Of a stretch of DNA of 64,000 nucleotides, positions 1-64,000 are shown piece after piece. Position 1 is the first letter of the stretch. Every line of letters starts with the position of its first letter. The translations under genes were made by a program, and so were the position numbers. Below the pieces are notes generated by a model. The model was given only the letters and a program-made list of their open reading frames with translations. It ran no database searches and had not been told where the DNA came from. This DNA comes from a virus. Lineage: Duplodnaviria > Heunggongvirae > Uroviricota > Caudoviricetes. The stretch lies in the IMG/VR virus record IMGVR_UViG_2939521961_000011. The stretch is one strand, 5' to 3'.

Positions 1-70
1 CGCCCGCTCTCCAGCTCAACGCCAATTGCACGACGCCCCAGCGCCATTGCTGCTTTGACGCTACGGACAT

Positions 71-99
71 AAAAAAGCCAGCCACTGGGGGAGGCTGGC
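71..99 (-). terminator. Rho-independent terminator downstream of prophage A Q
   Basis: Stem gccagcc/ggctggc with a 10-nt loop, followed by a T-run on the minus strand. Confidence 0.4.
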
Positions 100-281
100 G
101 AAACTCGTAGAGCAAAAGTGTTGTTACACTAACTTCGTCACAGGGTTATCCTGCAATACTCAAAATACACAATATTTACAAAACTAATAGTATACAAGGC
201 GATCTTTAAGATTTTGTTATTAATTGTGGTCGCACCTTCCTTTCTGTGTACTTTCCGTATAGCTCACAGGATTCTGGGTAC

Positions 282-306
282 AAAAAAACCCGCGCATCGG
301 CGGGTT
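282..306 (-). terminator. tR'-like terminator of the late leader transcript (prophage A)
   Basis: GC stem cccgc/gcggg followed by a T7 run on the minus strand, about 60 nt downstream of a promoter-like element. Confidence 0.5.
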
Positions 307-352
307 CTTAAATCTTATCAACGGTAGACATACAAAGCCCATCATTGGGAAA

Positions 353-381
353 ATCTTATCCATATTTTTTGAAAAATGCAA
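353..381 (-). promoter_or_regulatory. Candidate late promoter pR' immediately downstream of Q (prophage A)
   Basis: Minus strand reads TTGCAT, 17-bp spacer, TAAGAT; position matches lambdoid pR' between Q and tR'. Confidence 0.35.
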
Positions 382-412
382 GCATCATGTCGTCATCTTC
401 GGCGAAAACCAT

Positions 413-1165
413 TTATCTTGTCACCTTTCTCAATTGTATCTCTGCATATGCTTCTTCCTGCCAGCACTTTGTAACCAGTTTATCAATGACATCTGCATAT
501 CCTTTGTACCACTGATAATCCGTCAGGTCTGGTACCAGCTTCTGGACATGAAGCCGCGCCAGTGTGGTTGGTAAACTGCTAAACCGGTTTCCATTGCAAC
601 GCCCACAAACCTTATAAACAGGCGTGCCATGAAGCCGGGTTCTTTTTTCATCCAGGACAATACCTTTACCCTTGCACCCTCTGCATGCTGTGCTGACTTC
701 TCCCTTACCATGACAATGCTGACATAGTTCCTTCACCCACTCTTCCTTAATAACAGATTCCCCGCTTCTGGAGTGTTTCACCACCTCGCGCAATACATTA
801 TGAAATCCAGTACCAGCACAATGCTCACAGCGAGCCTTACTTGCCGCAGACCTGGAATAATCAGCAAAGGCAAAATTCACAAGGTAAGGAATGATCTGTA
901 GCCGGGTTTCTTCACTCAATTTATTCAATGTCGGGTTATCCAGTGCCATCGCGTAATTGAGCAGACCTTCAATCGCAAACTGAGGATCCTGAACACCAAC
1001 TTTTGCCAGGAATAAAGCAAACCCAAGCGGTGCTTTTGACTGCACCATCCCCTGCGCAGCCATCACATCCGTAATTGTTAAACCACCAGAGCCTGTCGCC
1101 GGTGCGTCATCGCTCAGTTTTGGAGATTTCGGGGAGTAATATTTCGGTAAGGCTTCAAGGTTCAT
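413..1165 (-). CDS. Q: Late-gene antitermination protein Q (zinc-finger type)
   Basis: N-terminus LPKYYSPKSP shared with the second Q at 46741..47562; CxxC-GxG zinc-finger repeats; sits upstream of pR'/tR'. Start taken at the internal ATG with a GGAG RBS. Confidence 0.8.
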   Translation of the reverse strand: MNLEALPKYYSPKSPKLSDDAPATGSGGLTITDVMAAQGMVQSKAPLGFALFLAKVGVQDPQFAIEGLLNYAMALDNPTLNKLSEETRLQIIPYLVNFAFADYSRSAASKARCEHCAGTGFHNVLREVVKHSRSGESVIKEEWVKELCQHCHGKGEVSTACRGCKGKGIVLDEKRTRLHGTPVYKVCGRCNGNRFSSLPTTLARLHVQKLVPDLTDYQWYKGYADVIDKLVTKCWQEEAYAEIQLRKVTR

Positions 1166-1178
1166 GCTCGTTCTCCAC

Positions 1179-2228
1179 TTACGCCAGTACGCCAATTGCC
1201 AGCGCACGATCGATAAAACGAAATATCAGCTCCAGCTGAGAGCCATACTTCTCTTCAAATGCCACGGTATCCGCATGAAGCTCGTTGTGATGCTCCCGAC
1301 ACAGCGGTAGCGTGAAAATATCGTGAGATTTTGTCCCCATTCCGCCCTGACCATGACCAATCAGGTGATGGGGATCGTCGGCTGGCTTACCACAACACGC
1401 ACACGGCTGTGTCTTTACCCAGCGTGTGTATTTCTCATTTACCCAGCGGCGACGTTTAGGTCGTTTCATGAAGGATTCCGGAGACTCCGGATCAACGGCA
1501 ATGCTGACCACCGTCTTTTCCTGTGGTGGGTTCTGTTGCTGGTGGGTGTGAGACGGTAGCGCAATATTTTTTGTGCGCTGCTTCAGTATGCTGGTGGCGG
1601 TCTGTTCTCCCGGTATGATGTCGCTTTCACGGTATACGGAGCGGATTTTTTCCGCACGCAACCCCAGCGAACGACGTAATACCGCTTCCGGTAGCGCGTC
1701 CGCCACCTGATTGCGGACCGCCCACCAGGATAATTCAGCCAGCGATAATTCCCGTTCCTGTATGCCATTCATTGCGTGGCGGATGACGTCAATCATCCAT
1801 GCTGACAGGTTTTGTTGAGCAAGTTGCTCGAGTGATTCTGATGTCTGGTCGCGCAGCTGGTTGTCACAGTGCCAGCACAACACCATCGCGCCGGTACCAT
1901 AACGGTGAATGACTGTTTCGCTGTGATGATAATCGCCGTGTGGCCACTGGCAGGATTTCACGTGACGTAATAACCAGTCAGACAGTGCACCTGCACCACC
2001 TGCTGCACGAATAACCCGCTCATCGCTGAAAAATGGCAGTAATGTTTTATCCTCTGCCAGCGGCTGGCGAACGGCAGGAACGACTCCGGACGGCAGACCG
2101 CGCATGTTTTTCGGTTCCGGCTCCACCAATATTCTGCCGTTATGGAATACTGACATTGATTCACGGCCTGGCTTAACGATAACCAGACCGAGTTCCGGTA
2201 CCAGAACAGGTCGAAGTAATACCCGCAC
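1179..2228 (-). CDS. DUF968-family protein with C-terminal HNH-like motif (YdfU-like)
   Basis: 349 aa; C-terminal CACCGKP..HHL..LCREHHNELH motif; paralog at 47946..49049; standard position next to Q. GTG start 1 nt after the upstream stop. Confidence 0.7.
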   Translation of the reverse strand: MRVLLRPVLVPELGLVIVKPGRESMSVFHNGRILVEPEPKNMRGLPSGVVPAVRQPLAEDKTLLPFFSDERVIRAAGGAGALSDWLLRHVKSCQWPHGDYHHSETVIHRYGTGAMVLCWHCDNQLRDQTSESLEQLAQQNLSAWMIDVIRHAMNGIQERELSLAELSWWAVRNQVADALPEAVLRRSLGLRAEKIRSVYRESDIIPGEQTATSILKQRTKNIALPSHTHQQQNPPQEKTVVSIAVDPESPESFMKRPKRRRWVNEKYTRWVKTQPCACCGKPADDPHHLIGHGQGGMGTKSHDIFTLPLCREHHNELHADTVAFEEKYGSQLELIFRFIDRALAIGVLA

Positions 2229-2229
2229 G

Positions 2230-2517
2230 TTACCTCCAGATGCGCTGCTGGAATGTGCGGGACGGACGCGGTGGGCGTTCGGAATAAGGGAGCCTGGCGG
2301 AGATTATCCAGTGACGACGATCGAAGCTGAGATCTTTCTGAAACTCGTAACCACGCCTGCGGTAACACTGGATCAGCCATTCGGCCTGTTCTTCAGTGCA
2401 TAGGGGATGCTGGAACCAGTCGGTTTTAAATACGTGCGAACACCGTCCTTGCCTACTGGCAAGGGCGGCAGAATTGTGCAATCTGCTATCGTGCGCCATC
2501 GGGATCTCCGGTGGCAC
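2230..2517 (-). CDS. Small Rem-like prophage protein, function unknown
   Basis: 95-aa ORF coupled to the DUF968 gene; paralog at 48997..49269 in the same position. Confidence 0.45.
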   Translation of the reverse strand: MPPEIPMAHDSRLHNSAALASRQGRCSHVFKTDWFQHPLCTEEQAEWLIQCYRRRGYEFQKDLSFDRRHWIISARLPYSERPPRPSRTFQQRIWR

Positions 2518-2552
2518 GGTGTTTCTCAGCGACGGTTCAAGTCAGCCTGATT

Positions 2553-2825
2553 TTATAGCTGCTTCTGAATATCATCAACAGGTAATCCTGCCAACTCTCT
2601 TACCTCAGAAAGAAGAGAAAGGCTTACAACAACCTCATTACTTCGCATAACAAAACCACATTGAAAAGAACCATCACTGTTTCTGTAAACAACAACCGGG
2701 CGCGTGCTCTCATAAAACCCCGGGATCAAACTGGCTGGGATTTTCACAACACCTCCTGACGTAAAGGAAATGAAATGCATTATCGCTTCTCTCGGACTAT
2801 AACCATGAAAAGAGACGCATTTCAC
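2553..2825 (-). CDS. Hypothetical small protein
   Basis: 90-aa ORF with GTG start and weak RBS, divergent from the higB-like gene; no recognisable motif. Confidence 0.3.
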   Translation of the reverse strand: MKCVSFHGYSPREAIMHFISFTSGGVVKIPASLIPGFYESTRPVVVYRNSDGSFQCGFVMRSNEVVVSLSLLSEVRELAGLPVDDIQKQL

Positions 2826-3003
2826 TCAGTAAATCTGAGGATTTTATGCGCAAGAACAATGACTTTTTCTGTCTGCCGTTTATACAATCTGAATTACGTC
2901 TGTTTTTTGAACACCGATAAATCAGCAAGCATTCTCAAATAAAGATTGCCTCCATAGTCCACATGGTGTAACACTATGTGTTATATAAAATGCAGAGGCA
3001 GGT

Positions 3004-3375
3004 ATGCGAATTTTCAAAAACGCCTGGTTTGAACGTTTCGCTCGAAAACATCGGATTTCCGATAAATCGCTGCGCAAAATCGTGGAGCAGGCCGATAAGG
3101 GGATCATATCCGCAAATTTGGGTAGTGGTGTCATTAAACAAAGATTAGCCCGAAGTGGTGGCGGAAAATCAGGCGGTTACCGGACAATAATTTTTTACCG
3201 CGTTGCAGAAAAAGCCTTTTTCATCTACGCATACGCAAAGAATGAACGAGAGAATATCACTGCTATAGAGGAAAATGCTTTTCGAAAAGCCGCTCCCCAT
3301 GTCCTCAATCTTACTGATGAACAGCTGGCACAATTGATTCAACAAGGCCAGTTCACGGAGGTACCCAATGAGTAA
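3004..3375 (+). CDS. RelE-superfamily toxin, HigB-2-like
   Basis: GGGKSGGYR and IIFY..AY.KNE motifs typical of HigB-2/RelE-like toxins; overlaps the downstream HTH gene by 8 nt (toxin-first order). Confidence 0.7.
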   Translation: MRIFKNAWFERFARKHRISDKSLRKIVEQADKGIISANLGSGVIKQRLARSGGGKSGGYRTIIFYRVAEKAFFIYAYAKNERENITAIEENAFRKAAPHVLNLTDEQLAQLIQQGQFTEVPNE

Positions 3376-3685
3376 AAATTACCGCAGTGATGCACTTGCA
3401 TCTGTACATGAAATGATGGAGTCACTCCATGATATCGGTGCAATCACAAAACAAACTATGCGCGAATTCGATGAAACTTGTCTTCAGCCTGCGCCGGTAA
3501 TGTCTCCGGAAAGGATCCGTGCACTGCGAGAACGAGAGCATCTGTCTCAACCTGTTTTTGCCAGATACCTCAACGTCAGTAAAAACCTGATATCAGACTG
3601 GGAACGAGGAGTGAAACGCCCGGGAGGTGCAGCTCTTCGGCTTCTTTCAGTTGTCGAGAAAAACGGGATCCAGGTAATATCCTGA
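3368..3685 (+). CDS. HTH antitoxin, HigA-2-like
   Basis: 105 aa with a C-terminal helix-turn-helix region (LSQPVFARYLNVSKNLISDWERG), coupled to the upstream toxin. Confidence 0.7.
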   Translation: MSKNYRSDALASVHEMMESLHDIGAITKQTMREFDETCLQPAPVMSPERIRALREREHLSQPVFARYLNVSKNLISDWERGVKRPGGAALRLLSVVEKNGIQVIS

Positions 3686-3787
3686 TATTCTAATACAACA
3701 AAACCCGCCGAAGCAGGTTAAGTGCGGGTGCGTTGAGGATGCCTGACACATCAGAGGTGGCGAGGGATTTCTCCCTCGCCAGGTCTC

Positions 3788-3943
3788 TTACTCCTCAGGT
3801 TCGTAAGCTGTGAAGACAGCGACCTCCGTCTGGCCGGTTCGGATTCGTACCTCGCAGAGGTCTTTCCTCGTTACCAGTGCCGTCACTATGACGGTTAAAC
3901 AGATGACAATCAGGGCGATTAACATCGCCTTTTGCTGCTTCAT
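3788..3943 (-). CDS. hok: Hok-family type I toxin (HokD/RelF-like)
   Basis: 51 aa MKQQKAMLIALIVICLTVIVTALVTRKDLCEVRIRTGQTEVAVFTAYEPEE, the canonical Hok sequence; AAGGAG RBS. Confidence 0.9.
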   Translation of the reverse strand: MKQQKAMLIALIVICLTVIVTALVTRKDLCEVRIRTGQTEVAVFTAYEPEE

Positions 3944-4170
3944 AGCCTGCTTCTCCTTGCCTTTCGGCACGTAAGAGGCTAACCTACATGTGCAAAGCAT
4001 GAAATTGGCCTCAGATTAATGTTAAGCGTCCTGCAAGACGCGTAATGTTAACTGGGGCTTTTCTCTGTCTGCCTTACGGCGGCATGCCCGAGGCAGACAG
4101 CCTCAAGCACCCGCAGCAATTCTACTTAACTCTTCTTTCCCCGCAAATCATTTTATCCCCGATGGTAATG
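3944..4170. promoter_or_regulatory. hok leader and presumed Sok antisense-RNA region
   Basis: Conserved with the region upstream of the second hok (50011..50220); Hok loci carry an antisense Sok RNA and leader fold-back elements here. Confidence 0.4.
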
Positions 4171-4214
4171 TTCTCCCGATATGGGAATTCCCATATCAAG
4201 GTTAACTCAATCGG

Positions 4215-4766
4215 TTAAAGCTCCATTAATTTTCCGGCCAGTTCATCTCGTGGCATTACCAGCCATCCGCGCGATTTAAGCAAAGCCAGGGCTTCTTCAA
4301 CCGTCACCAGCTGGCCAGGCGCATAACTTCGGATGAAGGCGGTTTTATCGTCACGGATCGCCAGGTGAAAATCGATATTCATTTTTCCCATAGCCCGCTC
4401 TTTCTCGTACTGGTTGAAGTAACTGTCTTCGAGTTTTTCGAATACTTCCCACGCCTGATCGGTTTCGAGCATTTTTGCATGACGGGCTGCTCCGCGTTCT
4501 GTCCAGAGGATGAGAGTGCGGGTTTTGGGAGAAATTTTCACCTCATTTTGCGACTCGTTTAAAACTAGTCGCAAATTTTTGAGCTCATCACCAACAGCTT
4601 TAAAGAAGTGTTTTCCCTCAATAAATCGAGATTTATTTTCATGGTGATTCTGCTGTATACGGATTGCTTCTGTTCCGTAAAGGCGGGCGAGTAACTCAGT
4701 TGTGATTACAGGAATCTGGTTATAAGTGACAGGGGAAAGGTTTTTGACAGTAACTTGAGTCGTCAT
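4215..4766 (-). CDS. Phage antirepressor / Rha-KilA-type regulatory protein
   Basis: 183 aa with the N-terminal ELLARLYG...FIEGKHFF pattern of phage antirepressors; absent from the equivalent place in prophage B. Confidence 0.6.
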   Translation of the reverse strand: MTTQVTVKNLSPVTYNQIPVITTELLARLYGTEAIRIQQNHHENKSRFIEGKHFFKAVGDELKNLRLVLNESQNEVKISPKTRTLILWTERGAARHAKMLETDQAWEVFEKLEDSYFNQYEKERAMGKMNIDFHLAIRDDKTAFIRSYAPGQLVTVEEALALLKSRGWLVMPRDELAGKLMEL

Positions 4767-5037
4767 GATAACGCCCTCTGGTTGATGAATTTAACTATCA
4801 CCACCTTCAGGTCTCAATCATCAGGTGGCGAGACGTACAGGGTTGAGACTACCGGATCAACCAACCGGCCAGCCTTTCGGCTGCCCCATACGCCTCACCA
4901 TAATTCAGATGTGCGTGCGCATACGACAATAAAAAACACGCTCGCGGCGTGTGTCTGTCGCGGTTGAATATCCGGGGTCTCAATCCCGACGGTCAACTCG
5001 ACCGTGCGGTGAATATAGCCCCGGATTAGTAATTACG

Positions 5038-5121
5038 TCAACCCCAGCGGCAAATCGAATAAACCACCAGCGCTACCGCCATTGCAACTCCTGCCGTTAC
5101 GAATGCCTCAGGCCAGGTCAT
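5038..5121 (-). CDS. Conserved 27-aa hydrophobic small protein (MTWPEAFVTAGVAMAVALVVYSICRWG)
   Basis: ATG overlaps the upstream stop (ATGA); GAGGA RBS; near-identical copy at 50221..50304 differing mainly by synonymous changes. Confidence 0.5.
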   Translation of the reverse strand: MTWPEAFVTAGVAMAVALVVYSICRWG

Positions 5122-5303
5122 CGTAAACTATCCTCAGCGCCAATCAGTCCGTTTCGCTTCAGGCAGTCCATCGCTTTATACGGTAATTTGGCTGACAGGC
5201 GAAAATCACCCTGCAGCATCAGGCTTATTCCCTTATCCCGGGCTTTCGCTCTGACCGCTGCCTCGCTACGACCAATCAGACTGCCGATACTTTCGACAGT
5301 CAT
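5118..5303 (-). CDS. Small HTH-like phage protein
   Basis: HTH-like segment IGSLIGRSEAAVRAKARDKGIS; longer paralog at 51734..52015; start chosen to avoid overlap with the upstream gene. Confidence 0.4.
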   Translation of the reverse strand: MTVESIGSLIGRSEAAVRAKARDKGISLMLQGDFRLSAKLPYKAMDCLKRNGLIGAEDSLR

Positions 5304-5362
5304 CGTTCCCGCGCACTGCCGGAGTATCAGAATTTCAGCCCGGCACCACGTCTTCCACCCAC

Positions 5363-6124
5363 TCACCGCTGCTGTTCTCTGGTGGCGGTAATATCCCGGA
5401 GAATATCCCGGCACTTGTTCAGCTCCCGCAGCGCGGCGCAGACTCGCTCCCACTTCTGAACCTGACCTTTTGCCCGGCGCAGCTCGCGGTTAGCCACATG
5501 CAGCGATGGTAAAATCAGCCCATCCGGATGCTTTCTGGTGAACGACGGCTGTGACTGCACTGTGACCGCCACACTTTCCGTTTTTATTTCTTCCTGTGTT
5601 TCCGCTTCCCGGACTGGTAACGCAACACATGCTGGCTGAGGAAAGGCTTTACCATCGGTTTCCGCTACGGATGCAGCTTCCGGCTCTGCCGGTAAATCAG
5701 CGCCCGGTATGCAGTAACGAAATTTACCGTTCTGATTTACGCGTGCCAGGCGCCCCGTTGCTGTTACGACCGCCAACGTGGAAGCAACCTTGCGAATGCT
5801 AACACCGAACTTATCCGCCAGTTCCTCACACGTTTTAGCCCCATCCTGACAGATAAACTCAATCATCATGTCCGCGGTAACTTTTTGTTCGACCTCCCCG
5901 GTCAGCACATCCGGTACTTCAGACTGTGCTGGCTGTTCTTCGGTTACCCCGGATTCACCTTCACCAGCCAGAAACCAGGTGTGACCCGTTTTATCAACAA
6001 CGCCATTTTTTTTGAGTTCCCACAGTTCGTTGAGAACTTCTTCACGGCTGATATCAAGCCGCGCCGCCAGTTCAACAGAATTGGCTTTACCCATCGTTTT
6101 CAGTGCATGCAATACGGTTTCCAT
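5363..6124 (-). CDS. DUF1627-like phage protein with N-terminal winged-helix
   Basis: 253 aa, acidic linker, conserved C-terminus; paralog at 52048..52809; lies directly downstream of the DnaC-like gene. Confidence 0.65.
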
Positions 6125-6153
6125 TAAAACTTCCTCCGGATAAAAATTACTTC

Positions 6154-6894
6154 TCAGTTCCTGTGCTGGCTGACGTTCGGACGCCAGCTCTCCCAGTTAA
6201 ACGTCACCCAGCGACCACCGTTCATGGACATGCGGTCCATCACCCGCTCGCCGAGAAGTGTATTCATCGCTGCATGGTTAAGATTTGTCAGCATCCCCAC
6301 ACTGAGTAACGATGCCGTTCTGCGGTCAACAATCTGATTCAGCGTGACCTGCTCATTACGCGTATCCCGTTGCATGCCAATTTCATCCAGTACCAGCAGG
6401 TCAACGCCACACAATCCCTGCAAAAATTTTTCGCCCGAGTTTTTGTTGTCGTAGCTGCCATGTAACGCCAGCATCACATCCGCCACTGTTATCACAATCA
6501 CACTGCGACCTTTCGCCAGAAGGTGGTTGCCAATAGCCGCCGCCAGGTGGTTTTTTCCTGTGCCAGGCCTGCCACTGAAAACAAAATTCGTACAGCCGCC
6601 TTCCAGCTCTGCCGCAATGGATTTCGCCTGACTCAGGGCATGGCGCTGACCATCGTTCTGCACCCGGTAGTTACCGAACGTACACTTCCGGTGAAGCGGC
6701 TGGATACCGGAGCGGTTAATGATTTTTTCAACCCGCGTCTGATGATTCAGACGATTAACCTCCTCGCTTCGCTTACGCCCTTCAGCAAGCTGCCATTCCC
6801 GCCACTCCGTCACCGTACGGTACGGAGGGATTGCATCCTGCGGCACAAATCTGCTGACTCTTGCCAGAACACCACCTGACGTAATGTTTTTCAT
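6154..6894 (-). CDS. Replication protein, DnaC-like helicase loader (IstB-type AAA+ ATPase)
   Basis: Walker [12 protein letters not shown] and Walker B LLVLDEIG; follows the O-like gene. Confidence 0.85.
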
Positions 6895-6900
6895 GATGCG

Positions 6901-7866
6901 CTACCCCCTGAAACCCGGCGGAATTTCGGTATCCGGTTCAGAAATATGATTCACGCAACGCTGCGCGGGACCACGCCACAGTCGAATAACCAGTTCATCC
7001 CATTTCTCACGGAGTTTTTCCGGGCTCTTGATGTTTTTTATCCAGAACGGATCCCGTTGTGCCCGGCTGAACATTTCGCAAATTTGTCTGTGACTTCTTC
7101 CATCCAGCATCCGCATTGTGCGCACGTCATTGGCCCACGCCGTCCAGTTGGGCTCTTTCGGTCGCGTGATCTCACCATCGTCACTGGCAGCCTGTTCGTA
7201 CAGGTTTACAACCCGCCCCCAGATCCACTGCGCACATGTCAAATCCTCCCGGGTTCCCCACTGGCGTTTTTTCACGCTGAACACAACTGCATCAGGATGG
7301 CGGGTTAAAAACGCCTGTTCAGCCGTCAACTCGTCCGGTTGCGAAGCGTCCGGACAAGAGAGTTTTTTATTCTCTGTTGTATTCTCTGTTGTATTCTCTG
7401 TAGGATCATCGGGCCATTTTGACCTGATGACATTGGGCCGTTTTGAACCAATGGAACGTTTCATTTTGACCTCTTCCATCGTGTCATTTTGACCTGATGG
7501 AGTGGCGCATTTTGACCCGATGGATTCGTTCACTTTGCCATCATCTAAAAGCGCGCTATCGTAGTTAATTGTGTAAAAATTAGTCATATCACGCTTCGAT
7601 TTATTGAGCTTTTCGCTACGCAAAAGCCCCAGCGCTTTCAGACTTGCAAACGCACGCTTTAACGTTGACTCTGACCAGAACGGAAACTGTTCCAGCCATT
7701 GTTCCGTTGTGTTGTAAATCCAGCGAACGCCATCACATTCCATGCCGGAACTGGTATCCCTCAACCAGTAATGCAGTTGCTGCAACACAATGGCTTCGTT
7801 TAAACCAATCTTCATCGCCAGCTGTGTGTTTATAACCAGCGGGCGTTCAGCAAAAAGAAGGCTCAT
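6901..7866 (-). CDS. Replication initiator O-like protein
   Basis: C-terminal domain shared with the second copy; iterons lie inside the ORF; TENTTENTTEN coding repeat. ORF-track start is GTG at 7908; first ATG at 7866. Confidence 0.8.
   Translation of the reverse strand: MSLLFAERPLVINTQLAMKIGLNEAIVLQQLHYWLRDTSSGMECDGVRWIYNTTEQWLEQFPFWSESTLKRAFASLKALGLLRSEKLNKSKRDMTNFYTINYDSALLDDGKVNESIGSKCATPSGQNDTMEEVKMKRSIGSKRPNVIRSKWPDDPTENTTENTTENKKLSCPDASQPDELTAEQAFLTRHPDAVVFSVKKRQWGTREDLTCAQWIWGRVVNLYEQAASDDGEITRPKEPNWTAWANDVRTMRMLDGRSHRQICEMFSRAQRDPFWIKNIKSPEKLREKWDELVIRLWRGPAQRCVNHISEPDTEIPPGFRG
7411..7525. repeat. Replication-origin iterons inside the O-like gene
   Basis: Five copies of CATTTTGACC(T/C)GATGG-like repeats spaced 23-24 bp, followed by an AT-rich stretch; lambda ori has the same layout inside O. 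Confidence 0.6.
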
Positions 7867-8368
7867 AATTCCATCCGGCTTTTTGTTGGTACTGGTGACG
7901 ATAGGCACGCTTGAAAGCGATTGCTTTTTCTATAAGCTCGTCTGTCTCACGTTCCACAACAGCTGGATCTGCAAAAAGCAGCCCGGACTCCACCACATCG
8001 CCATATTCTTTGTTTAACCCGGCAATCATGTACGTAATGCTTTTTCCGTCAGTAATTTCGCGGTACAACCTGAAATCACTAATCCGGATAGCCTCCATAA
8101 TTGCCGGAATCAGCGCCGTGAATTTTTCACGCTTATCCCTGGTGTCGATAGCCTTCCAGCGTTCGAATATCTTCACCCGGTTAACGCCCAGTGCCCGTTG
8201 ATCAACCTCGCCATCATTAAACGTGATGCGTTGAACATCGATGTTCGGGCGTTCTTTCAGAGCCCAGAATGCTTCCGTGATTAATATCGTCGCCTGTTCC
8301 TGTGTCATTCCTGGTCGGCACACCCAGGCATCCAGAGCCTCACAAACCTGTTCAGGGGTGATTTTCAT
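7847..8368 (-). CDS. YdaT-family regulatory protein (cII-position gene)
   Basis: 173 aa sharing the MKI...W...K.F.RW..DT.D...PAI...YREI pattern with the 141-aa copy at 54568..54993; sits between cro-like and O-like genes. Confidence 0.55.
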   Translation of the reverse strand: MKITPEQVCEALDAWVCRPGMTQEQATILITEAFWALKERPNIDVQRITFNDGEVDQRALGVNRVKIFERWKAIDTRDKREKFTALIPAIMEAIRISDFRLYREITDGKSITYMIAGLNKEYGDVVESGLLFADPAVVERETDELIEKAIAFKRAYRHQYQQKAGWNYEPSFC

Positions 8369-8582
8369 TGTTCAACCGCCCCGCCCGCTTTGCCTTACGA
8401 TATTCGTCATAAACTTTGGGGTCGTACTGAAGTTCCCCGCCGGATGCCTCTTGCAGGCGCATCGCGCGACCTTCAGGTACTAGCTCCCCTTTCCAGCTAT
8501 AAAGCGAAGCCAAACGAATACCAGCAGCTTGTGCAAGTTTTGTTTTTGAACCGAAATACAAAAGTGCGTCAGTTTTAAGCAT
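8352..8582 (-). CDS. dicC: Cro-like repressor, DicC-like
   Basis: 76 aa small HTH protein divergent from the repressor gene; sequence matches my recollection of Qin DicC. Confidence 0.75.
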   Translation of the reverse strand: MLKTDALLYFGSKTKLAQAAGIRLASLYSWKGELVPEGRAMRLQEASGGELQYDPKVYDEYRKAKRAGRLNNENHP

Positions 8583-8597
8583 TTAAAGCACCTTGAT

Positions 8598-8615
8598 TGT
8601 TAGCCATGACTAACA
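8598..8615. promoter_or_regulatory. Operator palindrome in the dicC/dicA divergent promoter region
   Basis: TGTTAGCCATGACTAACA inverted repeat; related half-sites TTAGTCATGGC recur at about 9111 and 9147. Confidence 0.5.
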
Positions 8616-8665
8616 AAATAGATGTTAACAAAAACATAGTCAATAAGATTTAGCATTAGCTAACT

Positions 8666-9073
8666 ATGGATACAAAAAATTTAACCATTGGCGAACGCAT
8701 TAGATATCGCCGAAAAAACCTCAAATACACCCAAAGGTCTCTTGCTAAAGTCCTGAAAATTTCTCACGTATCGGTTTCACAATGGGAGCGGGATGATAGC
8801 GAACCTACAGGAAAGAATCTTTTTGCCCTCAGCAAAGTACTGCAGTGCTCGCCAACATGGATTCTATTTGGCGATGAAGACAAGCAGCCATCACCACCTA
8901 TTGAGGAGCCAGTTGCTCTATCCCCCAAAGAACATGAGCTCCTTGAGCTTTTTAATGCATTGCCTGAATCAGAACAGGATGCTCAGCTCACCGAGATGCG
9001 CGCCCGAGTAAAAAATTTCAACAAACTCTTTGAAGAGTTATTAAAAGCCCGTCAACGAACAAACAAAAGATAA
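8666..9073 (+). CDS. dicA: Immunity repressor, DicA-like (HTH_XRE)
   Basis: 135 aa; HTH GERIRYRRKNLKYTQRSLAKVLKISHVSVSQWER; divergent from the cro-like gene with operators between. Confidence 0.85.
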   Translation: MDTKNLTIGERIRYRRKNLKYTQRSLAKVLKISHVSVSQWERDDSEPTGKNLFALSKVLQCSPTWILFGDEDKQPSPPIEEPVALSPKEHELLELFNALPESEQDAQLTEMRARVKNFNKLFEELLKARQRTNKR

Positions 9074-17861: not shown

Positions 17862-19190
17862 TCATTCTCCTGTTCTGCCTGTATCACTGCCCACTTCATC
17901 CAGCCCCTTAACATCCTGCCACGGCCCGTCACCAAACCTGACCTGCAAATGCTGAAACAGCCCCTGAACCTGTGTGGCATCTTTGGGGTCAAGAAAGGTC
18001 AGTCCGGTGATGAGCGCACCATCTGTACCCGGGAACCAGCCATTGCTGTTTGTCTCAATAATGCTCGCCGGCCCCAGACGAAAACGGATTTGTGTCTCCC
18101 CCGGGTCGCCCTTCGGTCCCTGAGGTCCGGTTGCCCCCACCGGGCCAGCCGCACCTGTTTCTCCTTTCGGTCCCTGTGGGCCTGCCGGGCCTGCCGGGCC
18201 TGCCGCACCGGTATCTCCCTTTGGACCCTGTGGACCTGCATTTCCCGTCAGACCGGTCTCTCCCCGCTCTCCCCTGTCGCCTTTCGGCCCCTGCGGGCCT
18301 GCCGGACCAGCATCACCTGCCGGTCCCCGTTCACCGGTTGCCCCGACAGGACCGGTGTCGCCACGCTCTCCTTTATCTCCCTTCGGCCCCTGAGGACCCG
18401 CGGGCCCCGGTTCTCCCTTTGGCCCGGGTGGCCCCACCACTGTGGGGATTCGGTTTACGGCTTCTTCCGCCGCTATCCTGCTTTGTTCCGCTGACTGTGC
18501 GCTTTCTGCTGACTCCCGGGCTTTTTCTGTTGCGGTCGTTGCATCCCTGGCTGCATTACCGGCTGCACTTTCTGCCGTCTTTCTTGACAATTCAGCTTCT
18601 GCTGCACTTTGTGATGACTCACTGGCTTTTTGAGCGGCCGCAGAAGCCGAGGACGAGGACGCATCCTCTGACTGCTTTGCTGAGGCTGCACTTTCTGCCG
18701 CCTGCCGGGCTGACTCCGATGCCTCCCCTGCTGAAGTGTCAGCATTTGCAGCGCTCTCTTCTGCCTGACTGGCTGATATGCCGGCATTCCTCGCTGACGT
18801 CTCCGCCTCTCCGGCATTCTTCTTCGCCTCCTCAGCGTGACGCGCCACCTCTTCCACCATCAGTTCAAAACGGCGCAGTGCCTCCGGCCGGACGTCATCC
18901 TCCGACATGGCACCGAGAAAATCATTCAGCGTACCGGGTTGAGAATCTTCATACACGGTGATGGTCCCGGCATGTGACGGCGGGAAGCCCTCCACCAACA
19001 GAATGACGCTGTACTGACCGTACTCAACGTCCATGCTGTAACGACCGGCTTCATCCGGATTTTCAGAGGCCACCGTGTTCACCACCACCGTGCTGCTGGT
19101 CCGTCTGGCTTTCAGTTGAATGGTGCAGTTCTCTACCGGTTTTCCTGTGCCGTCTTTCAGTACACCTGAAATCTTTACTGCCATATTCAC
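17862..19190 (-). CDS. stf: Side tail fibre protein with collagen-like Gly-X-Y repeats
   Basis: N-terminus [17 protein letters not shown] like lambda Stf; about 40 G-X-Y triplets; distinct C-terminal domain. Confidence 0.85.
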
Positions 19191-19248
19191 CCCACAAAAA
19201 AGCCCGCCTGAAACGGCGGGCTGTCATAACACTGTGTTACCTGGCTAA

Positions 19249-19872
19249 TCAGAACTTATGACCGACCCCCACAATGAAACCGTCAGTGCGCCAGTCGCCA
19301 CTGCCGGAGCCTTCATAAGCAAGGTCAATAACCACCGTCTCTACGGGACTGAACTGAATCCCGGCATTCCAGGCCGTCGACAGATGACGCGCAGTATGGC
19401 CATCACTGGCGGTGGTGGTCTCCTTCACATACCCCGGTTTCACTTCATCACGCCGGTAATCCTGAACACTGTCAGACCAGCGGGTGTACGCCATCCCGGC
19501 CATGCCATAGAGACTGACCCGCTCACTGAGCTGCCAGACAGGGCCGGCCATCAGACTGACATAACGACCGCGCAGGCTTTCATAATGGAAGGTATTTTCA
19601 CCCGTCTTCATCGTGTCACTTTTCTTCACCGATGCATAACTCAGCGCGACAATGCCGCCCAGGTGATCCGTGAACTCATAACGGTATTTCACATTAATCC
19701 CTTTTAAATCACCTGCACGCGCACCGGTACCGGACAATGCCGGTACGCCGCCCGGGTGAACCTGAGCATATCCCACGGAAAATGCACCGTGTCCGCTTTC
19801 AGCCTGTGCAGGAAAGGCAATTCCTGCCAGCAGGGTAGTAAACAATAATATCGTTGCGTATAAATGCCGCAT
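19249..19872 (-). CDS. lom: Outer-membrane protein Lom (Ail/Lom family)
   Basis: Signal peptide, LKGINVKYRYE and C-terminal YEGSGSGDWRTDGFIVGVGHKF match lambda Lom. Confidence 0.9.
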   Translation of the reverse strand: MRHLYATILLFTTLLAGIAFPAQAESGHGAFSVGYAQVHPGGVPALSGTGARAGDLKGINVKYRYEFTDHLGGIVALSYASVKKSDTMKTGENTFHYESLRGRYVSLMAGPVWQLSERVSLYGMAGMAYTRWSDSVQDYRRDEVKPGYVKETTTASDGHTARHLSTAWNAGIQFSPVETVVIDLAYEGSGSGDWRTDGFIVGVGHKF

Positions 19873-19940
19873 GATTACCTCTTTGTTTTCAGTCAATAAA
19901 AAAGGCACCTCCTGAGGTGCCCGTCCGGGTTAATAAACCG

Positions 19941-22900
19941 TCAGCTGATACTGATCCCTGCCGTGGATTTTTTCATGACCACAACCAGTAAATCACTGAT
20001 GTACGTTGTCGGCGTCCAGTTGTTCGCACCGGCCGACGACACATTAAACGTCAGGGTGACATGACCCCGCCCTGCCGGCATATCTATCACCGATGAGAAC
20101 ACCCGGCTGACATCCGTTGCCGGTTCATGGAAAATCTCAACCCCGTTCTTCAGCACCTGCAGCTTACAGGTGGAATACCAGTACGACTGCTGATTCGGGC
20201 TGTTGAAATTCTGGTGTTTCGTCCCGCGAAACAGCACCGGGGGAATGATAATCTGCCGGTCGAAGCCCTGGTCATCGTAAACTGTGACGGTTACCGTCCC
20301 GCTGGCATAACTGTTATTCCGGGGAAAGGCTTTCCCCACCGTCTTCACCAGGTCGCCTTCAATCTGGTTTGCAGACAGTTTCCCTCTGATGACACAGTTC
20401 TCGTTAATGGTGACATTATTGAGCGTGCCGGTATTCGCGGTAATTGCTCCGCTGATATCCGCGTTCCTGGCTGTCAGCTTCCCTTCCGGCGTCAGGGAAA
20501 ACGTCGGGGGGTTGCCGGATGACGTGATACTCGCCGCAAACAGACGCTTCAGGAACACGTCGTTCATGAACAGCTGATTCCCCTGCGCCACAAATAACGG
20601 AGTGCTGTTGCCGCTCTCCGGATTTATCATCGCGATACGGTCAGCCAGCAGCAGTATGTTGCTCAGTGGCTGGCCATCAGTATCCTCAATCCCTGCACCA
20701 ATCCCGGCCACATAGGGAATGCCGTCTTTCGTTTTTTGAACCTTCAGCATGTACAGCGCAGCCAGGTCATCATTTGTGTCCTTCTGCACGCGCTGTATCT
20801 GCTGAATGGTGGCGCTCTGGTCTTCCAGCGTTTTACTGACCGTCTGTGTGATTTCATTGCGGGTTTCGGTGATGGTGGTCTTCATCTCCGCCATCTCATC
20901 CGCAAGCTGGCTGTTGTCTATCAGCTCCCATAGCCCCTGAGCCAGATGCAGTTTTCCTATTTTTTCCCGGAAAAATTCCAGATACCCTTCACCATCATTG
21001 CTGGGCTGCCCGCTGACTTCCACAAACGCAGATTTCCCCACCAGGTTGACGCTGCGCACGTAAAACCAGAAATCCTTCCCGGGCTTAATGTGCGGGCCGG
21101 ATACACTCCACTGACTGCCGGTCCCCAGATAACGGGCAGAGGTTTCCACCTGAGATGTATCTGCGATTTTTGTCTCCGAAAACCAGAACTCAAACTGTAC
21201 CGTCGGGTCATACACCGCAAGACGCGGGACCGCTGTTATCTGAAAATAGCCCGGTGTCAGCTCAATCGTGGCGGGTACCGCAGGTGCATTAATCCTGAAC
21301 GTGGTGGTGGCCGGTTCCCCCTGCTGGCCATAACTGTTAATCGCCCTGACCGTCAGGGTGTATTCCCCCGGCGGCAGACCGCTGAAACGGTGCTCTGTAT
21401 CCGCGGTGATGGCGGTGGTCACCAGACGGCTGTCTTCTCCGCTTCCGCTGGTCAGGCGCAGACTGAAGCGCACCCCCTTCACCACCCGCGGCGTGTCCCA
21501 TTTCACCTGCGCCAGATACTGCCCGTCAGCGGCGCTCACCTCCACCGTGAGATGCTGCACTGCCGGAGGGATGACGCTGTTCAGGGTGCCTGACTGCGGC
21601 TCAAAGCTGGCCCCGTTATCCACGATGGCTTCTTTTTCCGGCACATGCTGCACCGCCGTGATGGCAAAAGTGCCGTCCGTGTTTTCCCGGATGCAGACAC
21701 AGCGAAACAGGCGACGACGCAGTGACGGCAGGGAAAGCCCCCACACACCGTATGTCTCCACACCATCCGGCAGGGTACTGACCTGTATCCGGTCCGGCGC
21801 GGGGTGTGCAGTGATGGCCACGCTCACCGGCTTACCGCTGCCGTTAATCAGGTTCACCGTGGCGGCACCTGTCTCCGGCAGGGTCACCTCACGGTCCAGT
21901 GTCAGGGTGCGGCTGGCGGCATCGATGGACAGGATACGTCCGCCGGTCAGGGTCCCGGCATAGTCGTTATCACAGATTTCAATAATGTCACCGGGTGTGT
22001 GACGCAGCCCCTGTGACCCGAGCGTGAAATCCACCGTCTGCGTTTCCAGCAGTCCGGTCTTTATCACCCACAGCCCGGCACGGTGGGCCTGACCGCGACT
22101 GGTGCAACCGAACGCATCCATCTTCAGCAGGTTGCGCCCGTAGCGCAGTATGGCTTCCGGGTCTTCCACCAGTTCCGTGGAGGTCTGCCAGCCGTTCTGC
22201 GGGTCGGTGTAATTCACCTCCACCGCCGTGTGGCGGTCCTTCAGGGCGCTGAAGCTGTAGCGAAACCCCACGCCGTTATCATCCACCACCACATCGCAGT
22301 TGGTGTACGGCCACACCACATCCGACGGGCGGTCCTGAACGAACGTCAGCGTCTGGCCGTTCCATACCGGCATACAGCGCATCGCCGAGCAGAAATCACT
22401 GAGAACGTCCCACGCCTTACGCTGTTGTGACAGGTACGCATTAAAGGTCATCCGCGGCTCTGTGCCCCCGAAACCATCCGGGACCGTCTGGTCGCAGTAC
22501 TGCGCAATGGCATACAGCGCCCATTTGTCCACGTCTGCCGCCCCCAGACGTTTTCCCATGCCGTAGCGCGGGTGAGTCAGCATGTCCCACAGGCACCAGG
22601 CCGGGTTGTTGCTGTATGCCGGTTTCAGGCTGCCGTCCCAGATGCCGCTGTACGTGCGTTTTTCCGGGTCATAGTTTGACGGTACCTGGATGATGCGACC
22701 GCGGATATGGTAGTTCACCGTCATCTGCTGACCGCCAAACTGCTCCGCATCCACCTGCAGCCCCACAATCGCCGTGTTCGGGTAGCACTGTTTCACATCG
22801 ATGATTTCGGTGTATGACGACCAGAGCGTCTTATTCTGCAGCTGGTCCGTGGTGCTGTCCGCCGTCTCCCTGACCATCCGGATGTTAAAGGGGCGGGGAG

Positions 22901-23417
22901 GCAGATTATCCAGAATCACCGAAGCGAGGAACTGTGAGGTGGTCTTGCCGTTAATGGTGACATCCTTTTCCGTCACCCAGTTACCGTTACGCTGCAGCTG
23001 AATCAGCAGGCGGACGGATGCCGGGTTACGGTCACCCTGTGAGGTGGTCTGCACCAGTGACTGCACCCCGAAGGTGACCCGCAGGCGGTCAATGTTCGCG
23101 GACGTAATGGTGCGCGTCACCGGCTTTGCCTTCGTCACTTCCACGCCCAGTGCGGTTTCAGAGCCGGATGACTCAAAACCTTCCGGCGGTGTCTGCTCCT
23201 GCTCCCCGGCGCGCCAGACCGCTGTCACACCATGTATCACAGGATTACCGTCCGTGTCCGTCAGCGGGGTTTTGTTCACCAGAATACTCTGCAGCCCCTT
23301 CACCGGACCTTCAATCGGCCCTTCACCAATGGCGTCAATCACGCTCATCATCTGCGTGGACTTAAGATTGTCCTTTGCCTCTACCGGCGTGTGCGCCCTG
23401 CCGCCACCTTTACCCAC
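19941..23417 (-). CDS. J: Tail tip / host-specificity protein J
   Basis: 1158 aa directly after gpI; size and position as lambda gpJ; fibronectin-like central region. Confidence 0.95.
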
Positions 23418-23662
23418 TCTGTCCCCCTCTCCTGTCTGATGTCTGAATCTGTTTATGCCCCAAAAACGACAGGCACCCCGGAGGGTGCCTGTGTCATGAC
23501 GGAATAAAATTTCTGAATTTCTTCACATTTTCTGTACGCCCCGTGGCAGATATCATTCCCGGGCGTTACAGTTTTTTCGGGCCAATAAAAACAAAACCCC
23601 CTGTGGTTAATCTTCATTTTCTGTTCCCGCAGCCTCCATACACTGCGGGATTTTTTTATGCT

Positions 23663-24343
23663 TTACCCCTGCCGCCCGATAACCACCACCTTCCCGCCAC
23701 CACCTTCATCACGGGTGCTGATGTCCTGGGAGATTCGCCGGGAGCCAACCAGCATTTCACCGTAAGGCACCGGCATCGGGTTCCCCTGGGCAATCATGTT
23801 GTCCAGTGACGAAAAATACGTGTTCTGTTTACCGTTATCCGTACTTTTGTACTCCGGCGTCTTTGCCTTCGGGGCCAGCATCTGGGCCACACCGCCCAGT
23901 ATCATGCTGGCCCCCAGTGAAAACAGCATCGTGGTGGCAGAAAAACCGCCGGCTGCCAGGGCTGAACCCCATAACGCCATCGTTGCGCCGGCGGTGAAGA
24001 AAGAGCCCACGATGGCTGCCGCCCCCAGCACAATCTGCAGTCCGCCTTTCCCTGCACCGGCCAGTCGCGGCACAATATGGATGACCGTTCCCTCACCCAG
24101 TTGTTCGTGAAGGCGGGCATACACCGCCTCCGGTGCCATGTCTTCACCGGCAATACGTATCTGGTACCAGCCTTCGTTCATCTGACGGCGGAATCCCGGC
24201 ATCTGCATCGACAGGGCACGGATGGCTTCCGCTGCCGTGTTCACATACAGGCTGAGGCGGCGGCCAAATCGTTGCAAATCCCCGTGAAGGCAGATGCGTG
24301 CCAGTGGCGGTGACGCCAGACAGAATGCGTTCGTCGTTGCCAT
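23663..24343 (-). CDS. I: Tail assembly protein I
   Basis: 226 aa, position and Gly/Ala-rich hydrophobic C-half as lambda gpI. Confidence 0.85.
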   Translation of the reverse strand: MATTNAFCLASPPLARICLHGDLQRFGRRLSLYVNTAAEAIRALSMQMPGFRRQMNEGWYQIRIAGEDMAPEAVYARLHEQLGEGTVIHIVPRLAGAGKGGLQIVLGAAAIVGSFFTAGATMALWGSALAAGGFSATTMLFSLGASMILGGVAQMLAPKAKTPEYKSTDNGKQNTYFSSLDNMIAQGNPMPVPYGEMLVGSRRISQDISTRDEGGGGKVVVIGRQG

Positions 24344-24984
24344 TTTTCGGAATACCTCTCCCGTTTACTCAGTTGTTCAGGCAGATGGTGAAGCAGTTCA
24401 CCGTTGCCGCAGTAAATGGCGGCATGATTGGCCACCGATGCGCCAAAGCAGCACAGCAGGATATCGCCCGCCTGTGCAGAGGACAGGGGCACCCGGTAAA
24501 AGCCGGTGACCGCCATATTGTCCAGGTAAAGGTTCTGACCGTTGCGCCACCAGTCATCCTCACGCTCAAAATCCGGCATATCAATTCCCGCCAGATGGTA
24601 TGCATCCCGGAACAGCGTGTAACAGTCCGTCACCCCGTGCTCAAAGCGCCGTCCTGTCAGATGTGGCACACAGCGGAATTTATGAATTTCCCCCCGGCAG
24701 ACCAGCCACCAGGACAGTGCACTTTTTATCTGCAGCCGCCGGTCAGCCTCGCTCAGCCAGGGCAGCCCACCGGGATGACTGTGGACCAGTGCCACAATCT
24801 CCCCCTGCATCTCTGCCCGCAGCCAGTCTTCCGGTGCGATACGAAAATACGCCTCCGGCTCTGCAGAAATATTCACACAAGGGATATACCACTCCCCCTC
24901 CGGCGTGCTTATCACGAAGCCGCACGACTCCGCAGGCGCACACCGCCGGGCATGCGCCAGAATCGCTGATTCTGTCTGTGTCAT
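24241..24984 (-). CDS. K: Tail assembly protein K (MPN/JAB plus NlpC/P60 domains)
   Basis: VHSHPGG JAB motif and a Cys/His peptidase-like C-half; lambda gpK order. Confidence 0.85.
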   Translation of the reverse strand: MTQTESAILAHARRCAPAESCGFVISTPEGEWYIPCVNISAEPEAYFRIAPEDWLRAEMQGEIVALVHSHPGGLPWLSEADRRLQIKSALSWWLVCRGEIHKFRCVPHLTGRRFEHGVTDCYTLFRDAYHLAGIDMPDFEREDDWWRNGQNLYLDNMAVTGFYRVPLSSAQAGDILLCCFGASVANHAAIYCGNGELLHHLPEQLSKRERYSEKWQRRTHSVWRHRHWHASAFTGICNDLAAASACM

Positions 24985-24989
24985 TGGAT

Positions 24990-25688
24990 TTACTGCGAAA
25001 GTTTGTTAATGGAAAGGAAACCGCCAAAATTAGCCACCATGCCGCGCATCTCACACCCGCGCATGCACTTGCTGCATCTGTCCTTACGGATATCGGTGGT
25101 GGGTTTATCGAACTCATCCGCCACCGCAGGACCGTTATACCCGCATTCATCTCCCCGGTAATCCCACATACAGGTGTTCGCCAGCATGATGCGACCGGGA
25201 AACAGCGCCCCATCCGTCTCGGTCGGTGTAGCCAGCACAAACGAGGCCGTCATGGCTGTCAGCTGCGACATCTGCTCCACCACCCAGCGGTCACTCAGCT
25301 CCTGCTCCGGGTCCGCCTCCGGATTGCCCGCAACGAAATTCACCGCATCCAGAAAACGCGCATACACCCGGCGGCGGACCACCGTGGCCCCCACCAGGCT
25401 CTGCAGGTCCTCCGCCATTCCGGTGACCAGACCGAACAGATTCGACACCGTCAGCGACGGGCGGGCACTGCTGCCCTTCCCGTTCATCTCAAAGCCACTG
25501 CCGTCAATCGGGTATGCCTGATATTGCCGCCCCTGCCAGGTAACCGCCTCCCCTTTTTCATTCAGCTCATTGCAGAAAAAATACCGCTCACCACCCTGTA
25601 CCGTCAGGTCGATTTCCCAGAGTACCACCCGCGGTGACTGCTCTGATTTAACCGACTCGTTCAGACTTTCTTCGTGAATATCCTGCAT
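24990..25688 (-). CDS. L: Minor tail protein L
   Basis: 232 aa, same length and position as lambda gpL; C-terminal Cys cluster. Confidence 0.9.
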   Translation of the reverse strand: MQDIHEESLNESVKSEQSPRVVLWEIDLTVQGGERYFFCNELNEKGEAVTWQGRQYQAYPIDGSGFEMNGKGSSARPSLTVSNLFGLVTGMAEDLQSLVGATVVRRRVYARFLDAVNFVAGNPEADPEQELSDRWVVEQMSQLTAMTASFVLATPTETDGALFPGRIMLANTCMWDYRGDECGYNGPAVADEFDKPTTDIRKDRCSKCMRGCEMRGMVANFGGFLSINKLSQ

Positions 25689-26017
25689 CAGTTCACCACC
25701 TGCTTAAACTCCGCGCTGAATTCAACCCGCAGCATGCGAACCCGTGATGACCAGGCGGCACAGGTCACCTTTATCTGCCGCCAGGCATAAGGCGGTGTCC
25801 ACAGAAACGCCTTCCAGCCACCGTGCTCTGCCAGGAATGCCTCCAGATGTCGGGCCTCCTCCCGGGTCACGGAAAGCGTCACACGGTATGTTTTCAGGTC
25901 AGCATTCAGCCCCGCCGCCATACGCTGCGAATACCCGTCACCAAAACGCACTTCACGCACCGATGGCTGCGAGTTCACCTCCATATCCGGCTTCACTTTC
26001 CAGCGAAATGTTTTCAT
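25688..26017 (-). CDS. M: Minor tail protein M
   Basis: 109 aa, same length and position as lambda gpM. Confidence 0.9.
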   Translation of the reverse strand: MKTFRWKVKPDMEVNSQPSVREVRFGDGYSQRMAAGLNADLKTYRVTLSVTREEARHLEAFLAEHGGWKAFLWTPPYAWRQIKVTCAAWSSRVRMLRVEFSAEFKQVVN

Positions 26018-28626
26018 CGCCTGCCTCCGGAAAAGACGCCGCCATCACGCATCTGCGCCTGAATCTCATCCTGCGCCCCCTTGCGGGCCATGTCATACAC
26101 CGCCTTCATCAGCTGCGGCCCCGCCTGTCCGTTGGTGCCGTCGTTCTGAATCACCACGTGATTGTTCTGATTAAAACTAATGCCTTCCGCCCGCCGCATC
26201 TGCGCCGGACTTCCGGCACCGCCCACATAACCACCTTCCGCATACCCGCGCATCAGACGATACAGGTTGCCGACGCCAATCCGGCTGGTTGCCTCCTTCG
26301 TGAAGACAAACTCCCCGCGGTGGACAATACCGGCAGGTTCGTATTTGCCACCGGTTCCCGTAAATCCTCCGGTCGCGAAATGGAAGTTCGCCGCCGCAGC
26401 CTGAATGGCCGTCCCCGTGGAGGCAGACGCCCCACCACCGAAAGCACCACCCATGGCGCTGCCAATACTCCCGACAATCCCCACCATGGCCTGCTTCAGA
26501 AAAATCTCTGTCAGCATGGAGAGCACAGAACGGGTGAAACCACGCCAGCTCTGTTCGCTGCCGGTCAGCATCGCTGCCATATTCTGTGCAATACCGTCAA
26601 AGGTCTGCGTGGCCACGCTTTTAACCTGCGAAAAACTGTCCGTCGCACTTTCTGCCCACTCGCCCCAGCCGGACTTCAGACCGGCCATCCAGCTTCCACG
26701 AAGCTGCTCCTCCGCAGACCAGGTGTTCTTCAGTGCAGATGTGGCCTTCGCCAGCGCATCCGGATTATCACCGTACACGTCACGAAGGCGCTGCTCTTCC
26801 GACTCCCGCTGCACCTGACGGTCGGTGAGGCCCCGCGCCTGGGCACTGATTGCCGCCTGCTTCGCGCCCTGCTGCTGCTCAAACCGCGCAGCCTGCTGTG
26901 CCAGCTCATTCAGCCGTTTCTGGTATTCAACCTTGTCGCCCAGCTCAGCCAGCTGGCGTTTGTACTCCAGCGTCTCGTCTTTATGCGCCAGCAGGGATTT
27001 TTCCTGCTCAGATAACTGTCGTTTCGTGGCAGCCTCTTTCAGGACCGCATACTGACTTTCCGCCTTCCATAAATCACGGCGCTGCCGGCTGATTTTCTCA
27101 TTCGCACCGCTGTGTTTTTCCAGCGTCCTGAGCTCAGCTTCAAGGGCAAGCAGAGCCTCTCTTGCCTGCTCCTCTTCCCTCTCCCCGGCAGAGCGCGTTT
27201 TCGGTGATGTATGCTTTTTACCTGTCAGCTCTTCAGCCAGACGGCTGACGGCTTCCTGCTGCCCCGGACCTTTGCTGACGCCTGTTGCACGCGAACGGTT
27301 GATGTACCCCATTTCCCCCTGGCGTATACGCGCATCCCGTTCCGCAATGGATTTTCTCAGCGCCAGTTCATCGCGTTTTGTTTTCTCAATAAATACGCGG
27401 TTCTCTTCTGCCAGTTCACCAAACAACGCACCAACGCCGGGCACATTCTTTGTCGTTTCCCAGGCTGACTGAATAAATTCAGCCAGCGCCAGATCCCCCT
27501 GCACAAGCAGCAGCTTCACTTGTTCAACGGTTCCGGCCACCACGTCAGTGATCAGACTGAGTGCCCCCAGTGTATGATCACCTATCCATGCCCATGCGTC
27601 AGAAGTCCAGGTTTTAACATCGTCCCAGATTTTTTCCACCGGCGTGGCCGCTTTATCAAGTTGCTCCAGACGTGCATTCATGACATCCGCAAACAGGGAC
27701 ATCGCCTCCGTCACCGCAGCCTGTTTACCTTTCGTGCGCTCAAGCTCATCAATATGGCGTAACTGGGAAACGCTCAGGAAGTTATACTGCTGATTCAGGG
27801 AGGCCAGCGCCTTCACCGGATCTGCTGCAATCCCTTCAAAGGCTTTTTCCACCTTCCCGGCATCGTCCCCCACCGTCTGCAGCCATCTCTGAGAGGTTTC
27901 CCCCATGATCCGTAGCTGCCCGGCGGTATATTTCCCGCTTTCTGCCAGACGGGCCAGATTTTCTGCCGCCTGTCTGATACCACCACCGGCTTCATCGCTG
28001 ATCACCCCGGCCATTTTCCACAATTCTGCCGTTGTGGTGGCAGCCGCCCCTCCGGTCAGGATCAGTGAACGCAATAAGGCCCGGTCAGCCTGCTCTGCCT
28101 GCCAGGCGGCGGCAGCAAGCGCGGCCAGTACGGCAACCCCGCCACCTGCCGCCACACGGGCCACCGACATAAATCGTCCCAGCTCACCGGCATTCCGGGC
28201 ATTTTCAGCCAGTGCATTTGCCGTATCTGACAGCGACTCCTCTGATGATTCAGAGGCATCCCTGATCCCGAGAAGTTCCTCCTTCAGCAGGGTAAGCAGG
28301 CTGAGCGGTCCACCGAATGAATCGCTGATCTGCCCCCCCTGCTGCAGCATGATAAGGAAGGGATTCTGACCACCGGCAAGCTGAGTGACAATATCCGTGA
28401 ACTGTGCGGGCAGTGTGCGCATGGCAGCCTTATACTGTCCGACTGATATCCCGGCTTTTTGTGCCGCCAGCGCCTGTCGGCTCAGCCCCTGTTCAACAGT
28501 ACTGGCGGTTTTTCTGGCATCCGCCTCCAGACTGGAAAAATGACGGCGTACCCGGGCCATCTGTTCATCAAACCGGGCCGCATCCAGACTCAAATCAATA
28601 ACCAGATCACCCGCTGGCTGGGACAT
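26014..28626 (-). CDS. H: Tail tape-measure protein H
   Basis: 870 aa, alpha-helical Ala/Gln/Glu-rich with Gly-rich C-terminal part; lambda gpH position. Confidence 0.9.
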   Translation of the reverse strand: MSQPAGDLVIDLSLDAARFDEQMARVRRHFSSLEADARKTASTVEQGLSRQALAAQKAGISVGQYKAAMRTLPAQFTDIVTQLAGGQNPFLIMLQQGGQISDSFGGPLSLLTLLKEELLGIRDASESSEESLSDTANALAENARNAGELGRFMSVARVAAGGGVAVLAALAAAAWQAEQADRALLRSLILTGGAAATTTAELWKMAGVISDEAGGGIRQAAENLARLAESGKYTAGQLRIMGETSQRWLQTVGDDAGKVEKAFEGIAADPVKALASLNQQYNFLSVSQLRHIDELERTKGKQAAVTEAMSLFADVMNARLEQLDKAATPVEKIWDDVKTWTSDAWAWIGDHTLGALSLITDVVAGTVEQVKLLLVQGDLALAEFIQSAWETTKNVPGVGALFGELAEENRVFIEKTKRDELALRKSIAERDARIRQGEMGYINRSRATGVSKGPGQQEAVSRLAEELTGKKHTSPKTRSAGEREEEQAREALLALEAELRTLEKHSGANEKISRQRRDLWKAESQYAVLKEAATKRQLSEQEKSLLAHKDETLEYKRQLAELGDKVEYQKRLNELAQQAARFEQQQGAKQAAISAQARGLTDRQVQRESEEQRLRDVYGDNPDALAKATSALKNTWSAEEQLRGSWMAGLKSGWGEWAESATDSFSQVKSVATQTFDGIAQNMAAMLTGSEQSWRGFTRSVLSMLTEIFLKQAMVGIVGSIGSAMGGAFGGGASASTGTAIQAAAANFHFATGGFTGTGGKYEPAGIVHRGEFVFTKEATSRIGVGNLYRLMRGYAEGGYVGGAGSPAQMRRAEGISFNQNNHVVIQNDGTNGQAGPQLMKAVYDMARKGAQDEIQAQMRDGGVFSGGRR

Positions 28627-29068
28627 ATCTCACACCTCCGTAAATCCCCGCTGAAGCCATCATTAATGCAACATCATCCTCGCTGACATCCACCACATCC
28701 GCAGAAGGTGAAATATCGCGCCCTCCGTCCCCTCCGAACCGGACGCCTCCGGCAACTCCTGTCGCTTTCTGCATCAGCATTTCTTCCTCGTCCGGCATCT
28801 CCGTCTGCTCTTCCTCACACGCTGGAGCAAGCAGACTGAAATCCGCCGGATGCATATCCGGATCGCCAAAAAACAGGCTGAGTACGGCGTACATCAGCCC
28901 GGAAAAATGAGCGTCCAGTTGGGTATCCTGAAAATAATGCGTGCAGTAAAAACGTCGCCAGTCGGCATATTCGGTGGATGTCATCCCGGCAAGCATGGCG
29001 CGCCAGTCGGGTCTCCCCATCTCTCGCGCCAGTTTCAGGACAAAGTTCAGCTCGCCTTCGAATGCTTT
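28607..29068 (-). CDS. T: T-frame portion of the G-T tail assembly chaperone fusion (-1 frameshift product)
   Basis: ORF in the -1 frame relative to G, entered at the slippery heptamer A AAA AAG at 29065..29071; overlaps the H start. Confidence 0.7.
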   Translation of the reverse strand, partial: KAFEGELNFVLKLAREMGRPDWRAMLAGMTSTEYADWRRFYCTHYFQDTQLDAHFSGLMYAVLSLFFGDPDMHPADFSLLAPACEEEQTEMPDEEEMLMQKATGVAGGVRFGGDGGRDISPSADVVDVSEDDVALMMASAGIYGGVRYVPASG

Positions 29069-29469
29069 TTTGATGTTACCGGCTCAGTCGCTTCTGCTTT
29101 CCCGGTTTGTTCAGGATCGGCATCGTGCCGGTTATCCAGCATACCTGAAAGATAAAGCACCCGGTTCGTTGCCTGATTCAGTGCATCAGCAGGCCATCCC
29201 AGCATCACTTCACGGCGGATCTGCTGCATCTCTGTCTCCGGAGAGGCCAGAGTGCCTTTGAGGGAATGGGAATGCCATAGCGACATCGCCACAAGCAGGG
29301 ATGCCGTTTCCAGATATCGCTGGTTAATGTGCACGACATCATGCTTCGTTGTCTCCTGTTGTTCTGCGTCTGAAACAAACTTTATATAATCAAACCGCTG
29401 CAGCGCAGACAATTCGGAAAGCGTGACGGACACACCGTTATATTCAAATTGTTCTGTTTTCAGAAACAT
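29047..29469 (-). CDS. G: Tail assembly chaperone G
   Basis: 140 aa between V and T/H; contains the slippery site near its 3' end. Confidence 0.85.
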   Translation of the reverse strand: MFLKTEQFEYNGVSVTLSELSALQRFDYIKFVSDAEQQETTKHDVVHINQRYLETASLLVAMSLWHSHSLKGTLASPETEMQQIRREVMLGWPADALNQATNRVLYLSGMLDNRHDADPEQTGKAEATEPVTSKKHSKAS

Positions 29470-29482
29470 GTATTACCTCCGT

Positions 29483-30235
29483 TTACCCTGCAGCGCCCGC
29501 TTCAGTAACGGTGACTTCAGCCACTGCGGCGAACTGACCATTTCCGCTCACCACAGGGATCTGCACCTTACCTGTCGCCACGCCGTTTACCGTAATTGTC
29601 ATATCTTTCACACTAATGGTGGCTTTCGACGGATCGGCGGAAACCGCTCTGAACGTCTTGTCGGTTGCACTTTCCGGCTCAAAAGAAACCGTCAGGGTGG
29701 TTGTTTTCCCTTTTGCCACCGTACCGGATGTCGGCGTCACCTTAATCGCAGTGACCGGCGTAATTTTGCTGCGTTCTTCCGCTACAGAAGGTTTGCCCAC
29801 GTTGGTCACTTTCACCGTGCGGGTGATCACTTCTTTCGCCGTCACGGCCTTACCGATACTGCTGACCCAGCCACGGAACACATCCACCGTGCCATTTGGG
29901 AAACGGATTTTATAGGCCCGCACATCCCCGCTTTCAAACCAGCCTATAAGCCATTTCTGACCTTCTTCTCCCGGTTTCCAGGCCAGCGTAAAACCGGTAT
30001 CTCCTGCAGACTTCTGCCCCTGCCCGGTCGCGGTCCAGTCCGCGTCTTCATCATCCAGGTAGTTATCATCGTAGGGTTCTGCCGTCATCTCGCCCGGCGT
30101 CAGATCCTTCACCTTAGCCAGTCGCTGCCAGTCATCGTCTGACAACGGGTTTGCATAAGCATCACCCTTGCCGTTGTAAACCCACAGAGTGGTACCGGCA
30201 CCTTTTACCGGCTCAAGGGGATTTGGTGTTGCCAT
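29483..30235 (-). CDS. V: Major tail protein V with C-terminal Ig-like domain
   Basis: 250 aa; C-terminal Big_2-like segment; lambda gpV position. Confidence 0.9.
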
Positions 30236-30242
30236 ATCGTCC

Positions 30243-30638
30243 TCACATCTCGTATGTAATGGAATAAGTCAGATCCGCAGAACTCCATAACGCCATATCG
30301 TCATCACGACGATACTCATAGCCCTGCGTAACCATCGTCGTAATCAGGTCTGCCAGTGCCGGGATCGCAGTCACCGCCGGATAAATCCGGCTTTCCATCC
30401 ACTGATCAAGCTCCGAATCCGGTACCTGTGCCGGTAAAAACACCTCAATATGCAGTGTGGCCCGCCAGGTATCTGCATCCAGCTCTTCACCGGTATACTC
30501 TGCATCCGTCAGATAAACCGCGACGGCCGGAAAATCCTCTTCGTCAAAAACAACGGGGCGACCATCAAACAGCGTCGCCCCGTGTTCATGCAGCTCCAGT
30601 GCATCCAGCACTGCCGCACGGATATCAGTATGTTTCAT
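30243..30638 (-). CDS. U: Tail terminator protein U
   Basis: 131 aa, same length and position as lambda gpU. Confidence 0.9.
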
Positions 30639-31168
30639 CGTTTTATCGCAATCCTAAGTTGTTGTTTCAGCGCGTATGCCAGTTCTCCGGGCAGACGTTC
30701 ACGCCGGATACGGTCAATATTCTCATCAAACGCCTGTTTCAGTGGGGCCGCCATCGGGATTTTCACCACATCAATGGGGTAACGGTTTTTCCCGGCCACA
30801 CGCTGCATGACATGCCAGCGACCATTTTTTAATCGCTGGATAAATGCCCGCTGATACCGATGCTGACCAGCTTTAAGTATGCTGTCCGGACGACGGCCCA
30901 GCATCCTGATCCCCAGCTTAATCACAGGGAGATCACCGCGTTTAACGATAATTCTGGCATTCGGATTTCTGACCGTGGCCCGTTTCAGTCTGGACCGTTC
31001 CTTTACCAGTTTCCGGCGTACCTTTGTCTCACGGGCAACCTGTGATGAAGACTGATTAATCGCCGTTGTGGCCACGCGGTTAATGGCCATTGCTGAAGCC
31101 GCCGGAATGGCGTTTTTACGAACCCGGCTCAGATTTTCAATCGCCTGATCAAGCCCTTTTATCGCCAT
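30635..31168 (-). CDS. Z: Tail completion protein Z
   Basis: 177 aa between FII and U. Confidence 0.85.
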   Translation of the reverse strand: MAIKGLDQAIENLSRVRKNAIPAASAMAINRVATTAINQSSSQVARETKVRRKLVKERSRLKRATVRNPNARIIVKRGDLPVIKLGIRMLGRRPDSILKAGQHRYQRAFIQRLKNGRWHVMQRVAGKNRYPIDVVKIPMAAPLKQAFDENIDRIRRERLPGELAYALKQQLRIAIKR

Positions 31169-31182
31169 AATTCACCCTGCGT

Positions 31183-31536
31183 TTATCGTCGCCGGTTAAC
31201 TGCCGGTGGTTGCCCACGGTTGAGCCAGAGATAACAACTCCCTCCGTCATCCGGAGAAACACGGTCCACCCAGAACATCTCGCCGTTAATGGTCAGCGTG
31301 TCACCACGCCGCAGTTGCCGCACATCATCAGTCCGGACAAACAGGGACGGGCTGGAGCCTTCAACGCGCACGCCCTGTCCGGCATAGCTGATATTTTCAG
31401 GGTCATCAAAAACACCACGTATCACAGCACCTGACTGCTCACCGGATGTCATGGTGGCTGACATTCCCATGTACCCGCGTATCGTTTCATCGGCGCGGGC
31501 AATGGCAGCATCGAACAGGTTATCGAAATCAGCCAC
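31183..31536 (-). CDS. FII: Head-tail connector protein FII
   Basis: 117 aa, same length and position as lambda gpFII. Confidence 0.85.
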   Translation of the reverse strand: MADFDNLFDAAIARADETIRGYMGMSATMTSGEQSGAVIRGVFDDPENISYAGQGVRVEGSSPSLFVRTDDVRQLRRGDTLTINGEMFWVDRVSPDDGGSCYLWLNRGQPPAVNRRR

Positions 31537-31547
31537 AGCGCCTCCCG

Positions 31548-31943
31548 TTATTGCATTCTGGCCAGGCCATGTTCTGTCATTTCGGCTGCCACACTGGCAG
31601 AGACACGGAACGCCGTTCCCGGCAGTACGAATGCCACTGGTTCATCCCGCGTGGCGTGAAGTGCAACAGTGTGCAGCGTCACCAGTGCCACGACCGTGAC
31701 CAGAGCAGCCGTATCAGTCACGGTATCCGTCTGTGCTGATACCACCTCATTTTCATGCCCGGTCAGCACATTTTCCTGGCTGAGAGGGGTGTCCTGACCG
31801 GCAGTGTCATCCGTGTCATCAAGCTCTTCTTCCAGCTCTGCCACACGGAGCGCCAGTTCTTCTTTCGTCCCCGTCAGGCTGACATCACGGTTCAGTTGTT
31901 CACCCAGCGAGCGGAGACGGGCAATCAGTTCATCTTTCGTCAT
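31548..31943 (-). CDS. FI: DNA packaging protein FI
   Basis: About 131 aa between E and FII with acidic linker; start taken at the internal ATG. Confidence 0.7.
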   Translation of the reverse strand: MTKDELIARLRSLGEQLNRDVSLTGTKEELALRVAELEEELDDTDDTAGQDTPLSQENVLTGHENEVVSAQTDTVTDTAALVTVVALVTLHTVALHATRDEPVAFVLPGTAFRVSASVAAEMTEHGLARMQ

Positions 31944-31984
31944 GGACTTCTCCACAGAGAGACAATGGCCCCGAAGGGCCATGA

Positions 31985-33010
31985 TTACGCCAGTTGTACG
32001 GACACGAACTCATCAGGGTCAGCCAGCAGCATCAGCGGTGCTGACTGAATCATGGTGAACTCACGCGCCGGATCGCCGGTGGTCACCCAGTTTTTCGGGT
32101 AACGGGCAGAGGCGTTAATGCCTTCGCGCTGTGCGTCCGCATCCTGAATACAGCCATAGGTACGCAGACCGCGTGCCTGAGTGTTCCCCAGCACCATCGT
32201 GTTGTCCGGCAGGAAGTTCTTTTTGACGCCGTTTTCCACGTACTGTCCGGAATACACGACGATGGCCACATCGCCATACATTCCCTTATAAGACACCGCT
32301 TTGCCCAGGTCTTTTACCGCTGTCTCCAGCTCGGAATGAGAGCCGCGACGGGTATCCAGCTTATCCCTGACGGCTTTGAAGGAACGGAACAGCGCCCATC
32401 CTTTCGGATCAAACACGATGATATTCACCACGCCGCTGGCGTTCAGCGCGTAGGCTTCGATATCGTCGGTCGGGTCATACGTGGACTTGTCACGCTTGCT
32501 CCACTCCGTGCCGCCGGACTGCGTGATGTTGTTCGCCGCACTGCGGCCCATATCCACCTCAACCGGATCGAAGGCTTCACCGGTCATGGTGTATTTGCCC
32601 TTGAGCACGGCAGAAACTGCCTGCATCTCTTCGACCTGAGCAATGGCCAGCTCTTCGTCACGCATGTTCTGCATGATGATGCGACGGCGGCGGTAAGCCG
32701 GGTCCGCCAGATTCTGCGGATCTTCATCCGGCAGGCGACGCAGGGTCATCTGCGGATTCACTTCATGCTTCGGCTTGACATATCCCGGCGTAAATTCAGA
32801 GGTGGAGCCGCCACGGGAACGGATAACCTCACCAGAAACAATCGGCGAAACGTACAGCGCCATGTTTACCAGTCCCGGAATTTGTGAGAGATAGACTTTC
32901 TCCGTGGTGAAGGGATAGCTCTCACGGAAAAAGAGACGCAGAAACAGCGGATCAAACTTAAATTTCTGCTCATTTGCCGCCAGCAGTTGGGCGGTTGTGT
33001 ACATCGACAT
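31985..33010 (-). CDS. E: Major capsid protein E
   Basis: Starts MSMYTTAQLLAANEQKFKFDPLFLRLFFRESYPF and ends PLMLLADPDEFVSVQLA, essentially identical to lambda gpE as I recall it. Confidence 0.95.
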   Translation of the reverse strand: MSMYTTAQLLAANEQKFKFDPLFLRLFFRESYPFTTEKVYLSQIPGLVNMALYVSPIVSGEVIRSRGGSTSEFTPGYVKPKHEVNPQMTLRRLPDEDPQNLADPAYRRRRIIMQNMRDEELAIAQVEEMQAVSAVLKGKYTMTGEAFDPVEVDMGRSAANNITQSGGTEWSKRDKSTYDPTDDIEAYALNASGVVNIIVFDPKGWALFRSFKAVRDKLDTRRGSHSELETAVKDLGKAVSYKGMYGDVAIVVYSGQYVENGVKKNFLPDNTMVLGNTQARGLRTYGCIQDADAQREGINASARYPKNWVTTGDPAREFTMIQSAPLMLLADPDEFVSVQLA

Positions 33011-33065
33011 AAAAAAATCCCGTAAAAAAAGCCGCACAGGCGGCCTTTAGTGATGAAGGGTCAGG

Positions 33066-33398
33066 TTAAACGATGCTGATTGCCGTTCCGGCAAACGCGG
33101 TCCGTTTTTTCGTCTCGTCGCTGGCAGCCTCCGGCCAGAGCACATCCTCATAACGGAATGTGCCGGACTTGTAGAACGTCAGCGTGGTGCTGGTCTGGTC
33201 AGCAGCAACCGCAAGAATGCCAACGGCAGCACCGTCGGTGGTGCCATCCCACGCAACCAGCTTACGGCTGGAGGTGTCCAGCATCAGCGGGGTCATTGCA
33301 GGCGCTTTCGCACTCAATCCGCCGGGCGCGGTTGCGGTATGAGCCGGGTCACTGTTGCCCAGCGGCTGGTAATGGGTAAAGGTTTCTTTGCTCGTCAT
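33066..33398 (-). CDS. D: Head decoration protein D
   Basis: [12 protein letters not shown]...[10 protein letters not shown] matches lambda gpD almost exactly. Confidence 0.95.
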
Positions 33399-33407
33399 AA
33401 ACATCCC

Positions 33408-34707
33408 TTACACTGGTGTGTTCAGCAAATCGTTAACGGCATCAGATGCCGGGTTACCTGCAGCCAGCGGTGCCGGTGCCCCCTGCATCAGACGATCCAG
33501 CGCAGTATCACTGCGCGCCTGTGCACTCTGTGGTGCTGCGGCCAGAATGCGGCGGGCCGTTTCCACGGTCATACCGGGGGTTTCTGCCAGCACGCGGGCC
33601 TGTTCTTCGCGTCCGTGAGCCTCCTCACAGTTGAGGATCCCCATAATGCGGCTGTTTTCTGCCGCAACCGCAGCGGTGATCTGCGCGTTCACGTCCGGCT
33701 GCGCCGCGCTGGCGTTTTCGCCCTCCGTCGCTGGCACCACGCCAGTAACGTCAGCCTGCGAAGCAGTGGCTGAAACAGTTGTTGATTGAGTCTCTTTGGT
33801 CATTCGCCCTCCTGAGAGACGGGATTTACGTGCATCCAGTGCATCACGCATAACGGTGATCGCATCGGTGCTGTTGACAAGTTCATCAGCCAGTCCGGCA
33901 TCAATGGCCTCCTGACCGCTGTACACTGCAGCCTCGGTATCCAGCACAGCCTGCACGGACAGGCCGGTATATGCCGACACCTTCTGCGCAAACATCCGGC
34001 GGGTTGCATCCATCCGGGACTGCAGTGTTTCCCGGACATCACCCGGTAGATGGCTGTAGGGGTTGCCATCCACCTTATGGCTGCCGCTGTAAATCAGCGT
34101 GATTTCCACGCCCTGTTTCTCCAGGGCAGCACCGTAATTACTGTGAGCCATCATGACGCCGATGGAGCCTGTCCGGGCGGTCTGCGTGACCAGACGCCGG
34201 GAGGCGGCGCTGGCAAGCAGCTGACCTGCACTGCAGTTCATGTCGTTGGCCAGCGCCCATACCGGTTTTATGTCTCGCACACGGGCGATGATGTCAGCAC
34301 AGTCAAATGCTCCCGCCACCATCCCGCCCGGTGTGTCCATATCCAGCAGAATGCCGTCCACCATCGGATCGCTGGCAGCCTGTTGCAGACGGGCGATAAT
34401 GCCGTTGTAACCGGTCATTCCCGAATACGGCTGCAGCGCCCGCGTCCGGCTGACCAGCGTACCGGACACCGGCAGCACGGCGATGCCGTTCATGACCTGA
34501 TAACTCCGGGCCTGTCGTGGTCCGTCATCATCACCGGATAACGCCAGCGCCGCGGGTGCCTCTCCGGCAGTCAGGCTGTCGCCGGATACTGCATCCGTCA
34601 GGCGGCTGATCCCAAGCTGGCCTGCAAGCGCACAAAAGAAAACCCGCGCATAGGCGGGTTCAAGCATCAGCGGCTCATTAAAAGCCATGCTGGCAATATG
34701 CGGGAGA

Positions 34708-34727
<20 letters not shown>
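33408..34727 (-). CDS. C: Prohead protease / scaffold protein C (S49 ClpP-like)
   Basis: Matches lambda gpC from TAELRNLPHIASMAF to the end; GTG start; overlaps the portal gene by 20 nt. Confidence 0.9.
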
Positions 34728-38408
<3,681 letters not shown>

Positions 38409-38434
<26 letters not shown>

Positions 38435-38954
38435 TCAGCAACCCCGGTATCAGTTCATCCAGCGCGGCTGCTTTGTTCATGGCTTTGATAATATCCCGTT
38501 TCAGGAAATCAACATGTCGGTTTTCCAGTTCCGGAAAACGCCGCTGTACTGAGAGAGGGATCCCGTCAAGAATACTGGCAATTTCACCTGCGATCCGTGA
38601 CAGCACGAAAGTACAGAATGCGGTTTCCACCACTTCTGCGGAGTCTCTGGCATTCTTCAGCTCCTGGGCGTCAGCCTGCGCACGCGTAAGTCGATGGCGT
38701 TCGTACTCAATAGTCCCAGGCTGGAGATCTGCCTCGCTGGCAGCCCTGTAATCCTCAACCTCTTTACGGAGTTTTTCATTTTCGATATCAGCTTCCCTCT
38801 GCGCATACCACTGAATTGCCGTGGCGGTATCAAATACAGATTCAACGCCCTTACCACCTCCGGAGACGCAAGGGAGCCCCTGAGACTGCCAGCGTTCAAT
38901 CGTTCGCGGATCCACGTTGAAAATTTCGGCAAGTTTCTTTTTATTAACCTTCAT
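38409..38954 (-). CDS. nu1: Terminase small subunit Nu1
   Basis: 181 aa; [10 protein letters not shown]...[55 protein letters not shown] matches lambda Nu1. Confidence 0.95.
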
Positions 38955-39094
38955 GAAACAGTCTCACAACAAATACAGGATCCGACATGAAAGTGCCCGA
39001 AAATGACTTTTTCAGGCGTTTTCATGTCGGACCTTTACGGATTCGATATTAGAAAAAACAAATAGTTATGTTCGAGAAGTACCGACATGATTTT

Positions 39095-39141
39095 CCCCGG
39101 AAAATTTTCATAAATAGCGAAAACCCGCGAGGTCGCCGCCC
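39095..39141 (-). other. cos site (cosN cohesive-end sequence plus adjacent cosB-like sequence)
   Basis: Minus strand reads GGGCGGCGACCTCGCGGGTTTTCGCTATTTA, matching the left end of lambda including the 12-nt GGGCGGCGACCT; lies just upstream of Nu1. Confidence 0.85.
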
Positions 39142-39340
39142 CGTAACCTGTCGGATCGCCGGAAAGGACCCGCAAAATGATAATAATTATCATCTACATG
39201 TCACAACGTGCATCTACGCCATCAAACCACGTCAAATAATCAATTATGACGCAGGTATCGTATTAATTGATCTGCGTCAACTTAACGTAAAAACAACTTC
39301 AGACAATACAAATCAGCGACACTGAATACGGGGCAACCTC

Positions 39341-39565
39341 ATGTCAACGAAGAACAGAACCCGCAGAACAACAACCCGCAACATCCGCTTTCCTAACCAA
39401 ATGATTGAACAAATTAACATCGCTCTTGACCTGAAAGGTTCAGGTAATTTTTCAGCGTGGGTTATTGAAGCCTGCAGAAGAAGATTAATTAATGAAAAAT
39501 ATTCTCAATTTGTACCCAACAAAGACAAACACGACCAGAGCACCTGTTCAGACAGGTTTACTTAA
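39341..39565 (+). CDS. Putative ribbon-helix-helix (Arc/CopG-type) DNA-binding protein
   Basis: 74 aa with basic N-terminus and RHH-like core IRFPNQMIEQINIALDLKGSGNFSAWVIEACRRRL; an inverted repeat TGACGCAG...CTGCGTCA lies upstream. Confidence 0.45.
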   Translation: MSTKNRTRRTTTRNIRFPNQMIEQINIALDLKGSGNFSAWVIEACRRRLINEKYSQFVPNKDKHDQSTCSDRFT

Positions 39566-39646
39566 ACGACTTATATATGACACAAAAAGCGACCACTAAA
39601 GTCGCTTTTTCTTATGGTAACAGGCAATAACTCTCTCAGATATTTT

Positions 39647-39961
39647 TTAGCATTTTTTTGACCGCGCGTTTCCGGACGTATTCTGTTCTCCTGTCCCTTT
39701 ATATCGTCGGAATACCCGCCGCTCTTCAAATCCCATTCCCAACTCAGAATGTAGTCTGTTGACCGCTTGTTTTATTTCGGTCAGGTTCACCGGTGAAACC
39801 GGAGTCCGGCGCGCCTTACGCAAACACTCTGCTCGTTTCTGTGCCGCCACTTTTCTTTTCTGGTCATCACTTAGCTGTACCATCACTTTTGCCCATCGTT
39901 CAGCTGCTCTCCGGTACAGTCCTTTTTTCTCCAGACATTCTGCCACGTGATCATGTAGCAT
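39647..39961 (-). CDS. PerC-family transcriptional regulator-like protein (Pch-like)
   Basis: 104 aa with HDHVAECLEKKGLYRRAAERW, which I recall as the PerC-family signature; AT-rich 450-bp upstream region; moron position between cos and lysis genes. Confidence 0.55.
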   Translation of the reverse strand: MLHDHVAECLEKKGLYRRAAERWAKVMVQLSDDQKRKVAAQKRAECLRKARRTPVSPVNLTEIKQAVNRLHSELGMGFEERRVFRRYKGTGEQNTSGNARSKKC

Positions 39962-40426
39962 AAGTGACCTCCGATTATCTACAGACTGCCATCCTGAATT
40001 TACCTTCCCTTAATGAAATAACAATAAAAAACAAACCACGCAAAAACAATAAAACAACACACAAAAAAAACTAAATAATAAACAAAAATAATCACCTTAT
40101 TTTATTATTTTTTGAGGGAGCAATTACTGAACAAAAAACGCTGACTATATACTCAAAACCAAACAACTATTCTGCCAATCAGGTATCATGGCAACACACG
40201 GAATTACCGTGTTTTTGCCTTCTCTGCCCATACAATACGGGCATATACTTCATTCTCTATTGTAATATTTCTATCCATGTGCCCCACTCCATTTACCTGT
40301 AAATAATATTCAAAATATTTATCACAGAAATCGTTTTTGGCCATGAACTGAGCACACTATAAAGTCCGGAACTGACTCTTTGTTAAATTACCTTAACGTT
40401 ACCAGTAACACCTTCATAACAAAACA

Positions 40427-40894
40427 TCACGGTATACACTGGGTACGGATATATTCCTGTGCTCCTTCCAGTTGCTTCTGCATTGCCATCAGCCGTTCTC
40501 TGAGGATGAAATAATCCCGTTCAGCGGCTTCTGCCAGTCGGGGACCGGTTGCATTATCCACGCCGGAGGTGATGGGGGCTTTACGCAAGGAGCCTGGACA
40601 GTTGGCGTTGATGCGCAGGCGCTTACGACCAGCGGCAACATCAGCACGCAGAGTTTCATTTTCAGCTCTCGCATCGGCTAATTCCCTCGAGTATCTGGCA
40701 TCAAGTGCAGCGACATCACGCTGGCGTATCTGCATATCAGTAATTGTCGCGTTCGCCAGCTCCAGCTCACTGGCTTTTTTATCGCGCTGCTCTTTGTAGA
40801 TGATGGCGTGATCACGGTAATGATTCAGCCCCAGACTAAGCGCACCACAGGCCACCAGCAGGACAATGATAACCACGCACAGAACACGGTTCAT
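40427..40894 (-). CDS. Rz: Spanin inner-membrane subunit Rz
   Basis: N-terminal TM helix then coiled coil; contains an embedded Rz1 ORF in the +1 frame. Confidence 0.85.
   Translation of the reverse strand: MNRVLCVVIIVLLVACGALSLGLNHYRDHAIIYKEQRDKKASELELANATITDMQIRQRDVAALDARYSRELADARAENETLRADVAAGRKRLRINANCPGSLRKAPITSGVDNATGPRLAEAAERDYFILRERLMAMQKQLEGAQEYIRTQCIP
40489..40674 (-). CDS. Rz1: Spanin outer-membrane lipoprotein Rz1 (embedded in Rz)
   Basis: 61 aa with lipobox VVSAC and proline-rich CVKPPSPPAWIMQPVPDWQKPLNGIIS, as in lambda Rz1. Confidence 0.8.
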   Translation of the reverse strand: MRELKMKLCVLMLPLVVSACASTPTVQAPCVKPPSPPAWIMQPVPDWQKPLNGIISSSENG

Positions 40895-41225
40895 ATCACC
40901 ACCAACGGATTGCCCAGACCAGAACAGCAATGGCCACAATACGAATGGCAAAAGCTGCCGCTCTTGTTAAATCCAGACTGGCGTCTCCACTTCAATGCCT
41001 TTCATAATGGACAACCTCAGAAAGAATCTTTTATACTTCCTCACAGGGAAAGTACCTCCCTACCCATAATTTCTCCCTTGCCTTACTCAAGGTCAGAAAA
41101 CACAAAACCCCGCTTGCTGCCAACAAACGGGTTTTTTACTTTTATTCACTTAGGTTTTACCAGTTTTCAGGATTTCGTGTTATCCACCCGCGTTGGCCAA
41201 CGTCATTTTTCAGGAAAATATTCTG

Positions 41226-41759
41226 CTATCTGTCGATGTCCCAGCACGCCAGCGCGCTCTCCTGGTCACGCCGTGAGACCTGACCGTAGCAATTATTTGA
41301 ACGGATACGGCAGTCTCTGCCACCGTCCTTAATCCACCAGCGAATCGCCTCACAGGCACCTTTTCGATCGCCTGCATTAATTCGTTTATAAAACGTCGAC
41401 GGGAAGCACTTACCGGGGCCAATGTTGTACGGACAGAATGACGCGATCCCCGCTTTCTGGGGTTCGGTCAGCGGCACCCGGATGTTTTTCTCCACCCATG
41501 CCAGCGCCTTATCACGTTCAATAGCGTTAACCTGGTCGCATTTTTCCTTCGTCAGTTTCATGCCAGGAATAACAGGCTTACCATCCACCCGGGTGGCTCC
41601 ACGGCAGATGGTCCAGATACCCGCACCATCACGGTATGCCGTGGTGTGGTTACCTTCCTTTTCATCCAGAAACTGGTCGAGGATTTCAGGCGCAGACGCC
41701 CCTGCACCAATCAGCGCCAGAACGGCAGCCGACAGGCCGTATTTGATTTTTGCGTTCAT
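41226..41759 (-). CDS. R: SAR endolysin (T4-lysozyme-like, GH24)
   Basis: N-terminal signal-arrest-release helix YGLSAAVLALIGAGASA, then E...D...T catalytic region EGNHTTAYRDGAGIWT. Confidence 0.85.
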   Translation of the reverse strand: MNAKIKYGLSAAVLALIGAGASAPEILDQFLDEKEGNHTTAYRDGAGIWTICRGATRVDGKPVIPGMKLTKEKCDQVNAIERDKALAWVEKNIRVPLTEPQKAGIASFCPYNIGPGKCFPSTFYKRINAGDRKGACEAIRWWIKDGGRDCRIRSNNCYGQVSRRDQESALACWDIDR

Positions 41760-41889
41760 GGATATTTATCAGGATTTATCGGTTCCGAATCCCTGGATAT
41801 GTTAAGCCTTCACCCCACCAGTGGTGGGCACTGGCGGGTTCTTAATTTCCCCGGATGATCGTGGATTACATTCCACCAGGAGATTACTT

Positions 41890-42522
41890 ATGCTTATCTA
41901 TCCAGCGGCAGACCTCCGTTTACAGGGACGCAGAGCACAACCATGGGATAAAACAACCACTCATAAATATCGTCCCGGTCAATATTATGACTTTCGTAAA
42001 CACCCGGAACTGATCGAGACACACCTTGAGGATTTTGTTGAATATTCAGACAGACAAGCGATTCAGACCTTTTTTTCTTTTGTTAAGTGGATCAACAGCA
42101 ATTCATCTGCATTCGAGAGCACGGACTGCATGTTTTCAGGAACACCAAAGGTTGATGAATACGCCCCGGTATTTGGTTGCACCCATGCGTCATCTGGCCG
42201 CTTCGAATTTTTGTTTCGCGATACGAAAATAAACCAAAATGAGCGAGCTGTCGGATGGGTACTTAACAAACTATCGCTCTACCTTCAGAAAGAACGGCCC
42301 GATTTTTGTAAAGGAACCTTTGGCATCGTTCCCCTCATGACGGAATATACCGACTCCGGCGGTAACGAGTTCACCGGTTATCGTATTTGTGTCTATTTCG
42401 ATGCTTACGGGAATGGAACAGAGGATACCTGGACTTCTCTCAACATCATGTTTGATGGCCTCATGAAAGCCACCAAAAGAATGAGCAATGAAACAATCAC
42501 TGGCGAGATGCGTCCCCTTTAA
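41890..42522 (+). CDS. Hypothetical protein inside the lysis-cassette insertion, antisense to the lysis operon
   Basis: 210 aa from an ATG with AGGAGA RBS; its 3' 252 nt overlap the convergent ORF 42271..43062 in the same codon register. Confidence 0.45.
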   Translation: MLIYPAADLRLQGRRAQPWDKTTTHKYRPGQYYDFRKHPELIETHLEDFVEYSDRQAIQTFFSFVKWINSNSSAFESTDCMFSGTPKVDEYAPVFGCTHASSGRFEFLFRDTKINQNERAVGWVLNKLSLYLQKERPDFCKGTFGIVPLMTEYTDSGGNEFTGYRICVYFDAYGNGTEDTWTSLNIMFDGLMKATKRMSNETITGEMRPL

Positions 42523-43062
42523 AAAATTATCCAGAATCTCACTATTTGCAGAGCGCTCTCTGTTTTTTTGAATACGGAAACACTCTGCGAGATTTCTGCT
42601 CATCACTTTCCGGCAATAATCGTAAAACGCCGCGAACTGCTCATCACGGCGTTTTTTTTCACCTTCGGAAGGGATCTGCACCGACAGTTTTTTATTCAGT
42701 TCAACGACGCTGTTCTCCAGTTTTTCAATGCGTGATTCGATATCATCTTTTTCTGACTGTATCGTGTTATATGCATTGTTAATTTGTATGGTATACCGCT
42801 CTTCTGAACAGAGGCGCTTTTCCGGCAACGGTTCGTTCCCTTCACATAACCCGGCAGCAATATCCATGAAAAACTGCTTCGCCTTCTTTTTCGCCTCAGC
42901 TTCGTAAAACTCCAGCGGGGCACCTTCAACACGATCAAGATCAATCACCACATTTGGCAACAACAGTGACGTATACCCACCAGTTTCCAGCGCCACAGTA
43001 ACAGTAATCTTATCCGGGTAAATATTTATCCCTTTAACAACCAGTTCGTATTGTTTATTCAT
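42271..43062 (-). CDS. Hypothetical protein directly downstream of the holin, central coiled coil
   Basis: 263 aa; ATG 3 nt after the holin stop with GGGGAGAG RBS; 3' part overlaps the convergent plus-strand ORF. Confidence 0.45.
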   Translation of the reverse strand: MNKQYELVVKGINIYPDKITVTVALETGGYTSLLLPNVVIDLDRVEGAPLEFYEAEAKKKAKQFFMDIAAGLCEGNEPLPEKRLCSEERYTIQINNAYNTIQSEKDDIESRIEKLENSVVELNKKLSVQIPSEGEKKRRDEQFAAFYDYCRKVMSRNLAECFRIQKNRERSANSEILDNFLKGTHLASDCFIAHSFGGFHEAIKHDVERSPGILCSIPVSIEIDTNTITGELVTAGVGIFRHEGNDAKGSFTKIGPFFLKVER

Positions 43063-43065
43063 CGT

Positions 43066-43272
43066 CTACTCTCCCCGCGCCGCCTTACGACGGTCCTCTC
43101 TGATTTTGAAATACAGGTTAGTAAGATACGTCAGCAGGCCAAACAGCAGACTCCCCAGCACACCTATCGCCACCCACTGGGACGGAGAGACTTTGTCCAG
43201 CAGCTGCAGTAACCAGTATCCCGTCCCCACCGCTGACGTGGTGTATGACACACCTGTTGTGATTTTTTCCAT
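43066..43272 (-). CDS. S: Pinholin, phage-21 S-like
   Basis: 68 aa; ...[51 protein letters not shown] resembles S21. Confidence 0.85.
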
Positions 43273-43450
43273 CTGATGTATGTCTCCGTCACCGCCGACA
43301 GAAAATGAAAGTAAAGAAAAACAAAAAAGCCGCCAGTGTCACCCACTGACGGCCAACGCCGGGAGCCGTGATTATGGCATTCAGGCTCTGCTAAAAATGC
43401 CAGATAACATTCCGGCCTCCCCTGATTCAGGTTATAAATGACACAATATC

Positions 43451-43718
43451 TTGACAACATCCGTCACTGTCTGTCAGAAAATGTACTGCCATATAGAAGC
43501 AACATGTGAAGTACATCTATCCTTTTGAGCCAGCACCTCTCCACCGAAAGTCAGTGCTGGCTGTTTTTTTCCTTAATAAGGCATCTGTAACTGAAACAAT
43601 CCGCATATTGATAATATATTGACAGGCATCATTGCTGTCTGTGAAAAATAAGTCTCTACAAACATATAAGGCCTTTTAGCCAGCGTCTTCTTTTTCAGGT
43701 CAGTCGCTGGCTTTTTTT
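43451..43718 (+). repeat. Two tandem paralogous promoter-like/terminator units (candidate small RNA genes)
   Basis: Units at about 43451..43570 and 43619..43718 each begin TTGACA, share a CTGTCTGT box and end in a gccagc...gctggc hairpin plus T7. Confidence 0.3.
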
Positions 43719-43719
43719 A

Positions 43720-45570
43720 TTATGCTGCCGGTGCATTTATCTCCAGCATCAGACTTTCTATCTCAACGCCATACGCTGCATTTTTTGTAACATCCGTCAG
43801 CGTCAGCGCATTCAGTCCCAGTGTCAGACTGTCTTTTATAACCTGGAATGCCGGGCCAGCCACTCCATTCAGTTTCGGAGTAACCGTGGCACTGCCGGCG
43901 GTGAACACCAGCTCCAGCGTCTGCCAGTCGTTACCGTAATCGCCGAACTCCCCCAGCTTCGTGTTTCCGGCTTTCCTGTGATGCATCAGATTCACTCTGC
44001 CGTCAGTGGTCTGAGTGAAGTACGACATCAGGAACGGATTACCGGTACCCGTCATCGCCACACCATCAGGAACGGGAGCATCTGTATACAGATAAATCCC
44101 CAGCCCGAACTGATTGTTGGTCAGTGCGCCTGACAGGCGGAACTTACAGGTCAGTCTGCCGCCCTGTGTCAGCAGGGTAATTGCGTCATCCACCGGATGC
44201 GTCAGGGACCAGGTTTTATTGCTCTGCTTGGTGATCTTAAATACACCATCTGACAACTGAATTCCGCCATCCTTAATGCTCCAGCCCTGCGCAGCAGCCT
44301 CTCCGGCTGCCGGCAGCAGGGAGATTGTGCGAACGGACGTATCTGCAGACGGACCCGATGGCGTGTTGCCGCCGGGCGAGGGTTTGATTTCCGGTGCCTT
44401 ACCACTGATGAAGGCGGAGGTGCGCCCGGCTGCGTTCAGAATAGCGGTTGCCAGACGATCCGGAATAATGCTCCTGCGCGCCCATGAACTGAAATGTGTC
44501 GGGCGGTTTGATGATACCTGGTTTCCATTCGTTCTCGATGCCGCACCGTAATATCCTGATGCCGGAATATCCGGATCTTCTGCCGGCGCGTTAGTGGCGG
44601 TATTGACACCGTTACCGTCTGTCATGAAGGGCACAAAATAAACGCCCTCACTCTCCCTGTTTTTATACCCGCCGTACACGGTGTCGTACTGGGTAGCGTA
44701 TGTATTTTTCCAGTAATACGTCGTGTCACCACAAATCCACGGCACATCTGCAGCACTGCCACCATGGCACTGCGCGTTAAACACGGAGAGGTCAGCACGA
44801 AACTGTGTCAGCATGGCTGTAAACAGCGCAGGTTGCTGTGCGTGGGTGGCGGCGCTCATGTCAAACTCTCCCTGCATCCAGCACACCGCCAGCAACACAT
44901 TTTTCGGGTTCTTCTGTAATGCAGCTTTAGTGCGCGCAATCAGGTCCTGATATAACGGTTTACCCACACCCCAGCGTGCCGAATCCTGGCTGGCCCCCGT
45001 GTCCGCACTGAATGTCCCCTCCGCGCCCTGGGTGAATGCCGAACCACCACGACAGCATGGTACCAGCAGGATCCCCGCGTTATTCGGGATATACGGGAGC
45101 AGTTTTTTGGCAATATGTAACCCCTGGCCGACACAGCCGTACTGCCCTTTGCTCAGGTCTGCCTTCGGATGATTCAGCGTACTCATATCCTGCACATCAT
45201 GCAGGCAGTGGTCGGCCGGAATAATATCGTTATATCTGCAGGCAGCCCCACCCGGCGTCACTGTACTGCGGCGCGCCAGCTGTTTAATGCGCGGATCCGG
45301 AGCATCGTATGAATCCGGCAGCGGAAGCCCTTCACCGTAAGCCATGGCATTGGACTGCCCGGCCAGTACGATGACGTAGTACCACTCCGGCTCAGTTGCA
45401 CCACTGACCACCACATCACCTTCTGCTGTAATCGCCTGCATCAGGGTATAAGGGGTTATGGCCACCGGACTCCCAAACGGCTGCCAGCCCTCTTTCAGTT
45501 TGTGTGTCAGCTTTTCCGCAAGGTCTGACGGCGACGCCGCCCTGACAACATCATAATGTTTAAATGTCAT
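43720..45570 (-). CDS. Prophage sialate O-acetylesterase-like protein (NanS-p-like)
   Basis: 616 aa with DUF1737-like N-terminus and SGNH/SASA-type GQSN motif (VIVLAGQSNAMAYGEG); Q-downstream position as in Stx-type phages. Confidence 0.7.
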   Translation of the reverse strand: MTFKHYDVVRAASPSDLAEKLTHKLKEGWQPFGSPVAITPYTLMQAITAEGDVVVSGATEPEWYYVIVLAGQSNAMAYGEGLPLPDSYDAPDPRIKQLARRSTVTPGGAACRYNDIIPADHCLHDVQDMSTLNHPKADLSKGQYGCVGQGLHIAKKLLPYIPNNAGILLVPCCRGGSAFTQGAEGTFSADTGASQDSARWGVGKPLYQDLIARTKAALQKNPKNVLLAVCWMQGEFDMSAATHAQQPALFTAMLTQFRADLSVFNAQCHGGSAADVPWICGDTTYYWKNTYATQYDTVYGGYKNRESEGVYFVPFMTDGNGVNTATNAPAEDPDIPASGYYGAASRTNGNQVSSNRPTHFSSWARRSIIPDRLATAILNAAGRTSAFISGKAPEIKPSPGGNTPSGPSADTSVRTISLLPAAGEAAAQGWSIKDGGIQLSDGVFKITKQSNKTWSLTHPVDDAITLLTQGGRLTCKFRLSGALTNNQFGLGIYLYTDAPVPDGVAMTGTGNPFLMSYFTQTTDGRVNLMHHRKAGNTKLGEFGDYGNDWQTLELVFTAGSATVTPKLNGVAGPAFQVIKDSLTLGLNALTLTDVTKNAAYGVEIESLMLEINAPAA

Positions 45571-45784
45571 TATTCCTCCCGGCCGGGATAGTGTATTAAA
45601 TCAGATATGGAGTGGGCTGTAGTCCGGAAGCCTGAATGACACACGGGGACTACAGCCCAAGAAATGAAAAAAGGCCACGCAGTTGCGCAGCCTGATAAAC
45701 CCTGGTTAAAATCCACACGATAACAACACAACAATATCAGTATCTCATGCTATTGCCCGAACCCATTCGGGCATTTTTTACCCA

Positions 45785-45816
45785 TAAAAAAGCCCCTCCG
45801 GAGAGGGGCATGTTTG
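45785..45816. terminator. Bidirectional rho-independent terminator
   Basis: gcccctc cgga gaggggc hairpin flanked by an A-run and a T-rich stretch. Confidence 0.4.
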
Positions 45817-46140
45817 CATGCACATTCTTTTTCTTGCATGGTGCCGGGTGCCTCCCGGTGAATTCAGTATCAGCACCTGAATCCGCGATTATCACATATA
45901 CCTGGTTGCTGATTGCCCCTCCGCACAGGGGGATTCACCATGCAGTAGTATTTTTAATAAACAGTAAACAAAAAAATCAAGCATTATGCAGGCTGTTTCT
46001 TTTTATCACCGGCCACAGCAATACCACAATGCCGCAGACCAGCACCCCATCCGCCAGCACCGACATGATTCTGCTGGTGAAATCCACCATCACCACCAGA
46101 AACAGCAGGAGTGCAGCCACAGCCAGGCGCAGTTTTACCG

Positions 46141-46533
46141 TCACTGGTGATTCTCCAGACGAAGACCCAGAACACCGGCAATCTCTTCCAGCACCTTGCG
46201 CTCTTCCGGCTCAATTTCGCCGTCTGCCTCCGCAATGGCCACCGCCACATCCAGCACATCTTCCGCTTCACGCGTATCGTGTTTCACATCCTCGATCTCA
46301 CGTAACGCCGCACGACGACCAATTTTAAAGTTCGTATCCAGCTGACCGATAATGGTTGCGCTAATCGCATTAATTTCTGACGTAAACGCGGACAGCGCAG
46401 GCTGATTACGCAGTACCTGTTCGATCTTCGCTTTCTAGGAAGCCTCACATTCACCATCTGCACAGGCCACCAGGTAGGCAGCATTAATAACCGCCTGTGC
46501 CAGATCGCGTTTCTCAAACTTTCCTTTTTCCGG
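46141..46533 (-). pseudogene. TerB-like reading frame interrupted by in-frame TAA and TAG stops
   Basis: Translation: PEKGKFEKRDLAQAVINAAYLVACADGECEAS*KAKIEQVL...AIAEADGEIEPEEREVLEEIAGVLGLRLENHQ with a TerB-like AxADGxIxxEE motif pair; no start codon after the upstream TAA. Confidence 0.35.
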
Positions 46534-46635
46534 TTAACGTGACACACCAATAACTCTTGTCGAAAAAGCCAGCAAGCTGAAAGACCGGTATTCACAACCA
46601 CCAGCGCGTTTACTGTACTGGCGTGATTTCAGTCA

Positions 46636-46661
46636 TAAAAAAACCCGCCTGGCGACGGGTG
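46636..46661 (-). terminator. tR'-like terminator downstream of prophage B Q
   Basis: Hairpin acccgcc/ggcgacgggt followed by a T-run on the minus strand, about 80 nt downstream of the Q stop. Confidence 0.4.
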
Positions 46662-46740
46662 TAAAAAATCTTCTAACGTCAGGCATAAAACGCCCATCGT
46701 TAGGGCAAATTTACCACAGATTCGGGAAAAATCAACAAAG

Positions 46741-47562
46741 CTATCTGGTCACCTTTTTCAGTTGTTGTTCTGCCCATGCTTCTTCAATATCAAACTGCAC
46801 CACCAGCGTATCGTAAAAACGTTTAACTGTTTTTTTCCATGTATCAAGAGATATGGCATCGGTTACATTACATATGGCATTAAATGCCTCCGTTGAAGGT
46901 AATCTTTCATAGCCACGACCACCACAACGCTGGCAGTCTCTGATAACAGGCATACCACGTTTTACCGACTCTTCACGATGAATGGCAACACCGCGCCCAC
47001 GACAATCTTTACAGGCGGTGGAAACCTCCCCCTTCCCTCCACACTCCGGACAGGCAACTTTTACCACCTCCCTGACTTTTTTCCATTCCTCCCAGTAAGA
47101 CGGATACACGCCTTTTGTGCACTTTGCCCACACTGGCGGCTTACCATCCGGATACTGGATCTTGTTTGTAAAAACCTCGCTTTCAATAAATTTTTTTCCG
47201 TGACAACAGGGGCACTGTTTTTTGCTCGCCGCGCTACGGGCATAATCTTCAAACGCATACGAAGCCATAATACGCATCACTGCCGGTTTTATTTCTGCCG
47301 GGAGTTTTCTTAACGCCGCCACGCGATCACACCGACTGAGTGCATATTCTGTCAGCAATTCTGTTGCCCGCTCTCTGTCATTCATACTAATGCCCATTTT
47401 CCCAAGGAACGCAGAAAACCCCATCTCAGCCCAATTCTGTGTCATGCCCTGCGCGGCCATCACATCAGTGATACTCAGCGTATCTTTCGACGTTGAGGCC
47501 GATGCATCAGTCAGGCCGGGGGATTTTGGGGAGTAGTATTTCGGTAAATCTTCCAGTTTCAT
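46741..47562 (-). CDS. Q: Late-gene antitermination protein Q (zinc-finger type)
   Basis: 273 aa; shares the LPKYYSPKSP N-terminus and CxxC zinc-finger repeats with the prophage A Q. Confidence 0.8.
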   Translation of the reverse strand: MKLEDLPKYYSPKSPGLTDASASTSKDTLSITDVMAAQGMTQNWAEMGFSAFLGKMGISMNDRERATELLTEYALSRCDRVAALRKLPAEIKPAVMRIMASYAFEDYARSAASKKQCPCCHGKKFIESEVFTNKIQYPDGKPPVWAKCTKGVYPSYWEEWKKVREVVKVACPECGGKGEVSTACKDCRGRGVAIHREESVKRGMPVIRDCQRCGGRGYERLPSTEAFNAICNVTDAISLDTWKKTVKRFYDTLVVQFDIEEAWAEQQLKKVTR

Positions 47563-47933
47563 TTTTTGACCAGCCCTTCAAGCATTATGGGGTAAATCTT
47601 CACCCCCAGACGTCCACCAGATACTGGCTGACCACGAACGATATTGATTTCATCAAACTGCTCATCGTCCATTAACACTCCCGCATGCGTCAGCGCATCC
47701 AGCGGCGCTTTCAGAATATTGTCCAGGTCACGGCGGCGCTTATCCGGTGGCTCGGCAATAATCTTTATCGCCAGCCTTCCGGACAGGCTTAATTTCAGCC
47801 GCTGCTGGCGAACAATAAGCGCCACAGCCCGGCGATAACGCTCACCGGCTTTTGATACAAAATATGTGCTGCCACGACGTCGCCAGTAGGTGTTCACCGT
47901 CGGCGGGTAAAGCAAAACAAACTCTATACGCAT
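47559..47933 (-). CDS. rusA: Holliday-junction resolvase RusA
   Basis: 124 aa; YPPTVNTYWRRRG...RRRDLDNILKAPLDALTHAGV matches the RusA family; classic nin-region position. Confidence 0.85.
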   Translation of the reverse strand: MRIEFVLLYPPTVNTYWRRRGSTYFVSKAGERYRRAVALIVRQQRLKLSLSGRLAIKIIAEPPDKRRRDLDNILKAPLDALTHAGVLMDDEQFDEINIVRGQPVSGGRLGVKIYPIMLEGLVKK

Positions 47934-47945
47934 CAGTAACCTCTT

Positions 47946-49049
47946 TTACCCGAGCACGCCGGTTGCAAAGGCGTGATCAAGAAAACGAAAAATTAAATCA
48001 ACCTGGGAACCATGCTTTTCTTCGAACGCCAGCGGATCCGCATGAAGCTCGTTGTGATGCTCCCGACACAGCGGTAGCGTGAAAATATCGTGGGATTTTG
48101 TTCCCATTCCACCCTGACCATGACCAATCAGATGATGAGGATCGTCCGCTGGCTTACCACAACACGCACACGGCTGTGTCTTTACCCAGCGTGTGTATTT
48201 CTCATTTACCCAGCGGCGACGTTTAGGTCGTTTCATGAAGGATTCCGGAGACTCCGGATCAACGGCAATGCTGACCACCGTCTTTTCCTGTGGTGGGTTC
48301 TGTTGCTGGTGGGTGTGAGGCGGTAGCGCAATATTTTTTGTGCGCTGCTTCAGTATGCTGGTGGCGGTCTGTTCTCCCGGTATGATGTCGCTTTCACGGT
48401 ATACGGAGCGGATTTTTTCCGCCGGTAATCCCAGAGAGCGACGCGATACTGCCTCAGGTAATGCGTCCACCACCTGATTGCAGACTGCCCACCAGGATAA
48501 TTCAGCCAGCGATAATTCCCGCTCCTGCGTGCCATTCATTACATGGCGTATGACGTCAATCATCCAGGCTGTCAGATTTTGTTGAGTAAGTTGCTCAAGT
48601 GATTCGGAGGTCTGGTCGCGCAGCTGGTTGTCGCAGTGCCAGCACAACACCATTGCGCCGGTACCATAACGGTGAATGACGGTTTCACTGTGGTGATAAT
48701 CACCGTGTGGCCACTGGCAGGATTTAACATGGCGCAGTAACCAGTCAGACAATGCGCCAGCGCCACCAGCAGCACGAATCACTCGTTCGTCGCTGAAAAA
48801 TGGCAGTAATGATTTATCTTCCGCCAGCGGCTGGCGAACAGCAGGAACCGCTCCAGATGGCAGCGCCCGCATGTTTTTCGGTTCCGGCTCCACCAGCACC
48901 CTGCCGCGATGAAAAACTGGCAATGATTCACGACCGGGCTTAAGGACCACCAGCCCGAGTTCCGGAACCAGAACAGGTCGAAGTAATACCCGCACATTAC
49001 CTCCAGACGCGCTGACGGTAGCAGGCATGTGTCCGTGGCAGATGTGCAC
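47946..49049 (-). CDS. DUF968-family protein with C-terminal HNH-like motif (YdfU-like)
   Basis: 367 aa, highly similar to 1179..2228 including CACCGKP..HHL..LCREHHNELH. Confidence 0.7.
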   Translation of the reverse strand: MHICHGHMPATVSASGGNVRVLLRPVLVPELGLVVLKPGRESLPVFHRGRVLVEPEPKNMRALPSGAVPAVRQPLAEDKSLLPFFSDERVIRAAGGAGALSDWLLRHVKSCQWPHGDYHHSETVIHRYGTGAMVLCWHCDNQLRDQTSESLEQLTQQNLTAWMIDVIRHVMNGTQERELSLAELSWWAVCNQVVDALPEAVSRRSLGLPAEKIRSVYRESDIIPGEQTATSILKQRTKNIALPPHTHQQQNPPQEKTVVSIAVDPESPESFMKRPKRRRWVNEKYTRWVKTQPCACCGKPADDPHHLIGHGQGGMGTKSHDIFTLPLCREHHNELHADPLAFEEKHGSQVDLIFRFLDHAFATGVLG

Positions 49050-49269
49050 GAACAGGAAGATATACAGAAACGGTCCAGGTCAGACGATCAGCGTTCAGAC
49101 TCCGCTCCACACGGACACCGCGACGCAGATACGCCTCTTGAAGCATATCTGCCTCATCGATCGTACAGAACAGATAGTGAAACCAGCCATACTGAGGCGC
49201 ACGAAAACGCCTCCCCTGCTTAATTTCCGGGTCGGCTTCAGAATTGTGGGATTTTATGTGTTGTGTCAT
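48997..49269 (-). CDS. Small Rem-like prophage protein
   Basis: 90 aa, paralog of 2230..2517 with the same C-terminus RQR(I/V)WR. Confidence 0.4.
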   Translation of the reverse strand: MTQHIKSHNSEADPEIKQGRRFRAPQYGWFHYLFCTIDEADMLQEAYLRRGVRVERSLNADRLTWTVSVYLPVRAHLPRTHACYRQRVWR

Positions 49270-49390
49270 CGGATTCTCCGGTGACAGCAGGTGTCAGTTG
49301 TTCAGGCTGACTGCGCGAATTGTAAGGCAATACGCCGGAATGTACAAACAGAAAACCCGTCAGTAAGACGGGCTTAACAAGCAGGGGCGG

Positions 49391-49735
49391 TTACTTTAAT
49401 AATTTCAGTGCCTTTACATCAACTTCAACACTGCTCAGGTCTTTATCAATTTCACCCTCAATTCTTACTTTGTCTTTCGGAGAAACATTCTGCCCGGCCC
49501 ATACGCTGTCATCAATATCCGTGACAATTGTCCCGCTATTGTCACGAAACTCATAACGTTCATCACCCACTTTTTTAACGATGCTCCCTTCAAGGATAAC
49601 CCATGCATCATCCTTCAGTTCTTTTGCCTGCGCTACTGTTGAACGCTCTGCTTCTGGCCCCTGGAAACCACCCTGCTGTGCAAAAGCGCCAAAAGACACA
49701 CCGGAAATAAGTGCTGCAATCAATACCTTTTTCAT
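49391..49735 (-). CDS. YgiW/YdeI (BOF) family periplasmic OB-fold protein
   Basis: Signal peptide MKKVLIAALISGVSFGAFAQ, then the QGGFQGP...ILEG...YEFRDNSG.I...ID...W pattern of the family. Confidence 0.65.
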   Translation of the reverse strand: MKKVLIAALISGVSFGAFAQQGGFQGPEAERSTVAQAKELKDDAWVILEGSIVKKVGDERYEFRDNSGTIVTDIDDSVWAGQNVSPKDKVRIEGEIDKDLSSVEVDVKALKLLK

Positions 49736-49854
49736 TCATAGTCCTCTTTCAGAGATGAACATTCAAACAGCATTTTCAGTATGGTAAAGCGCGGGTGCGT
49801 TGAGGATGCCTGACACATCAGAGGTGGCGGGAGATTACTCCCCCGCCTGGTCTC

Positions 49855-50010
49855 TTACTTCTCAGATTCGTAGTCTACGAAGACAGCGACCTCCGTCTGA
49901 CCGGTTCGGATTCGCACCTCGCAGAGGTCTTTCCTCGTTACCAGTGCCGTCACTATGACGGTTAAACAGATGACGATCAGGGCGATTAACATCGCCTTTT
50001 GCTGCTTCAT
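49855..50010 (-). CDS. hok: Hok-family type I toxin
   Basis: 51 aa MKQQKAMLIALIVICLTVIVTALVTRKDLCEVRIRTGQTEVAVFVDYESEK; conserved leader/Sok region upstream. Confidence 0.9.
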   Translation of the reverse strand: MKQQKAMLIALIVICLTVIVTALVTRKDLCEVRIRTGQTEVAVFVDYESEK

Positions 50011-50220
50011 AGCCTGCTTCTCCTTGCCTTTCGGCACGTAAGAGGCTAACCTACATGTGTTCAGCATGGATTGAGCCTCAGATTAATGTTAAGCGTCTTG
50101 CAGGACGCGTAATGTTAACTGGGGCTTTTCTCTATCTGCCGTTGGTGTTCATGCCCGAGGCAGATAGCCTCAAGCACCCGCTGCAATTCTACTTAACTAT
50201 CCTTTTCCCGCAAACCGTTT

Positions 50221-50304
50221 TTATCCCCAGCGGCAAATCGAATACACCACCAGCGCCACCGCCATCGCAATTCCTACCGTTGTGAATGCTTCAGGCCAGG
50301 TCAT
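50221..50304 (-). CDS. Conserved 27-aa hydrophobic small protein (MTWPEAFTTVGIAMAVALVVYSICRWG)
   Basis: AGGAGG RBS; ATG overlaps the stop of the DUF551 gene (ATGA); paralog at 5038..5121. Confidence 0.5.
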   Translation of the reverse strand: MTWPEAFTTVGIAMAVALVVYSICRWG

Positions 50305-50858
50305 TGATTCACCTCCTGCGGCGGTTCTGGTAGCGACATCCAGTGGGTTGCTTGCCTAAGATCATTACCCGGACTAACTGCTATACCTCCGCGCCGGAAC
50401 GTGCCTCCGAGATAGCGTGCGGAATATATTAATGGCCCAGCCTCGCTATCGATATTCATCGAAATAAGCACGTTCTGGCTCTTTTCAGGCATTCGCTCAG
50501 TACAGCTTATCCAGCCATCCAGAGTTATCGGAGATCTGGTTGACGTTTCCGAGATTTCCCGAAAATTGTTGGTTGACGAATTCTTATTTTCCCGAAAGTT
50601 TCCGGCCTGAAGCATGGCGACGCGGCAGGCGTTCCAGCCATCAGCATATGTTTTAGTTACACCGTCGAGATGGCAGGTAAGCAAATCCATTTCATCAGGC
50701 ACTACCATTGCTATCGGCTCTGCTTCCAGTGATGCCAGCGCGATACGAAACACATTAGCCAGCAGGCTGTCTGAAGACTTGTTATCGTGCGCCGAGTCGC
50801 TCAGGAAGCCTGTGATGTATGATTTAATCTCCGCGCGTTCTCTGGTAATAGTGCTCAT
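50301..50858 (-). CDS. DUF551-type phage protein
   Basis: 185 aa with C-terminal W.SC.ERMPE...THWM.LPEPP pattern that I associate with DUF551. Confidence 0.55.
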   Translation of the reverse strand: MSTITRERAEIKSYITGFLSDSAHDNKSSDSLLANVFRIALASLEAEPIAMVVPDEMDLLTCHLDGVTKTYADGWNACRVAMLQAGNFRENKNSSTNNFREISETSTRSPITLDGWISCTERMPEKSQNVLISMNIDSEAGPLIYSARYLGGTFRRGGIAVSPGNDLRQATHWMSLPEPPQEVNQ

Positions 50859-50859
50859 A

Positions 50860-51078
50860 TCAGTTTTCCTTATACGGATTAATTTTATTGTGCAGTGCGC
50901 TGAATGATTCCCATGTCACATCGGTATATAGCTCAATAACTGGTTCAAATGTCCTTCCAATTATCCAGACCAGTAATAGCGGGGATATCGGTATCATCAA
51001 CACTATAAACAGAATGAAAAACAGAAACTCTGTTGTTCTGCTCTTTCGTGGGTAATTTTTTTCTAAATAATGTTTCAT
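50860..51078 (-). CDS. Hypothetical small membrane protein
   Basis: 72-aa ORF with one strongly hydrophobic helix FLFFILFIVLMIPISPLLLVWII. Confidence 0.35.
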   Translation of the reverse strand: MKHYLEKNYPRKSRTTEFLFFILFIVLMIPISPLLLVWIIGRTFEPVIELYTDVTWESFSALHNKINPYKEN

Positions 51079-51205
51079 TTCTTACCGCCCTTTCGGGCGG
51101 CCTCCTGATGTTCTGAGGGTGCAGGAATCCCTCCGGTTAAGGATTTAATAAAAATCGTTTCTGATTTAAATCTTCAGTATTTAGTTGTTAGTTGGTTTAT
51201 CGCCT

Positions 51206-51517
51206 TTATGCTTCAGCCTTATTTCGCAACCAGACACAAACCGGGCCATCTTCCGTATCATGAATGGAACCAATAAACCAGCCATCGCCCTCTGGTCGTT
51301 CCGGTTCCCATGCAGAAATATCAGCATCACACGCATCAAGGTCAGCACATCCTTCATCTCTGAAGCAGAGGACGTATTGAAGATTATTTTCCTCCATCCA
51401 GGCGTTAAACTCTTCCGTTGAAATATATTCCCGACCATCACAGAATTTTTCATATTCAGGATGTGTCCAGTAGCCATATCCGTCACGAACTACCGGCATT
51501 TCTTTAATTTCACTCAC
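51206..51517 (-). CDS. Hypothetical acidic phage protein
   Basis: 103-aa ORF in the nin region, operon-like packing with neighbours. Confidence 0.45.
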   Translation of the reverse strand: MSEIKEMPVVRDGYGYWTHPEYEKFCDGREYISTEEFNAWMEENNLQYVLCFRDEGCADLDACDADISAWEPERPEGDGWFIGSIHDTEDGPVCVWLRNKAEA

Positions 51518-51737
51518 TGTTAACCTCCTGCAACGCTACACGATACGCCTTCTTTATCCACGCCTTACTGCCATATAATTTCGTCTTCATAATAAACACA
51601 CCTGCACGACTCGCCGATATCCCCGGACAGGTTAACAGCACAGCATCCACCACACGGTTATGCTTCCGAAACTCCATTACAGTACTGCTGATAACCACCT
51701 GCCCCACCGGGCCGTAATCCTGATACAGGATTTTCAC
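51510..51737 (-). CDS. Hypothetical phage protein
   Basis: 75-aa ORF overlapping its neighbours by 8 and 4 nt. Confidence 0.4.
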   Translation of the reverse strand: MKILYQDYGPVGQVVISSTVMEFRKHNRVVDAVLLTCPGISASRAGVFIMKTKLYGSKAWIKKAYRVALQEVNSE

Positions 51738-52015
51738 GCAGACACCCTCCTGTCGAAATAAACGTAGTTATTCACTATGCGCAGCGGCATGCCTAATTTT
51801 CTGGCAATTTCCCTTCTTTGCATGCCTCTCTGATGCAGTTGCCGCGCCAGCTCAATATCACGCTGAGAATATTTTGCCGACGGGTGAAAATCACCACGTA
51901 ACATCATGCTGATGCCCAGCTCCCGTGCCTTCGTTCTCACTGCCGCTTCAGTTCGTCCGATAAGTGCGCCAACGCTTTTTACCTTCATCGTTCCCGCACA
52001 CTGCCGGAGTATCAT
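51734..52015 (-). CDS. Small HTH-like phage protein (two HTH-like segments)
   Basis: Paralog of 5118..5303 with a C-terminal extension; start chosen at an internal ATG. Confidence 0.4.
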   Translation of the reverse strand: MILRQCAGTMKVKSVGALIGRTEAAVRTKARELGISMMLRGDFHPSAKYSQRDIELARQLHQRGMQRREIARKLGMPLRIVNNYVYFDRRVSA

Positions 52016-52047
52016 GATTTCCGCCCGGCACCACGTCTTCCACCCAC

Positions 52048-52809
52048 TCACCGCTGCTGTTCTCTGGTGGCGGTAATATCCCGGAGAATATCCCGGCACT
52101 TGTTCAGCTCCCGCAGCGCGGCGCAGACTCGCTCCCACTTCTGAACCTGACCTTTTGCCCGGCGCAGCTCGCGGTTAGCCACATGCAGCGATGGTAAAAT
52201 CAGACCATCCGGATGCTTTCTGGTGAACGACGGCTGTGACTGCACTGTGACCGCCACACTTTCCGTTTTTATTTCTTCCTGTGTTGCGGCTTCCCGGACT
52301 GGTAACGCAGCACCTGCTGGCTGAGGAAAGGCCTTACCATCATTTTTCGTTACCGGCGCGGCTTTCGGATCTGCTGGTAAATTCCCCCCCGACATGCAGT
52401 AACGAAATTTACCGTTCTGATTAACGCGTGCCAGCCGCCCCGTTGCGGTTACCACCGCCAGCGTGGAAGCAACCTTGCGAGTACTGACGCCGAACTTACC
52501 CGCCAGTTCCTCACACGTTTTAGCACCATCCTGACCGATAAACTCAACCATCATGTCTGCGGTAACTTTTGGAGCGACCTCTTCGGTTACCACATCCGGC
52601 GCTTCAGGTTGTAGTGCCTGCCCTTCGGTTACCCCGGCTTCACCTTCGACAGCCAGAAACCAGGTGTGACCCGTTTTATCAACAACGCCATTTTTTTTGA
52701 GTTCCCACAGTTCGTTAAGAACTTCTTCACGGCTGATATCAAGCCGCGCCGCCAGTTCAACAGAATTGGCTTTTCCCATCGCTTTCAGTGCATGCAATAC
52801 AGTTTCCAT
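52048..52809 (-). CDS. DUF1627-like phage protein
   Basis: 253 aa, about 90 percent identical to 5363..6124. Confidence 0.65.
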   Translation of the reverse strand: METVLHALKAMGKANSVELAARLDISREEVLNELWELKKNGVVDKTGHTWFLAVEGEAGVTEGQALQPEAPDVVTEEVAPKVTADMMVEFIGQDGAKTCEELAGKFGVSTRKVASTLAVVTATGRLARVNQNGKFRYCMSGGNLPADPKAAPVTKNDGKAFPQPAGAALPVREAATQEEIKTESVAVTVQSQPSFTRKHPDGLILPSLHVANRELRRAKGQVQKWERVCAALRELNKCRDILRDITATREQQR

Positions 52810-52834
52810 CGAAAATTTACCTCGTCAAAAATTC

Positions 52835-53566
52835 TCACATACCCTGACGTCCAACGTTTGACCGCCAGCTCTCCCAGTTAAAATTCACCCAACGACCACC
52901 ATTCATGGTCATACGGTCCATCACCCGATCTCCGAGGAGTGTGCTCATCGCTGCGTGATTCAGGTTCGTCAGCATTCCGACACTACGCATCGAAGCCGTT
53001 CTGCGGTCGACTATCTGGTTCAGCGTGACCTGCTCGTTGCGCGTATCCCGCTGCATGCCAATTTCATCAAGGACCAGAAGGTCAACTCCACAAAGCTCCT
53101 GTAAAAATTTTTCCCCGGACTGGCCGTTGTCGTAGCCGTCATGCAACACGCTCATGACATCGGACACGGTGACGATAATCACGCTTCTCCCCTTCGCCAT
53201 CAGCCGATTGCCAATCGCTGCTGCCAGGTGATTTTTACCGGTACCAGGTTTACCGCTGAACACGAAGTTTGTACATCCGGTCATCAATTCATCGGCAATG
53301 GATTTCGCCTGGCTCAGAGCATGGCGCTGACCGTCGTTCTGCACCCGGTAGTTCCCGAATGAGCACTTCCTGTGAAGCGGCTGGATGCCCGCACGGTTCA
53401 GGATTTTTTCAACCCGCACCTGATGATTCAGGCGGTTAATCTCCTCGCTGCGTTTTCGTCCTTCAGCAAGTTGCCATTCCCGCCACTCCTCCACCGTCCG
53501 GTACGGTGGAACCGCCCCCCTGTGGTGCAAGTCTGCGAATACGTTCAAGAACCCCAACTGCCGCAA
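52835..53566 (-). CDS. Replication protein, DnaC-like helicase loader
   Basis: Walker [12 protein letters not shown] and Walker B LLVLDEIG; paralog of 6154..6894. Confidence 0.85.
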   Translation of the reverse strand: MRQLGFLNVFADLHHRGAVPPYRTVEEWREWQLAEGRKRSEEINRLNHQVRVEKILNRAGIQPLHRKCSFGNYRVQNDGQRHALSQAKSIADELMTGCTNFVFSGKPGTGKNHLAAAIGNRLMAKGRSVIIVTVSDVMSVLHDGYDNGQSGEKFLQELCGVDLLVLDEIGMQRDTRNEQVTLNQIVDRRTASMRSVGMLTNLNHAAMSTLLGDRVMDRMTMNGGRWVNFNWESWRSNVGRQGM

Positions 53567-53582
53567 TGTTTTTCATGACACG

Positions 53583-54545
53583 TCACCCCCTGAATCCCGG
53601 CGGTATTTCAGTGTCCGGTTCAGAAATGTGATTCACGCAACGCTGCGCGGGCGAACGCCCCAGGCGGATAACCAGTTCATCCCATTTTTCCCGGAGTTTT
53701 GCCGGACTCATGATGTTTTTTACCCAGAACGAATCCCGCTGGAGACGCCCAAACATTTCACAAATTTGTCTGTGAGTTCTGCCATCCAGCATCCGCATTG
53801 TCCGCACGTCATTGGCCCATGCAGTCCAGTTGGGTTCTTTCGGTCTCGTGATCTCGCCATCATCGCTGGCCGCCTGCTCGTAAAGACTCACGATTCGTCC
53901 CCAGATCCACTGTGCGCACACCAAATCTTCCTGACTTCCCCACTGGCGTTTTTTCGCACTGAACACAACCGCGTCAGGGTGTCGGGTTAAAAAATCCTGT
54001 TCAGCCGTCTGCGGGTCCGGTTGCGAAGCGTCCGGACAAGAAGATCTTTTATCTGACGGATCAGGTTTTAATACTGACGGATCGGGGTCAATCATCGCCC
54101 CCCTAATCGGCAGTTTGTTATCAACAGTTGATCCATCAAAATTTGACGGGTCAACCGTTGAGGGGGCAATATTTGACGGGTCAACTGTTAACGGGTCATT
54201 TTTTGCCGGGCTAATTTTTCTTTTCGGTTTATATGACTCACGCGCCGCCGCCGCAGCTGCTTCGAGTTTTTCCACATTAAGCCGATAGATATTGCTTACA
54301 TTACGCCCACCGACCTTACGCTCTTCCTTCGTCAGCCAGCCCTCTTTCGCCAGTTCTGCAATAGCCGATTTCACTGTGGATTCACTTCTTGCACCGATCT
54401 GACGCCGGATAGTTTCAATGGCAGGCCATGACACGCCCTCGTCATTGCTGTAGTCTGCAAGACGGGCCATAACCGCCACCCTGGATAAGATCATGCCGGT
54501 GAAGGCGCACCCTTCCCAGACAAGACCATGAAGCTTGCTGCTCAT
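53583..54545 (-). CDS. Replication initiator O-like protein
   Basis: C-terminal about 150 aa nearly identical to 6901..7866; different winged-helix N-terminal domain; iterons inside the ORF. First ATG used. Confidence 0.8.
   Translation of the reverse strand: MSSKLHGLVWEGCAFTGMILSRVAVMARLADYSNDEGVSWPAIETIRRQIGARSESTVKSAIAELAKEGWLTKEERKVGGRNVSNIYRLNVEKLEAAAAAARESYKPKRKISPAKNDPLTVDPSNIAPSTVDPSNFDGSTVDNKLPIRGAMIDPDPSVLKPDPSDKRSSCPDASQPDPQTAEQDFLTRHPDAVVFSAKKRQWGSQEDLVCAQWIWGRIVSLYEQAASDDGEITRPKEPNWTAWANDVRTMRMLDGRTHRQICEMFGRLQRDSFWVKNIMSPAKLREKWDELVIRLGRSPAQRCVNHISEPDTEIPPGFRG
54040..54230. repeat. Replication-origin iterons (second type) inside the O-like gene
   Basis: Repeated TTTGACGGGTCAAC / CTGACGGATC units followed by an AT-rich stretch. 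Confidence 0.5.
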
Positions 54546-54567
54546 AAAACCCCCGAACACCGTGCTT

Positions 54568-54993
54568 TTAGTGCATCACCACAGCATTCCCTGCCGGGCC
54601 GCCGCGATTCATCTGGTCATACAAAACAACCGCTGACGCAACAAAATCATCGACATCCTTCACCAGCCGATCCCTCCGTTCGACGATCTCACGGTAATAT
54701 TCAGAACTGTGGCTGCGCATACGGGCCACCAGCAAAGGCGGCATCGCCTTTTCGATCGCCGGTAACAGAGCCTGCATTTTTTCAACAGCATCAGGGGTGT
54801 CTTTATCCAGCCAACGGAAAATTTTCTGGGTATTACGGGCCAGGGCTTCCGGATGGCTGTCGTCATACAGTTCCGGGAACGTCATTCCCAGCTCGAAATA
54901 CGCTTTGGTAATTTTCGCAGCCGGTACTTTTTCGCCGTCCGGATGCGCCCAGACATTCATCGCCATGCGGATGTGTTCATGCTTGATTTTCAT
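54568..54993 (-). CDS. ydaT: YdaT-family protein
   Basis: 141 aa starting MKIKHEHIRMAMNVWAHPDGEK, matching my recollection of Rac YdaT; located after the cro-like gene. Confidence 0.65.
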   Translation of the reverse strand: MKIKHEHIRMAMNVWAHPDGEKVPAAKITKAYFELGMTFPELYDDSHPEALARNTQKIFRWLDKDTPDAVEKMQALLPAIEKAMPPLLVARMRSHSSEYYREIVERRDRLVKDVDDFVASAVVLYDQMNRGGPAGNAVVMH

Positions 54994-55292
54994 GAATCAA
55001 CTCCATCAGATAAGCATGCACTACAATCACCTTCAGCATGAACTACATGTGTTTGCCCCAAACGAATGCCGCTCGCATACTCAGGCCAAATAAGCTCCCA
55101 ATCATGAGGTCGTAGCTCCGCCCTACTTACTTGGCCTTCCGTCGCAGATTCGATCATAAGGGCGCGGGTTGGAGATATAGCTGTTCGTCCAGACGCCATT
55201 TGCGATAAGTAAGATGGCGATACACCAAGTCTGGCCGCGAATTTCTTAGCATCACCAACCCTTAATGATTTAATAAACTCTTTTAATGTCAT
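54990..55292 (-). CDS. ydaS: Cro-like HTH protein YdaS
   Basis: 100 aa with HTH AKKFAARLGVSPSYLSQMASGRTAISP; divergent from the repressor gene. Confidence 0.7.
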   Translation of the reverse strand: MTLKEFIKSLRVGDAKKFAARLGVSPSYLSQMASGRTAISPTRALMIESATEGQVSRAELRPHDWELIWPEYASGIRLGQTHVVHAEGDCSACLSDGVDS

Positions 55293-55380
55293 ACCTTCCT
55301 CGGTTTAGTGTTTTTTTGCGAGTTTAGTGTTTAATAAACCATTAAGTCAAGTATTTGCTTGTTTAGTGATTACTAAAGAT
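55293..55380. promoter_or_regulatory. Immunity-region operators (GTTTAGTG repeats)
   Basis: GGTTTAGTGTTTTTTT, GAGTTTAGTGTTTAAT and GTTTAGTGATTACTAAAG repeats between the divergent cro-like and repressor genes; similar repeats at about 56325-56350. Confidence 0.45.
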
Positions 55381-55761
55381 AATTACCACATGCAAAAAAA
55401 AGAAATTCGCCGTTTACGTCTCAAGGAGTGGTTTAAAGATAAAACTCTGCCACCCAAAGAGAAGAGCTACCTATCTCAACTAATGAGTGGGAGAGCCTCG
55501 TTTGGAGAAAAGGCTGCCAGAAGAATAGAGCAAACATACGGGATGCCGGAAGGGTATCTGGATGCGGAATACGCAGAACAACCGGGGGTTTCTCCACCAC
55601 ATGCAGGGTTAACGTCTAATCAACTGGAATTATTGCAGATTTTTTCAGCCTTCCCTGAGGATGAGCAACGCCAGATAATCAGCGAGTTAAAGCAGAAAAA
55701 AGAATCAATGGAAGATCTCATAGCGAGATGGATTGCGGCGCAAAAATGCCGCCGCGCCTGA
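55327..55761 (+). CDS. racR: Rac-type immunity repressor RacR-like
   Basis: 144-aa ORF (true start may be the internal MQKKEIRR); HTH-containing, divergent from ydaS; Rac gene order. Confidence 0.7.
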   Translation: MFNKPLSQVFACLVITKDNYHMQKKEIRRLRLKEWFKDKTLPPKEKSYLSQLMSGRASFGEKAARRIEQTYGMPEGYLDAEYAEQPGVSPPHAGLTSNQLELLQIFSAFPEDEQRQIISELKQKKESMEDLIARWIAAQKCRRA

Positions 55762-55781
55762 GTTATAAAACCGGAGGAAAC

Positions 55782-55973
55782 ATGAATAGAGCCCTTTCAC
55801 CAATGGTTTCTGAATTTGAAACCATTGAACAAGAAAACAGTTACAACGAATGGCTGCGTGCGAAAGTAGCAACGAGCCTTGCAGATCCGCGCCCAGCAAT
55901 TCCCCATGACGAAGTTGAGCGCAGAATGGCAGAACGCTTTGCTAAGATGCGCAAGGAACGGAGCAAGCAGTAA
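55782..55973 (+). CDS. ParD-like antitoxin
   Basis: 63 aa; stop overlaps the start of the downstream ParE-like toxin (TAAAATG). Confidence 0.55.
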   Translation: MNRALSPMVSEFETIEQENSYNEWLRAKVATSLADPRPAIPHDEVERRMAERFAKMRKERSKQ

Positions 55974-55974
55974 A

Positions 55975-56253
55975 ATGTTACCCGTGTTATGGCTTGAAAG
56001 CGCAGATACCGACCTAGATGATATAACTAGTTATATTGCTCGTTTCGACATAGATGCGGCTGAACGCTTATGGCAGCGATTAAGGGGTTGTGTGCTGCCG
56101 TTATCCGAACATCCGTATTTATACCCACCAAGCGACAGAGTACCTAGCTTGCGTGAGATTGTAGCCCACCCTAACTATATAATTCTATACCGCGTAACAA
56201 CATCAAGCGTTGAAGTAGTAAACGTGATCCACGCAAGACGCCAGTTTCCCTAA
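55975..56253 (+). CDS. ParE/RelE-family toxin
   Basis: 92 aa with the ParE-type pattern ADTDLDDITSYIARFD...YRVTTSSVEVVNVIHARR. Confidence 0.65.
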   Translation: MLPVLWLESADTDLDDITSYIARFDIDAAERLWQRLRGCVLPLSEHPYLYPPSDRVPSLREIVAHPNYIILYRVTTSSVEVVNVIHARRQFP

Positions 56254-56539
56254 CTTTCACTACCAATAGAAACATAACAACCGCAACGACTTTATCAAAA
56301 GCGTTGTGTTTGTTATGTCCCGCGGTTTAGTTTTTACTTGACTTAAGTTTAATGTTTATTAAACTAAAAATACCACCCCGCCCCACAGAACGCAGGGAAA
56401 TACTTCGAGTTACCCGGCAGTGGTCAGGGGTTAAGTAGCCAGCCCGAGGCGTATGAACATGACGGCAGGGTTCAACTTTAATAACTATGCAGCAGGTTTT
56501 TGTTCCGCTACCCCGGCGTTAAGGGGAAATGAGGTCAGC

Positions 56540-56692
56540 ATGGATACTATCGATCTTGGCAACAACGCATCTCTGGTGTACGGCGTGTTTCCAAACCAGG
56601 ACGGCACGTTCACCGCAATGACGTATACCAAAAGCAAAACGTTTAAAACCGAAAATGGTGCCCGTCGCTGGCTTGCCAAAAATACCAGCTAA
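56540..56692 (+). CDS. DUF1391-type small protein (YdaF/YdfA-like)
   Basis: 50 aa MDTIDLGNNASLVYGVFPNQDGTFTAMTYTKSKTFKTE...; paralog of 9240..9392. Confidence 0.65.
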   Translation: MDTIDLGNNASLVYGVFPNQDGTFTAMTYTKSKTFKTENGARRWLAKNTS

Positions 56693-56884
56693 ACCATTTA
56701 TTGGATTAATTCAATATTCTTGCTGTAGGGGTATAGCCGAGGCCACCAAAGCCCGGAGGTGGTGAAATAAAACCGGGCACAACACGAAGGCGCATTTCCG
56801 GTATCCATAAAGAGTCGGTCTTGTCTGTTAAATTTAAATGGTGGGAGTGCGCCTCCGGTTGTGAATAACAACACTGCTGTGTGT

Positions 56885-56937
56885 AGTCTTGGCGGCATCA
56901 GTTTTTTCTTGAAGTTCGACTGATGTCCGCCCTTTTT
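56885..56937 (+). ncRNA. DicF-like small RNA variant
   Basis: Shares the 5' GGCGGCATCAGTTTT and the terminator end with DicF but the internal segment differs; followed by the same conserved downstream leader as in prophage A. Confidence 0.3.
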
Positions 56938-57112
56938 AAAGTGAATTTTGTGATGCGGTGAATGCGGCTAAGCGCACGCGGCACAGTTAAAAGTCATGTT
57001 AGTCCTTATTGGTTTGGGTGGGAAAGCCGACTGTAATTGTTAACTGGTTGCAGTCACCTGGAGGCACCAGGCACCGCATCAACAAAGTTCATTTGTAAAA
57101 ATGGAGATAATT

Positions 57113-57334
57113 ATGATTGCACATCACTTCGGAACTGATGAAATACCACGTCAGTGTGTGACTCCTGGTGATTATGTTCTTCATGAAGGCCGGACATATA
57201 TCGCCTCGGCAAACAATATTAAAAAGCGAAAACTTTATATTCGTAACCTGACTACAAAAACATGCATTTCTGACTGCATGATTAAAGTCTTCCTCGGTCG
57301 TGATGGTTTACCTGTAAAGGCGGAGTCATGGTGA
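57113..57334 (+). CDS. kilR: Cell-division inhibitor KilR
   Basis: 73 aa [46 protein letters not shown]..., matching my recollection of Rac KilR. Confidence 0.75.
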
Positions 57335-57504
57335 TGACTAAGAAAATAAAATGTGCTTACCACCTTTGCAATAAAGGAATTGAAGAAAGCAAAAGCATTA
57401 AAAGACCACTTCATTTCATGCGTGGAGTTATCCCAACGACGGAAATGAAAAAATATTGTAGTGAAAATTGTGCCGAAAAAGACCAGATGGCACACGAACT
57501 TTAA
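57334..57504 (+). CDS. ydaE: YdaE-like small zinc-binding protein
   Basis: 56 aa [15 protein letters not shown]...KYCSENCAEKDQMAHEL; ATG overlaps the kilR stop (TGATG). Below the ORF-track size cut-off. Confidence 0.55.
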   Translation: MTKKIKCAYHLCNKGIEESKSIKRPLHFMRGVIPTTEMKKYCSENCAEKDQMAHEL

Positions 57505-57577
57505 TTAACTGACTATGCGAAACTGAATTTATGCCAGCAATGGCAGGGATTCGCTCAACCTTAATTAAGGAGAAAAA

Positions 57578-57853
57578 ATGATTACCAATTATGAAGTCAC
57601 TGTTGTAACTACCGATGACATTGTTCACGAGGTTAATCTGGAAGGAAAGCGTATTGGCTACGTGATTAAAACAGAAAATAAAGAAACCCCATTCACTGTG
57701 GTTGATATTGACGGTCCATCAGGCAACGTAAAAACACTTGATGAAGGTGTCACAAAAATGAGTCTGGTTCACATCGGAAAGAATCTGCCCGCAGAAAAAA
57801 AAGCCGGATTTCTGGCAACTCTGATTGCAATGAAATTAAAAGGTGAAATCTGA
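57578..57853 (+). CDS. racC: RacC-like protein
   Basis: 91 aa directly upstream of recE, as in Rac; AGGAGA RBS. Confidence 0.65.
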   Translation: MITNYEVTVVTTDDIVHEVNLEGKRIGYVIKTENKETPFTVVDIDGPSGNVKTLDEGVTKMSLVHIGKNLPAEKKAGFLATLIAMKLKGEI

Positions 57854-57951
57854 AAAAAGAAAGCCTGCACAACGTGCAGGCCTGAGTGAAGAACCTGGGA
57901 CATTTATTCATCACTCGCAGTAATTTTAATCTGAGTTGAGGTTAAAAAACA

Positions 57952-60603
57952 ATGAGCACAAAACCACTCTTCCTTTTACGGAAAGCGAAAAAATCATCCG
58001 GTGAACCTGACGTCGTCCTGTGGGCAAGCGACGATTTTGAATCAACCTGTGCCACTCTGGACTACCTGATCGTTAAGTCAGGTAAAAAACTGAGCAACTA
58101 TTTTAAAGCTGTTGCCACAAATTTTCCTGTCGTTAATGACCTTCCCCCTGAAGGTGAGATCGATTTTACCTGGAGTGAACGCTATCAACTCAGCAAAGAC
58201 TCCATGACCTGGGAACTAAAACCGGGAGCAGCGCCAGACGACGTTCACCATCAGGAGGATGCACCGGAAACCGAAGAACCGACGGGAGGCCAGGAAGAAA
58301 ACGCGCAGGCAGACGCCCACGAGGATTGCCAGGATTGCGAAGTCTCTGTAGCCACTTTGCGGTTCACACAGCGTCTTCTGCACATTTTTACGTATGCAGC
58401 CGGGGATCGAAAATACCTGCATCATGCCACCCGTGAACAACGCAAACACATTACTGCTCTTGAGATGGATCAGGAAAACAGCTATGTCCAGAATCTGCTG
58501 TTGGCCATACGCAGCATGGCAGAACCGACAACTCTGGATAATGCCGCCCTGCTCCGCCTGACTGATGCAATTAAGGCAGTGTTCTCTATCACGAAAAAAC
58601 ATCAGCCCTATGAATTTAAGAATTTCATTTCAGCCTGGCTGGATACCGAACACATTGATCGCGGTCTTCTGACAAAAGAATGGCGAAAAGGGAATCGTGT
58701 TTCACGCATCACTCGCACGGCTTCCGGTGCTAATGCTGGCGGCGGGAACCTCACCGATCGCGGCGAAGGTTTCGTCCACGATCTGACATCACTGGCGCGC
58801 GATGTAGCCACTGGCGTACTGGCCCGTTCAATGGACGTGGACATCTATAACCTTCATCCGGCACACGCTAAACGCATTGAGGAAATTATCGCTGAAAATA
58901 AACCACCCTTTTCTGTTTTCCGCGACAAATTCATCACCATGCCTGGCGGGCTGGATTATTCCCGCGCCATCGTGGTTGCGTCCGTGAAAGAAGCACCAAT
59001 TGGGATCGAGGTCATCCCCGCACACGTCACTGAATATCTGAACAAAGTACTGACTGAAACCGATCATGCCAACCCTGATCCGGAAATCGTGGATATTGCC
59101 TGCGGTCGCTCCTCGGCCCCGATGCCGCAACGAGTAACAGAAGAAGGAAAACAGGACGATGAAGAAAAACCACAACCATCTGGCGCAATGGCAGATGAAC
59201 GGGCAACGGCTGAAACAGTGGAACCGAATGCAACTGAACATCATCAGAACACGCAGCCGCTGGATGCTCAGTCACAGGTAAATTCTGTTGATGCGAAATA
59301 TCAGGAACTGCGGGCAGAACTCCATGAAGCCCGGAAAAACATTCCATCAAAAAATCCTGTCGATGCCGATAAATTGCTTGCTGCATCACGTGGTGAATTT
59401 GTTGACGGAATTAGCGACCCGAACGATCCGAAATGGGTTAAGGGGATCCAGACTCGCGATTCTGTGTACCAGAACCAGCCAGAAACGGAAAAAATCAGCC
59501 CGGATGCGAAACAACCTGAGCCAGTAGTGCAACAGGAACCGGAAATAGTCTGCAATGCCTGCGGTCAGACTGGCGGGGATAACTGCCCTGACTGTGGTGC
59601 GGTGATGGGCGACGCAACATACCAGGAAACATTCGGTGAAGAGAATCAGGTTGAAGCTAAGGAAAAAGATCCGGAGGAAATGGAAGGCGCTGAACATCCG
59701 CACAATGAGAATGCTGGCAGCGATCCGCATCGCGATTGCAGTGATGAAACTGGCGAAGTCGCAGATCCCGTAATCGTAGAAGACATAGAGCCAGGTATTT
59801 ATTACGGAATTTCGAATGAGAATTACCACGCGGGTCCCGGCGTCAGTAAGTCTCAGCTCGATGACATTGCTGATACTCCGGCACTGTATTTGTGGCGTAA
59901 AAATGCCCCCGTGGACACTACAAAGACAAAAACGCTCGATTTAGGAACCGCTTTCCACTGCCGGGTACTTGAACCGGAAGAATTCAGTAACCGCTTTATC
60001 GTAGCACCTGAATTTAACCGCCGTACAAACGCCGGAAAAGAAGAAGAGAAAGCGTTTCTGATGGAATGCGCAAGCACAGGAAAAACGGTTATCACTGCGG
60101 AAGAAGGCCGGAAAATTGAACTCATGTATCAACGCGTTATGGCTTTGCCGCTGGGGCAATGGCTTGTTGAAAGCGCCGGACACGCTGAATCATCAATTTA
60201 CTGGGAAGATCCGGAAACAGGAATTTTGTGTCGGTGCCGTCCGGACAAAATTATTCCTGAATTTCACTGGATCATGGACGTGAAAACCACAGCGGATATT
60301 CAACGATTCAAAACGGCTTATTACGACTACCGCTATCACGTTCAGGATGCATTCTACAGTGACGGTTATGAAGCACAGTTTGGCGTGCTGCCAACTTTCG
60401 TTTTTCTGGTTGCCAGCACAACTGTTGAATGCGGACGTTACCCGGTTGAGATTTTCATGATGGGCGAAGAAGCAAAACTGGCAGGCCAGCAGGAATATCA
60501 CCGCAATCTGAGGACCCTGGCTGACTGCCTGAATACCGATGAATGGCCAGCTATTAAAACGTTATCACTGCCCCGCTGGGCTAAGGAGTATGCAAATGAC
60601 TAA
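57952..60603 (+). CDS. recE: Exodeoxyribonuclease VIII RecE
   Basis: 883 aa; C-terminal PD-(D/E)XK RecE-fold nuclease region ([21 protein letters not shown]...); followed by overlapping recT. Confidence 0.9.
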
Positions 60604-61405
60604 GCAACCACCTATCGCAAAAGCCGATCTGCAAAAAACCCAGGGAAACCGTGCACCAGCAGCAGTAAAAAATAACGACGTGATCAGCTTTATTAATCAG
60701 CCATCAATGAAAGAGCAACTGGCAGCAGCTCTCCCACGCCATATGACGGCTGAACGAATGATACGTATCGCCACCACAGAAATTCGTAAGGTTCCGGCGC
60801 TAGGAAACTGTGACACCATGAGTTTTGTCAGTGCGATCGTTCAGTGTTCACAGCTCGGCCTTGAGCCAGGTAGCGCCCTCGGCCACGCATATTTACTGCC
60901 TTTTGGTAATAAAAACGAAAAGAGCGGTAAAAAGAACGTTCAGCTAATCATTGGTTATCGCGGCATGATTGATCTGGCTCGCCGTTCTGGTCAAATCGCC
61001 AGCCTGTCAGCCCGTGTTGTCCGTGAAGGTGACGAGTTTAGTTTTGAATTTGGCCTTGATGAAAAGTTAATACACCGCCCGGGAGAAAACGAAGATGCAC
61101 CAGTGACCCACGTCTATGCTGTCGCAAGACTGAAAGACGGAGGGACTCAGTTTGAAGTTATGACGCGCAAACAGATTGAACTGGTGCGCAGCCAGAGTAA
61201 GGCTGGTAATAACGGGCCATGGGTAACTCACTGGGAAGAAATGGCAAAAAAAACGGCTATTCGTCGCCTGTTTAAATACCTGCCTGTCTCAATTGAAATC
61301 CAGCGTGCAGTATCAATGGATGAAAAGGAACCACTGACAATCGATCCGGCAGACTCCTCTGTATTAACCGGGGAATACAGTGTAATCGATAATTCAGAAG
61401 AATAA
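60596..61405 (+). CDS. recT: Single-strand annealing recombinase RecT
   Basis: 269 aa [35 protein letters not shown]..., matching RecT as I recall it; start overlaps the recE stop. Confidence 0.95.
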
Positions 61406-61449
61406 TTCAGCCTGGCGGTGTAATGCACCGCCAACGTGAGACAGTTTTT

Positions 61450-61656
61450 ATGACAAAAATTATGAGATATGACGATGTTAAACCATGTCCGTTTTGTGGT
61501 TGTCCATCTGTTACAGTGAAAGCAATTTCAGGATATTACCGGGCAAAATGCAACGGATGCGAATCCCGAACTGGCTATGGTGGAAGTGAAAAAGAAGCAC
61601 TCGAAAGATGGAATAAACGAACTACTGGAAATAATAATGGAGGTGTTCATGTATAA
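61450..61656 (+). CDS. ralR: Restriction alleviation protein Lar (RalR)
   Basis: MTKIMRYDDVKPCPFCGCPSVTVKAISGYYRAKCNGCESRTGYGG... with Cys4 zinc ribbon, as Rac Lar. Confidence 0.8.
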   Translation: MTKIMRYDDVKPCPFCGCPSVTVKAISGYYRAKCNGCESRTGYGGSEKEALERWNKRTTGNNNGGVHV

Positions 61657-61837
61657 AATAACTGCCACTATTGAAAAAGAAGGTGGCACTCCTACTAACT
61701 GGACAAGATATTCAAAATCTAAATTAACGAAATCAGAATGCGAAAAAATGCTCTCAGGGAAAAAAGAAGCAGGCGTGTCCAGAGAGCAGAAAGTAAAGCT
61801 GATAAATTTTAATTGCGAGAAACTTCTGTCCTCGTGA
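61637..61837 (+). CDS. ydaC: YdaC-like small protein
   Basis: Small ORF overlapping the lar 3' end, in the Rac order lar-ydaC-xis-int; start uncertain. Confidence 0.5.
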   Translation: MEVFMYKITATIEKEGGTPTNWTRYSKSKLTKSECEKMLSGKKEAGVSREQKVKLINFNCEKLLSS

Positions 61838-61937
61838 GTTGCATTATATACAAATTAGAACTTCATAGCTGATTATTAAAAATCAACCACACCCGCCAGT
61901 ATTCTGTATATTTACTGGCGGTCATATCGTAAGAGGT

Positions 61938-62225
61938 ATGGCAATGAATCTTGTGACACTCAAAACGTGGGGAAAACTCAGATATCCGGATAACCCACCA
62001 TCAATATCAACGCTGAGACGATGGGCAAGGAATGGAAACATTTATCCTGCACCTGAACTACACGGGAGGAGTTACAGGGTGGTTCCGGAAGCTTTCTATA
62101 TCAACCCAAATAAGGTTGATACCGATATAACACACCATCAGCCTAATGGGCGACAAGGGAGAGACAGTCCGTTACTGGAGAAGTTAAAACATGCAGCGGA
62201 AAAAATACGATCCCAATTTACCTAA
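61938..62225 (+). CDS. xis: Excisionase (lambda Xis-like)
   Basis: 95 aa with the W.K..YPDNPPSISTLRRWARNGNIYPAP..HGRSY pattern resembling lambda Xis; overlaps the int start. Confidence 0.6.
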   Translation: MAMNLVTLKTWGKLRYPDNPPSISTLRRWARNGNIYPAPELHGRSYRVVPEAFYINPNKVDTDITHHQPNGRQGRDSPLLEKLKHAAEKIRSQFT

Positions 62226-63306
62226 AAACTTAACATATCGAAGGAGGGACAAAGCATATTACTGGCGCAACCCTCTGACGAAAGAAGAATTTACACTAGG
62301 TAAAATTTCAAGAAGAGATGCAGTAGCGCAGGCAATTGAAGCAAATCATTATATATACAAAAACTACTCTCCTGCTGCCTTAATTGAAAAACTAAAAGGG
62401 TTCGACTCATTTACTATGGCAGACTGGATTGAACGTTACAAAACGATTCTTATAAGGAGAAAAGTGTCCAGAAATACTTATAAAATTCGGGTAAATCAAC
62501 TGGAGACAATAAAAGAAAAATTAGGAGGGGTTTTACTGACAGAAATAACCACTCGCCATATTGCCGAGTTTCTTGATTTGTGGATTGAAGGAGGGAAAAA
62601 CACGATGGCAGGATCAATGCGTTCTGTGTTATCTGATATGTTCCGCGAGGCCATTGTTGAAGGACGTATATCTCAAAATCCAGTAACGCCAACAAGAGCA
62701 CCGAAAATAGTAGTTACAAGAGAACGGCTGAAACTAAAGACATACAACTGCATCAGGGAGGCAGCAGATCAACTTCCGACATGGTTCCCATTAGCTATGG
62801 ACTTAGCCCTTGTAACAGGACAACGTCGCGAAGACATAACAAATATGCGGTTCAGTGAGATTTATGATGATCGTCTCCACATCAGGCAAATTAAGACAGG
62901 AATGATGATTGCTATCCCCCTGTCACTCAGCCTTCCTGTCGCTGGTTTACGACTTGGTACAGTAGTTGAACAGTGCCGCATGGTAAGTAGGGGGGATTAT
63001 CTAATCAGTGCCGGGATTAGAAAAAACAGCCCTGACGGCAGCATTCACCCGGACGGCCTGACAAAGAAATTTGTCGCAGCCAGAAAATTAACAGGTATCC
63101 AGTTCAGTGAAAACCCACCAACTTTTCACGAGATCAGAAGCCTGGCTGGACGATTGTACAAAGAAACATGTGGGGAAGAATTTGCTCAACGTCTACTTGG
63201 CCACACATCGGAGAAGACAACAAAAATGTATCTTGATGAGAGAGAAAAAACGTACTACTGCTCTGATTTTAACGTAAATGGATTGTTAAATGTGTTTTGG
63301 TTGTGA
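62191..63306 (+). CDS. int: Lambda-family tyrosine integrase
   Basis: 371 aa; N-terminus [27 protein letters not shown] and C-terminus [15 protein letters not shown]...[13 protein letters not shown] parallel lambda Int. Confidence 0.9.
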
Positions 63307-63584
63307 TATAACCAAAAAAGACCGGAATACAGAAATTCGAGTAAATTTCGAGTAATTTCGGGGAGACGTTTGCAACTAATTGATTTTAAATACAATTAAA
63401 AAAAGACCGAATACGATTCCTGTATTCGGTCCAGGGAAATGGCTCTTGGGAGAGAGCCGTGCGCTAAAAGTTGGCATTAATGCAGGCTTAGTTGCCTTGC
63501 CCTTTAAGAATAGATGACGACGCCAGGTTTTCCAGTTTGCGTGCAAAATGGTCAATAAAAAGCGTGGTGGTCATCAGCTGAAAT

Positions 63585-63628
63585 GTTAAAAACCGCCCGT
63601 TCTGGTGAAAGAACTGAGGCGGTTTTTT
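63585..63628. terminator. Bidirectional rho-independent terminator between prophage B end and host gene
   Basis: Hairpin accgcccg...ggcggt flanked by an A-run and a T-run. Confidence 0.4.
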
Positions 63629-63658
63629 TATTGGAAATCAAAAGGCTATTTTAGGTAA

Positions 63659-64000: not shown

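Follow-up and report, generated by a model that had tools for sequence, protein, structure and literature searches.

A prophage-borne HigB2/HigA2-type toxin-antitoxin cassette beside hok in Escherichia coli, with a candidate operator conserved across its family

What is the small two-gene pair that faces hok in a Qin-type prophage, does it form a working toxin-antitoxin module, and does the inverted repeat 5' of its first gene control it? The pair lies near one end of the window, a 64,000-nucleotide stretch of DNA (virus record IMGVR_UViG_2939521961_000011). RefSeq names the first protein "type II toxin-antitoxin system RelE/ParE family toxin" and the second "helix-turn-helix domain-containing protein", and a literature search by RefSeq accession and on HigB2 in E. 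coli prophages found no experimental study of the pair. A first-pass annotation made from the sequence alone had described it as a HigB2/HigA2-like pair, toxin first, with a possible autoregulatory operator. Sequence comparison leads us to think it very probable that the pair is a functional type II module of the HigB2/HigA2 kind (PF06296), carried as a self-contained prophage cassette of ~735 bp and working much as its relatives do. It is an ordinary, intact member of a well-known family, and its toxin is already named in RefSeq.

Positions 1-15436 of the window are 99.99% identical to the rspB-adjacent lambdoid prophage of E. coli O26:H11 strain 11368. Past 15436 the window diverges from strain 11368, and it contains a second lambdoid prophage whose Q-to-replication region lies at ~48-54 kb. 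The prophage that carries the pair is the counterpart of the cryptic prophage Qin of K-12: it occupies the same site, and Q, YdfU, hokD, DicC, DicA and DicB are common to both. The locus had been assigned to the nin region. This label suits its location, with the replication genes on one side and Q on the other; positions 1-7000 of the window, within this prophage, contain no canonical nin gene. The features on which the argument depends are these:

2539-3700: variable cassette slot in the hok 3' flank, the gap in homology to K-12 Qin
2553-2747, minus strand: small hypothetical ORF in the slot (RefSeq CDS)
~2963-3700: toxin-antitoxin module within the slot, ~735 bp
2994-2998, plus strand: Shine-Dalgarno-like AGAGG, 5 nt 5' of the toxin ATG, read from the sequence
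3004-3375, plus strand: toxin gene, 123 aa, PF06296, HigB2-type, RelE superfamily (RefSeq WP_001217944.1)
3357-3361, plus strand: GGAGG ribosome-binding motif of the antitoxin, 5-6 nt 5' of its start, read from the sequence
3368-3375, plus strand: 8-nt overlap of the two reading frames, ATGAGTAA, joining antitoxin start and toxin stop, read from the sequence
3368-3685, plus strand: antitoxin gene, 105 aa, with a ~45-aa N-terminal region and a C-terminal Xre-type HTH (RefSeq WP_000042395.1)
3702-3719, minus strand: hairpin of the hok mRNA terminator, 17 nt past the antitoxin stop, with a T-run on the minus strand only
3788-3943, minus strand: hok toxin gene, 51 aa, the convergent neighbour (Pfam HOK_GEF, PF01848, E 1.2e-23)
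3938-4112, minus strand: sok antisense and hok 5' regulatory region (Rfam RF01794, 117.3 bits against a threshold of 59 bits, E 1.5e-27)

Homology to K-12 Qin breaks off at 2539 and restarts at 3700, and the 1.16-kb slot between these points has a GC content of 40-45%, compared with 53-56% in the flanks. What fills the slot differs among prophages. The K-12 Qin counterpart is rem. In the second prophage of the window the equivalent slot, from the YdfU-like gene to hok (49014-49783), was said to hold a YgiW-like secreted protein, and we indeed found there a protein of 114 aa whose N-terminus resembles a signal peptide and which matches Pfam BOF, the family of YgiW, with E 1.8e-33. In O104:H4 prophages the order is a decayed copy of the pair, then a Fic/Doc gene, then hokD. 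Judged from these differing contents, the hok 3' flank is a slot for cassette exchange, often occupied by toxin systems.

The two open reading frames read from the sequence have the coordinates and the toxin-first order originally given, and the convergence with Hok/Sok was likewise confirmed, both systems falling within ~1.1 kb. The genes are arranged tail-to-tail, with 102 nt between the stop codons of the antitoxin and hok. The neighbouring hok/sok system is itself complete, since both the Hok peptide (PF01848) and the sok/5' regulatory region (RF01794) were matched. Within the pair, the GGAGG motif and the ATGAGTAA overlap suggest that translation of the antitoxin is coupled to that of the toxin. 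In most gammaproteobacterial loci the antitoxin match starts at the equivalent position (base 3368, with the toxin start at 3001).

The family of the toxin was assigned by profile search. The 123-aa protein matches PF06296 over the entire model (positions 1-120 of 120) with 161.3 bits and E 1.4e-47, where the curated cutoff is 27 bits, and this is its sole Pfam match; the proposed RelE-superfamily membership is thereby upheld. Gerdes (2025) treats PF06296 as a family of toxins called HigB2 in the RelE/ParE superfamily and describes its members as ribosome-dependent, mRNA-degrading and encoded toxin first (PMC11980606). Two characterized toxins fall into the same family: a 55-aa fragment of Vibrio cholerae HigB2 (VcHigB2) matches PF06296 above threshold (30 bits), and Coxiella burnetii ToxP matches it over its full length (165 bits). 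A search of NCBIfam returned no model matching the toxin. Among solved structures the only significant relative is HigB-2, with E 4e-4 from the single sequence and 1.1e-5 from a profile. An AlphaFold2 model built from a 38-sequence alignment has low confidence (mean pLDDT 62.4), and Foldseek placed HigB2 (5ja9_C) first among PDB entries for this model at a non-significant E of 0.38 (TM 0.28-0.32). For this reason the family placement is based on sequence profiles.

The catalytic residues of the family are present. Active-site residues of VcHigB2 are K49, R51, R64, Y82 and K84 (PMC5416850; PMC10098735), and all five align with residues of the window toxin (K45, R47, R60, Y77 and K79, respectively). 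Across 38-39 homologues K45, R60 and K79 are invariant and R47 is nearly so. At position 77 most close relatives have F, and the window toxin and ToxP have Y.

HMM classification of the second protein also agreed with the original description. An Xre-type HTH (HTH_3) spans residues 50-94 (Pfam, E 1e-7), and the best solved relative is HigA-2 (E 6.7e-8), in an alignment confined to residues 45-99. The alignments span only these residues, and no similarity was detectable between the N-terminal part of the antitoxin and the disordered region of HigA2. This N-terminal region, ~45 aa long, is 61% conserved over 78 loci.

The most familiar toxin-antitoxin system at this site is relBE-hokD (relBEF) of K-12 Qin, which lies at the same rspB-adjacent site in the same type of prophage and is also a RelE-superfamily type II system adjoining hokD. 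K-12 hokD is 98% identical to the window over 3700-3957. The two systems differ in family and in placement. K-12 RelE belongs to PF05016 (PMC11980606), and its antitoxin comes first, with relB 5' of relE. In K-12, hokD is preceded on its own strand by relBE; at that place the window has the full sok region together with an ORF6N gene. The window pair is found on the opposite side of hok, downstream of it and convergent with it. Homology to K-12 ends at window position 3957, so that the sok region (3938-4112) has no counterpart in Qin. We rejected membership in RelBE on the strength of the toxin-first order, the Xre-HTH antitoxin, and a sole Pfam match to PF06296 rather than PF05016.

The inverted repeat proposed as an operator required comparison with other loci. 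The string originally noted, GTGTAACACTATGTGTTAT, is present once in the window, at 2966-2984. Its perfect arms comprise only TAACAC and GTGTTA, separated by a 3-nt spacer, and 31 repeats of this 6-N3-6 form are found in the 64 kb, so the repeat alone is not above chance and its significance depends on what is conserved elsewhere. Among E. coli alleles, homology starts at the repeat (window 2963-2967) and ends between 3673 and 3700. The 17 bases at 2967-2983 are identical in the O104:H4-type and PhiR12_3 alleles, and the conserved block continues beyond them with one mismatch; these alleles have unrelated sequence 5' of the dyad and a diverged ribosome-binding region 3' of it. Two further features can be listed:

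2967-2985, centre 2976: 19-bp dyad TGTAACACTATGTGTTATA, candidate antitoxin operator, which contains the repeat first noted (2966-2984)
2979-2987, plus strand: TG-extended -10-like element TGTTATATA, overlapping the right arm of the dyad and placed by analogy with the Coxiella PtoxP promoter

To describe the motif across the family we used 80 unrelated loci from species-representative genomes (Chromatiaceae, Halomonas, a cyanobacterium, many Sphingomonadales, Acidobacteria and others). A score based on the best 19-mer dyad within 100 nt 5' of a locus failed to distinguish upstream regions from controls and was dropped; in the window it picked another palindrome, ACATGGTGTAACACTATGT, at 2960-2978 (8 of 9 pairs). 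Because palindrome scoring failed in this way, we relied on a position matrix derived solely from these 80 loci, the window being left out. The matrix carries 22 bits of information and has the consensus TATAACACTAAGTGTGATA, with a core of T-A-AC N3 GT-T-A. The motif recurs 26-45 nt 5' of the aligned first codon of the toxin in these distant loci. It exceeds 15 bits 5' of 76 of the 80 toxins, and at 1 of 873,274 background positions taken from these loci. The window dyad scores 28.6 bits, and the runner-up site in the 64 kb scores 11.7 bits, which is within chance. The conserved positions are symmetric (T5/A19, A7/T17, A9/T15 and C10/G14): T5, A7, A9 and C10 of the left half-site are conserved at 84-94% and mirrored by G14, T15, T17 and A19. 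Over the same set of loci, the HTH segment SQPVFARYLNVSKNL(V/I)SDWERG of the antitoxin is nearly invariant.

The repeat could instead be a chance palindrome, a mere part of the -10 region, or a hairpin in the leader RNA. The shortness of the perfect arms (6 bp) and the number of similar repeats in the window are compatible with chance, and the right arm overlaps a -10-like sequence that would be conserved in any case. The left half-site, however, which falls outside the -10, is just as well conserved, and the motif is specific to its place 5' of the toxin. At positions 6/18 and 8/16 most pairings are non-complementary (A with G, T with G, C with A); together with the symmetric conservation, this fits a site recognized by a dimeric protein and not an RNA stem. 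Lacking base-pair covariation at symmetric positions, the hairpin reading was rejected. Moreover, the homologous toxP promoter of Coxiella is bound by AntitoxP, with or without ToxP, in gel-shift assays (PMC10098735). Taken as a whole, these non-operator readings are extremely unlikely. The role of the 19-bp dyad as antitoxin operator is strongly supported by the comparison of loci, binding itself being predicted from the Coxiella and Vibrio homologues. The original suggestion of an operator thus stands as to its place, while its extent is revised from 6-bp arms to a 19-bp dyad.

The promoter is less plainly marked. By inspection, no recognisable -35 element was found near the dyad (the sequence at 2959-2964 is CCACAT), and a simple sigma-70 scan called no promoter at the dyad. 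By analogy with the Coxiella promoter, we infer that TGTTATATA is the -10 of the toxin-antitoxin promoter. The scan did call a promoter at 2859-2888 (ATGACT-18-TACAAT); it lies outside the region shared between alleles and was not counted in the module.

Three experimentally studied systems bear on how the pair would work. HigB2/HigA2 of V. cholerae (VCA0468/0469; PDB 5JAA, 5JA8, 8A0X) has in common with the window pair the toxin family PF06296, the toxin-first order, and an antitoxin in which a C-terminal Xre-HTH follows an N-terminal region of ~40 aa. The resemblance in sequence is distant. Pairwise similarity between VcHigB2 and the window toxin is weak (E 4e-4, aligned residues 38-90), and VcHigB2 has 110 aa compared with 123 aa, the low-confidence model of the window toxin showing an extra C-terminal helix and strand. 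The host element of V. cholerae HigBA2 is a superintegron cassette, as opposed to a prophage cassette in the window. The footprinted operator of VcHigA2 is a single 19-bp inverted repeat that extends from the -35 over the -10 (PMC11006873). Its sequence, TGTACGC-N5-GCGTACA, compares with TGTAACA-CTATG-TGTTATA in the window, and the residues of VcHigA2 that contact bases, R68, E71, N72 and R77 (PMC11006873), are N, S, D and V in the window antitoxin.

Among the systems compared, the closest experimentally characterized relative is ToxP/AntitoxP (CBUA0028/CBUA0027) of the Coxiella burnetii plasmid QpH1. ToxP and AntitoxP are 41% and 44% identical to the window proteins, and the catalytic lysine has the same number, K79, in both toxins. 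Toxicity, rescue and inhibition of translation have all been demonstrated for ToxP/AntitoxP, and the ToxP variant K79E is non-toxic (PMC10098735). The Coxiella promoter PtoxP (TTGACA-N17-TATAGT) has a related CAC-N3-GTG dyad between its -35 and -10; its consensus -35 is absent from the E. coli cassette, and the outer positions of the dyad differ. ToxP/AntitoxP is plasmid-borne and required for plasmid maintenance, whereas the window pair resides in a prophage. HigB2/HigA2 of Acinetobacter baumannii plasmid pAB120 is likened to the window pair by name and by its toxin-first order, and its plasmid context differs. There the antitoxin represses the promoter with the toxin as co-repressor, HigB2 is an RNase, and the module stabilizes plasmids; the operator is left undefined in that paper (PMC5906591).

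The two genes are maintained together. Of the 80 distant loci, 78 have an antitoxin homologue after the toxin homologue, and the remaining two are cut by contig ends. A comparison of the window with the intact allele of Z1323CEC0019 (~83% DNA identity) gave dN/dS ratios of 0.046 (toxin) and 0.045 (antitoxin), with dS of 0.8-1.3, indicating purifying selection that constrains both genes as proteins. The pair is present in 217 of 5,426 complete E. coli genomes, in every case on the chromosome and nearly always as one copy, with 7 extra copies among the 217 carriers; it also occurs in 38 close phage-derived contigs. On plasmids, more distant members of the PF06296 family are common. Among deposited phage genomes a close copy was found in PhiR12_3 only, and its toxin is frameshifted.

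Sister alleles vary in the state of the toxin. In 14 of the 38 close phage-derived loci the toxin is broken and the antitoxin reading frame and dyad are intact, and the same is true of O104:H4 HUSEC2011, FORC_043, NMBU-W12E19 and PhiR12_3. The lesions are of differing kinds (frameshifts, a stop codon, an IS66 insertion). The frequency of such alleles indicates that the toxin is dispensable in some lineages. The antitoxins of HUSEC2011 and the window are 99% identical and differ at 24 nt, of which ~23 are synonymous (dN/dS 0.01). Compared across phyla, the antitoxin, with 61-70% identity, is better conserved than the toxin, with 50%. This is the reverse of the usual pattern.

These observations raise the question of whether selection acts on the antitoxin and its operator, with the window toxin a passenger that has not yet decayed. 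The antitoxin would then serve as a stand-alone repressor or protect against incoming elements that carry a cognate toxin. Retention of antitoxin and dyad beside broken toxins, the near absence of non-synonymous change relative to HUSEC2011 (~1 of 24 differences) and the greater conservation of the antitoxin across phyla all point in this direction. They must be set against a window toxin that is intact, with every catalytic residue in place, and against the dN/dS of intact toxin alleles, which reveals constraint on the protein. So few extra copies among the carrier genomes make a neutralising role within the genome unlikely, and the second-highest motif site in the window does not rise above chance. 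On balance this account is quite unlikely.

The preferred reading is a complete module with the following mechanism, the steps of which are drawn from the homologues. The cassette would be transcribed against the early-right operon of a Qin-type lambdoid prophage. The toxin is predicted to enter the ribosomal A site and cleave the mRNA being translated by means of K45, R47, R60, Y77 and K79. The antitoxin would neutralise it through the ~45-residue N-terminal region, dimerise through the C-terminal Xre-HTH, and bind the dyad at 2967-2985. Since the dyad overlaps the -10-like element, binding may repress the operon, whether by the antitoxin on its own or, more tightly, by antitoxin and toxin together. 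Where the two genes overlap, translational coupling probably leads to synthesis of the antitoxin.

The role of the module is the least supported part of this reading. Selfish stabilisation (addiction) of the prophage region is most likely, and exclusion of other phages is possible as a by-product. With the same molecular parts, the selected function might instead be defence, that is, abortive infection by a prophage cassette: an infecting phage would shut off host transcription or cause degradation of the antitoxin, the RNase would be freed, and translation would stop before the phage completes its cycle. The cassette has its own promoter region, opposite to the phage operon, as is usual for accessory genes expressed in lysogens; other toxin systems are nearby (hok/sok in the window, Fic/Doc and hok in O104:H4 prophages); and the cassette recurs in several different prophage backbones. 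However, a search of PADLOC-DB 2.0 found no defence model that matches the toxin, and a catalogued anti-phage defence system was rejected for that reason; the antitoxin gave generic HTH matches only (E 1e-5 or weaker). No report of a PF06296 member acting in defence was found in the literature, and the fact that sister alleles have often lost the toxin speaks against strong, general selection for killing. We regard defence as an unlikely selected function, and addiction is retained as the preferred role.

The placement of the cassette suggests a further scheme, which we consider decidedly unlikely: that the selected unit is the antitoxin-operator pair, together with a position that couples the module to prophage induction. 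The cassette runs antisense to the early-right transcript, which is antiterminated, and meets hok tail-to-tail; the plus strand has no terminator between the two. At induction, read-through from the phage promoter would silence synthesis of the antitoxin and free the RNase, much as HokW is freed in prophage Sp5 when sok is lost. Conversely, transcripts that read through from the toxin-antitoxin operon would be complementary to the 3' fold-back element of the hok mRNA. In alleles with a decayed toxin, the antitoxin that was kept would protect against related incoming elements.

On its own, one more pair of this kind is of little import, as work in Vibrio, Coxiella and Acinetobacter has already established the PF06296 family along with its enzymology and regulation. 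An intact E. coli prophage pair under purifying selection is nevertheless a convenient native-host model for the family. The analysis also yields an operator consensus that extends across the family, a 19-bp dyad matched to a nearly invariant recognition segment; this can aid annotation, since the antitoxin is not identified as such in RefSeq. The hok 3' flank appears as a slot for the exchange of cassettes and toxin systems in Qin-type and lambdoid prophages of Shiga-toxin-producing E. coli, and the repeated decay of the toxin with retention of the antitoxin provides a small natural experiment on what selection retains.

A disrupted toxin gene, together with an intact antitoxin gene and the dyad that is the candidate antitoxin operator (2967-2985), was found in 14 of the 38 close phage-derived loci. 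The loci with a broken toxin, some of them additional to those 14, are:

L004, 4040-4716, in HUSEC2011
L003, 4290-4973, in PhiR12_3
L006, L007 and L114-L127

The lesions differ among these sister alleles and comprise single and double frameshifts, a stop codon and an insertion of IS66. The antitoxin reading frame remains whole at 105-106 aa, with identity to the window antitoxin of up to 99%, and the dyad is kept. The dN/dS ratio of the antitoxin, calculated for the window and HUSEC2011, is 0.01. A 1-nt insertion occurs in some copies that are more than 99% identical to the window allele (E. coli genome copies H57, H59 and H61-H64; loci L117-L120), indicating that toxin loss has also taken place inside the window's own allele group. 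RefSeq annotates the toxin in these copies as two pieces.

Across phyla, the antitoxin is conserved more than the toxin. In the 80 distant loci from GTDB species representatives (L008-L087), mean identity is 61% for the N-terminal part of the antitoxin and 69.5% for its HTH part; the toxin averages 49.8%. In the same set the HTH recognition segment hardly varies, in step with the conserved operator.

A second palindrome, ACATGGTGT-A-ACACTATGT (2960-2978, 8 of 9 pairs), overlaps the dyad and has the dyad's left arm in common with it. This palindrome may be due to chance, since its left half lies in sequence that is absent from other alleles. More distant PF06296 pairs, namely phage-borne relatives with 35-48% identity (L141, L144, L158, L159 and L162), carry different palindromes, such as TATGCGCCATTGGCGCATA, at the equivalent upstream position; these palindromes resemble the V. 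cholerae operator in geometry. Operator sequence seems to vary with the antitoxin subfamily while the layout is retained.

No plus-strand terminator was detected past the antitoxin stop codon (3686-3800), and the T-run of the hok terminator hairpin is present on the minus strand only. Transcription of the toxin-antitoxin pair might thus continue into hok, in antisense to the 3' end of its mRNA.

The sok region is adjoined by a gene for an ORF6N-domain protein:

4215-4766, minus strand, anti-repressor-like protein (PHROG anti-repressor, E = 1e-77)

In PADLOC the same protein has weak matches to a candidate system, PDC-S05 (E about 1e-6). Of bases 1-24000, no more than 90% is covered by the closest complete genomes. 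The first prophage ends with its integrase, and directly past this end the window diverges from strain 11368; the sequence beyond this point (15436-60000) holds genes of a second lambdoid prophage, for tail, head and early functions. Because the integrase end of the first runs into the genes of the second, the two prophages seem to be arranged in tandem.

The hok/sok locus is complete in the window (sok region 3938-4112, compared with 5120-5873 of L089, the K-12 cryptic prophage Qin), whereas in Qin the homology ends just beyond the hokD start codon and relE-relB follows. Different RelE-superfamily systems therefore flank the same hok gene on opposite sides, in the classic relBE-hokD arrangement of K-12 and in the higBA2-like/hok arrangement of the window. 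The 3' flank of hok is occupied as follows:

window 2539-3700, HigBA2-like pair
window 49014-49783, BOF/YgiW gene, second prophage
L089 4626-5032, rem, K-12
L004 4001-5820, decayed HigBA2-like pair and Fic/Doc, O104:H4

This flank serves as a slot for cassette exchange, both in Qin-type and in lambdoid prophages.

Follow-up and report, generated by a model that had tools for sequence, protein, structure and literature searches.

The cassette that separates prophage A from prophage B belongs to an already known kind of phage switch, the isrK-anrP or immI-like kind, in which an antirepressor gene comes with its own promoter and a pair of small regulatory RNAs, and its presence in one of the two prophages is ordinary prophage mosaicism. 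We consider it highly probable that these 885 bp (4161..5045) make up a regulatory module that is complete in itself and of the same type as P1 immI and Gifsy-1 isrK-anrP, acting as a putative switch, and in O26 and related E. coli that produce Shiga toxin the cassette is probably an induction switch for a Qin-site prophage. Hereafter, the window means the whole stretch of DNA analyzed (64,000 nucleotides), and all features lie on its minus strand, except the two copies of a short repeat, which carry no strand.

The cassette site in prophages A and B

Prophages A and B are collinear on either side of the cassette site, and their flanks are similar far above chance. Self-BLAST of the 64-kb window (E <= 1e-10), with direct reading concordant, aligned the left flanks over 446 bp at 90.8% identity (A 3716..4160, B 49783..50228) and the right flanks over 80 bp at 90% (A 5042..5121, B 50225..50304). 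The left flank is a hok/sok module (3788..4160; Pfam HOK_GEF 2.7e-23, Rfam sok 117.3 bits) with the hok coding sequence at 3788..3943 and the sok model at 3938..4112, and judging from the start of that model, the hok/sok promoter region would reach about 4150. The right flank is a 27-codon hydrophobic ORF without annotation (5038..5121; MTWPEAFVTAGVAMAVALVVYSICRWG), which takes its stop codon from whichever module sits next downstream, and the cassette sits exactly between this gene and the hok promoter. The first-pass annotation had described the hok leader of prophage B as running straight into the 27-codon ORF, which both reading and BLAST bear out, and had given the junctions in A as TTATCCCC followed by GATGG and ACCCC followed by AGCGGCAAATCG, strings that proved exact; the extra segment that it put at about 870 bp is real, but its size is 885 bp. 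With both flanks homologous, the A/B difference at this site comes down to a single clean indel, 4161..5045 or equivalently 4157..5041 (self-BLAST and direct reading). The two B segments overlap by four bases, CCCC (50225..50228, the only copy there), while A carries CCCC at both ends (left copy 4157..4160, GGGG on the minus strand; right copy 5042..5045, whose minus-strand GGGG belongs to the Trp-Gly codons ending the 27-codon ORF), so that the boundary is ambiguous by 4 bp. A second, independent indel adjoins just to the right (A 5122..5185, 64 bp, vs. B 50305..51870, 1566 bp), and therefore A and B differ by several indels in this region, with just one of them at the cassette site. The junction repeat seems to run on past GGGG when the tail end ...ATTACCATCGGGGATAA is set against the gene end ...ATTTGCCGCTGGGGATAA, but this was discarded, since outside GGGGATAA the two agree at just 5–6 of 11 positions, close to what chance would give.

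At this site, a single event of illegitimate recombination at a gene boundary, overlapping by 4 bp (GGGG), accounts for the A/B difference. The direction of this event is another matter: the cassette had been called “inserted” in A, and while the clean single indel stands, a deletion in B between the GGGG repeats fits it equally well. Both states of the site are present among 5426 E. coli genomes, the empty arrangement in 1106 of them and the A-type filled arrangement in about 140–160, which makes empty sites about 7-fold as frequent as A-type filled ones. We slightly favor insertion into A over loss from B. The reverse polarity, in which the cassette-hok order is ancestral and B together with the roughly 1100 empty-site genomes lost the cassette by deletion between the GGGG repeats, comes somewhat short of an even chance; the 4-bp direct repeat suits a microhomology-mediated deletion, this site is shared by many cassette alleles that have diverged strongly and keep the same outer junctions, and hok has an ORF6N cassette immediately upstream of it, joined differently, in diverged lineages (Salmonella L004; L047, with a shorter tail; L077 and L088, in which stop codon and hok promoter touch), so that the adjacency must be old. 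Against such a loss, the 27-codon gene ending in ...CTGGGGATAAA occurs with two different downstream neighbors, hok and the L063/L075 context, which suggests that this is the native end of the gene, and the same GGGGATAAAA recurs at the far end of the insert, which is what insertion with an overlap of 4 bp would leave behind; the greater frequency of empty sites also speaks against it, none of these points being decisive. The divergence of the flanks is uninformative on polarity because the hok flanks, whether the site is filled, empty, or of another context, are about 84–96% identical to one another, with about 90% among filled and empty sites, and intermixed across the states of the site. 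An empty site of the A haplotype, searched for as a synthetic junction of A-left and A-right, was covered at >=80% by 0 of the 5426 E. coli genomes, the best empty sites being 91–95% identical to it, and these genomes offer no recent pair of filled and empty sites from which a direction could be read.

The CCCC at both ends, together with a 5′ end that stays constant over the many genomic contexts of the module, could also be read as the 4-bp target-site duplication of an autonomous or mobilizable transposable element, a reading to which we give hardly any credence. A repeat search of the cassette found no terminal inverted repeats, there is no transposase or recombinase in it, its sole ORF being the ORF6N protein, the GGGG does not flank the -35 hexamer in other contexts, and neither precise excision nor a pre-insertion allele of the A haplotype occurs in the 5426 genomes. 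Moreover, the 3′ boundary varies with context: module homology begins exactly at the -35 TTGAC in at least 15 unrelated upstream contexts, and it ends at the stop codon in alleles L048 and L060 and here only after a 54-nt tail. A transposon or MITE was accordingly rejected on the missing inverted repeats, the missing transposase, and the context-dependent 3′ ends, and the cassette is not autonomously mobile.

The 54-nt tail lies between the antirepressor stop codon and the hok module (4161..4214) and holds a perfect 20-bp palindrome, GATATGGGAATTCCCATATC (4178..4197), whose hairpin (-16.9 kcal/mol, z = -2.9) lacks a U tract. It is found only in contexts where hok comes next; it therefore travels with hok and not with the antirepressor gene, and the 885 bp hold at least two mosaic sub-modules. 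A terminator scan with folding found no canonical 3′ terminator of the cassette in this context, and in L048 and L060 such a terminator takes the place of the tail hairpin.

In the moron concept for lambdoid phages (Hendrix/Juhala), to which the first-pass annotation had assigned the cassette, the fit is partial. The cassette is an extra transcription unit with its own predicted promoter and gene-edge boundaries, and it does stand between neighbors that are adjacent in a related phage. In contrast, its G+C content is that of its surroundings (0.477 vs. 0.479 in prophage A), its 3′ end here has a hairpin without a U tract and no canonical terminator, and its cargo is a phage-regulatory switch and not a host-fitness gene. 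Since one third of it is non-coding (promoter, IsrK-like sRNA, and C4 RNA), it is better described as a self-regulating immI-like switch, which is more than a simple one-gene moron. It provides a clean worked example of lambdoid mosaicism, with the module spanning from a -35 hexamer to a stop codon.

RNA elements of the cassette and their relatives

A promoter scan predicts a sigma-70 promoter at 5012..5041 (10/12 matches), with the -35 hexamer TTGACG (5041..5036), an 18-nt spacer, and the -10 hexamer TATATT (5017..5012). The -35 hexamer starts at the junction, and its internal TGA terminates the 27-codon ORF, so tight is the packing that one hexamer serves both units. The same promoter with a conserved TCCGGGGCTATATT heads the module in at least 15 other contexts. 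It is followed by an IsrK-like sRNA (4931..5005), whose Rfam isrK score is barely above the gathering threshold (51.2 vs. 50 bits), the Rfam c4-a1b1 match of 27.1 bits being under its own gathering score. This RNA bears the decoy sites b1, UUGAGAC (4983..4977), and a1, UCAACC (4967..4962), and by the terminator scan its 3′ end is an intrinsic terminator with a stem at 4952..4936 and a T run. Next comes a C4-type antisense RNA (4821..4905; Rfam C4 69.4 bits, gathering score 45) with a fold of -44.4 kcal/mol (z = -5.09), which exposes a′, UUGGUUGAU (4864..4856), in the loop of hairpin 2, and b′, GUCUCAA (4849..4843), in an unpaired joining segment. The target region in the mRNA leader (4774..4817), recognized by the exact complements of b′ and a′ and by covariation, consists of b2, UUGAGAC (4817..4811), and a2, AUCAACCA (4786..4779), the latter abutting the Shine-Dalgarno sequence GAGGG (4778..4774).

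From the observed anatomy, homology, and complementarities with their covariation, we infer RNA processing, the direction of regulation, and the target of the protein as follows. The minus-strand cassette promoter would fire at about 5005, and most transcripts would stop at the IsrK terminator to give a short sRNA, with read-through transcripts yielding the C4-type RNA and then the antirepressor mRNA. Pairing of the C4 segments a′ and b′ with a2 and b2, which lie at the Shine-Dalgarno sequence and just upstream of it, would leave the antirepressor untranslated, and IsrK, bearing the same targets as a1 and b1, would compete for C4 and lift the block. The 183-aa ORF6N protein then made would inactivate the short non-cleavable prophage repressor, and induction would follow. 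Read-through from the switched-on antirepressor operon could also feed the hok/sok killer locus, which we regard as a weaker possibility. When the whole leader is folded to minimum free energy (z = -3.94), the IsrK b1/a1 sites are paired with C4 a′/b′ in cis and the Shine-Dalgarno sequence is largely open, and so the sign of regulation in cis is uncertain.

A close precedent is Gifsy-1, where the order is promoter, c4-a1b1 (48.1 bits), isrK (79.3 bits), C4 (69.0 bits), and STM2616/AnrP. There, translation of anrP rises 139-fold when IsrK is provided in trans, and the prophage is induced by AnrP (PMC4825925). The two loci share the same promoter (TTGAC..TCCGGGGCTATATT), the succession of an IsrK with its terminator, a C4-like RNA (STnc1160 in Gifsy-1) with complementarity to the mid-part of IsrK, and an antirepressor, and a 5′ edge that abuts the stop codon of the upstream gene. 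They differ in that the Gifsy-1 module comes directly after Q, whereas the cassette lies between the 27-codon gene and hok, and in that Gifsy-1 has isrJ downstream (100 bits), while none was found by the cassette, with no Rfam match at E <= 1 in 3000..6500. In the published Gifsy-1 mechanism, orf45 is translationally coupled to anrP (Hershko-Shalev et al. 2016, PMC4825925), and the orf45 frame overlaps the anrP start. In the cassette, this frame is cut to an uncoupled 14-codon remnant (4857..4901; MVRRMGQPKGWPVG*), which stops within the a′ loop, 90 nt upstream of the antirepressor start codon, and no ORF longer than 14 codons was found between C4 and the ORF6N start. We therefore rejected the orf45 coupling model for this allele, and the published mechanism is not transferable unchanged. 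A 45-codon ORF ending in an ATGA overlap with the antirepressor start is found only in Gifsy-1 and L077; 31 of the 38 alleles have fewer than 40 codons, and a few others have longer orf45 frames.

In P1 and P7, the immI operon has the order c4-icd-ant1/2 (Citron and Schuster 1990, as summarized in PMC8198154), and in P1, C4 blocks ant expression (PMC8198154). The cassette resembles it in having an antisense RNA derived from the leader of an antirepressor operon, an exposed a′/b′ pair that is complementary to a2/b2 at the ribosome-binding site, an a1/b1 copy upstream, and specificity alleles that differ by compensatory changes. It departs from it in that icd, the direct target in P1/P7, is missing between C4 and the ORF6N start, so that a2 abuts the antirepressor gene's own Shine-Dalgarno sequence, in that its upstream a1/b1 copy sits on a terminated sRNA, IsrK, and in its host, a lambdoid prophage in place of a plasmid prophage. 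A promoter under repression by the primary repressor (Op51/C1) is a further trait of the P1/P7 system.

The ORF6N protein and the resident repressor

The cassette encodes a 183-aa ORF6N-domain protein (4215..4766; Pfam ORF6N 1.9e-20; WP_000211993.1), an AnrP-type putative antirepressor. The first-pass annotation had taken the gene to be of the antirepressor kind, and homology agrees: beyond the ORF6N domain, the protein matches PHROG 2379, “anti-repressor”, over its full length (1.1e-77), and it is 51% identical to Gifsy-1 AnrP/STM2616 over 183/187 aa (E 1e-61). The label remains putative, being drawn from AnrP homology and database labels. For the C-terminal 65 aa there is no matching Pfam family, and a search of solved structures with the 183-aa protein returned nothing at E <= 1.

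The ORF6N domain is predicted to bind DNA and is akin to KilA-N/Bro-N, which is one reason to ask whether the protein might be something other than an antirepressor, such as a regulator that binds DNA, a KilA-like factor that kills the host, or an anti-defense factor, in which case the cassette would be a lysogenic-conversion or exclusion moron. The protein is also without the P22 Ant C-terminal domain found on the Stx-phage Ant that shares its N-terminal half, and even for AnrP, the mode of action was deduced from increased transcription of the antQ operon and not from demonstrated repressor binding (PMC4825925). We nevertheless find a non-antirepressor function unlikely, given the 51% full-length identity to AnrP, which, when expressed, induces Gifsy-1 with no need of the isrK locus, given a control circuit that is the one P1 uses for its antirepressor, and given a resident repressor of the type that needs an antirepressor. 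That repressor (8666..9070) has 135 aa, an HTH_3 domain only, and 34% identity to the Gifsy-1 repressor, features by which it is classed as the non-cleavable type, predicted to depend on antirepressors. Antirepressors inactivate repressors of the non-cleavable Gifsy type, which are common in E. coli (PMC3121763). A second repressor in the window, of 144 aa, lies at 55327..55758.

Close relatives are also the ant loci of Stx phages (such as phi24B and 933W-like phages; Fogg et al. 2011, PMC3064807), which share with the cassette the leader RNAs and the N-terminal ORF6N half of the protein at 65–80% nucleotide identity. The homology stops at the -35 edge of the cassette, their ant genes lie in the nin region, unlike the cassette, and they carry a P22-Ant-type C-terminal domain where the C-terminal 65 aa of the cassette protein are of the AnrP type. 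Many Stx phages have this RNA leader ahead of their ant genes, and prophages that cross-talk at the RNA level could therefore affect the induction of toxin phages.

Pairing specificity in related leaders

The pairings of a′ and b′ with the leader and with the IsrK sites co-vary strongly, following the c4 logic of P1/P7, as was measured in 37 distinct related leaders with 500 shuffles as the null. For b′-b2, 98% of cells are paired and 59 are double-change cells vs. 17 ± 5 in the shuffles, none of the 500 reaching the observed value, with slid controls at 17–47% paired. For b1-b′, pairing is 100% with 64 double changes, and again 0/500 shuffles are as high. The MAFFT register was set aside for the a′-a2 pairs as unreliable, because the loop length varies, and exact complements, cognate vs. 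non-cognate, were used instead. By this measure, there are 16 different a′ loops, and 36 of the 37 leaders hold an exact 6–9-nt complement of their own loop ending 6–16 nt before the start codon, with L005 as the exception, where the longest a′ complement overlaps the start codon; only 7.8% of the non-cognate a′ pairs have a complement of at least 6 nt.

In the 37 leaders, at least 16 a′ and 10 b′ variants are combined in about 24 ways, and it is conceivable, though we hold it only tentatively, that a′ and b′ make up a combinatorial RNA “immunity code” sorting the lambdoid prophages of enterobacteria into many cross-talk groups. Under such a code, C4 or IsrK would silence or release the antirepressor only in co-resident prophages of the same code, and if this were true, the code would decide which prophages of a polylysogen co-induce, including Stx phages with the same leader. 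Between the cassette and Gifsy-1, this a′/b′ specificity differs, being UUGGUUGAU/GUCUCAA in the former and UCGGUGAU/ACGCCAA in the latter.

A single 885-bp block and its neighbours

The difference between prophages A and B at this site is real and cleanly bounded, and it is ordinary lambdoid mosaicism. By window self-BLAST and direct reading, A 3716..4160 aligns to B 49783..50228 (446 bp, 90.8%) and A 5042..5121 to B 50225..50304 (80 bp, 90%); on the B side these segments share the CCCC at 50225..50228, which A has at both 4157..4160 and 5042..5045, so that A carries a single additional 885-bp block (4161..5045), whose ends can be shifted by 4 bp. The first-pass annotation had proposed homologous flanks and one indel, and both hold; its junction strings are exact as quoted, while its size of about 870 bp has to be corrected to 885 bp. 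A second, separate indel adjoins at the right (A 5122..5185, 64 bp, vs. B 50305..51870, 1566 bp), where the upstream “DNA-binding protein” gene of A is annotated as truncated; in a B-identical genome, the annotation of the roughly 1.5 kb on the B side shows one gene each for DUF551 and DUF4014 plus two hypothetical genes.

The right flank is a 27-codon hydrophobic ORF on the minus strand (5038..5121 in A, 50221..50304 in B), absent from the RefSeq annotation and probably a real small membrane protein. Its two copies show 10 nucleotide differences and only 3 amino acid differences, and its start overlaps, as ATGA, the stop of differing upstream genes. In A the ORF ends ...TGG GGT TGA, with the stop codon inside the −35 hexamer of the cassette, and in B it ends ...TGG GGA TAA, with the stop supplied by the hok-side flank. 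Among related loci, the gene has four continuations past ...CTGGGG, each providing a stop codon: the cassette promoter, the hok promoter (the empty site, as in B and L092), 372 extra bp followed by a cassette (L050-52), and unrelated sequence (L063, L075).

Every part of the cassette is on the minus strand. One base past the junction begins the −35 hexamer TTGACG (5041..5036) of a promoter predicted by promoter scan, with an 18-nt spacer, the −10 TATATT at 5017..5012, and 10/12 matches. There follow an IsrK-like sRNA (5005..4931; Rfam isrK, 51.2 bits against a gathering score of 50, overlapped by a below-threshold c4-a1b1 match), an intrinsic terminator from the terminator scan (stem 4952..4936 plus T6), a C4 antisense RNA (4905..4821; Rfam C4, 69.4 bits, gathering score 45; folding energy −44.4 kcal/mol, z = −5.09), the Shine-Dalgarno GAGGG (4778..4774), and the putative antirepressor gene, a 183-aa ORF with its ATG at 4766 (Pfam ORF6N, 1.9e-20; PHROG 2379 “anti-repressor”, 1e-77, full length). 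The RNA control region and the double use of the −35 hexamer as a stop codon both go beyond the first reading. A 54-nt tail (4214..4161) separates the ORF from the hok module and contains a perfect 20-bp palindrome, GATATGGGAATTCCCATATC (4178..4197), which is extended to 26 bp in L049-L052, has a diverged copy in the Salmonella locus L004, is conserved amid varying flanks, and is seen only between an ORF6N gene and hok; lacking a U tract, it is not a canonical terminator. The cassette has the same G+C as the prophage and holds no recombinase gene, and the repeat finder gave no terminal inverted repeats for it. In two genomes (NZ_AP038976.1, NZ_CP193497.1), an IS3-family insertion splits its ORF6N gene.

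Predicted C4/IsrK pairings

Two segments of C4 are exposed, the hairpin 2 loop UUGGUUGAU (a') and a joining segment, GUCUCAA (b'), and each has exact complements on both sides of C4: b1 (4983..4977) and a1 (4967..4962) upstream, inside IsrK, and b2 (UUGAGAC, 4817..4811) and a2 (AUCAACCA, 4786..4779) downstream, the last touching the Shine-Dalgarno. The b elements were found independently by the repeat finder (D4, I6). In an alignment of 37 distinct leaders from GTDB genomes and IMG/VR, b' pairs with b2 in 98% of cells, slid registers giving only 17–47%, and double-change cells number 59 vs. 17 ± 5 after shuffling, a value reached in 0/500 shuffles; for b1 with b', pairing is 100%, with 64 double changes (0/500 shuffles). 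Since MAFFT failed to keep the register of the a elements, cognate and non-cognate pairs were compared directly: an exact a' complement of 6–9 nt ends 6–16 nt 5' of the start codon in 36/37 leaders, the exception being L005, whose longest complement overlaps the start codon, while only 7.8% of non-cognate pairs have a complement of at least 6 nt. The 37 leaders contain 16 distinct a' loops, and a' and b' variants are freely combined (about 24 combinations), a large combinatorial diversity of specificities also missing from the first reading. In Mixta mediterraneensis (L010 1722..3013), a distance of 1 kb separates two leaders with identical a' and different b', and in one IMG/VR prophage (L050 2724 and 5986) two cassettes with differing codes are separated by 3.3 kb. 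Nowhere in the window does prophage B carry a C4/isrK module.

This cargo is of a kind already described, in P1 immI and the isrK-anrP module of Gifsy-1 and, in Rfam, as the families C4, isrK, and c4-a1b1. The pairing layout is that of the P1/P7 c4 repressors, where full ant repression requires C4 (PMC8198154). In Gifsy-1, the region between Q (STM2617) and STM2616 repeats this layout, with the same promoter, TTGACA...TCCGGGGCTATATT, and the Rfam order c4-a1b1 (48.1 bits), isrK (79.3), C4 (69.0), then STM2616 and isrJ. STM2616 corresponds to AnrP in Hershko-Shalev et al. and shares 51% identity with the window protein along the full length (E 1e-61); in Gifsy-1, anrP translation goes up 139-fold when IsrK is provided in trans, AnrP increases the level of antQ-operon transcripts and brings about prophage induction, and the 45-codon orf45 is translationally coupled to anrP through an ATGA overlap (PMC4825925).

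Unlike in Gifsy-1, the orf45 frame of the window stops after 14 codons, within the a' loop and 90 nt upstream of the antirepressor start codon, and we therefore reject this coupling for the window allele; nor is orf45 conserved, a point new to this analysis, the frame having fewer than 40 codons in 31/38 alleles. With the frame short and uncoupled, we favour for this allele a direct mechanism, in which C4 would occlude the Shine-Dalgarno region of the antirepressor gene, as in P1, and IsrK would act as a competing decoy for C4. In the minimum-free-energy fold of the complete leader, b1/a1 of IsrK are paired in cis with a'/b' of C4, which matches “structure A” of the Gifsy-1 paper (PMC4825925), and this predicted fold would be compatible with either sign of cis effect.

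The prophage A repressor (8666..9070, 135 aa, 34% identical to that of Gifsy-1) has an HTH_3 domain only, without a peptidase domain. Gifsy-type repressors are not cleaved and are inactivated by antirepressors instead, and homologues occur in most E. coli genomes (Lemire et al., PMC3121763). Given this non-cleavable type of repressor, it is plausible that the cassette switches on induction of prophage A, and possibly that of co-resident prophages as well. The prophage B repressor (55327..55758, 144 aa) is likewise short and without a self-cleavage domain, and a C-terminal L-x-x-F-x-x-(L/F)-P-E motif is common to the A, B, and Gifsy-1 repressors.

Module boundaries, age, and direction of the event

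Homology between modules starts exactly at the −35 TTGAC in at least 15 different upstream contexts, and in Gifsy-1 (gene Q) and the IMG/VR loci L105, L114, and L115 the hexamer lies directly 3' of the upstream gene's stop TAA. TCCGGGGCTATATT (5012..5026, spanning the −10 hexamer) is near-invariant over all cassette alleles while other spacer bases vary, and could be an operator or else an extended promoter element. At the other end, in the related loci L048 and L060 the C-terminal part of the ORF is 94–96% identical and homology stops at its stop codon, with a canonical terminator and another neighbour beyond it, and the tail with its palindrome is present only where hok follows, the Salmonella locus included; the 885 bp therefore hold at least two mosaic units. 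Several strongly diverged alleles occupy the 27-codon-gene/hok site, with leaders 68–93% identical to that of A and breakpoints within the ORF too, and the leader and N-terminal half of the gene also occur in Stx phages, at 65–80% identity.

Prophages with and without the cassette, which the first-pass annotation had suggested looking for, both occur among 5426 complete E. coli genomes, 1106 having the empty arrangement and 140–160 the A-type cassette. A synthetic junction of A without its cassette found no match covering at least 80% in any of these genomes, the best empty sites being 91–95% identical to it, and the hok flanks from filled sites intermix with those from empty sites, all about 90% identical to one another. 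We conclude that the event is an old one and that the cassette is not actively mobile. As to its direction, we lean towards an insertion into A, given that the 27-codon gene ending GGGGATAAA is found with two different neighbours and that GGGGATAAA recurs at the insert's distal end; a deletion in B is a serious possibility, somewhat short of even, with cassette-hok adjacency occurring in diverged lineages with differing junctions.

Surroundings of the site

Back to back with hok lie genes for a RelE/ParE-type toxin and an HTH antitoxin (3004..3685, plus strand), so that three addiction/regulatory modules cluster in 2 kb. From 15437 onward, directly after the prophage A integrase, comes the nleC/tail-fibre end of a different lambdoid prophage, which places two prophages in tandem, as also in O157:H7 Z885 and others; in O26:H11 11368, unlike the window, rspB follows this integrase. 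Other Rfam matches above gathering score are DicF (10591..10642), AgvB adjoining STnc100 (45718..45969), a second sok (50005..50179), RalA (61655..61833), and SraC/RyeA with SdsR/RyeB (63394..63538).

What the first reader, a model, noticed from the sequence alone, without database searches (positions are those of the whole stretch)
5038..5121. Conserved 27-codon hydrophobic peptide gene in both prophages, translationally coupled to different upstream genes
Minus-strand ORFs at 5038..5121 and 50221..50304 encode MTWPEAF(V/T)T(A/V)G(V/I)AMAVALVVYSICRWG. Each has a good RBS and an ATG overlapping the stop of the upstream gene (ATGA), although the upstream partners differ (an HTH gene in A, a DUF551 gene in B). 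Between the copies there are five synonymous and three conservative changes, which suggests purifying selection on a single-pass membrane peptide. It is too short for standard gene callers and could be a type I toxin-like or regulatory membrane peptide.
Basis: seen in the sequence. Interest (0 to 1): 0.6.

Follow-up and report, generated by a model that had tools for sequence, protein, structure and literature searches.

The report
Unannotated 27-residue phage membrane peptide gene
Both prophages in this window carry a real but almost never annotated 27-codon gene for a tiny membrane-spanning peptide, found in about 30% of complete E. coli genomes and many Shiga-toxin phages, whose function is still unknown.

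Summary
Minus-strand ORFs at 5038..5121 and 50221..50304 encode MTWPEAF(V/T)T(A/V)G(V/I)AMAVALVVYSICRWG. Each has a Shine-Dalgarno motif and an ATGA stop/start overlap with the upstream gene. The two copies share 74/84 nt, while their flanks are at random identity (23-27%).

The ORF occurs in 1631 of 5426 complete E. coli genomes, about 94 phage records (Stx phages, other lambdoid phages, rV5-like myoviruses), 181 plasmid records (the one inspected, about 97 kb, is IncY) and at least 529 IMG/VR contigs. Homology starts at the ATG and stops at the stop codon. Changes are mostly synonymous (pN/pS 0.24; 97.5 synonymous vs 70.5 non-synonymous, p=6e-21). Length is 27 codons in 92 of 96 instances, and ATGA coupling holds in 87 of 90.

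It is therefore a genuine gene for a predicted single-pass membrane microprotein. It is the last cistron of the mosaic Ea22/EaA/DUF551 accessory operon. At 84 nt it fell below the 30-aa cut-off of the one EHEC Ribo-seq study whose threshold I checked, and probably below common gene-caller length limits.

The "type I toxin" reading is not supported. I found no antisense RNA and no transcription unit of its own, and the real hok/sok loci lie just downstream. No curated family matches. Rare natural in-frame fusions to Ea22-like proteins hint that it works with its upstream partner. Its function is not shown.

The parts
5038..5121 (-). Small ORF copy A, 27 codons plus TGA: MTWPEAFVTAGVAMAVALVVYSICRWG
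   Evidence: The exact peptide is called on 6 public contigs as 'bacteriophage protein'. It is not annotated by PGAP in NC_013361.
50221..50304 (-). Small ORF copy B, 27 codons plus TAA: MTWPEAFTTVGIAMAVALVVYSICRWG. This is the commonest variant of the family.
   Evidence: 49 of 96 sampled instances. The exact peptide is called on 79 contigs. It is not annotated by PGAP.
5131..5135 (-). Shine-Dalgarno GAGGA of copy A, inside the upstream gene, 9 nt before the ATG
   Evidence: An SD-like 5-mer is present in 92 of 95 family instances.
50312..50317 (-). Shine-Dalgarno AGGAGG of copy B, inside the DUF551 gene, 7 nt before the ATG
   Evidence: Positions -12..-7 are the only conserved upstream stretch (identity 0.78).
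5118..5366 (-). Upstream partner of copy A. It is a deletion chimera (N-terminus of a DNA-binding protein joined to the last 23 codons of the usual Ea-type partner) whose TGA stop overlaps the small ORF's ATG.
   Evidence: No Pfam domain.
50301..50858 (-). Upstream partner of copy B: a 185-aa DUF551 protein ending ...HWMSLPEPPQEVNQ, whose TGA stop overlaps the small ORF's ATG

Best explanation
The ORF is a genuine, mostly unannotated phage gene for a 27-residue microprotein that is predicted to cross the inner membrane once. The family signature is x-W-P-(E/D)-A-(F/I)-x3-G-x3-A-x5-(Y/F)-S-x2-R-W-G. Shown here: the peptide sequence is under purifying selection. The unit of conservation is exactly ATG to stop. 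The ORF is nearly always the last cistron of the mosaic Ea22/EaA/DUF551 accessory operon, either between the replication and Q genes or just before xis-int. Its ATG overlaps the upstream stop (ATGA or TAATG), with an SD inside the upstream gene. Inferred: it is translated by termination-reinitiation coupling whenever the early operon is transcribed, that is on infection or induction and not in a repressed lysogen. It then inserts into the inner membrane through residues ~6-24, with aromatic residues (W3/F7 and Y21/W26) at the two interfaces. Speculative, but my preferred mechanism: it acts there by helix packing, using the conserved G11-xxx-A15 motif and the conserved termini. It would serve either as a membrane anchor or adaptor for its soluble Ea-type partner, or as a modulator of a host inner-membrane protein, rather than as a killer peptide.
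For: Coding: there are 44 distinct nucleotide versions. pN/pS is 0.24 in this frame, against 1.3-1.8 in four of the other five frames. Along a minimum spanning tree there are 97.5 synonymous vs 70.5 non-synonymous changes, where 24% synonymous is expected (p=6e-21). Invariant residues persist through synonymous codon changes: P4 CCT/CCG, G11 GGA/GGG, A15 with four codons, Y21, S22, C24, R25 with three codons. TAA and TGA alternate at the same stop position.

Boundaries: anchored column identity is 0.80-0.98 from ATG to stop and falls to ~0.33 immediately after the stop. Upstream it is ~0.5, except at the SD.

Intactness: 92 of 96 instances have 27 codons, and 91 of 94 phage records give a single full-length match.

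Coupling: the upstream stop starts at +1 (ATGA) in 87 of 90 instances. The annotated upstream CDS ends 4 nt into the ORF in 933W, ArgO145, TH18, PhiR12_4, 666R9 and POCJ13. An SD 5-mer is present in 92 of 95. In packed operons the ORF exactly fills the 82-85-nt gap between annotated genes.

Mobility: there are 22 clusters of upstream proteins and 29 distinct 12-mers immediately after the stop, i.e. at least ~15 unrelated downstream contexts. It occurs in Sepvirinae Stx phages, other lambdoid phages, rV5-like Vequintavirinae, the P1-like phage SJ46 and an IncY plasmid.

Membrane: the Kyte-Doolittle mean is 2.1-2.2 over residues 6-24.

Link to the partner: natural in-frame fusions of an Ea22-like protein to the peptide exist, with the internal ATG and SD retained (P0083 on 6 contigs, P0085). 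A Salmonella fusion also exists (P0082). An analogous 30-aa TM ORF is ATGA-coupled to DUF551/EaA genes in Klebsiella, Aeromonas and Vibrio Roufvirus-like phages.
Against: No expression data are available. The one EHEC Ribo-seq study whose threshold I checked considered only ORFs of 30 aa or more, and the peptide string is absent from the supplements I searched. The mirror antisense frame also shows low pN/pS (0.31), so the substitution pattern alone does not fix the strand; start, stop, SD and coupling do that. There is no significant helical periodicity of conservation (permutation p=0.35), so a 'conserved packing face' is not demonstrated. Topology is ambiguous: the charges suggest N-out/C-in, but the fusions to soluble proteins would need N-in. 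The upstream partners are very diverse, and many DUF551 genes lack the ORF (HK022, P22, SE22, RCIP0098). That argues against an obligate specific partner interaction. Some copies are disrupted (TAG at codon 3 in POCJ13, a few frameshifts and stop losses). No homology to any characterised protein was found.
Confidence: 0.6

Rival explanations
1. It is a type I toxin-like or membrane-damaging killer peptide. A small hydrophobic peptide would depolarise the membrane when made, acting in abortive infection or post-segregational killing.
For: The size and hydrophobicity resemble TisB, DinQ and ShoB-class toxins (from my own knowledge, plus the hydropathy). It often sits beside TA cassettes, with hok/sok, RelE/ParE or ParDE downstream.
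Against: It is a coupled last cistron with no promoter of its own. I found no antisense-strand promoter. No Rfam antitoxin or other RNA family lies over it. The flanks are unrelated between contexts, so no conserved antisense RNA or structured 5' UTR can exist outside the 84 nt. Consensus RNA structure within the ORF is weak (-5.2 kcal/mol). There is no PADLOC hit. It is also carried by virulent rV5-like phages inside early operons. The neighbouring TA cassettes vary and are frequently absent.
Confidence: 0.1
2. It is a split-off C-terminal membrane tail of the Ea22/EaA-type proteins. The ancestral state would be a tail-anchored Ea protein, and the ATGA arrangement would be a gene fission in which the peptide still serves, non-covalently or not at all, as the anchor.
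For: In-frame fusions exist in natural prophages (P0083, P0085, P0082). The partners always end in one of a few conserved tail modules.
Against: Fusions are rare: a handful of contigs, against thousands of split copies. The split form keeps its own ATG, SD and fixed 27-codon length across 22 partner clusters. The fusions retain the internal ATG and an SD-like GGAG. That pattern fits secondary fusion better than an ancestral fused state.
Confidence: 0.15
3. It is a conserved non-coding DNA or RNA element. It could be a recombination 'boundary/linker' sequence that promotes module exchange in mosaic phages, or an RNA signal, and the ORF would be incidental.
For: It sits exactly at a mosaic junction with many alternative neighbours. 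In prophage A an ~880-bp isrK-C4-ORF6N cassette is inserted right at its stop codon, and the cassette ends with the same GGGGATAA octamer. The -35 box of the putative isrK promoter overlaps the stop codon.
Against: The changes are concentrated at synonymous sites (p=6e-21). ATG, stop position and length are conserved. All indel variants that keep the C-terminus are in-frame 6-nt repeat expansions. There is no convincing conserved RNA fold and no Rfam hit. Divergent relatives at 52-60% amino-acid identity keep the peptide motif.
Confidence: 0.05
4. It is translated, but the act of translation matters rather than the peptide. It would be a terminal 'spacer' cistron that keeps ribosomes on the mRNA up to the operon end, preventing Rho termination or protecting the 3' end, or a leader that controls the downstream cassette.
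For: It is always the last cistron. It is often followed within 80 nt by a terminator-like hairpin (21 of 50 unique contexts).
Against: Amino-acid identity is conserved through synonymous change, which a pure spacer would not need. The downstream elements are unrelated to one another, so it cannot be a dedicated leader.
Confidence: 0.05

Closest known systems
Bacterial and phage small single-pass inner-membrane proteins that bind larger membrane proteins (KdpF, AcrZ, MgtS, PmrR, CydX)
   Same: It is under 50 residues. It has one hydrophobic helix flanked by aromatic or charged interface residues. It carries a small-xxx-small motif (G11xxxA15). Such genes are commonly missed by annotation.
   Different: There is no significant sequence relationship: the best hit is NCBIfam KdpF at E=0.02-0.04, below its cut-off, and Pfam gives only chance-level hits. 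It is phage-borne, sits in an early accessory operon, and no partner protein is known.
Type I toxins (Hok/Gef, TisB, DinQ, Ldr, Ibs/ShoB)
   Same: It is a short hydrophobic peptide on a prophage, physically next to real hok/sok loci.
   Different: No antisense RNA, no promoter or structured leader of its own, and it is translationally coupled within an operon.
30-residue ORF of Klebsiella/Aeromonas/Vibrio Roufvirus-like phages (MKPYIIRRLIAVACIAFWIAVALAVYFILR), annotated as 'hypothetical protein'
   Same: It is a single hydrophobic helix. It has an ATGA overlap with an EaA/DUF551 protein that ends in the same tail types (..HWMPLPAAPQEVKS..CRAAMLNGGKS). The C-terminal half is similar (AVALAVYFILR vs AVALVVYSICR).
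   Different: The N-terminus is basic (MKPYIIRR) instead of the acidic MTWPE. Profile-profile support is weak (hhalign probability 65% over 17 columns), so homology is not established.
Lambda exo-xis / P22 'ea' accessory genes (Ea22, EaA, orf60a/61/63)
   Same: It has the same genomic neighbourhood and presumably the same early transcription. Ea22 is reported as pro-lysogenic (PMC10834534).
   Different: The papers I checked on this region describe no such peptide (full-text search for the peptide string gave 0 papers). Phage HK022 and P22 DUF551 genes lack it.

Membership tests
Type I toxin-antitoxin toxin | Small hydrophobic, membrane-active peptide | tested here: met
   27 aa; Kyte-Doolittle mean 2.1-2.2 over residues 6-24. 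Membrane activity itself was not tested.
Type I toxin-antitoxin toxin | Cognate antisense/antitoxin RNA overlapping or adjacent to the toxin mRNA | tested here: not met
   No Rfam family lies over the ORF; sok hits are at 3938-4112 and 50005-50179 only. No antisense promoter was found. The flanks are unrelated between contexts. The consensus fold is weak.
Type I toxin-antitoxin toxin | Independent transcription unit with a structured 5' UTR that limits translation | tested here: not met
   The ATG overlaps the upstream stop in 87 of 90 instances, and the SD lies inside the upstream gene.
Type I toxin-antitoxin toxin | Toxicity on overexpression | not testable with these tools
   This needs an experiment.
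Translationally coupled (termination-reinitiation) terminal cistron | Start codon overlapping or abutting the upstream stop (ATGA/TAATG), with an SD within the upstream ORF | tested here: met
   ATGA in 87 of 90 instances, with the -2 offset (TGATG form) in 2 of the remaining 3. A TAATG overlap occurs in SJ46. An SD 5-mer is present in 92 of 95.
Translationally coupled (termination-reinitiation) terminal cistron | Expression depends on translation of the upstream cistron | not testable with these tools
   This needs reporter fusions with upstream stop or start mutants.
Small single-pass membrane protein regulators (KdpF/AcrZ/MgtS-like) | Fewer than 50 aa with one predicted TM helix | tested here: met
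Small single-pass membrane protein regulators (KdpF/AcrZ/MgtS-like) | Sequence membership in a described family | tested here: not met
   Pfam, NCBIfam, PHROGs and PADLOC give nothing significant. The best hits are phrog_4612 at E=0.019 and KdpF at E=0.024 (below cut-off).
Small single-pass membrane protein regulators (KdpF/AcrZ/MgtS-like) | Binds and modulates a larger membrane protein | not testable with these tools
   No multimer prediction or interaction assay was available.
DUF551 (PF04448), the label NCBI gives to several partial entries containing the peptide | Match to the DUF551 domain model | tested here: not met
   The peptide has no PF04448 hit. The domain lies in the upstream protein, residues 115-181. 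The 'DUF551, partial' names and the shared 90% cluster are chaining artefacts.

The most novel reading that the evidence does not exclude
The peptide and its upstream hypervariable Ea22/EaA/DUF551 protein would form a conserved two-gene module. In this module a detachable 27-residue membrane anchor or adaptor brings interchangeable soluble early proteins to the inner membrane, for example for superinfection exclusion or the lysis-lysogeny decision. The module would be shared by lambdoid, P1-like and rV5-like coliphages and, in a diverged form, by Klebsiella/Aeromonas Roufvirus-like phages. That would define a previously unrecognised, widespread class of phage early membrane-targeting system.
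Probability: 0.15. Interest if true: 0.65.

Novelty: new member of a known kind. Interest (0 to 1): 0.45.

Why it matters
The gene is present in about 30% of complete E. coli genomes, with up to 7 copies each, and in the classical Shiga-toxin phages (933W, VT1/VT2-Sakai, Min27, BP-4795). It is nevertheless absent from every RefSeq/PGAP region I inspected, from all but a few sporadic phage and GenBank annotations, and from Pfam, NCBIfam and PHROGs. It is a clean case of a conserved gene that standard pipelines do not report. It adds a membrane component to the poorly understood exo-xis/'ea' accessory regions, which are reported to bias Stx-phage development towards lysogeny. If it anchors or modulates Ea-type proteins or a host membrane protein, it becomes a handle on Stx prophage induction biology. 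At the least it should be added to annotation models.

Tried and rejected
(1) Family searches with the peptide in Pfam, NCBIfam, PHROGs and PADLOC gave only chance-level hits.

(2) The search for homologous proteins and the search for related loci refuse single queries this short. I worked around this with a natural 40-aa stop-loss variant and with alignments.

(3) Literature: the string MTWPEAF occurs in 0 papers. It is absent from the held supplements of the Sakai and EDL933 Ribo-seq papers and of the Enterobacteriaceae microproteome preprint. The Sakai study excluded ORFs under 30 aa. The CFT073 small-protein preprint could not be opened.

(4) Helical periodicity of conservation, to show a packing face, was not significant (p=0.35).

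(5) The conserved RNA structure hypothesis failed: RNAalifold gave -5.2 kcal/mol with little covariation.

(6) The idea that every DUF551 gene carries such a peptide is false. HK022, P22, SE22 and RCIP0098 lack it, and DUF551 is in 604 phage records against about 94 for the peptide.

(7) An apparent 90% cluster joining the peptide to 121-aa Shigella DUF551 proteins is a clustering artefact, not a fusion.

(8) Homology between the E. coli family and the Klebsiella 30-aa family is only suggestive (hhalign 65%).

(9) Structure prediction was not attempted, because the peptide is below the tool's 30-aa minimum and a lone helix would be uninformative.

Full report
**1. The observation**

Reading the minus strand confirms both ORFs. 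Window 5038..5121 encodes MTWPEAFVTAGVAMAVALVVYSICRWG and 50221..50304 encodes MTWPEAFTTVGIAMAVALVVYSICRWG. Each starts with ATGA, in which TGA terminates the upstream ORF.

Each ATG is preceded by a Shine-Dalgarno motif inside that upstream ORF: GAGGA with a 9-nt spacer in A, and AGGAGG with a 7-nt spacer in B.

The two copies are 74/84 nt identical. The 200 nt on each side are only 23-27% identical, which is random. Within the coding part there are 5 synonymous and 4 non-synonymous nucleotide differences, giving 3 residue changes. A degenerate search for the N-terminal motif finds exactly these two sites in the window, against 0.06 expected.

**2. Where the window comes from and what surrounds the copies**

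The window matches E. coli O26:H11-type chromosomes at 100% identity. ORF content and Rfam hits indicate two tandem lambdoid prophages. Both copies lie at the same relative place, after the replication genes and before the DUF968/RusA/Q region.

PGAP annotates neither copy.

The partner upstream of B is a 185-aa DUF551 protein.

The partner upstream of A is flagged by PGAP as a truncated 'DNA-binding protein' pseudogene. I find it to be a chimera. Residues 13-60 match the N-terminus of the intact DNA-binding protein of prophage B (73% identity). The last 23 residues match the C-terminal tail of the usual partner of this small ORF (70% identity). A deletion therefore removed the accessory genes but kept the tail, the SD and the small ORF.

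Downstream of B, the hok/sok locus follows 42 nt after the stop (Rfam sok 50005-50179).

In A, an ~880-bp cassette lies between the small ORF and the homologous hok/sok locus. It holds isrK (4931-5005), a C4 antisense RNA (4821-4905) and an ORF6N protein (PGAP product name, Pfam PF10543; 4215-4766), which I take to be an antirepressor-type protein.

**3. Distribution**

- The 84-nt sequence occurs in 1631 of 5426 complete E. coli genomes. There are 3105 places, up to 7 per genome, and 163 are on plasmids.
- tblastn finds it in 94 phage records. These include 933W, VT1- and VT2-Sakai, Stx2 I/II, Min27, BP-4795, YYZ-2008, ArgO145, other temperate phages, and rV5-like Vequintavirinae such as TH18 and Av-05.
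- It is in 181 plasmid records from E. coli, E. albertii, E. fergusonii, Salmonella and one Klebsiella. They are mostly non-mobilizable and about 90-110 kb. The one I inspected is IncY, which fits P1-like phage-plasmids.
- The P1-like phage SJ46 has a 24-residue variant with a TAATG overlap.
- IMG/VR holds at least 529 relatives.
- Among one genome per species, only Escherichia and Shigella carry it, apart from three tiny, probably contaminant contigs.
- A profile search of 1.84 billion representatives found 46 proteins at E<=1e-3. Some are divergent members (52-60% identity) in metagenomic phage-like operons.
- The resulting signature is x-W-P-(E/D)-A-(F/I)-x3-G-x3-A-x5-(Y/F)-S-x2-R-W-G.

**4. 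Is it a gene?**

Four independent lines say yes.

(a) Boundaries. In 64 unique anchored segments, column identity is 0.80-0.98 from the A of the ATG to the stop. It drops to ~0.33 at the first base after the stop. Upstream it is ~0.5, except at the SD (0.78).

(b) Substitution pattern. Among 44 distinct nucleotide versions, variable columns by codon position number 14/13/23. pN/pS is 0.24, against 1.3-1.8 in four of the other five frames. Along a minimum spanning tree there are 97.5 synonymous and 70.5 non-synonymous changes, where 24% synonymous is expected (p=6e-21). The mirror antisense frame also scores low (0.31). That is expected when wobble positions coincide, and that frame has no conserved start or stop. 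Invariant residues persist through codon changes, and TAA/TGA alternate at one fixed position.

(c) Integrity. 92 of 96 sampled instances have exactly 27 codons. The length variants that keep the C-terminus are in-frame 6-nt repeat expansions in the hydrophobic core, giving 29, 31, 33 or 35 aa. Disrupted copies exist but are rare: TAG at codon 3 in POCJ13, three stop losses, and a few frameshifts.

(d) Expression signals. The upstream stop overlaps the ATG as ATGA in 87 of 90 instances. An SD 5-mer is present in 92 of 95. In tightly packed operons the ORF exactly fills an otherwise empty 82-85-nt gap.

No conserved RNA structure competes with this reading, and no Rfam family covers the ORF.

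**5. Genomic logic**

Upstream partners fall into 22 clusters of mosaic Ea22/EaA/DUF551-type proteins. They end in a few recurring tails...THWMPLPEPPQEVNQ...LPDKAMDYLKRNGLISVEDVLR...NIEQKVNQ and ...AAMLKKKGMNQ.

Downstream there are 29 distinct 12-mers right after the stop, which I read as at least ~15 unrelated contexts. Of 50 unique 80-nt contexts, 12 are hok/sok, 6 are a next gene within 14 nt, 21 are terminator-like hairpins, and 11 are other.

The ORF is therefore the terminal cistron of the accessory operon. It sits in the nin-type position, as in this window, or in the exo-xis position just before DUF4222-xis-int.

Not all DUF551 genes carry it.

**6. What it probably does**

Residues 6-24 have a Kyte-Doolittle mean of 2.1-2.2. 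Aromatic residues lie at both ends (W3/F7 and Y21/W26), with an acidic N-side (E5) and a basic C-side (R25). From this I infer a single-pass inner-membrane microprotein, made by termination-reinitiation when the early operon is transcribed.

Two observations tie it to its partner. First, natural in-frame fusions of an Ea22-like protein to the peptide exist, and they keep the internal ATG and an SD-like GGAG (P0083 on 6 contigs, P0085). There is also a Salmonella fusion (P0082). Second, an analogous 30-residue hydrophobic ORF is ATGA-coupled to DUF551/EaA proteins with the same tails in Roufvirus-like Klebsiella/Aeromonas/Vibrio phages. Homology between the two peptide families is only suggestive (hhalign 65%).

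My preferred but unproven mechanism is a membrane adaptor or anchor, or a modulator of a membrane protein. A conserved helical face could not be demonstrated (p=0.35), and the topology is ambiguous.

**7. Comparison with known systems**

No curated family matches.

The type I toxin reading fails two defining features tested here. There is no antisense RNA and no autonomous, structured transcription unit.

The genuine type I systems are the adjacent hok/sok loci.

The closest kind is the class of small single-pass membrane proteins such as KdpF, AcrZ and MgtS. It belongs there by architecture only.

Databases hold the exact peptides sporadically as 'bacteriophage protein' or 'hypothetical protein' (79 and 6 contigs), or mislabelled 'DUF551, partial'. 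It has therefore been seen but never defined or studied. Full-text search for the peptide string finds no paper. The Ea22 structure paper does not mention it. The Sakai Ribo-seq study excluded ORFs under 30 aa.

**8. Verdict**

This is a real, widespread, essentially unannotated phage microprotein gene. I class it as a new member of a known kind. Interest is moderate: it is solid and useful for annotation and for Stx-phage biology, but it is not mechanistically surprising unless the partner-anchor hypothesis proves true.

Noticed in passing
window 4160-5037 (minus strand): In prophage A an ~880-bp cassette sits exactly between the small ORF's stop and the hok/sok locus that follows directly in prophage B. 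It holds isrK (4931-5005), a C4 antisense RNA (4821-4905) and an ORF6N protein I take to be antirepressor-type (4215-4766). A promoter-like site (TTGACG-18-TATATT, 5041-5012) overlaps the small ORF's stop and would start transcription near the isrK 5' end. The cassette ends with the same GGGGATAA octamer as the small ORF.
   Followed up: partly
window 5118-5366 (minus strand): The gene upstream of copy A is a deletion chimera. It joins the N-terminal 48 residues of the prophage DNA-binding protein to the last 23 residues of an Ea-type partner. The accessory genes present in prophage B (two hypotheticals, DUF4014, DUF551) are missing here. PGAP calls it a pseudogene.
   Followed up: yes
window 3938-4112 and 50005-50179 (minus strand): There are two hok/sok type I toxin-antitoxin loci (Rfam sok, 117 and 113 bits), one in each prophage. 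They are about 91% identical to each other.
   Followed up: partly
window 10591-10642 (+), 45718-45969, 61655-61833 (-), 63394-63538: Other small RNAs are present: DicF, AgvB with STnc100, RalA (the RalR antitoxin), and the chromosomal SraC/RyeA-SdsR/RyeB pair at the right edge. The last suggests that prophage B is integrated next to ryeA/ryeB.
   Followed up: no
L111 156-776; L112-L114 (for example L112 4001-4432): Natural in-frame fusions of an Ea22-like protein to the peptide (206 and 143 aa) lie in the exo-xis region of small lambdoid prophages, directly before DUF4222-xis-int. The internal ATG and a GGAG 9 nt upstream are retained.
   Followed up: partly
L106 910-1002; L107, L108, L110 901-993: Klebsiella/Aeromonas/Vibrio Roufvirus-like phages carry a 30-codon hydrophobic ORF (MKPYIIRRLIA..FWIAVALAVYFILR). 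It is ATGA-coupled to DUF551/EaA proteins with the same C-terminal tails. It is annotated as hypothetical in most of the records inspected and unannotated in Aeromonas phage pIS4-A.
   Followed up: partly
proteins P0039, P0048, P0049, P0050, P0054: Some E. coli copies have in-frame expansions of a 6-nt repeat (GCGATG/GCGGTG, read as AM/AV) inside the hydrophobic core, giving peptides of 29-35 residues. This may be a slippage-prone tract that changes helix length.
   Followed up: no
L009 2501-2584 (Shigella phage POCJ13): This copy has TGG->TAG at codon 3 and is otherwise the most divergent lambdoid copy. It is likely a decaying copy.
   Followed up: no
window 3004-3685 (+ strand): A RelE/ParE-family toxin and an HTH antitoxin pair lie just beyond hokD in prophage A, according to the PGAP annotation of the identical O26 region. 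This small region therefore stacks three toxin-antitoxin or antirepressor modules.
   Followed up: no

Follow-up and report, generated by a model that had tools for sequence, protein, structure and literature searches.

Probable lambda-O-family initiators with putative intragenic origins and exchangeable head-iteron cassettes in two tandem lambdoid prophages

The window analysed here, a stretch of 64,000 nucleotides from a Caudoviricetes record (IMGVR_UViG_2939521961_000011), contains two genes, O_A and O_B, whose products are alike at the C-terminus and differ at the N-terminus and which carry different internal repeats. This raises the question which part of such a protein sets origin specificity, which part contacts the helicase loader and whether the former is exchanged between phages. 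A preliminary description read the pair as modular exchange of origin specificity with retention of the helicase-loader interface. By analogy with phage lambda, O_A and O_B are probably lambda-O-family initiators of two tandem lambdoid E. coli prophages in the same orientation, with putative origins inside the genes and with head and iterons as an exchangeable cassette. Clear as it is, the A/B pair is a textbook example of module swapping among phages, and the principle of exchangeable origin specificity in O-type initiators has been known since the 1970s. Hybrids between the O genes of lambda, phi80, 82 and P22, reportedly described by Furth, Blattner, Hobom and colleagues in 1978-81, are said to have placed origin specificity in the N-terminal half, the C-terminal half being common. 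Features of both replication regions are listed in Table 1.

Table 1. Positions of initiator genes, repeats and neighbouring features in the window.
Feature	Position	Strand	Remarks
O_A	6901..7866	-	321 aa; probable lambda-O-family replication initiator; ORF open back to GTG 7908
DnaT-like tail of O_A	6904..6972	-	GPAQRCVNHISEPDTEIPPGFRG; predicted disordered, pLDDT 32-37
C-terminal core of O_A	6973..7368	-	homologous to lambda O C-terminal domain
A-rich 12-bp tandem repeat	7365..7406		ACAGAGAATACA x3, encodes TENTTENTTEN; placed like the A/T-rich unwinding region of lambda
A-type iteron array	7407..7526		five 23-bp units; coding-strand core CCATCrGGTCAAAATG; one unit is a dyad
A-type N-terminal winged-helix domain, aa 1 to ~108	7543..7866	-	putative iteron-binding head
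O_B	53583..54545	-	320 aa; probable lambda-O-family replication initiator; ORF to GTG 54560; ATG 54545 likely
DnaT-like tail of O_B	53586..53654	-	first residue alone differs: SPAQRC... (B), GPAQRC... (A)
AT-rich stretch of B	54040..54090		two CTGACGGATC repeats at 54053-54086, three GATC sites
B-type iteron array	54111..54210		six 15-bp in-frame units; core TTGAcCCGTCAA; palindromic TTGAC-CC-GTCAA
Homologous tract, copy A	5186..7370		84% DNA identity over 2188 nt, direct orientation
Homologous tract, copy B	51871..54052		counterpart of A tract 5186..7370
Crossover interval of chimeras L020-L022	7195..7201		53877-53883 in copy B
DnaC-like AAA+ helicase-loader paralogue, prophage A	6154..6894	-	intact; IstB_IS21
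DnaC-like gene, prophage B	52835..53576	-	+1 frameshift, G6 run near 53515-53520
DUF1627 gene, prophage A	5363..6124	-	PF07789, E = 1.6e-82
DUF1627 gene, prophage B	52048..52809	-	PF07789, E = 2e-88

Both open reading frames exist as first listed (6901..7908 and 53583..54560). In RefSeq a gene copy 100% identical to the query 6901..7908 is annotated with its start at ATG 7866 (WP_000054520.1); O_B corresponds to WP_001444941.1, named 'helix-turn-helix domain-containing protein'. The profile phrog_391 ('replication initiation O-like') matched O_A (E = 8.5e-91) as well as O_B (E = 2.4e-115). In Pfam, HTH_36 (PF13730) was matched by O_B with 27.8 bits (gathering cut-off 25), no domain at all, HTH_36 included, was matched by O_A, and Phage_rep_O (PF04492) was matched by neither protein. 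Homologues of O_A numbered 4188, the best 120 of which were all 'hypothetical protein' or unnamed. Among 5426 complete E. coli genomes, a copy covering 80% or more of the gene was present in 1745 for the A type and in 1515 for the B type. In O26:H11 strain 11368 the two types are separated by 363 kb. The tandem A+B arrangement was confirmed in no other strain, apart from its A part in CFSAN027343. Positions 8001-33000 of the window matched no complete E. coli genome at 99% identity or above, the best match covering 90% at 95.8%.

Over the last 155 amino acids O_A and O_B are identical at 135 positions (87%), which bears out the initial impression of a nearly identical C-terminal region of about 150 residues. 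Using tblastn against phage genomes, O_A aa 191-294 was found to be 44% identical to the O proteins of lambda and 933W (E = 3e-17), while Pfam and PDB sequence searches with the C-terminal core gave nothing beyond the DnaT-like tail. An AF2 model of O_A, built on a shallow alignment (19 sequences) and of low confidence overall (mean pLDDT 59), predicts a helical core (pLDDT 66-82). At the DNA level homology starts abruptly, at 7370 in A and 54052 in B, directly downstream of the repeats. The longest stretches without a mismatch between the two copies of the tract are four in the DUF1627 gene, of 181, 81, 67 and 56 bp, and one of 27 bp at 7333; identity reaches 97-99% only at 5336-5635. The neighbouring genes had been called near-identical. 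A long homologous tract is indeed present, but its DNA identity is that given in Table 1, the DnaC-like and DUF1627 proteins are 79% and 88.5% identical, respectively, and the DnaC-like gene of prophage B is frameshifted.

Both DnaC-like proteins scored above the cut-off of subfamily model NF009043 (A 474 and B 468 bits; cut-off 389) and below that of the DnaC equivalog NF005931 (303 and 299 bits; cut-off 357); judged by these profiles, they are paralogues and not DnaC itself. In prophage B the ATG frame of this gene ends after 37 codons, and in O26:H11 11368 the gene beside a 100% identical copy of O_B is annotated 'frameshifted'. It is probably a pseudogene or specifies an N-terminally altered product. 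As this loader gene is frameshifted, prophage B may be replication-defective.

Both repeat arrays were located inside the genes at the places first reported, that of O_B together with its two CTGACGGATC repeats. Allowing up to three mismatches, the A motif occurs four times in the window, three times within O_A (chance expectation 0.67; none of 100 shuffles reached four). The cores begin in reading frames 1, 0, 2, 1 and 1, and because they are spread over all three frames the A repeat is one of DNA and not of peptide. In a comparison of O_A with the divergent locus L208, DNA identity was 90.6% for the iteron cores, 72% for the spacers and 70% for the head-coding part. The peptide encoded by the A iterons is predicted to be disordered (pLDDT ~26 in AF2). 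In the adjoining 12-bp repeat region AT content is 63-73%, and the number of repeat copies varies from three to five among related loci.

The units of the B array encode NDPLT VDPSN IAPST VDPSN FDGST VDNKL; since the 15-bp period is in frame, selection of these repeats at the peptide level is possible in principle. A 33-nt inverted repeat was detected in the array. The B 15-mer was observed five times in the window versus 2.2 expected, which is not significant alone, and exact copies are limited to two, 30 bp apart and both within O_B. Unit number differs among relatives (L026 and L028). Four GATC sites lie within 54043-54130, and the AT-rich stretch, a candidate unwinding or Dam/SeqA-sensitive element, has been retained in two relatives, L006 and SfIV.

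The N-terminal domains had been described as unrelated, and this did not hold. BLASTP pairs A aa 59-118 with B aa 41-98, a stretch representing the winged-helix core, which is 33% identical in a global alignment. The PHROG profiles phrog_391, 428, 270 and 678 match each head alone at the same positions, and hhalign of the A-head and B-head alignments gave a probability of 90% (E = 1.5e-6). By these alignments the heads are diverged homologues. Such homology had been named beforehand as the outcome that would count against the proposal, and formally it was obtained; the idea that the two heads differ in DNA specificity still stands despite it. In the AF2 model the A head has the topology H-H-E-E-H-H-E-E (pLDDT 65-86). 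Its top Foldseek matches in the PDB were all winged-helix structures, including plasmid Rep and DnaD N-terminal domains; being non-significant (best E = 0.03), they lend weak support to the winged-helix assignment.

Co-variation of heads and repeats was followed in a comparison set of about 90 related loci; a scan of genome contigs for related loci gave only seven. All 20 loci with an A head had A repeats only, and 66 of the 67 with a B head had B repeats only, the 67th being L006 with a diverged head and variant repeats. Diverged heads were accompanied by diverged repeats at the same position (TTGAGGGGTCAAATA in L006, CTGACsCrTCAAAA in SfIV and GGTGCAGGAnATTCACCAG in L005). The C-terminal domain assorted independently of head and repeat type throughout the set. 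Head and repeats are less than 400 bp apart, so that their co-inheritance could reflect simple linkage.

Recombinant genomes were also found. Three contigs (L020-L022) are clean chimeras of a B head and an A tail that cross over once, within the shared tract, 33 B-specific sites being followed by about 270 A-specific sites. In L002, L025 and others an A head is joined to a B-like C-terminal domain, and in L208 an unrelated C-terminal domain carries the A head together with five A iterons. Head and repeat types never separate in the set, and these comparisons support the earlier proposal of modular exchange, in which head and repeats are exchanged as one unit while the C-terminal half is conserved. 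This cassette has probably been moved repeatedly between C-terminal backgrounds through homologous recombination, both at the conserved junction and within the C-terminal coding region, and this would account for the sharp rise in protein identity from about 20-30% to 87%. The single-crossover chimeras likewise agree with the suggestion that the tract is a substrate for rearrangement. Inversions had been anticipated among the products; as the A and B copies are direct repeats, deletion or a hybrid prophage is to be expected instead.

In lambda the iterons occupy nt 350-433 of O and are spaced 20, 24 and 23 bp apart; next comes an A/T-rich stretch and after it the C-terminal domain. The order is the same in O_A, whose iterons recur every 23 bp at approximately nt 341-460 and precede the A-rich stretch and the C-terminal domain. 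At least four iterons in the linker-coding segment and then an A/T-rich stretch are found in both A (5 x 23 bp) and B (6 x 15 bp). Shared with lambda are the homologous core and the oriλ layout; the latter is colinear in A and B, with four to six iterons that contain dyads and lie about 20-24 bp apart. In contrast to lambda, the heads are without a Phage_rep_O match (HTH_36 in B, none in A), the proteins end DnaT-like where lambda O ends in ...TNTDWIYGVDL, and where lambda has P there is a DnaC paralogue or no gene of this kind. In lambda O the DNA-binding domain is known to be N-terminal and to be joined by a flexible linker to a C-terminal region that binds P (PMC6022878). The predicted order within O_A and O_B is a winged-helix head, five or six iterons in a disordered linker, an A/T-rich stretch, a helical lambda-O-type core and a disordered DnaT-like tail. 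If they function as in lambda, head dimers would assemble into an O-some on the iterons of the same gene, the A/T-rich DNA adjoining these iterons would open, and the C-terminal part would bring in DnaB via a DnaC-type loader, which may be the phage's own paralogue where present and otherwise host DnaC.

Other explanations were weighed against this one. If the repeats were low-complexity linker peptide repeats (VDPSN/IAPST, TENT) without function at the DNA level, the origin would lie elsewhere; the B 15-bp and TENT 12-bp units are in frame and yield peptide repeats, the linker is predicted to be disordered, and TENT copy number is free to vary. The 23-bp period of A, however, places the same cores in three frames and hence gives no peptide repeat, and the A cores are more conserved than the spacers and the folded head. 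Together with the palindromic B units and the agreement of repeat position and spacing with oriλ, this makes a mere linker very unlikely. Iterons of plasmids serve both in origin binding and in control by titration or handcuffing, and the sites in O_A and O_B could in the same way be used mainly for autoregulation, replication control or exclusion of related phages, with strand opening elsewhere. The GATC cluster in B suggests a control element, and fragments of oriλ, when cloned, are inhibitory to rep-lambda phages (PMC3349717). We nevertheless give little credence to such a purely regulatory role, as array and adjoining A/T-rich stretch are colinear with oriλ, whose iterons are the origin, and no second array of this kind was present in either replication region.

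The heads might, finally, have come to differ by fast vertical divergence under diversifying selection and not by module exchange. Being homologous, they must have diverged from a common ancestor at some point. Yet the step in identity is abrupt, DNA homology beginning within a few nucleotides at the boundary of the tract, C-terminal similarity is independent of head type, and both the single-crossover chimeras and the A cassette on an unrelated C-terminal domain call for recombination, so that divergence without exchange is improbable. Intragenic origins with an exchangeable head-iteron cassette therefore remain the probable reading.

The loader interface had been assigned to the conserved 150-aa domain, and here the data point elsewhere. 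The core is homologous to that of lambda O and yet the partner is of the DnaC type and not lambda P; L006 combines the same core with a lambda-like tail and then a lambda-P-like gene; and HannyBb and SfIV, isolated and thus viable phages with these modules, lack a loader gene altogether. These observations make the short C-terminal tail a likelier loader-specific element than the conserved domain. The tail of O_A matches the C-terminus of DnaT (NF002770 positions 158-179; PDB 2ru8, 6aep and 9zbt), of which the motif ...VSEPD..IPPGFRG is present, and 13 of 23 residues are identical to the end of E. coli DnaT (G..QR.VN.VSEPD..IPPGFRG). The score for DnaT equivalog NF002770 was 17 bits (cut-off 201) and came from the last 21-22 residues only. 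HannyBb has the tail too, and in SfIV the variant IPAGFRG occurs. The tail ends at least five unrelated initiator bodies of enterobacterial phages (lambda-O-core, 'RYLAATGK', DUF1376/YdaU and two others), and a lambda-P-like gene was found at none of 116 tail-bearing loci. The stricter idea that a DnaC-like gene always lies downstream of the tail was rejected, since only 59 of the 116 have such a gene, and it was weakened to a DnaC-type pathway of either phage or host.

Tentatively, the tail of 17-23 residues, ...(V/I)N.(V/I)S.PD..IPPGFRG, might be a portable peptide that links an origin- or fork-bound protein to DnaC-type helicase loading, a suggestion that we would not yet call probable. If it were true, tail-bearing phages would recruit host DnaB-DnaC via DnaT mimicry, the hand-over from DnaT to DnaB-DnaC would run through the tail, and the dnaT-dnaC operon would derive from such a prophage module. 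The last point is supported by locus L093, where a head of the DUF1376 type is combined with a true DnaT-like C-terminal domain and the tail, and where a DnaC-like gene follows downstream. DnaT works together with PriA and PriB at abandoned forks and not at an origin, and a preprimosome structure paper of 2026 lists its engagement of DnaB-DnaC as unknown (PMC13377028). In structural papers no partner is assigned to the DnaT tail, the sole report being a modest effect on the cooperativity of ssDNA binding (PMC4132743).

As it stands, the value of the A/B comparison lies mainly in annotation and illustration. Recognition of O_A as a probable lambda-O-family initiator with an internal origin would locate the origins of many prophages of EHEC, EPEC, Citrobacter and Salmonella, and the tandem prophages, diverged direct repeats and natural chimeras document the formation of hybrid prophages in pathogenic E. 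coli. The wider and most novel lead is the DnaT-like tail, which offers a hypothesis for the engagement of DnaB-DnaC by DnaT and for loaderless phages.

Several known systems resemble O_A and O_B in part. DopC, of the DopC/DopE pair described by Brézellec et al. in 2017, also joins an HTH_36 O-like N-terminus to the DnaT C-terminal motif, but it is a domesticated chromosomal gene with a lambda-P-like partner, without the lambda O C-terminal domain and without iterons (PMC5509034). No assignment to an 'Eru' type of Stx phages was possible: Eru1-3 are different proteins (PMC8044961, PMC8951638), and HTH_36 and YdaT-like genes are mentioned for some Eru types, but iterons and DnaC are not (PMC8951638). 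Shigella phages SfII and SfIV and Escherichia phage HannyBb have O-like or 'primosomal' proteins and differ in that a loader gene is missing after the initiator in SfII as in the other two. The O protein of HannyBb is 88.5% identical to O_A, with four A iterons, and gp41 of SfIV is 56% identical to O_B, with 15-bp iterons of its own and the same C-terminal core. DnaT, encoded in the dnaT-dnaC operon, is similar in its last 23 residues and in the position of its gene directly upstream of a dnaC-type gene, whereas its N-terminal domain and its three-helix ssDNA-binding domain have no similarity to O_A or O_B.

In the Rac prophage of E. coli K-12 (oriJ), ydaS-ydaT-ydaU-ydaV-ydaW show the same succession of Cro-like, YdaT-like, initiator, DnaC-like and DUF1627 genes. 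As a separate observation, prophage B is Rac-like in carrying recE, recT and kilR. The literature retrieved on oriJ/Rac and DUF1376 describes neither the origin sequence nor the tail. YdaU differs in its DUF1376 body, BLASTP pairing only the last 19 residues with O_A and O_B. YdaV is 75-81% identical to the DnaC-like proteins of the window, and YdaW is about 60% identical to the DUF1627 proteins. YdaU also ends in a ...PD..IPPGFRG tail, and within ydaU, too, there are GTTCAAAC repeats, next to which comes a stretch rich in AT and GATC.

O_A and O_B, the lambda-O-type initiators of prophages A and B, were 87% identical over their last 155 aa (135/155, global alignment) and 16% identical over the repeat-encoded linker. 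Residues 59-118 of A, paired with 41-98 of B by local alignment, were 33% identical in the global alignment, and the first 58 aa of O_A could not be aligned to O_B (O_A positions in 335-aa ORF numbering). The corresponding DNA formed a single homologous tract (A 5186..7370 = B 51871..54052; 84% identity over 2188 nt), beginning within a few nt of the repeat end, with 79-87% identity in the DNA coding for the O C-terminal domain. The DnaC-like and DUF1627 proteins were 79% and 88.5% identical, respectively. The copies, previously described as near-identical, deserve that term at 5336-5635 within the DUF1627 gene (97-99%) and not elsewhere. Further colinear direct homology was observed at 1179-2247/47946-49014, 3716-4160/49783-50228, 9202-9385/56502-56685 and 12470-13147/59136-59774. 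These additional tracts (DUF968 region, hok region, early-left genes) were 81-91% identical with exact runs up to 172 bp, so that crossover would be possible at several sites common to the two prophages.

The N-terminal domains (heads), regarded as unrelated in the preliminary description, are instead homologous. Each head alone matched the same PHROG profiles at the same profile positions, with E = 1e-15 (A) and 3e-34 (B) for phrog_391 ('replication initiation O-like'); phrog_428, 270 and 678 were also matched by both. Profile-profile comparison, using a small alignment per head type, gave a probability of 90% (E = 1.5e-6, 34% identity, 58 columns). Formally, this homology counts against the proposal as first framed; because domains that share a fold can, once diverged, differ in specificity, the functional idea nevertheless survives. 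In the AlphaFold model of O_A, residues 9-108 had winged-helix topology (pLDDT 65-86) and residues 109-172, which coincide exactly with the segment that the iterons and A-rich repeat encode, were disordered (pLDDT ~26), followed by a helical domain (173-297) and a disordered tail (298-321). Foldseek comparison of this model with the PDB gave no significant match (best E = 0.03); the top matches were all winged-helix DNA-binding domains, among them N-terminal domains of DnaD and of plasmid Rep initiators.

Coordinates of the initiator genes, their repeats and flanking features
Feature	Position	Strand	Remarks
O_A ORF	6901..7908	minus	335 aa
O_A, RefSeq start	ATG at 7866	minus	321 aa; 'hypothetical protein'; from 100% identical gene copy in other genomes
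O_B ORF	53583..54560		likely start 54545 (320 aa); RefSeq 'helix-turn-helix domain-containing protein'
A iterons	7407-7526		five 23-bp units
A-rich repeat	7365-7406		three 12-bp units, after A iterons
B iterons	54111-54210		six 15-bp units, palindromic core TTGAC-CC-GTCAA
Two CTGACGGATC copies and GATC cluster	54040-54090		after B iterons
DnaT-like tail, O_A	6904-6972
DnaT-like tail, O_B	53586-53654
Prophage A integrase	14089-15384		end of prophage A
nleC-like effector gene	16175-17161	minus	after A integrase, at junction between prophages; tail genes of prophage B next
Prophage B integrase	62191-63306	plus	after RecE-like and RecT-like ORFs

Both repeat arrays lie where they had been placed initially. 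The A motif was matched four times in the window against 0.67 expected, three times within O_A, and 0 of 100 shuffles reached four. The B 15-mer count in the window, taken alone, was not above chance; both perfect copies are inside O_B, 30 bp apart. Selection of the repeats as DNA is probable on three grounds: the A cores begin in frames 1, 0, 2, 1 and 1 and produce no peptide repeat, the encoded segment is predicted to be disordered, and the 17-nt cores are better conserved (90.6%) than spacers (72%) or head-coding DNA (70%) between O_A and the most divergent A-type relative, L208. The B repeats are in frame, a caveat to this reading.

The 12-bp A-rich repeat (TENT peptide) varied from 3 to 5 copies across otherwise identical A-type genes, forming a small VNTR beside the iterons. 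Next to the B iterons, four GATC sites occur within 90 bp (54043-54130; window average 0.27 per 100 nt), together with one 13-mer resembling, by eye, the oriC GATCTnTTnTTTT element; the GATCCGTCAG…ATAAAAGATCT stretch there is conserved in the Morganella locus L006 and phage SfIV. TCAAA is common to the lambda (TCCCTCAAAACGAGGGA; L210 nt 1416-1499), A-type (GGTCAAAATG) and B-type (GACCCGTCAAAT) repeats; it could be a half-site core shared by homologous winged-helix heads, or a coincidence.

The sample of related loci comprised 87 encoding the conserved C-terminal domain, 86 of them with an intact head (19 A type, 66 B type and one third type); adding the two window copies gave 20 A-head and 67 B-head copies. 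All 20 A-head copies contained 3-4 A cores, and B cores were absent from them. Similarly, 66 of 67 B-head copies contained 2-4 B cores without any A core, the remaining one being the diverged L006, in which neither motif matched. Head type and repeat type were separated in none of these copies. Where heads had diverged, the repeats had likewise diverged at the same location: L006 (head 71% identical to B) carried 15-bp units TTGAGGGGTCAAATA, SfIV, whose whole protein shares 56% identity with O_B, carried CTGACsCrTCAAAA, and the third head type, in the Enterobacter locus L005, was accompanied by GGTGCAGGAnATTCACCAG. The C-terminal domain assorts separately from the head, being nearer to B's in several A-head genes (92% vs 85-88%); in L208, an A head with five A iterons is joined to an unrelated C-terminal domain. 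Loci L020-L022 are clean chimeras, with 33 B-specific sites followed by ~270 A-specific sites, one crossover at window 7201 to 7195 (53883/53877 in B), and an A-like tract running on through the DnaC-like gene to ~5658. Inseparable heads and repeats, separate assortment of the C-terminal domain, the chimeras and L208 all support the proposed modular exchange of origin specificity. Because the physical linkage between head and iterons is tight, their inheritance together is not in itself proof of recognition.

The L020-L022 chimeras are the products that recombination of these two prophage types would be expected to give. Exact A/B runs open to recombination measure 181, 81, 67, 56 and 27 bp. 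RecT, encoded with RecE by prophage B, is counted among the Rad52-like phage recombinases. Such recombinases let temperate phages exchange DNA with defective prophages by relaxed homologous recombination (PMC3945230). Prophages A and B are in tandem and in the same orientation. The copies being direct repeats, recombination between them would result in a 46.7-kb deletion leaving a hybrid prophage, not in an inversion. The chimeras support the proposed substrate for rearrangement.

In both modules a Cro-like and then a YdaT-like gene precede the initiator, and a DnaC-like AAA+ gene and then a DUF1627 gene come after it. The source of the window is an EHEC/EPEC-like E. coli or a near relative: 100% identical copies of both initiator genes occur 363 kb from each other in O26:H11 strain 11368, and among the complete E. 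coli genomes searched none contained window 8001-33000 at 99% identity or higher. A small DNA-binding-protein gene lies 3′ of DUF1627 (5118-5453 (-) in A, 51734-52138 (-) in B); the A copy is truncated, its homologue being a RefSeq 'partial' entry with the C-terminus missing, and the shared tract ends here (5186). Prophage B runs from tail genes through the replication module to recE, recT and integrase; 883-aa RecE-like and 288-aa RecT-like ORFs (57952-61405 (+)) were assigned by position, length and sequence. These ORFs, together with kilR and the YdaT-like gene, place prophage B in the Rac family, with an initiator other than that of K-12 Rac. The nleC-like gene encodes 328 aa with an HEIIH zinc-protease motif, and its CFSAN027343 counterpart is annotated as type III effector NleC. 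In the DnaC-like gene of prophage B (52835-53576), a G6 run near 53515-53520 contains a +1 frameshift; the frame from the conserved ATG (53576) stops after 37 codons, and a TTG in another frame is where the long ORF resumes. In 11368, the gene beside the identical O_B copy is annotated 'frameshifted'. Prophage B may accordingly rely on host DnaC or on prophage A's paralogue, or else be defective.

For the shared 150 aa, earlier taken as the helicase-loader interface, the evidence points elsewhere. Although the conserved core resembles that of lambda O, a DnaC paralogue stands in the place of lambda P as partner: the downstream proteins scored 474 (A) and 468 (B) bits with NF009043, and below the cut-off for the DnaC equivalog. 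The last 23 residues of the initiator (GPAQRCVNHISEPDTEIPPGFRG) match the E. coli DnaT C-terminus. This tail (...VNHISEPDTEIPPGFRG) ends O_A, O_B, K-12 Rac YdaU (L088) and at least five unrelated types of phage initiator body in a survey (L090-L209), for which IMG/VR was scanned for IPPGFRG directly before a stop codon; a DnaC-like gene was present at 59 of the 116 loci and a lambda-P-like gene at 0. In L006, the same head family and core are followed by a lambda-like tail (…LDFSNTDWIDG…) and a lambda-P-like gene. The isolated phages HannyBb (L211; A-type O, 88.5% identical) and SfIV (L212) have no loader gene after the initiator, implying that they use the host loader directly; in these viable phages, a ~140-aa 'Ren-like' protein or PerC-family gene follows the iteron-bearing A-type or B-like initiator. 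We infer that the tail may join the initiator to a DnaC-type loading pathway, through host DnaC or a phage paralogue. In L093 (IMGVR_UViG_2836629841_000004), an initiator with a DUF1376 head, a DnaT-like C-terminal domain (…YWQCEGKVKHHIQWEQTFASSLQ…) and the tail precedes a DnaC-like gene. We take this domain to be clearly similar to the ssDNA-binding domain of E. coli DnaT, and L093 resembles what may have been a phage ancestor of the dnaT-dnaC operon. DopC has an HTH_36 plus DnaT-C architecture (PMC5509034). DnaT recruitment of DnaB-DnaC is still called unknown (PMC13377028), and the one role reported for DnaT residues 154-179 is to affect, modestly, the cooperativity of ssDNA binding (PMC4132743).

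The preliminary finding is real and its interpretation broadly right. In practice it helps to annotate a 'hypothetical protein' that is very common and to place the origins of prophages; the DnaT-like tail hypothesis is the more interesting by-product.

The ydaS-T-U-V-W module of Rac has the gene order of both replication modules, and its DnaC-like gene, after YdaU, is 75-81% identical to the window's; the DUF1376 body of YdaU is unrelated to O_A and O_B, the tail being the sole shared part. Lambda O has an established N-terminal DNA-binding domain, flexible linker and C-terminal P-binding region, its last five residues being essential (PMC6022878). The O_A core was 44% identical to the C-terminal domain of lambda and 933W O (E = 3e-17). 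Internal anatomy is colinear: lambda O has four iterons at nt 350-433 (spacing 20, 24 and 23 bp) followed by an A/T-rich stretch, O_A has five at ~nt 341-460 (23-bp period) followed by the A-rich repeat (63-73% AT), and the C-terminal domain is last in both. From this core homology, colinear anatomy, repeats apparently selected as DNA, and the lambda O layout, O_A and O_B are read as probable lambda-O-family initiators with an intragenic origin, all functional statements on these loci being by analogy to lambda. They agree with lambda O in C-terminal core and origin architecture but differ in head family and loader partner. The A/B case illustrates a principle recognised in lambdoid phages from the late 1970s onwards, by which the N-terminal half of O and its iterons determine origin specificity and the C-terminal half is shared.

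Follow-up and report, generated by a model that had tools for sequence, protein, structure and literature searches.

The systems closest to the locus described here are the pch genes of EHEC and perC of EPEC. EPEC PerC, which is encoded on pEAF in the perABC operon, belongs to the same Pfam family as Pch and also activates the LEE1 promoter. It is needed for LEE expression under particular conditions only, whereas Pch is essential in EHEC (PMC4764244). Iyoda and Watanabe (2004, as cited) reported that pchA, pchB and pchC are needed for full expression of the LEE and for adherence, and that the effects of the multiple pch genes are additive. PchABC are conserved in O26, O111 and O103 EHEC (PMC2323221). 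PchA raises expression of ler::lacZ approximately 6-fold in K-12 (PMC5931665). Pch activates LEE1 only under repression by H-NS/StpA/Hha/YdgT, lowers H-NS occupancy at LEE1 (both in vivo and in reconstituted complexes) and binds AT-rich sites of approximately 450 bp, many of them genome-wide; pch mutants lose LEE expression in non-inducing conditions (PMC4764244). Ler, which is LEE-encoded and H-NS-like, resembles Pch in its mode of action: both are small proteins of horizontal origin that lift the silencing of AT-rich virulence promoters by H-NS. The two differ in that Ler shares the DNA-binding domain of H-NS, whereas no homology links Pch to any known DNA-binding protein (PMC4764244).

Expression of pchA is itself regulated at several levels. 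Its transcription is under butyrate/Lrp and LrhA control (PMC4456613, PMC7279287), the native promoter, PpchA, responding to Lrp/butyrate (PMC7279287). At the level of translation, the message is blocked by an SD/anti-SD structure, which the sRNA DicF opens (reviewed in PMC7873438 and PMC7769764). Group-1 pch transcripts go up after SOS induction (PMC5931665, PMC6265319). In PA20 it was pchC, and not pchA, that showed this response, and read counts after induction were lowest for pchA (PMC5931665).

At the level of the phage, the locus can be compared with lambda and with the K-12 prophages DLP12 and Qin. The lysogenic-conversion cargo bor/ybcV/ybcW of lambda and DLP12 occupies exactly the same slot, between Rz and ylcI, as pchA does here; these genes are unrelated to pchA, and relative to the late operon bor runs antisense and pchA sense. 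The slot in Qin holds the stretch from cspI to ydfO. On its cos side, YlcI (DLP12), YnfO (Qin) and the rightmost lambda ORF share the position, the orientation and the upstream DNA of the corresponding gene in our sequence.

The window (the whole stretch of viral DNA that was analysed, 64,000 nucleotides in length) includes, at 36.5-41.8 kb, the cos region of a lambdoid prophage in reverse orientation. The features concerned are the following.

10591-10642, plus strand: DicF sRNA gene (Rfam RF00039, 75 bits against a gathering score of 48)
36509-38434, minus strand: terminase large subunit (ORF)
38409-38954, minus strand: Nu1-type small subunit (ORF)
39130-39141, minus strand: cosN (AGGTCGCCGCCC; the reverse complement of GGGCGGCGACCT), an exact match that is unique in the window
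39239-39279, no strand: a pair of perfect 8-nt inverted repeats, interleaved with each other, 62-102 bp ahead of the start codon of the ylcI-like gene
39341-39565, plus strand: ylcI-like gene of the YlcI/YnfO family (DUF3950), a 74-aa ORF convergent with pchA
39476-40448, no strand: cargo ('moron') segment, 973 bp, 39% G+C
39584-39610, both strands: bidirectional intrinsic terminator hairpin (AAAAAGCGAC-N7-GTCGCTTTTT, 10/10 complementary)
39647-39961, minus strand: pchA (group-1 pch, PerC family), from a 104-aa ORF, the Pfam PerC match and identity to Sakai
39962-40426, minus strand: AT-rich regulatory region and leader of pchA, 465 bp, 33.3% G+C
40427-40894, minus strand: Rz spanin (ORF; RefSeq 'lysis protein', WP_012817784.1)
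40489-40674, minus strand: Rz1, embedded in Rz
41226-41759, minus strand: endolysin, R (ORF)

The 104-aa ORF had been called PerC-like in the initial annotation, and the HMM search agrees with this. It matches Pfam PF06069 (PerC) with an E value of 3.8e-44 and a score of 149.3 bits (cut-off 22.6), residues 1-89 corresponding to profile positions 1-89 of 90, that is, to the full domain. The protein is identical to PchA (ECs_1091) of E. coli O157:H7 Sakai at 104/104 residues and the CDS at 315/315 nt; the upstream region differs from the Sakai copy at a single position (464/465 identical). Three CDS positions, 16, 172 and 183, tell pchA, pchB and pchC apart (PMC5931665), and in the window copy these are G, G and C, which are the pchA-specific bases. 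Given these identities and diagnostic bases, gene and regulatory region together represent the pchA allele, and nothing in the sequence contradicts this identification. RefSeq labels the gene 'PerC family transcriptional regulator' (WP_001303878.1). PchA is a basic protein (25 K+R versus 12 D+E) and its CDS has a G+C content of 49.2%. A PDB sequence search with PchA gave no related solved structure, and a search of the 64-kb window for a second PerC-family gene found none. Plasmid-borne genes of the PerC family, a set that is expected to include the EPEC-type perC, are 40-48% identical to the window PchA over approximately 84% of its length. EPEC PerC belongs to a plasmid operon with perA and perB, in contrast to the window pchA, which is prophage cargo.

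Sakai pchA (paralogues PchB and PchC) is found in the same lambdoid-prophage context as the window copy, and the 2.3 kb at window positions 39484-41770, with pchA, Rz and R, share 98.2% identity with Sakai Sp4. The Sp4 segment is cut by an IS629 at the position equivalent to 39484 and is inverted relative to the head genes, whereas the window locus is intact on the cos side, with the ylcI-like gene, cos and the terminase genes following directly. The hosts also differ: O26-like EHEC for the window copy and O157 for Sakai Sp4.

Our reading of the locus as a whole, to which we give a probability of about 95%, is that a group-1 pchA gene, an activator of the LEE, is carried as cargo in the variable Rz-to-ylcI slot of a lambdoid prophage whose host is an O26-like EHEC. 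The present analysis established the identity, family and distribution of the gene, the anatomy of the locus and the limits of the cargo; LEE1 activation, H-NS displacement and the control exerted by Lrp, LrhA and DicF are taken from the literature on the identical allele.

The cosN flanks align with the right end of lambda. Rz is the last lysis gene of the late operon upstream of pchA, which shares its strand with S, R and Rz; a scan of the interval between Rz and pch for a minus-strand terminator-like site found none. The terminator common to the ylcI-like gene and pchA, the hairpin at 39584-39610, folds with -12.3 kcal/mol on the plus strand (z -2.9) and -14.7 kcal/mol on the minus strand (z -3.4), and a U-run follows the stem on both strands. 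Because it is stable both ways and has a U-run in each direction, this hairpin can terminate both convergent genes.

Some other elements of the cos-to-lysis region were observed along the way. Three copies of an TCCGACATGA-type element lie between cosN and the start of Nu1 (38981-39031 and 39077-39090); two of them form a 23-nt inverted repeat that is 87% complementary, and this hairpin gave rise to a spurious sub-threshold match to MIR8001 in Rfam. The elements are probably the R sites of cosB, of a non-lambda Nu1 type. The gap of approximately 330 bp between the endolysin and Rz genes (40895-41225) contains a frameshifted remnant ORF, which is annotated as a pseudogene in RM10386 and as a small ORF, ECs_1094, in Sakai.

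The limits of the cargo were defined by a blastn comparison with DLP12 and Qin. Homology covers 38400-39475 and resumes at 40449, so the cargo extends from 39476 to 40448. It includes the 3' end of the ylcI-like gene, the terminator, pchA and, as far as the 3' end of Rz, the AT-rich upstream region. The left junction thus falls inside the ylcI-like gene, just past its conserved domain, and consequently the tail of the encoded protein from residue 50 is specific to the pch cargo. The proposal that pch is a moron holds: the segment is absent from lambda, DLP12 and Qin, where other cargo occupies the slot, it differs from its surroundings in base composition (39% G+C) and it carries its own terminator. 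A promoter belonging to the moron is suggested by the published behaviour of PpchA (PMC7279287) and by a weak consensus match described below. The initial annotation had placed both pch and its small neighbour as insertions between cos and the lysis genes. Their position between cosN (39130-39141) and Rz (which ends at 40427) is correct, but insertion applies to pch and its flanks and not to the small gene, as discussed below. In E. coli E2865, a prophage that is otherwise 99.85% identical to window positions 43078-64000 has a Rha-family regulator where the window has pchA, between ylcI and Rz (L010, 245-1831), which shows that exchange at this slot was recent.

An AT-rich stretch of approximately 450 bp had been noted upstream of pchA, and this is indeed present, as the 465 bp at 33.3% G+C, with a minimum of 28.5% over 200 bp, compared with 50.8% for the window and approximately 53% for the terminase genes. 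The SD (GGAGG) sits 7-11 nt ahead of the pchA ATG. A weak sigma-70-like site at 40194-40166 (minus strand) matches 9 of the 12 consensus positions, and the promoter scan of the region found no excess of such sites over shuffled sequences. Silencing of this region by H-NS may be expected from its base composition. The high-affinity H-NS motif (TCGATAAATT) is not enriched there, with one match with two mismatches at 40380, and in the window as a whole the count is barely above that of shuffles (72 observed versus 57.5). Our literature search found no direct report of H-NS binding or silencing at the pchA upstream region; that virulence genes on phage elements are bound by H-NS is stated in general terms only (PMC4764244).

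Within the AT-rich region there is also a 46-aa ORF on the same strand as pchA (40204-40344, minus), the end of which is overlapped by a plus-strand terminator-like hairpin (40196-40212). Neither this ORF nor an 85-aa ORF at 39068-39325 (plus) has a family match or a RefSeq annotation, and for this reason both were taken as non-coding. A scan of 38800-41300 against Rfam gave sub-threshold chance matches only, with no known sRNA in the pch region.

The gene for DicF, the sRNA that opens the pchA message, is present in the window itself, in the dicC-dicB region of a neighbouring prophage piece, 29 kb from pchA. RNAduplex gives -48.9 kcal/mol for DicF with the pch CDS from +48 to +105, compared with a mean of -40.5 (sd 3.4) for shuffled mRNA, while other window segments reach -57 kcal/mol. 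In view of the shuffled mean and of the stronger pairing with other segments, this calculation neither confirms nor refutes the published interaction.

The small gene beside pch had been described as encoding an RHH-type protein. The 74-aa ORF is certainly there. It matches Pfam DUF3950 (PF13132) with an E value of 1.8e-18 and 66.6 bits (cut-off 25), and the NCBIfam model YlcI_YnfO_N (NF041551) with 34.6 bits (cut-off 30). Window positions 39300-39475 are 94.9% identical in nucleotide sequence to 48169-48344 of lambda (J02459). Lambda imm21, DLP12 and Qin have the same first 49 aa except for residues 30-31, with divergent tails, and the 200 bp from cosN to the ATG are nearly invariant between the window, lambda, DLP12 and Qin. 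As it is near-identical in lambda imm21, DLP12 and Qin, the ylcI-like gene belongs to the lambda backbone; it is neither part of the moron nor a partner of pch.

The family is a small one, with 109 representatives at E <= 0.001 among 1.84 billion proteins. The first homologue search gave near-identical sequences only, many on contigs of approximately 3.5 kb; an exhaustive search reached relatives at 40-55% identity. The 25-sequence alignment used for modelling includes relatives with 32-55% identity. With this alignment AlphaFold gave a mean pLDDT of 67.5 (67-83 in the core blocks) and a model consisting of an extended segment (residues 11-18), a helix (19-32) and a second helix (37-55); the strand is not called in the monomer. 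The single-sequence model has the same helices, but a pLDDT of 56 is too poor to be of use. Foldseek with the better model gave no significant match, PDB sequence and profile searches returned nothing relevant, and none of the RHH models in Pfam matched the 74-aa protein, RHH_6 appearing in one distant relative at an E value of 0.092. On the predicted fold, the N-terminal domain (residues ~11-55) is likely to be a ribbon-helix-helix. The RHH assignment is plausible but weakly supported.

The inverted repeat reported upstream of the small gene proved to be two interleaved perfect 8-nt repeats: ATCAATTA (39239-39246) with TAATTGAT (39264-39271), and TGACGCAG (39247-39254) with CTGCGTCA (39272-39279). 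These are modestly above chance: for a 199-nt stretch, Markov-1 random sequences contain a mean of 0.11 such repeats, and two or more in 2% of trials. Their arms differ at one position only from lambda, DLP12 and Qin, within a stretch that is cos-proximal and strongly conserved. They are candidate operator half-sites for an RHH dimer. A more speculative and rather unlikely extension of this is that YlcI/DUF3950, the uncharacterised rightmost ORF of lambda-like phages, may be an RHH protein that recognises the interleaved palindromes between cos and its own start and acts on cos-proximal events (packaging termination, transcription antisense to the late operon and here, perhaps, the convergent pchA transcript), with the 3' end of its gene serving as a recombination anchor for the exchange of cargo (pch, bor, rha).

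We also noted a distant DUF3950 relative of 129 aa (P0192), in which DUF3950 (residues 21-48) is followed by the N-terminal part of Terminase_2, the Pfam model of the small terminase subunit (residues 77-126, E value 1.7e-6). This may hint at a DNA-packaging link for cos-adjacent DUF3950 proteins; it could also be a fusion produced by gene calling.

The pchA gene is present in 673 of 5426 complete E. coli genomes, and 688 RefSeq records are annotated as PerC family regulator. The matches across these 673 genomes have at least 99% identity in all but one. Genomes that carry pch have a median of 3 copies and a maximum of 5; the contribution of an individual pchA may therefore be small. The whole cos-ylcI-pch-Rz arrangement occurs in 649 genomes of the complete E. 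coli set. Those that best match the window are O26 EHEC, from which a LEE is inferred for the host genome, the LEE itself lying outside the 64-kb window.

The window is a composite of lambdoid prophage parts (~1-15400, 15419-45563 and 43078-64000). A DicB/DicF-type prophage contributes its Q-to-integrase part at 1-14441, which is 99.99% identical to RM10386; 15419-45563 matches the nleC-tail-head-cos-pch-lysis part of the same RM10386 prophage; and 43078-64000, which ends at RyeA/SdsR, corresponds to the integrase and early region of the E2865 yebY prophage. The early region and integrase of one prophage (1-14441) are joined to a second prophage, which has its end at yebY/RyeA. The appearance is that of prophages in tandem or of a recombinant, and the collection contains no complete E. 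coli genome that matches over the full length of the window. Collinearity of the entire window with O26 RM10386, which is a 100% match over 38900-40500, was considered and rejected as it fails outside ~15.4-45.5 kb, and RM10386 annotations were applied only where the alignment supports them.

Several further observations concern the composite. The pch prophage borders, at its DinI/nleC cargo end, on an integrase end (~14.1-15.4 kb). Its tail-fibre end has an intact nleC (16175-17161, minus), which encodes a T3SS effector zinc metalloprotease of 329 aa; with nleC and pchA on one prophage, regulator and effector travel together. The anti-sRNA AgvB (45718-45779, plus; RF02702, 96.5 bits) lies downstream of the Q region of the pch prophage and is adjoined by STnc100 (45780-45969, minus; RF02076, 147.8 bits). 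The RalA antitoxin RNA is found at 61655-61833 (minus), SraC/RyeA with SdsR/RyeB at the chromosomal junction (63394-63538, plus), and two sok antitoxin RNAs at 3938-4112 (minus) and 50005-50179 (minus), one in each prophage early region.

Other explanations of the locus can be considered. Since pchA follows Rz immediately and in sense orientation, no terminator-like site was found in the interval, and the slot belongs to the late transcription unit, which continues across cos, the gene might be above all a late gene of the phage. Read-through from pR' on induction would express it, and it would serve the phage, for instance as a counter-silencer of H-NS on AT-rich DNA of phage or host in lytic growth, with LEE activation in the lysogen as a secondary, co-opted effect. 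The rise of group-1 pch transcripts on SOS induction (PMC5931665, PMC6265319) and the many AT-rich sites bound by Pch genome-wide (PMC4764244) would suit such a role. We nevertheless think it quite unlikely: the gene has its own 465-bp region, which by published accounts answers to butyrate/Lrp, LrhA and DicF/oxygen without induction, LEE expression is lost in pch mutants that have not been induced (PMC4764244), and many pch prophages are defective (for example, Sakai Sp4, disrupted by IS629 and ISEc8). The reading of the window copy as a passenger, redundant or silent, that does not measurably affect virulence regulation in its strain is very unlikely. The CDS of this copy is intact and identical to the functional Sakai allele, its SD is intact and its upstream region is conserved at 464/465 positions, and the additive effects attributed to multiple pch genes (Iyoda and Watanabe 2004, as cited) also speak against redundancy, even though genomes carry a median of three near-identical copies and the PA20 pchA copy gave the lowest read counts after induction (PMC5931665).

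We regard as highly improbable a two-gene module of the RHH-like and PerC-like proteins, in which the small protein would control pch, for instance as a repressor acting at the repeats or by way of convergent transcription. Lambda, DLP12 and Qin, all of which are without pch, have the ylcI-like gene and its repeats in nearly unchanged form, and the repeats lie upstream of ylcI and not of pch. In Sp4, the ylcI-like gene has been cut off by IS629, yet pchA is functional, which argues against a regulatory pair. What can be said for a module is that the two genes are adjacent and convergent with a common terminator, that the C-terminal tail of YlcI is specific to the pch cargo and that K-12 RNA-seq shows overlapping transcription of the convergent ybcW-ylcI pair (PMC12288877).

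Returning to pchA as a cargo-borne LEE activator, the course of events may be pictured as follows. In the lysogen, pchA would be transcribed from its own promoter within the 465-bp AT-rich upstream region. Lrp/butyrate and LrhA would control this transcription and DicF would relieve the SD/anti-SD hold on translation. The small basic PchA protein would then bind at the LEE1 promoter, as well as at further virulence loci, where the DNA is AT-rich, and Ler would next turn on the LEE type III secretion system and the prophage-borne effectors. If the prophage is induced, Q-antiterminated late transcription should read through into pchA as well. Such read-through is suggested by the sense orientation of pchA after Rz and by the lack of a terminator in the interval scanned, and the reported SOS rise of group-1 pch transcripts fits with it.

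The suggested link between this cargo and LEE regulation is established for the identical allele (PMC5931665, PMC4764244). The role of pchA has been known since 2004, and both the allele and its regulatory region match the one that was studied; the feature is thus already known. Our analysis makes three modest descriptive additions: the cargo boundaries, the placement in the Rz-to-ylcI slot and weak structural support for an RHH fold in DUF3950. These leave the current understanding of the locus unchanged, in which pchA is a master switch in EHEC, coupling prophage content to LEE type III secretion and its effectors.

Follow-up and report, generated by a model that had tools for sequence, protein, structure and literature searches.

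A resident DUF1327/YdfR gene and an opposite-strand moron-like cassette with a gene of an uncharacterised family probably make up the holin-endolysin spacer of Shiga-toxin phages and related prophages

The analysed stretch of DNA, i.e. 64,000 nucleotides of the Caudoviricetes record IMGVR_UViG_2939521961_000011, hereafter called the window, carries a lysis cassette consisting of the holin gene S, the endolysin gene R and the spanin genes Rz and Rz1 (Table 1). The holin is also matched by PHROG holin families and is labelled 'class II holin family protein' by PGAP, and the endolysin has the N-terminus MNAKIKYGLSAAVLALIGAGASAP, which is Gly/Ala-rich, weakly hydrophobic and SAR-like, so that signal-arrest-release behaviour is predicted for this enzyme. 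The combination of a class II holin of the P21 family with an endolysin carrying a SAR-like N-terminus is that of phage-21-type cassettes. Over the lysis region, the window matches a prophage found in E. coli O26:H11 str. 11368 and in many other STEC strains at 100% identity, and five records of Stx1a-converting phages show 99.9% identity to it. Holin and endolysin are separated by a spacer of 1306 bp (41760..43065), whereas in phage 434, which has the same holin family and a sequence upstream of S that is 100% identical to the window, S and R abut without any spacer, supporting the earlier proposal that the two genes have been split. The preliminary description of this locus had also reported a non-coding gap between R and Rz. 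Its length of ~330 bp is correct if the Rz start of PGAP at 40894 is taken, but PGAP marks a frameshifted pseudogene in this gap and in related phages the position is occupied by small genes or by a gene for an antirepressor, and the gap is better described as a decayed region than as non-coding.

Table 1. Features of the lysis region and of the holin-endolysin spacer; positions refer to the window.
Feature	Position	Strand	Characteristics
Class II holin (pinholin type, S21/933W-like)	43066..43272	-	68 aa; Pfam PF04971 'P21 holin S', 112 bits
263-aa ORF	42271..43062	-	ATG 3 nt after the holin TAG, preceded by GGGGAGAG
Genuine part of the 263-aa ORF, to residue ~165	42566..43062	-	DUF1327/YdfR domain (residues 1-96) and coiled-coil-like middle
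Non-homologous tail of the 263-aa ORF	42271..42565	-	~98 codons; across the hairpin, then antisense of the plus gene
Putative opposite-strand moron cassette	41766..42565	+	800 bp, replacing 397 bp (C-terminal domain) of the ancestral S-R gene
Candidate sigma-70 promoter, weak	41775..41803	+	TTTATC-17-TATGTT; best score in the 180 nt upstream of the plus gene
Shine-Dalgarno sequence	41878..41883	+	AGGAGA, 6 nt before the ATG; read from the sequence
210-aa gene (plus gene)	41890..42522	+	24.3 kDa, pI 5.8, soluble, uncharacterised family; full-length homologues and selection
Weak intrinsic-terminator-like site	42548..42570	+	6-bp hairpin and T7 run just past the plus-gene stop; terminator scan
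SAR-type endolysin (T4-lysozyme family)	41226..41759	-	177 aa; PF00959, 89 bits; phrog_7 endolysin
Rz (i-spanin)	40427..40894	-	468 nt; PGAP 'lysis protein'
Rz1 (o-spanin)	40489..40674		embedded in Rz in another frame; lipoprotein-type N-terminus MKLCVLMLPLVVSAC

Within the spacer lie two ORFs on opposite strands, the 263-aa minus ORF and the 210-aa plus ORF, and their coordinates, ribosome-binding sites, the 3-nt spacing between the holin and the ATG of the minus ORF and the 252-nt codon-registered overlap are all present as the preliminary description had given them. In many lambdoid prophages a DUF1327/YdfR gene is located between holin S and endolysin R, and the minus ORF starts as such a gene: its residues 1-96 match PF07041 (DUF1327/YdfR) in Pfam with 116.3 bits compared to a cut-off of 25, a match to phrog_2091 spans residues 1-168, and past residue ~168 the Pfam and PHROG scans revealed no family match. 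The view that neither ORF product belongs to a recognised family holds for the plus protein, which is without a match, and has to be given up for the minus ORF with its PF07041 score of 116 bits. The window gene shares with the YdfR/DUF1327 family the N-terminal 96 residues, the late strand and the position directly after the holin. DNA encoding the N-terminal domain is present at an identity of at least 80% in 1309 of the 5426 complete E. coli genomes, with up to eight copies per genome, and these copies are annotated as DUF1327 or YdfR family protein; our literature search on DUF1327 and ydfR yielded nothing useful.

Longer relatives at the same position show how the window gene differs from the family. 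The 329-aa ORF of O103:H2 12009 and the 185-aa protein of O157:H7 TX 265-1 (locus L077) have the sequence '...RRDEQFAAFYDYCRKVMSRNLAECF' in common with the window protein and diverge from it beyond, the homology of the minus ORF to its relatives ending at residue ~165 (window position 42566). Both relatives have a C-terminal domain, ~120 aa in length and ending ~40 nt before R, whereas the window gene ends in ~98 unrelated codons and is without the full-length DUF1327 architecture of N-terminal domain, coiled coil and C-terminal domain or short native end. The annotations of this gene differ accordingly between sources: PGAP treats it on the O26 reference as a DUF1327 pseudogene 'missing C-terminus', while several other submitters annotate a 263-aa protein. 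Judged by its homologies, the minus ORF represents a DUF1327/YdfR gene that has been truncated and now has a read-through tail, and this tail could be translated in E. coli.

The alignment with O157:H7 TX 265-1 delimits the sequence that took the place of the missing 3' end. Homology extends over 41200-41765 and 42566-42703, and the breakpoints at 41765/41766 and 42565/42566 enclose the 800-bp segment containing the plus gene. PhiR12_1 has a variable segment corresponding to window positions 41836-42612, with homology resuming at 42613, and a 70-bp upstream handle identical to window positions 41766-41835. In PhiR12_1 this slot contains an unrelated DUF1823 gene, which resembles the window cassette in its slot, its orientation and its overlap with the 3' end of the DUF1327 gene and differs from it in the size of its product (87 aa compared to 210 aa) and in that the DUF1327 gene there still has a short end of its own, resulting in a 170-aa protein. 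Three Stx2a phages carry the 210-aa cassette and lack the DUF1327 N-terminal domain. The presence of the resident DUF1327 gene and the breakpoints of the 800-bp replacement cassette rule out that the whole 1.3 kb represents a single insertion, as had been assumed in the preliminary description; a resident late-operon gene is combined here with a cassette replacing its 3' end. The related idea of a discrete cassette applies to 41766..42565 but not to the remainder of the spacer, which is the resident DUF1327 gene.

The 3' ends of the two ORFs share 252 nt (42271..42522), the codons of one strand lying in exact antisense register to those of the other (frame offset 0), raising the question which of the two frames is real. 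A search of 5.8 billion proteins returned full-length homologues of the plus protein with 210-219 aa and 53-65% identity, IMG/VR contains 16 further loci of the plus gene with 50-56% identity, and in most genomes PGAP gives the plus ORF no annotation. The alignment of five full-length homologues is free of internal gaps. In Nei-Gojobori comparisons among homologues the plus frame shows pS values of 0.7-0.85 and pN values of 0.2-0.3, i.e. saturated synonymous and low non-synonymous change, whereas pS and pN are about equal (0.3-0.5) in the codon-aligned antisense frame, and this contrast between the frames is the same inside and outside the 252-nt overlap. From these codon substitutions the plus gene is shown to be under purifying selection. 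The comparison for synonymous-biased conservation, which had been suggested in the preliminary description, identifies the plus ORF as the conserved one, and the notion that at most one of the ORFs is real across the overlap is borne out by selection acting in the plus frame only.

The antisense frame is open for 83-88 codons in four of the five loci and is closed after 17 codons in a Salmonella locus (L005). In the exact antisense register, stop codons arise solely opposite the sense codons TTA, CTA and TCA, of which the plus gene has six in 211 codons, and calculated from this frequency a stop-free antisense run of 83 codons is expected ~9% of the time; the open antisense stretch is therefore unremarkable. 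Based on the contrast in pS and pN, the closure of the frame in the Salmonella locus and this chance expectation, the plus frame is the selected one and the tail of the minus ORF across the overlap is, by the same comparisons, a shadow of the plus gene. The opposite assignment, a real minus ORF with the plus ORF as shadow, which had been put forward as the case against the original interpretation, is reversed by these data. A functional full-length 263-aa protein would profit from a strong ribosome-binding site and translational coupling to the holin, and it has the annotation by several submitters on its side, with the plus ORF being mostly unannotated by PGAP. Nevertheless, we regard this assignment as extremely improbable: plus-gene homologues with 50-65% identity over their full length occur in loci without any DUF1327 gene, selection is confined to the plus frame and the homology of the minus ORF stops at residue ~165-168. 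The full-length homologues, the selection in the plus frame and the DUF1327-free loci refute the plus ORF being a shadow frame.

A true overlapping gene pair, in which the chimeric DUF1327 protein gained a useful C-terminus and both products are functional, appears very unlikely to us. Such a pair would agree with the 263-aa form being intact on at least 999 contigs, with its persistence in a lineage in which the plus gene is frameshifted and with three further homologue loci having an antisense frame without stops over 83-88 codons. However, this openness is what the codon register yields ~9% of the time, the frame is closed in the Salmonella locus, pS and pN are about equal in the antisense frame, and the E. 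coli copies are nearly identical and too alike to reveal selection on the tail. Moreover, the Stx2a phages carry the same tail on a protein without the DUF1327 domain, as passive read-through predicts. We therefore keep to the reading of a single selected gene, the plus gene, across the overlap.

The plus protein belongs to a broad unannotated family of ~200-aa soluble proteins with invariant polar residues. A profile search of 1.84 billion representatives revealed 251 clusters, nearly all of them with lengths of 200-215 aa, and an alignment of 94 sequences shows 18 nearly invariant positions, ten of which are polar (R15, E47, D48, N69, S73, E76, D79, R104, R110 and N115), suggesting that these residues form a predicted active or ligand-binding site. 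The plus protein has no hydrophobic or transmembrane segment and no signal peptide. While an AlphaFold model based on an alignment of five sequences left the N-terminal 48 residues unmodelled, this was resolved with the 94-sequence alignment, for which AlphaFold2 returned a model (pLDDT 94.9, pTM 0.91) in which an N-terminal extension precedes an antiparallel sheet of four strands that packs on three helices. Scans of the plus protein and the 94 family members against Pfam, NCBIfam, PHROG and PADLOC gave no meaningful match; for PADLOC-DB v2 this comprises no match for the window protein and three chance-level matches (E ~0.008) among the 94 family members. Sequence-profile searches of the PDB with the plus-protein family returned chance-level matches only, and the AlphaFold model of the plus protein has no informative structural neighbour.

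One lead emerging from the conserved residues pointed to TYW3/Taw3, the fold of which comprises RAGNYA and SHS2 domains with an N-terminal extension. According to this lead the plus protein would be a very distant relative of these SAM-dependent methyltransferases, modifying a nucleic acid or a small molecule. The TYW3/Taw3 signature is the contiguous motif (S/T)xSSCxGR (PMC5311493), represented by TTSSCSGR in TYW3 PDB chains. The plus family resembles it in the spacing '(I/L)N-x10-C' and in a nearly invariant 'CSGR', and hhalign comparisons with N-terminal fragments of TYW3, using a profile built from the fragments alone, aligned the same motif elements, though with probabilities of 6% and 14%. 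In contrast to the contiguous motif of TYW3/Taw3, the elements ES(N/T)DC and (C/S)SGR lie ~20 residues apart in the plus family, the invariant His is missing, and PF02676 gave no match to the plus protein at E <= 10. On the non-contiguous motif, the absent PF02676 match, the low hhalign probability and the missing His we rejected membership in TYW3/Taw3, and even a very distant relationship seems quite unlikely.

The distribution of the plus gene is that of a mobile accessory gene. The cassette occurs with at least 99% identity and an intact gene in 132 of the 5426 complete E. coli genomes. A P22-like prophage of Salmonella carries the plus gene between the antiterminator gene Q with a Kiwa system (KwaA/KwaB) and the holin gene, with Kiwa being ~3 kb away, in 14 of the 16 diverged IMG/VR loci the gene lies between the tail genes I and J, and a further homologue is found near sodC in a prophage remnant. 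In these prophage slots the gene runs antiparallel to the late genes. In E. coli decayed forms occur as well: a lineage with a frameshift caused by a 1-nt deletion in the T-run at 42070, an interruption by an IS3 insertion, and an internally deleted copy with 82% identity, which is located upstream of a different lysis cassette. The comparison of these loci shows that the plus gene moves between accessory slots of enterobacterial prophages. The preliminary description is supported in its view of the plus ORF as an accessory gene that is uncharacterised, the gene being without a database family and mobile among prophage slots.

Beyond the enterobacterial prophages, family members are present in Nitrospira, Acidobacteria, Myxococcales, Psychromonas and others. 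A profile scan of contigs with the environmental subfamily identified 59 loci; the corresponding contig scan with the enterobacterial alignment found none. The distant members in Nitrospira, Acidobacteria and Myxococcales lie in ordinary chromosomal neighbourhoods, in which synteny is lineage-specific, and stable in Nitrospira. A DUF1415 gene follows the homologue in one acidobacterial lineage only (5 of 71 loci), and in the neighbourhood analysis no neighbour family recurred at the same place in different phyla; partner genes are not conserved, and defence genes are not enriched around family members.

The signals for an independent expression of the cassette have moderate support. The Shine-Dalgarno sequence of the plus gene has its counterpart in the homologue loci, where AAGGA or AGGAG is found at the same position. 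The candidate promoter scores at ~7 bits, and its -10 element is part of an upstream element that is conserved in six loci and across slots; in two Salmonella loci the best promoter-like site is equally far from the start codon. A consensus promoter scan upstream of the plus gene gave no promoter at its threshold and did not report TTTATC-17-TATGTT there. The hairpin past the stop codon has a folding energy of -7.1 kcal/mol with z = -0.86, which is not exceptional, and conservation of this hairpin was looked for in the homologue loci and is absent there. The plus gene is probably expressed in the lysogen.

The best reading of the cassette is that of a moron, i.e. an autonomous accessory gene cassette of known kind, and it is not a new kind of system. 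Morons of lambdoid phages were reportedly defined by Hendrix and colleagues. The bor gene of lambda is an example, many prophage morons of unknown function exist, and as a further example we take the gene of an Iss-like lipoprotein which adjoins Rz on the opposite strand in phage 434. The window cassette is present or absent between homologous phages with sharp breakpoints, as revealed by the comparisons with O157, PhiR12 and phage 434. Like the known lambdoid morons bor and Iss-like, it is a small unit among the late genes, near the lysis genes and antiparallel to late transcription. It differs from these in that its product is no lipoprotein but a soluble protein of the cytoplasm, and in that its promoter and terminator are weakly supported.

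The position of the plus gene between S and R, and next to the holin gene in Salmonella, might suggest a role in lysis, i.e. as a factor of lysis timing, an antiholin or a regulator of the endolysin. Against such a role, the gene is antiparallel to the late operon, most of the diverged homologues are located between the tail genes I and J, distant homologues reside in non-phage chromosomes of Nitrospira, Acidobacteria and Myxococcales, the protein has neither a membrane segment nor a signal peptide, and the same slot is filled by an unrelated DUF1823 gene in PhiR12. We rejected a lysis-timing factor on the strand, the tail-gene slots, the chromosomal homologues and the missing membrane segment and consider any lysis-accessory function highly improbable. 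The lysis-timing role named in the preliminary description is accordingly unlikely, with homologues in the tail-gene and Q-S slots as well as on the chromosomes of the three bacterial groups.

A single-gene anti-phage defence or superinfection-exclusion factor contributed by the prophage is conceivable, although in this specific form somewhat unlikely. It would fit the moron architecture with the gene antiparallel to the late genes, the location in prophage accessory slots, in one case ~3 kb from a Kiwa system, and a patchy distribution with some inactivated copies. The missing matches in PADLOC, Pfam and PHROG, the lack of a conserved partner gene, neighbours that are not enriched for defence genes and the stable synteny of family members in Nitrospira speak against it, and the chromosomal neighbourhoods of the distant members agree with a housekeeping-type role no less than with defence. 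For the defence function envisaged in the preliminary description we found no support beyond location, PADLOC having returned no match. Considering function classes more broadly, our best guess is that the protein is enzyme-like or binds a ligand and serves exclusion, defence or the modification of the host, and these three, exerted in the lysogen, form the most plausible predicted class. A more far-reaching proposal, according to which the 210-aa protein founds an enzyme-like family that has been captured by prophages of enterobacteria, Stx1a and Stx2a phages among them, and provides the lysogen with a new phage-exclusion or host-modifying activity, possibly a TYW3-like modification, is speculative and in our view unlikely.

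As a whole, our data are well explained by a model we hold to be likely, according to which the spacer consists of a resident DUF1327/YdfR gene whose 3' end was replaced by an opposite-strand moron with a real 210-aa gene. The resident late-operon gene would be intact only to residue ~165, as the 800-bp cassette would have replaced its C-terminal domain, bringing in the 210-codon gene together with its strong ribosome-binding site, a conserved element upstream that includes a weak promoter-like site, and a weak hairpin resembling a terminator. Deprived of its native stop codon, the DUF1327 frame would continue into the antisense of the new gene, and this read-through would result in the 263-aa ORF, the tail of which would be an accident and not a conserved protein. 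The plus gene is presumably transcribed on its own and independently of Q-dependent late transcription, and it would therefore be expressed mainly in the lysogen, where it may give the host or the prophage an accessory benefit.

In summary, we describe a conserved gene that PGAP misses in most genomes. It is part of the lysis cassette in Stx1a phages, Stx2a phages and related prophages of STEC, and next to it lies a 263-aa ORF which annotations treat as an intact protein, despite the read-through that makes up its last third. The interval between S and R appears as a swap-in slot, in which differing cargos are found behind a common 70-bp handle. With the plus gene, a mobile and selected gene from a wholly uncharacterised protein family has been identified, and, being a single gene, it may offer a tractable candidate when Shiga-toxin phages are studied for phage exclusion or lysogenic conversion.

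The late-strand DUF1327/YdfR gene lying between holin gene S and endolysin gene R has an intact relative in E. coli O103:H2 12009, in which the 329-aa ORF covers the whole S-R spacer (Table). RefSeq annotates at this ORF solely a partial 'YdfR family protein' pseudogene, a call that may be wrong. The plus gene, encoded as a 210-aa ORF in the S-R spacer of the window, contains a T8 homopolymer. In a variant from a lineage represented by 21 deposited sequences, this run is one T shorter, which frameshifts the plus gene and gives a product of 113 aa. This variant may be a genuine decayed copy, a product of phase variation or a sequencing error in the homopolymer.

Elsewhere, a Salmonella enterica prophage combines a 219-aa homologue of the plus gene with the Kiwa defence system, both sharing the strand and being approximately 3 kb apart. 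A DUF1415 (PF07209) gene is found directly 3' of the family member and on the same strand in one acidobacterial lineage, a pairing not found in the other 66 loci examined.

The gap between R and Rz (40895..41225) is a variable and decayed region, containing a frameshifted pseudogene and a terminator-like hairpin. In Stx1a phages the corresponding position is occupied by an antirepressor gene together with a 147-nt ORF, and in PhiR12 by two small ORFs.

Coordinates of features in the window and in comparison loci (L handles).
Feature	Position	Strand	Details
Intact 329-aa ORF	L076 (E. coli O103:H2 12009) 1434..2423	-	DUF1327 domain, coiled coil, C-terminal domain
Kiwa (KwaA/KwaB)	L008 (S. enterica prophage) 9618..11257		Q-to-holin region
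DUF1415 pairing	L012/L013 5606..6172; L015 5633..6238; L017; L018		DUF1415 gene next to family member
Frameshifted pseudogene	~40896..41005		R-Rz gap; PGAP annotation
Terminator-like hairpin	41131..41109	-	R-Rz gap; terminator scan
T8 homopolymer	42070..42077		inside plus gene
Strong hairpin, then T-run	43500..43575	+	-16.9 kcal/mol, z = -2.1
Strong hairpin, then T-run	43660..43722	+	-16.5 kcal/mol, z = -4.0
Prophage anti-sRNA AgvB	45718..45779	+	Rfam, 96.5 bits (gathering score 56)
sRNA STnc100	45780..45969	-	Rfam, 147.8 bits

Upstream of the SASA-family esterase gene, the matches to AgvB and STnc100 directly adjoin each other on opposite strands, and a weaker Rfam match to AsxR overlaps AgvB. 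The stretch separating the esterase gene from the holin contains two strong hairpins that run antiparallel to the late operon, each preceded by a TTGACA hexamer approximately 80-100 nt upstream. An Rfam scan of both hairpins gave no family match, and the curated record of phage 434, whose sequence is 100% identical over this part, labels them as terminators and nothing else. Small plus-strand transcripts could end at these hairpins.
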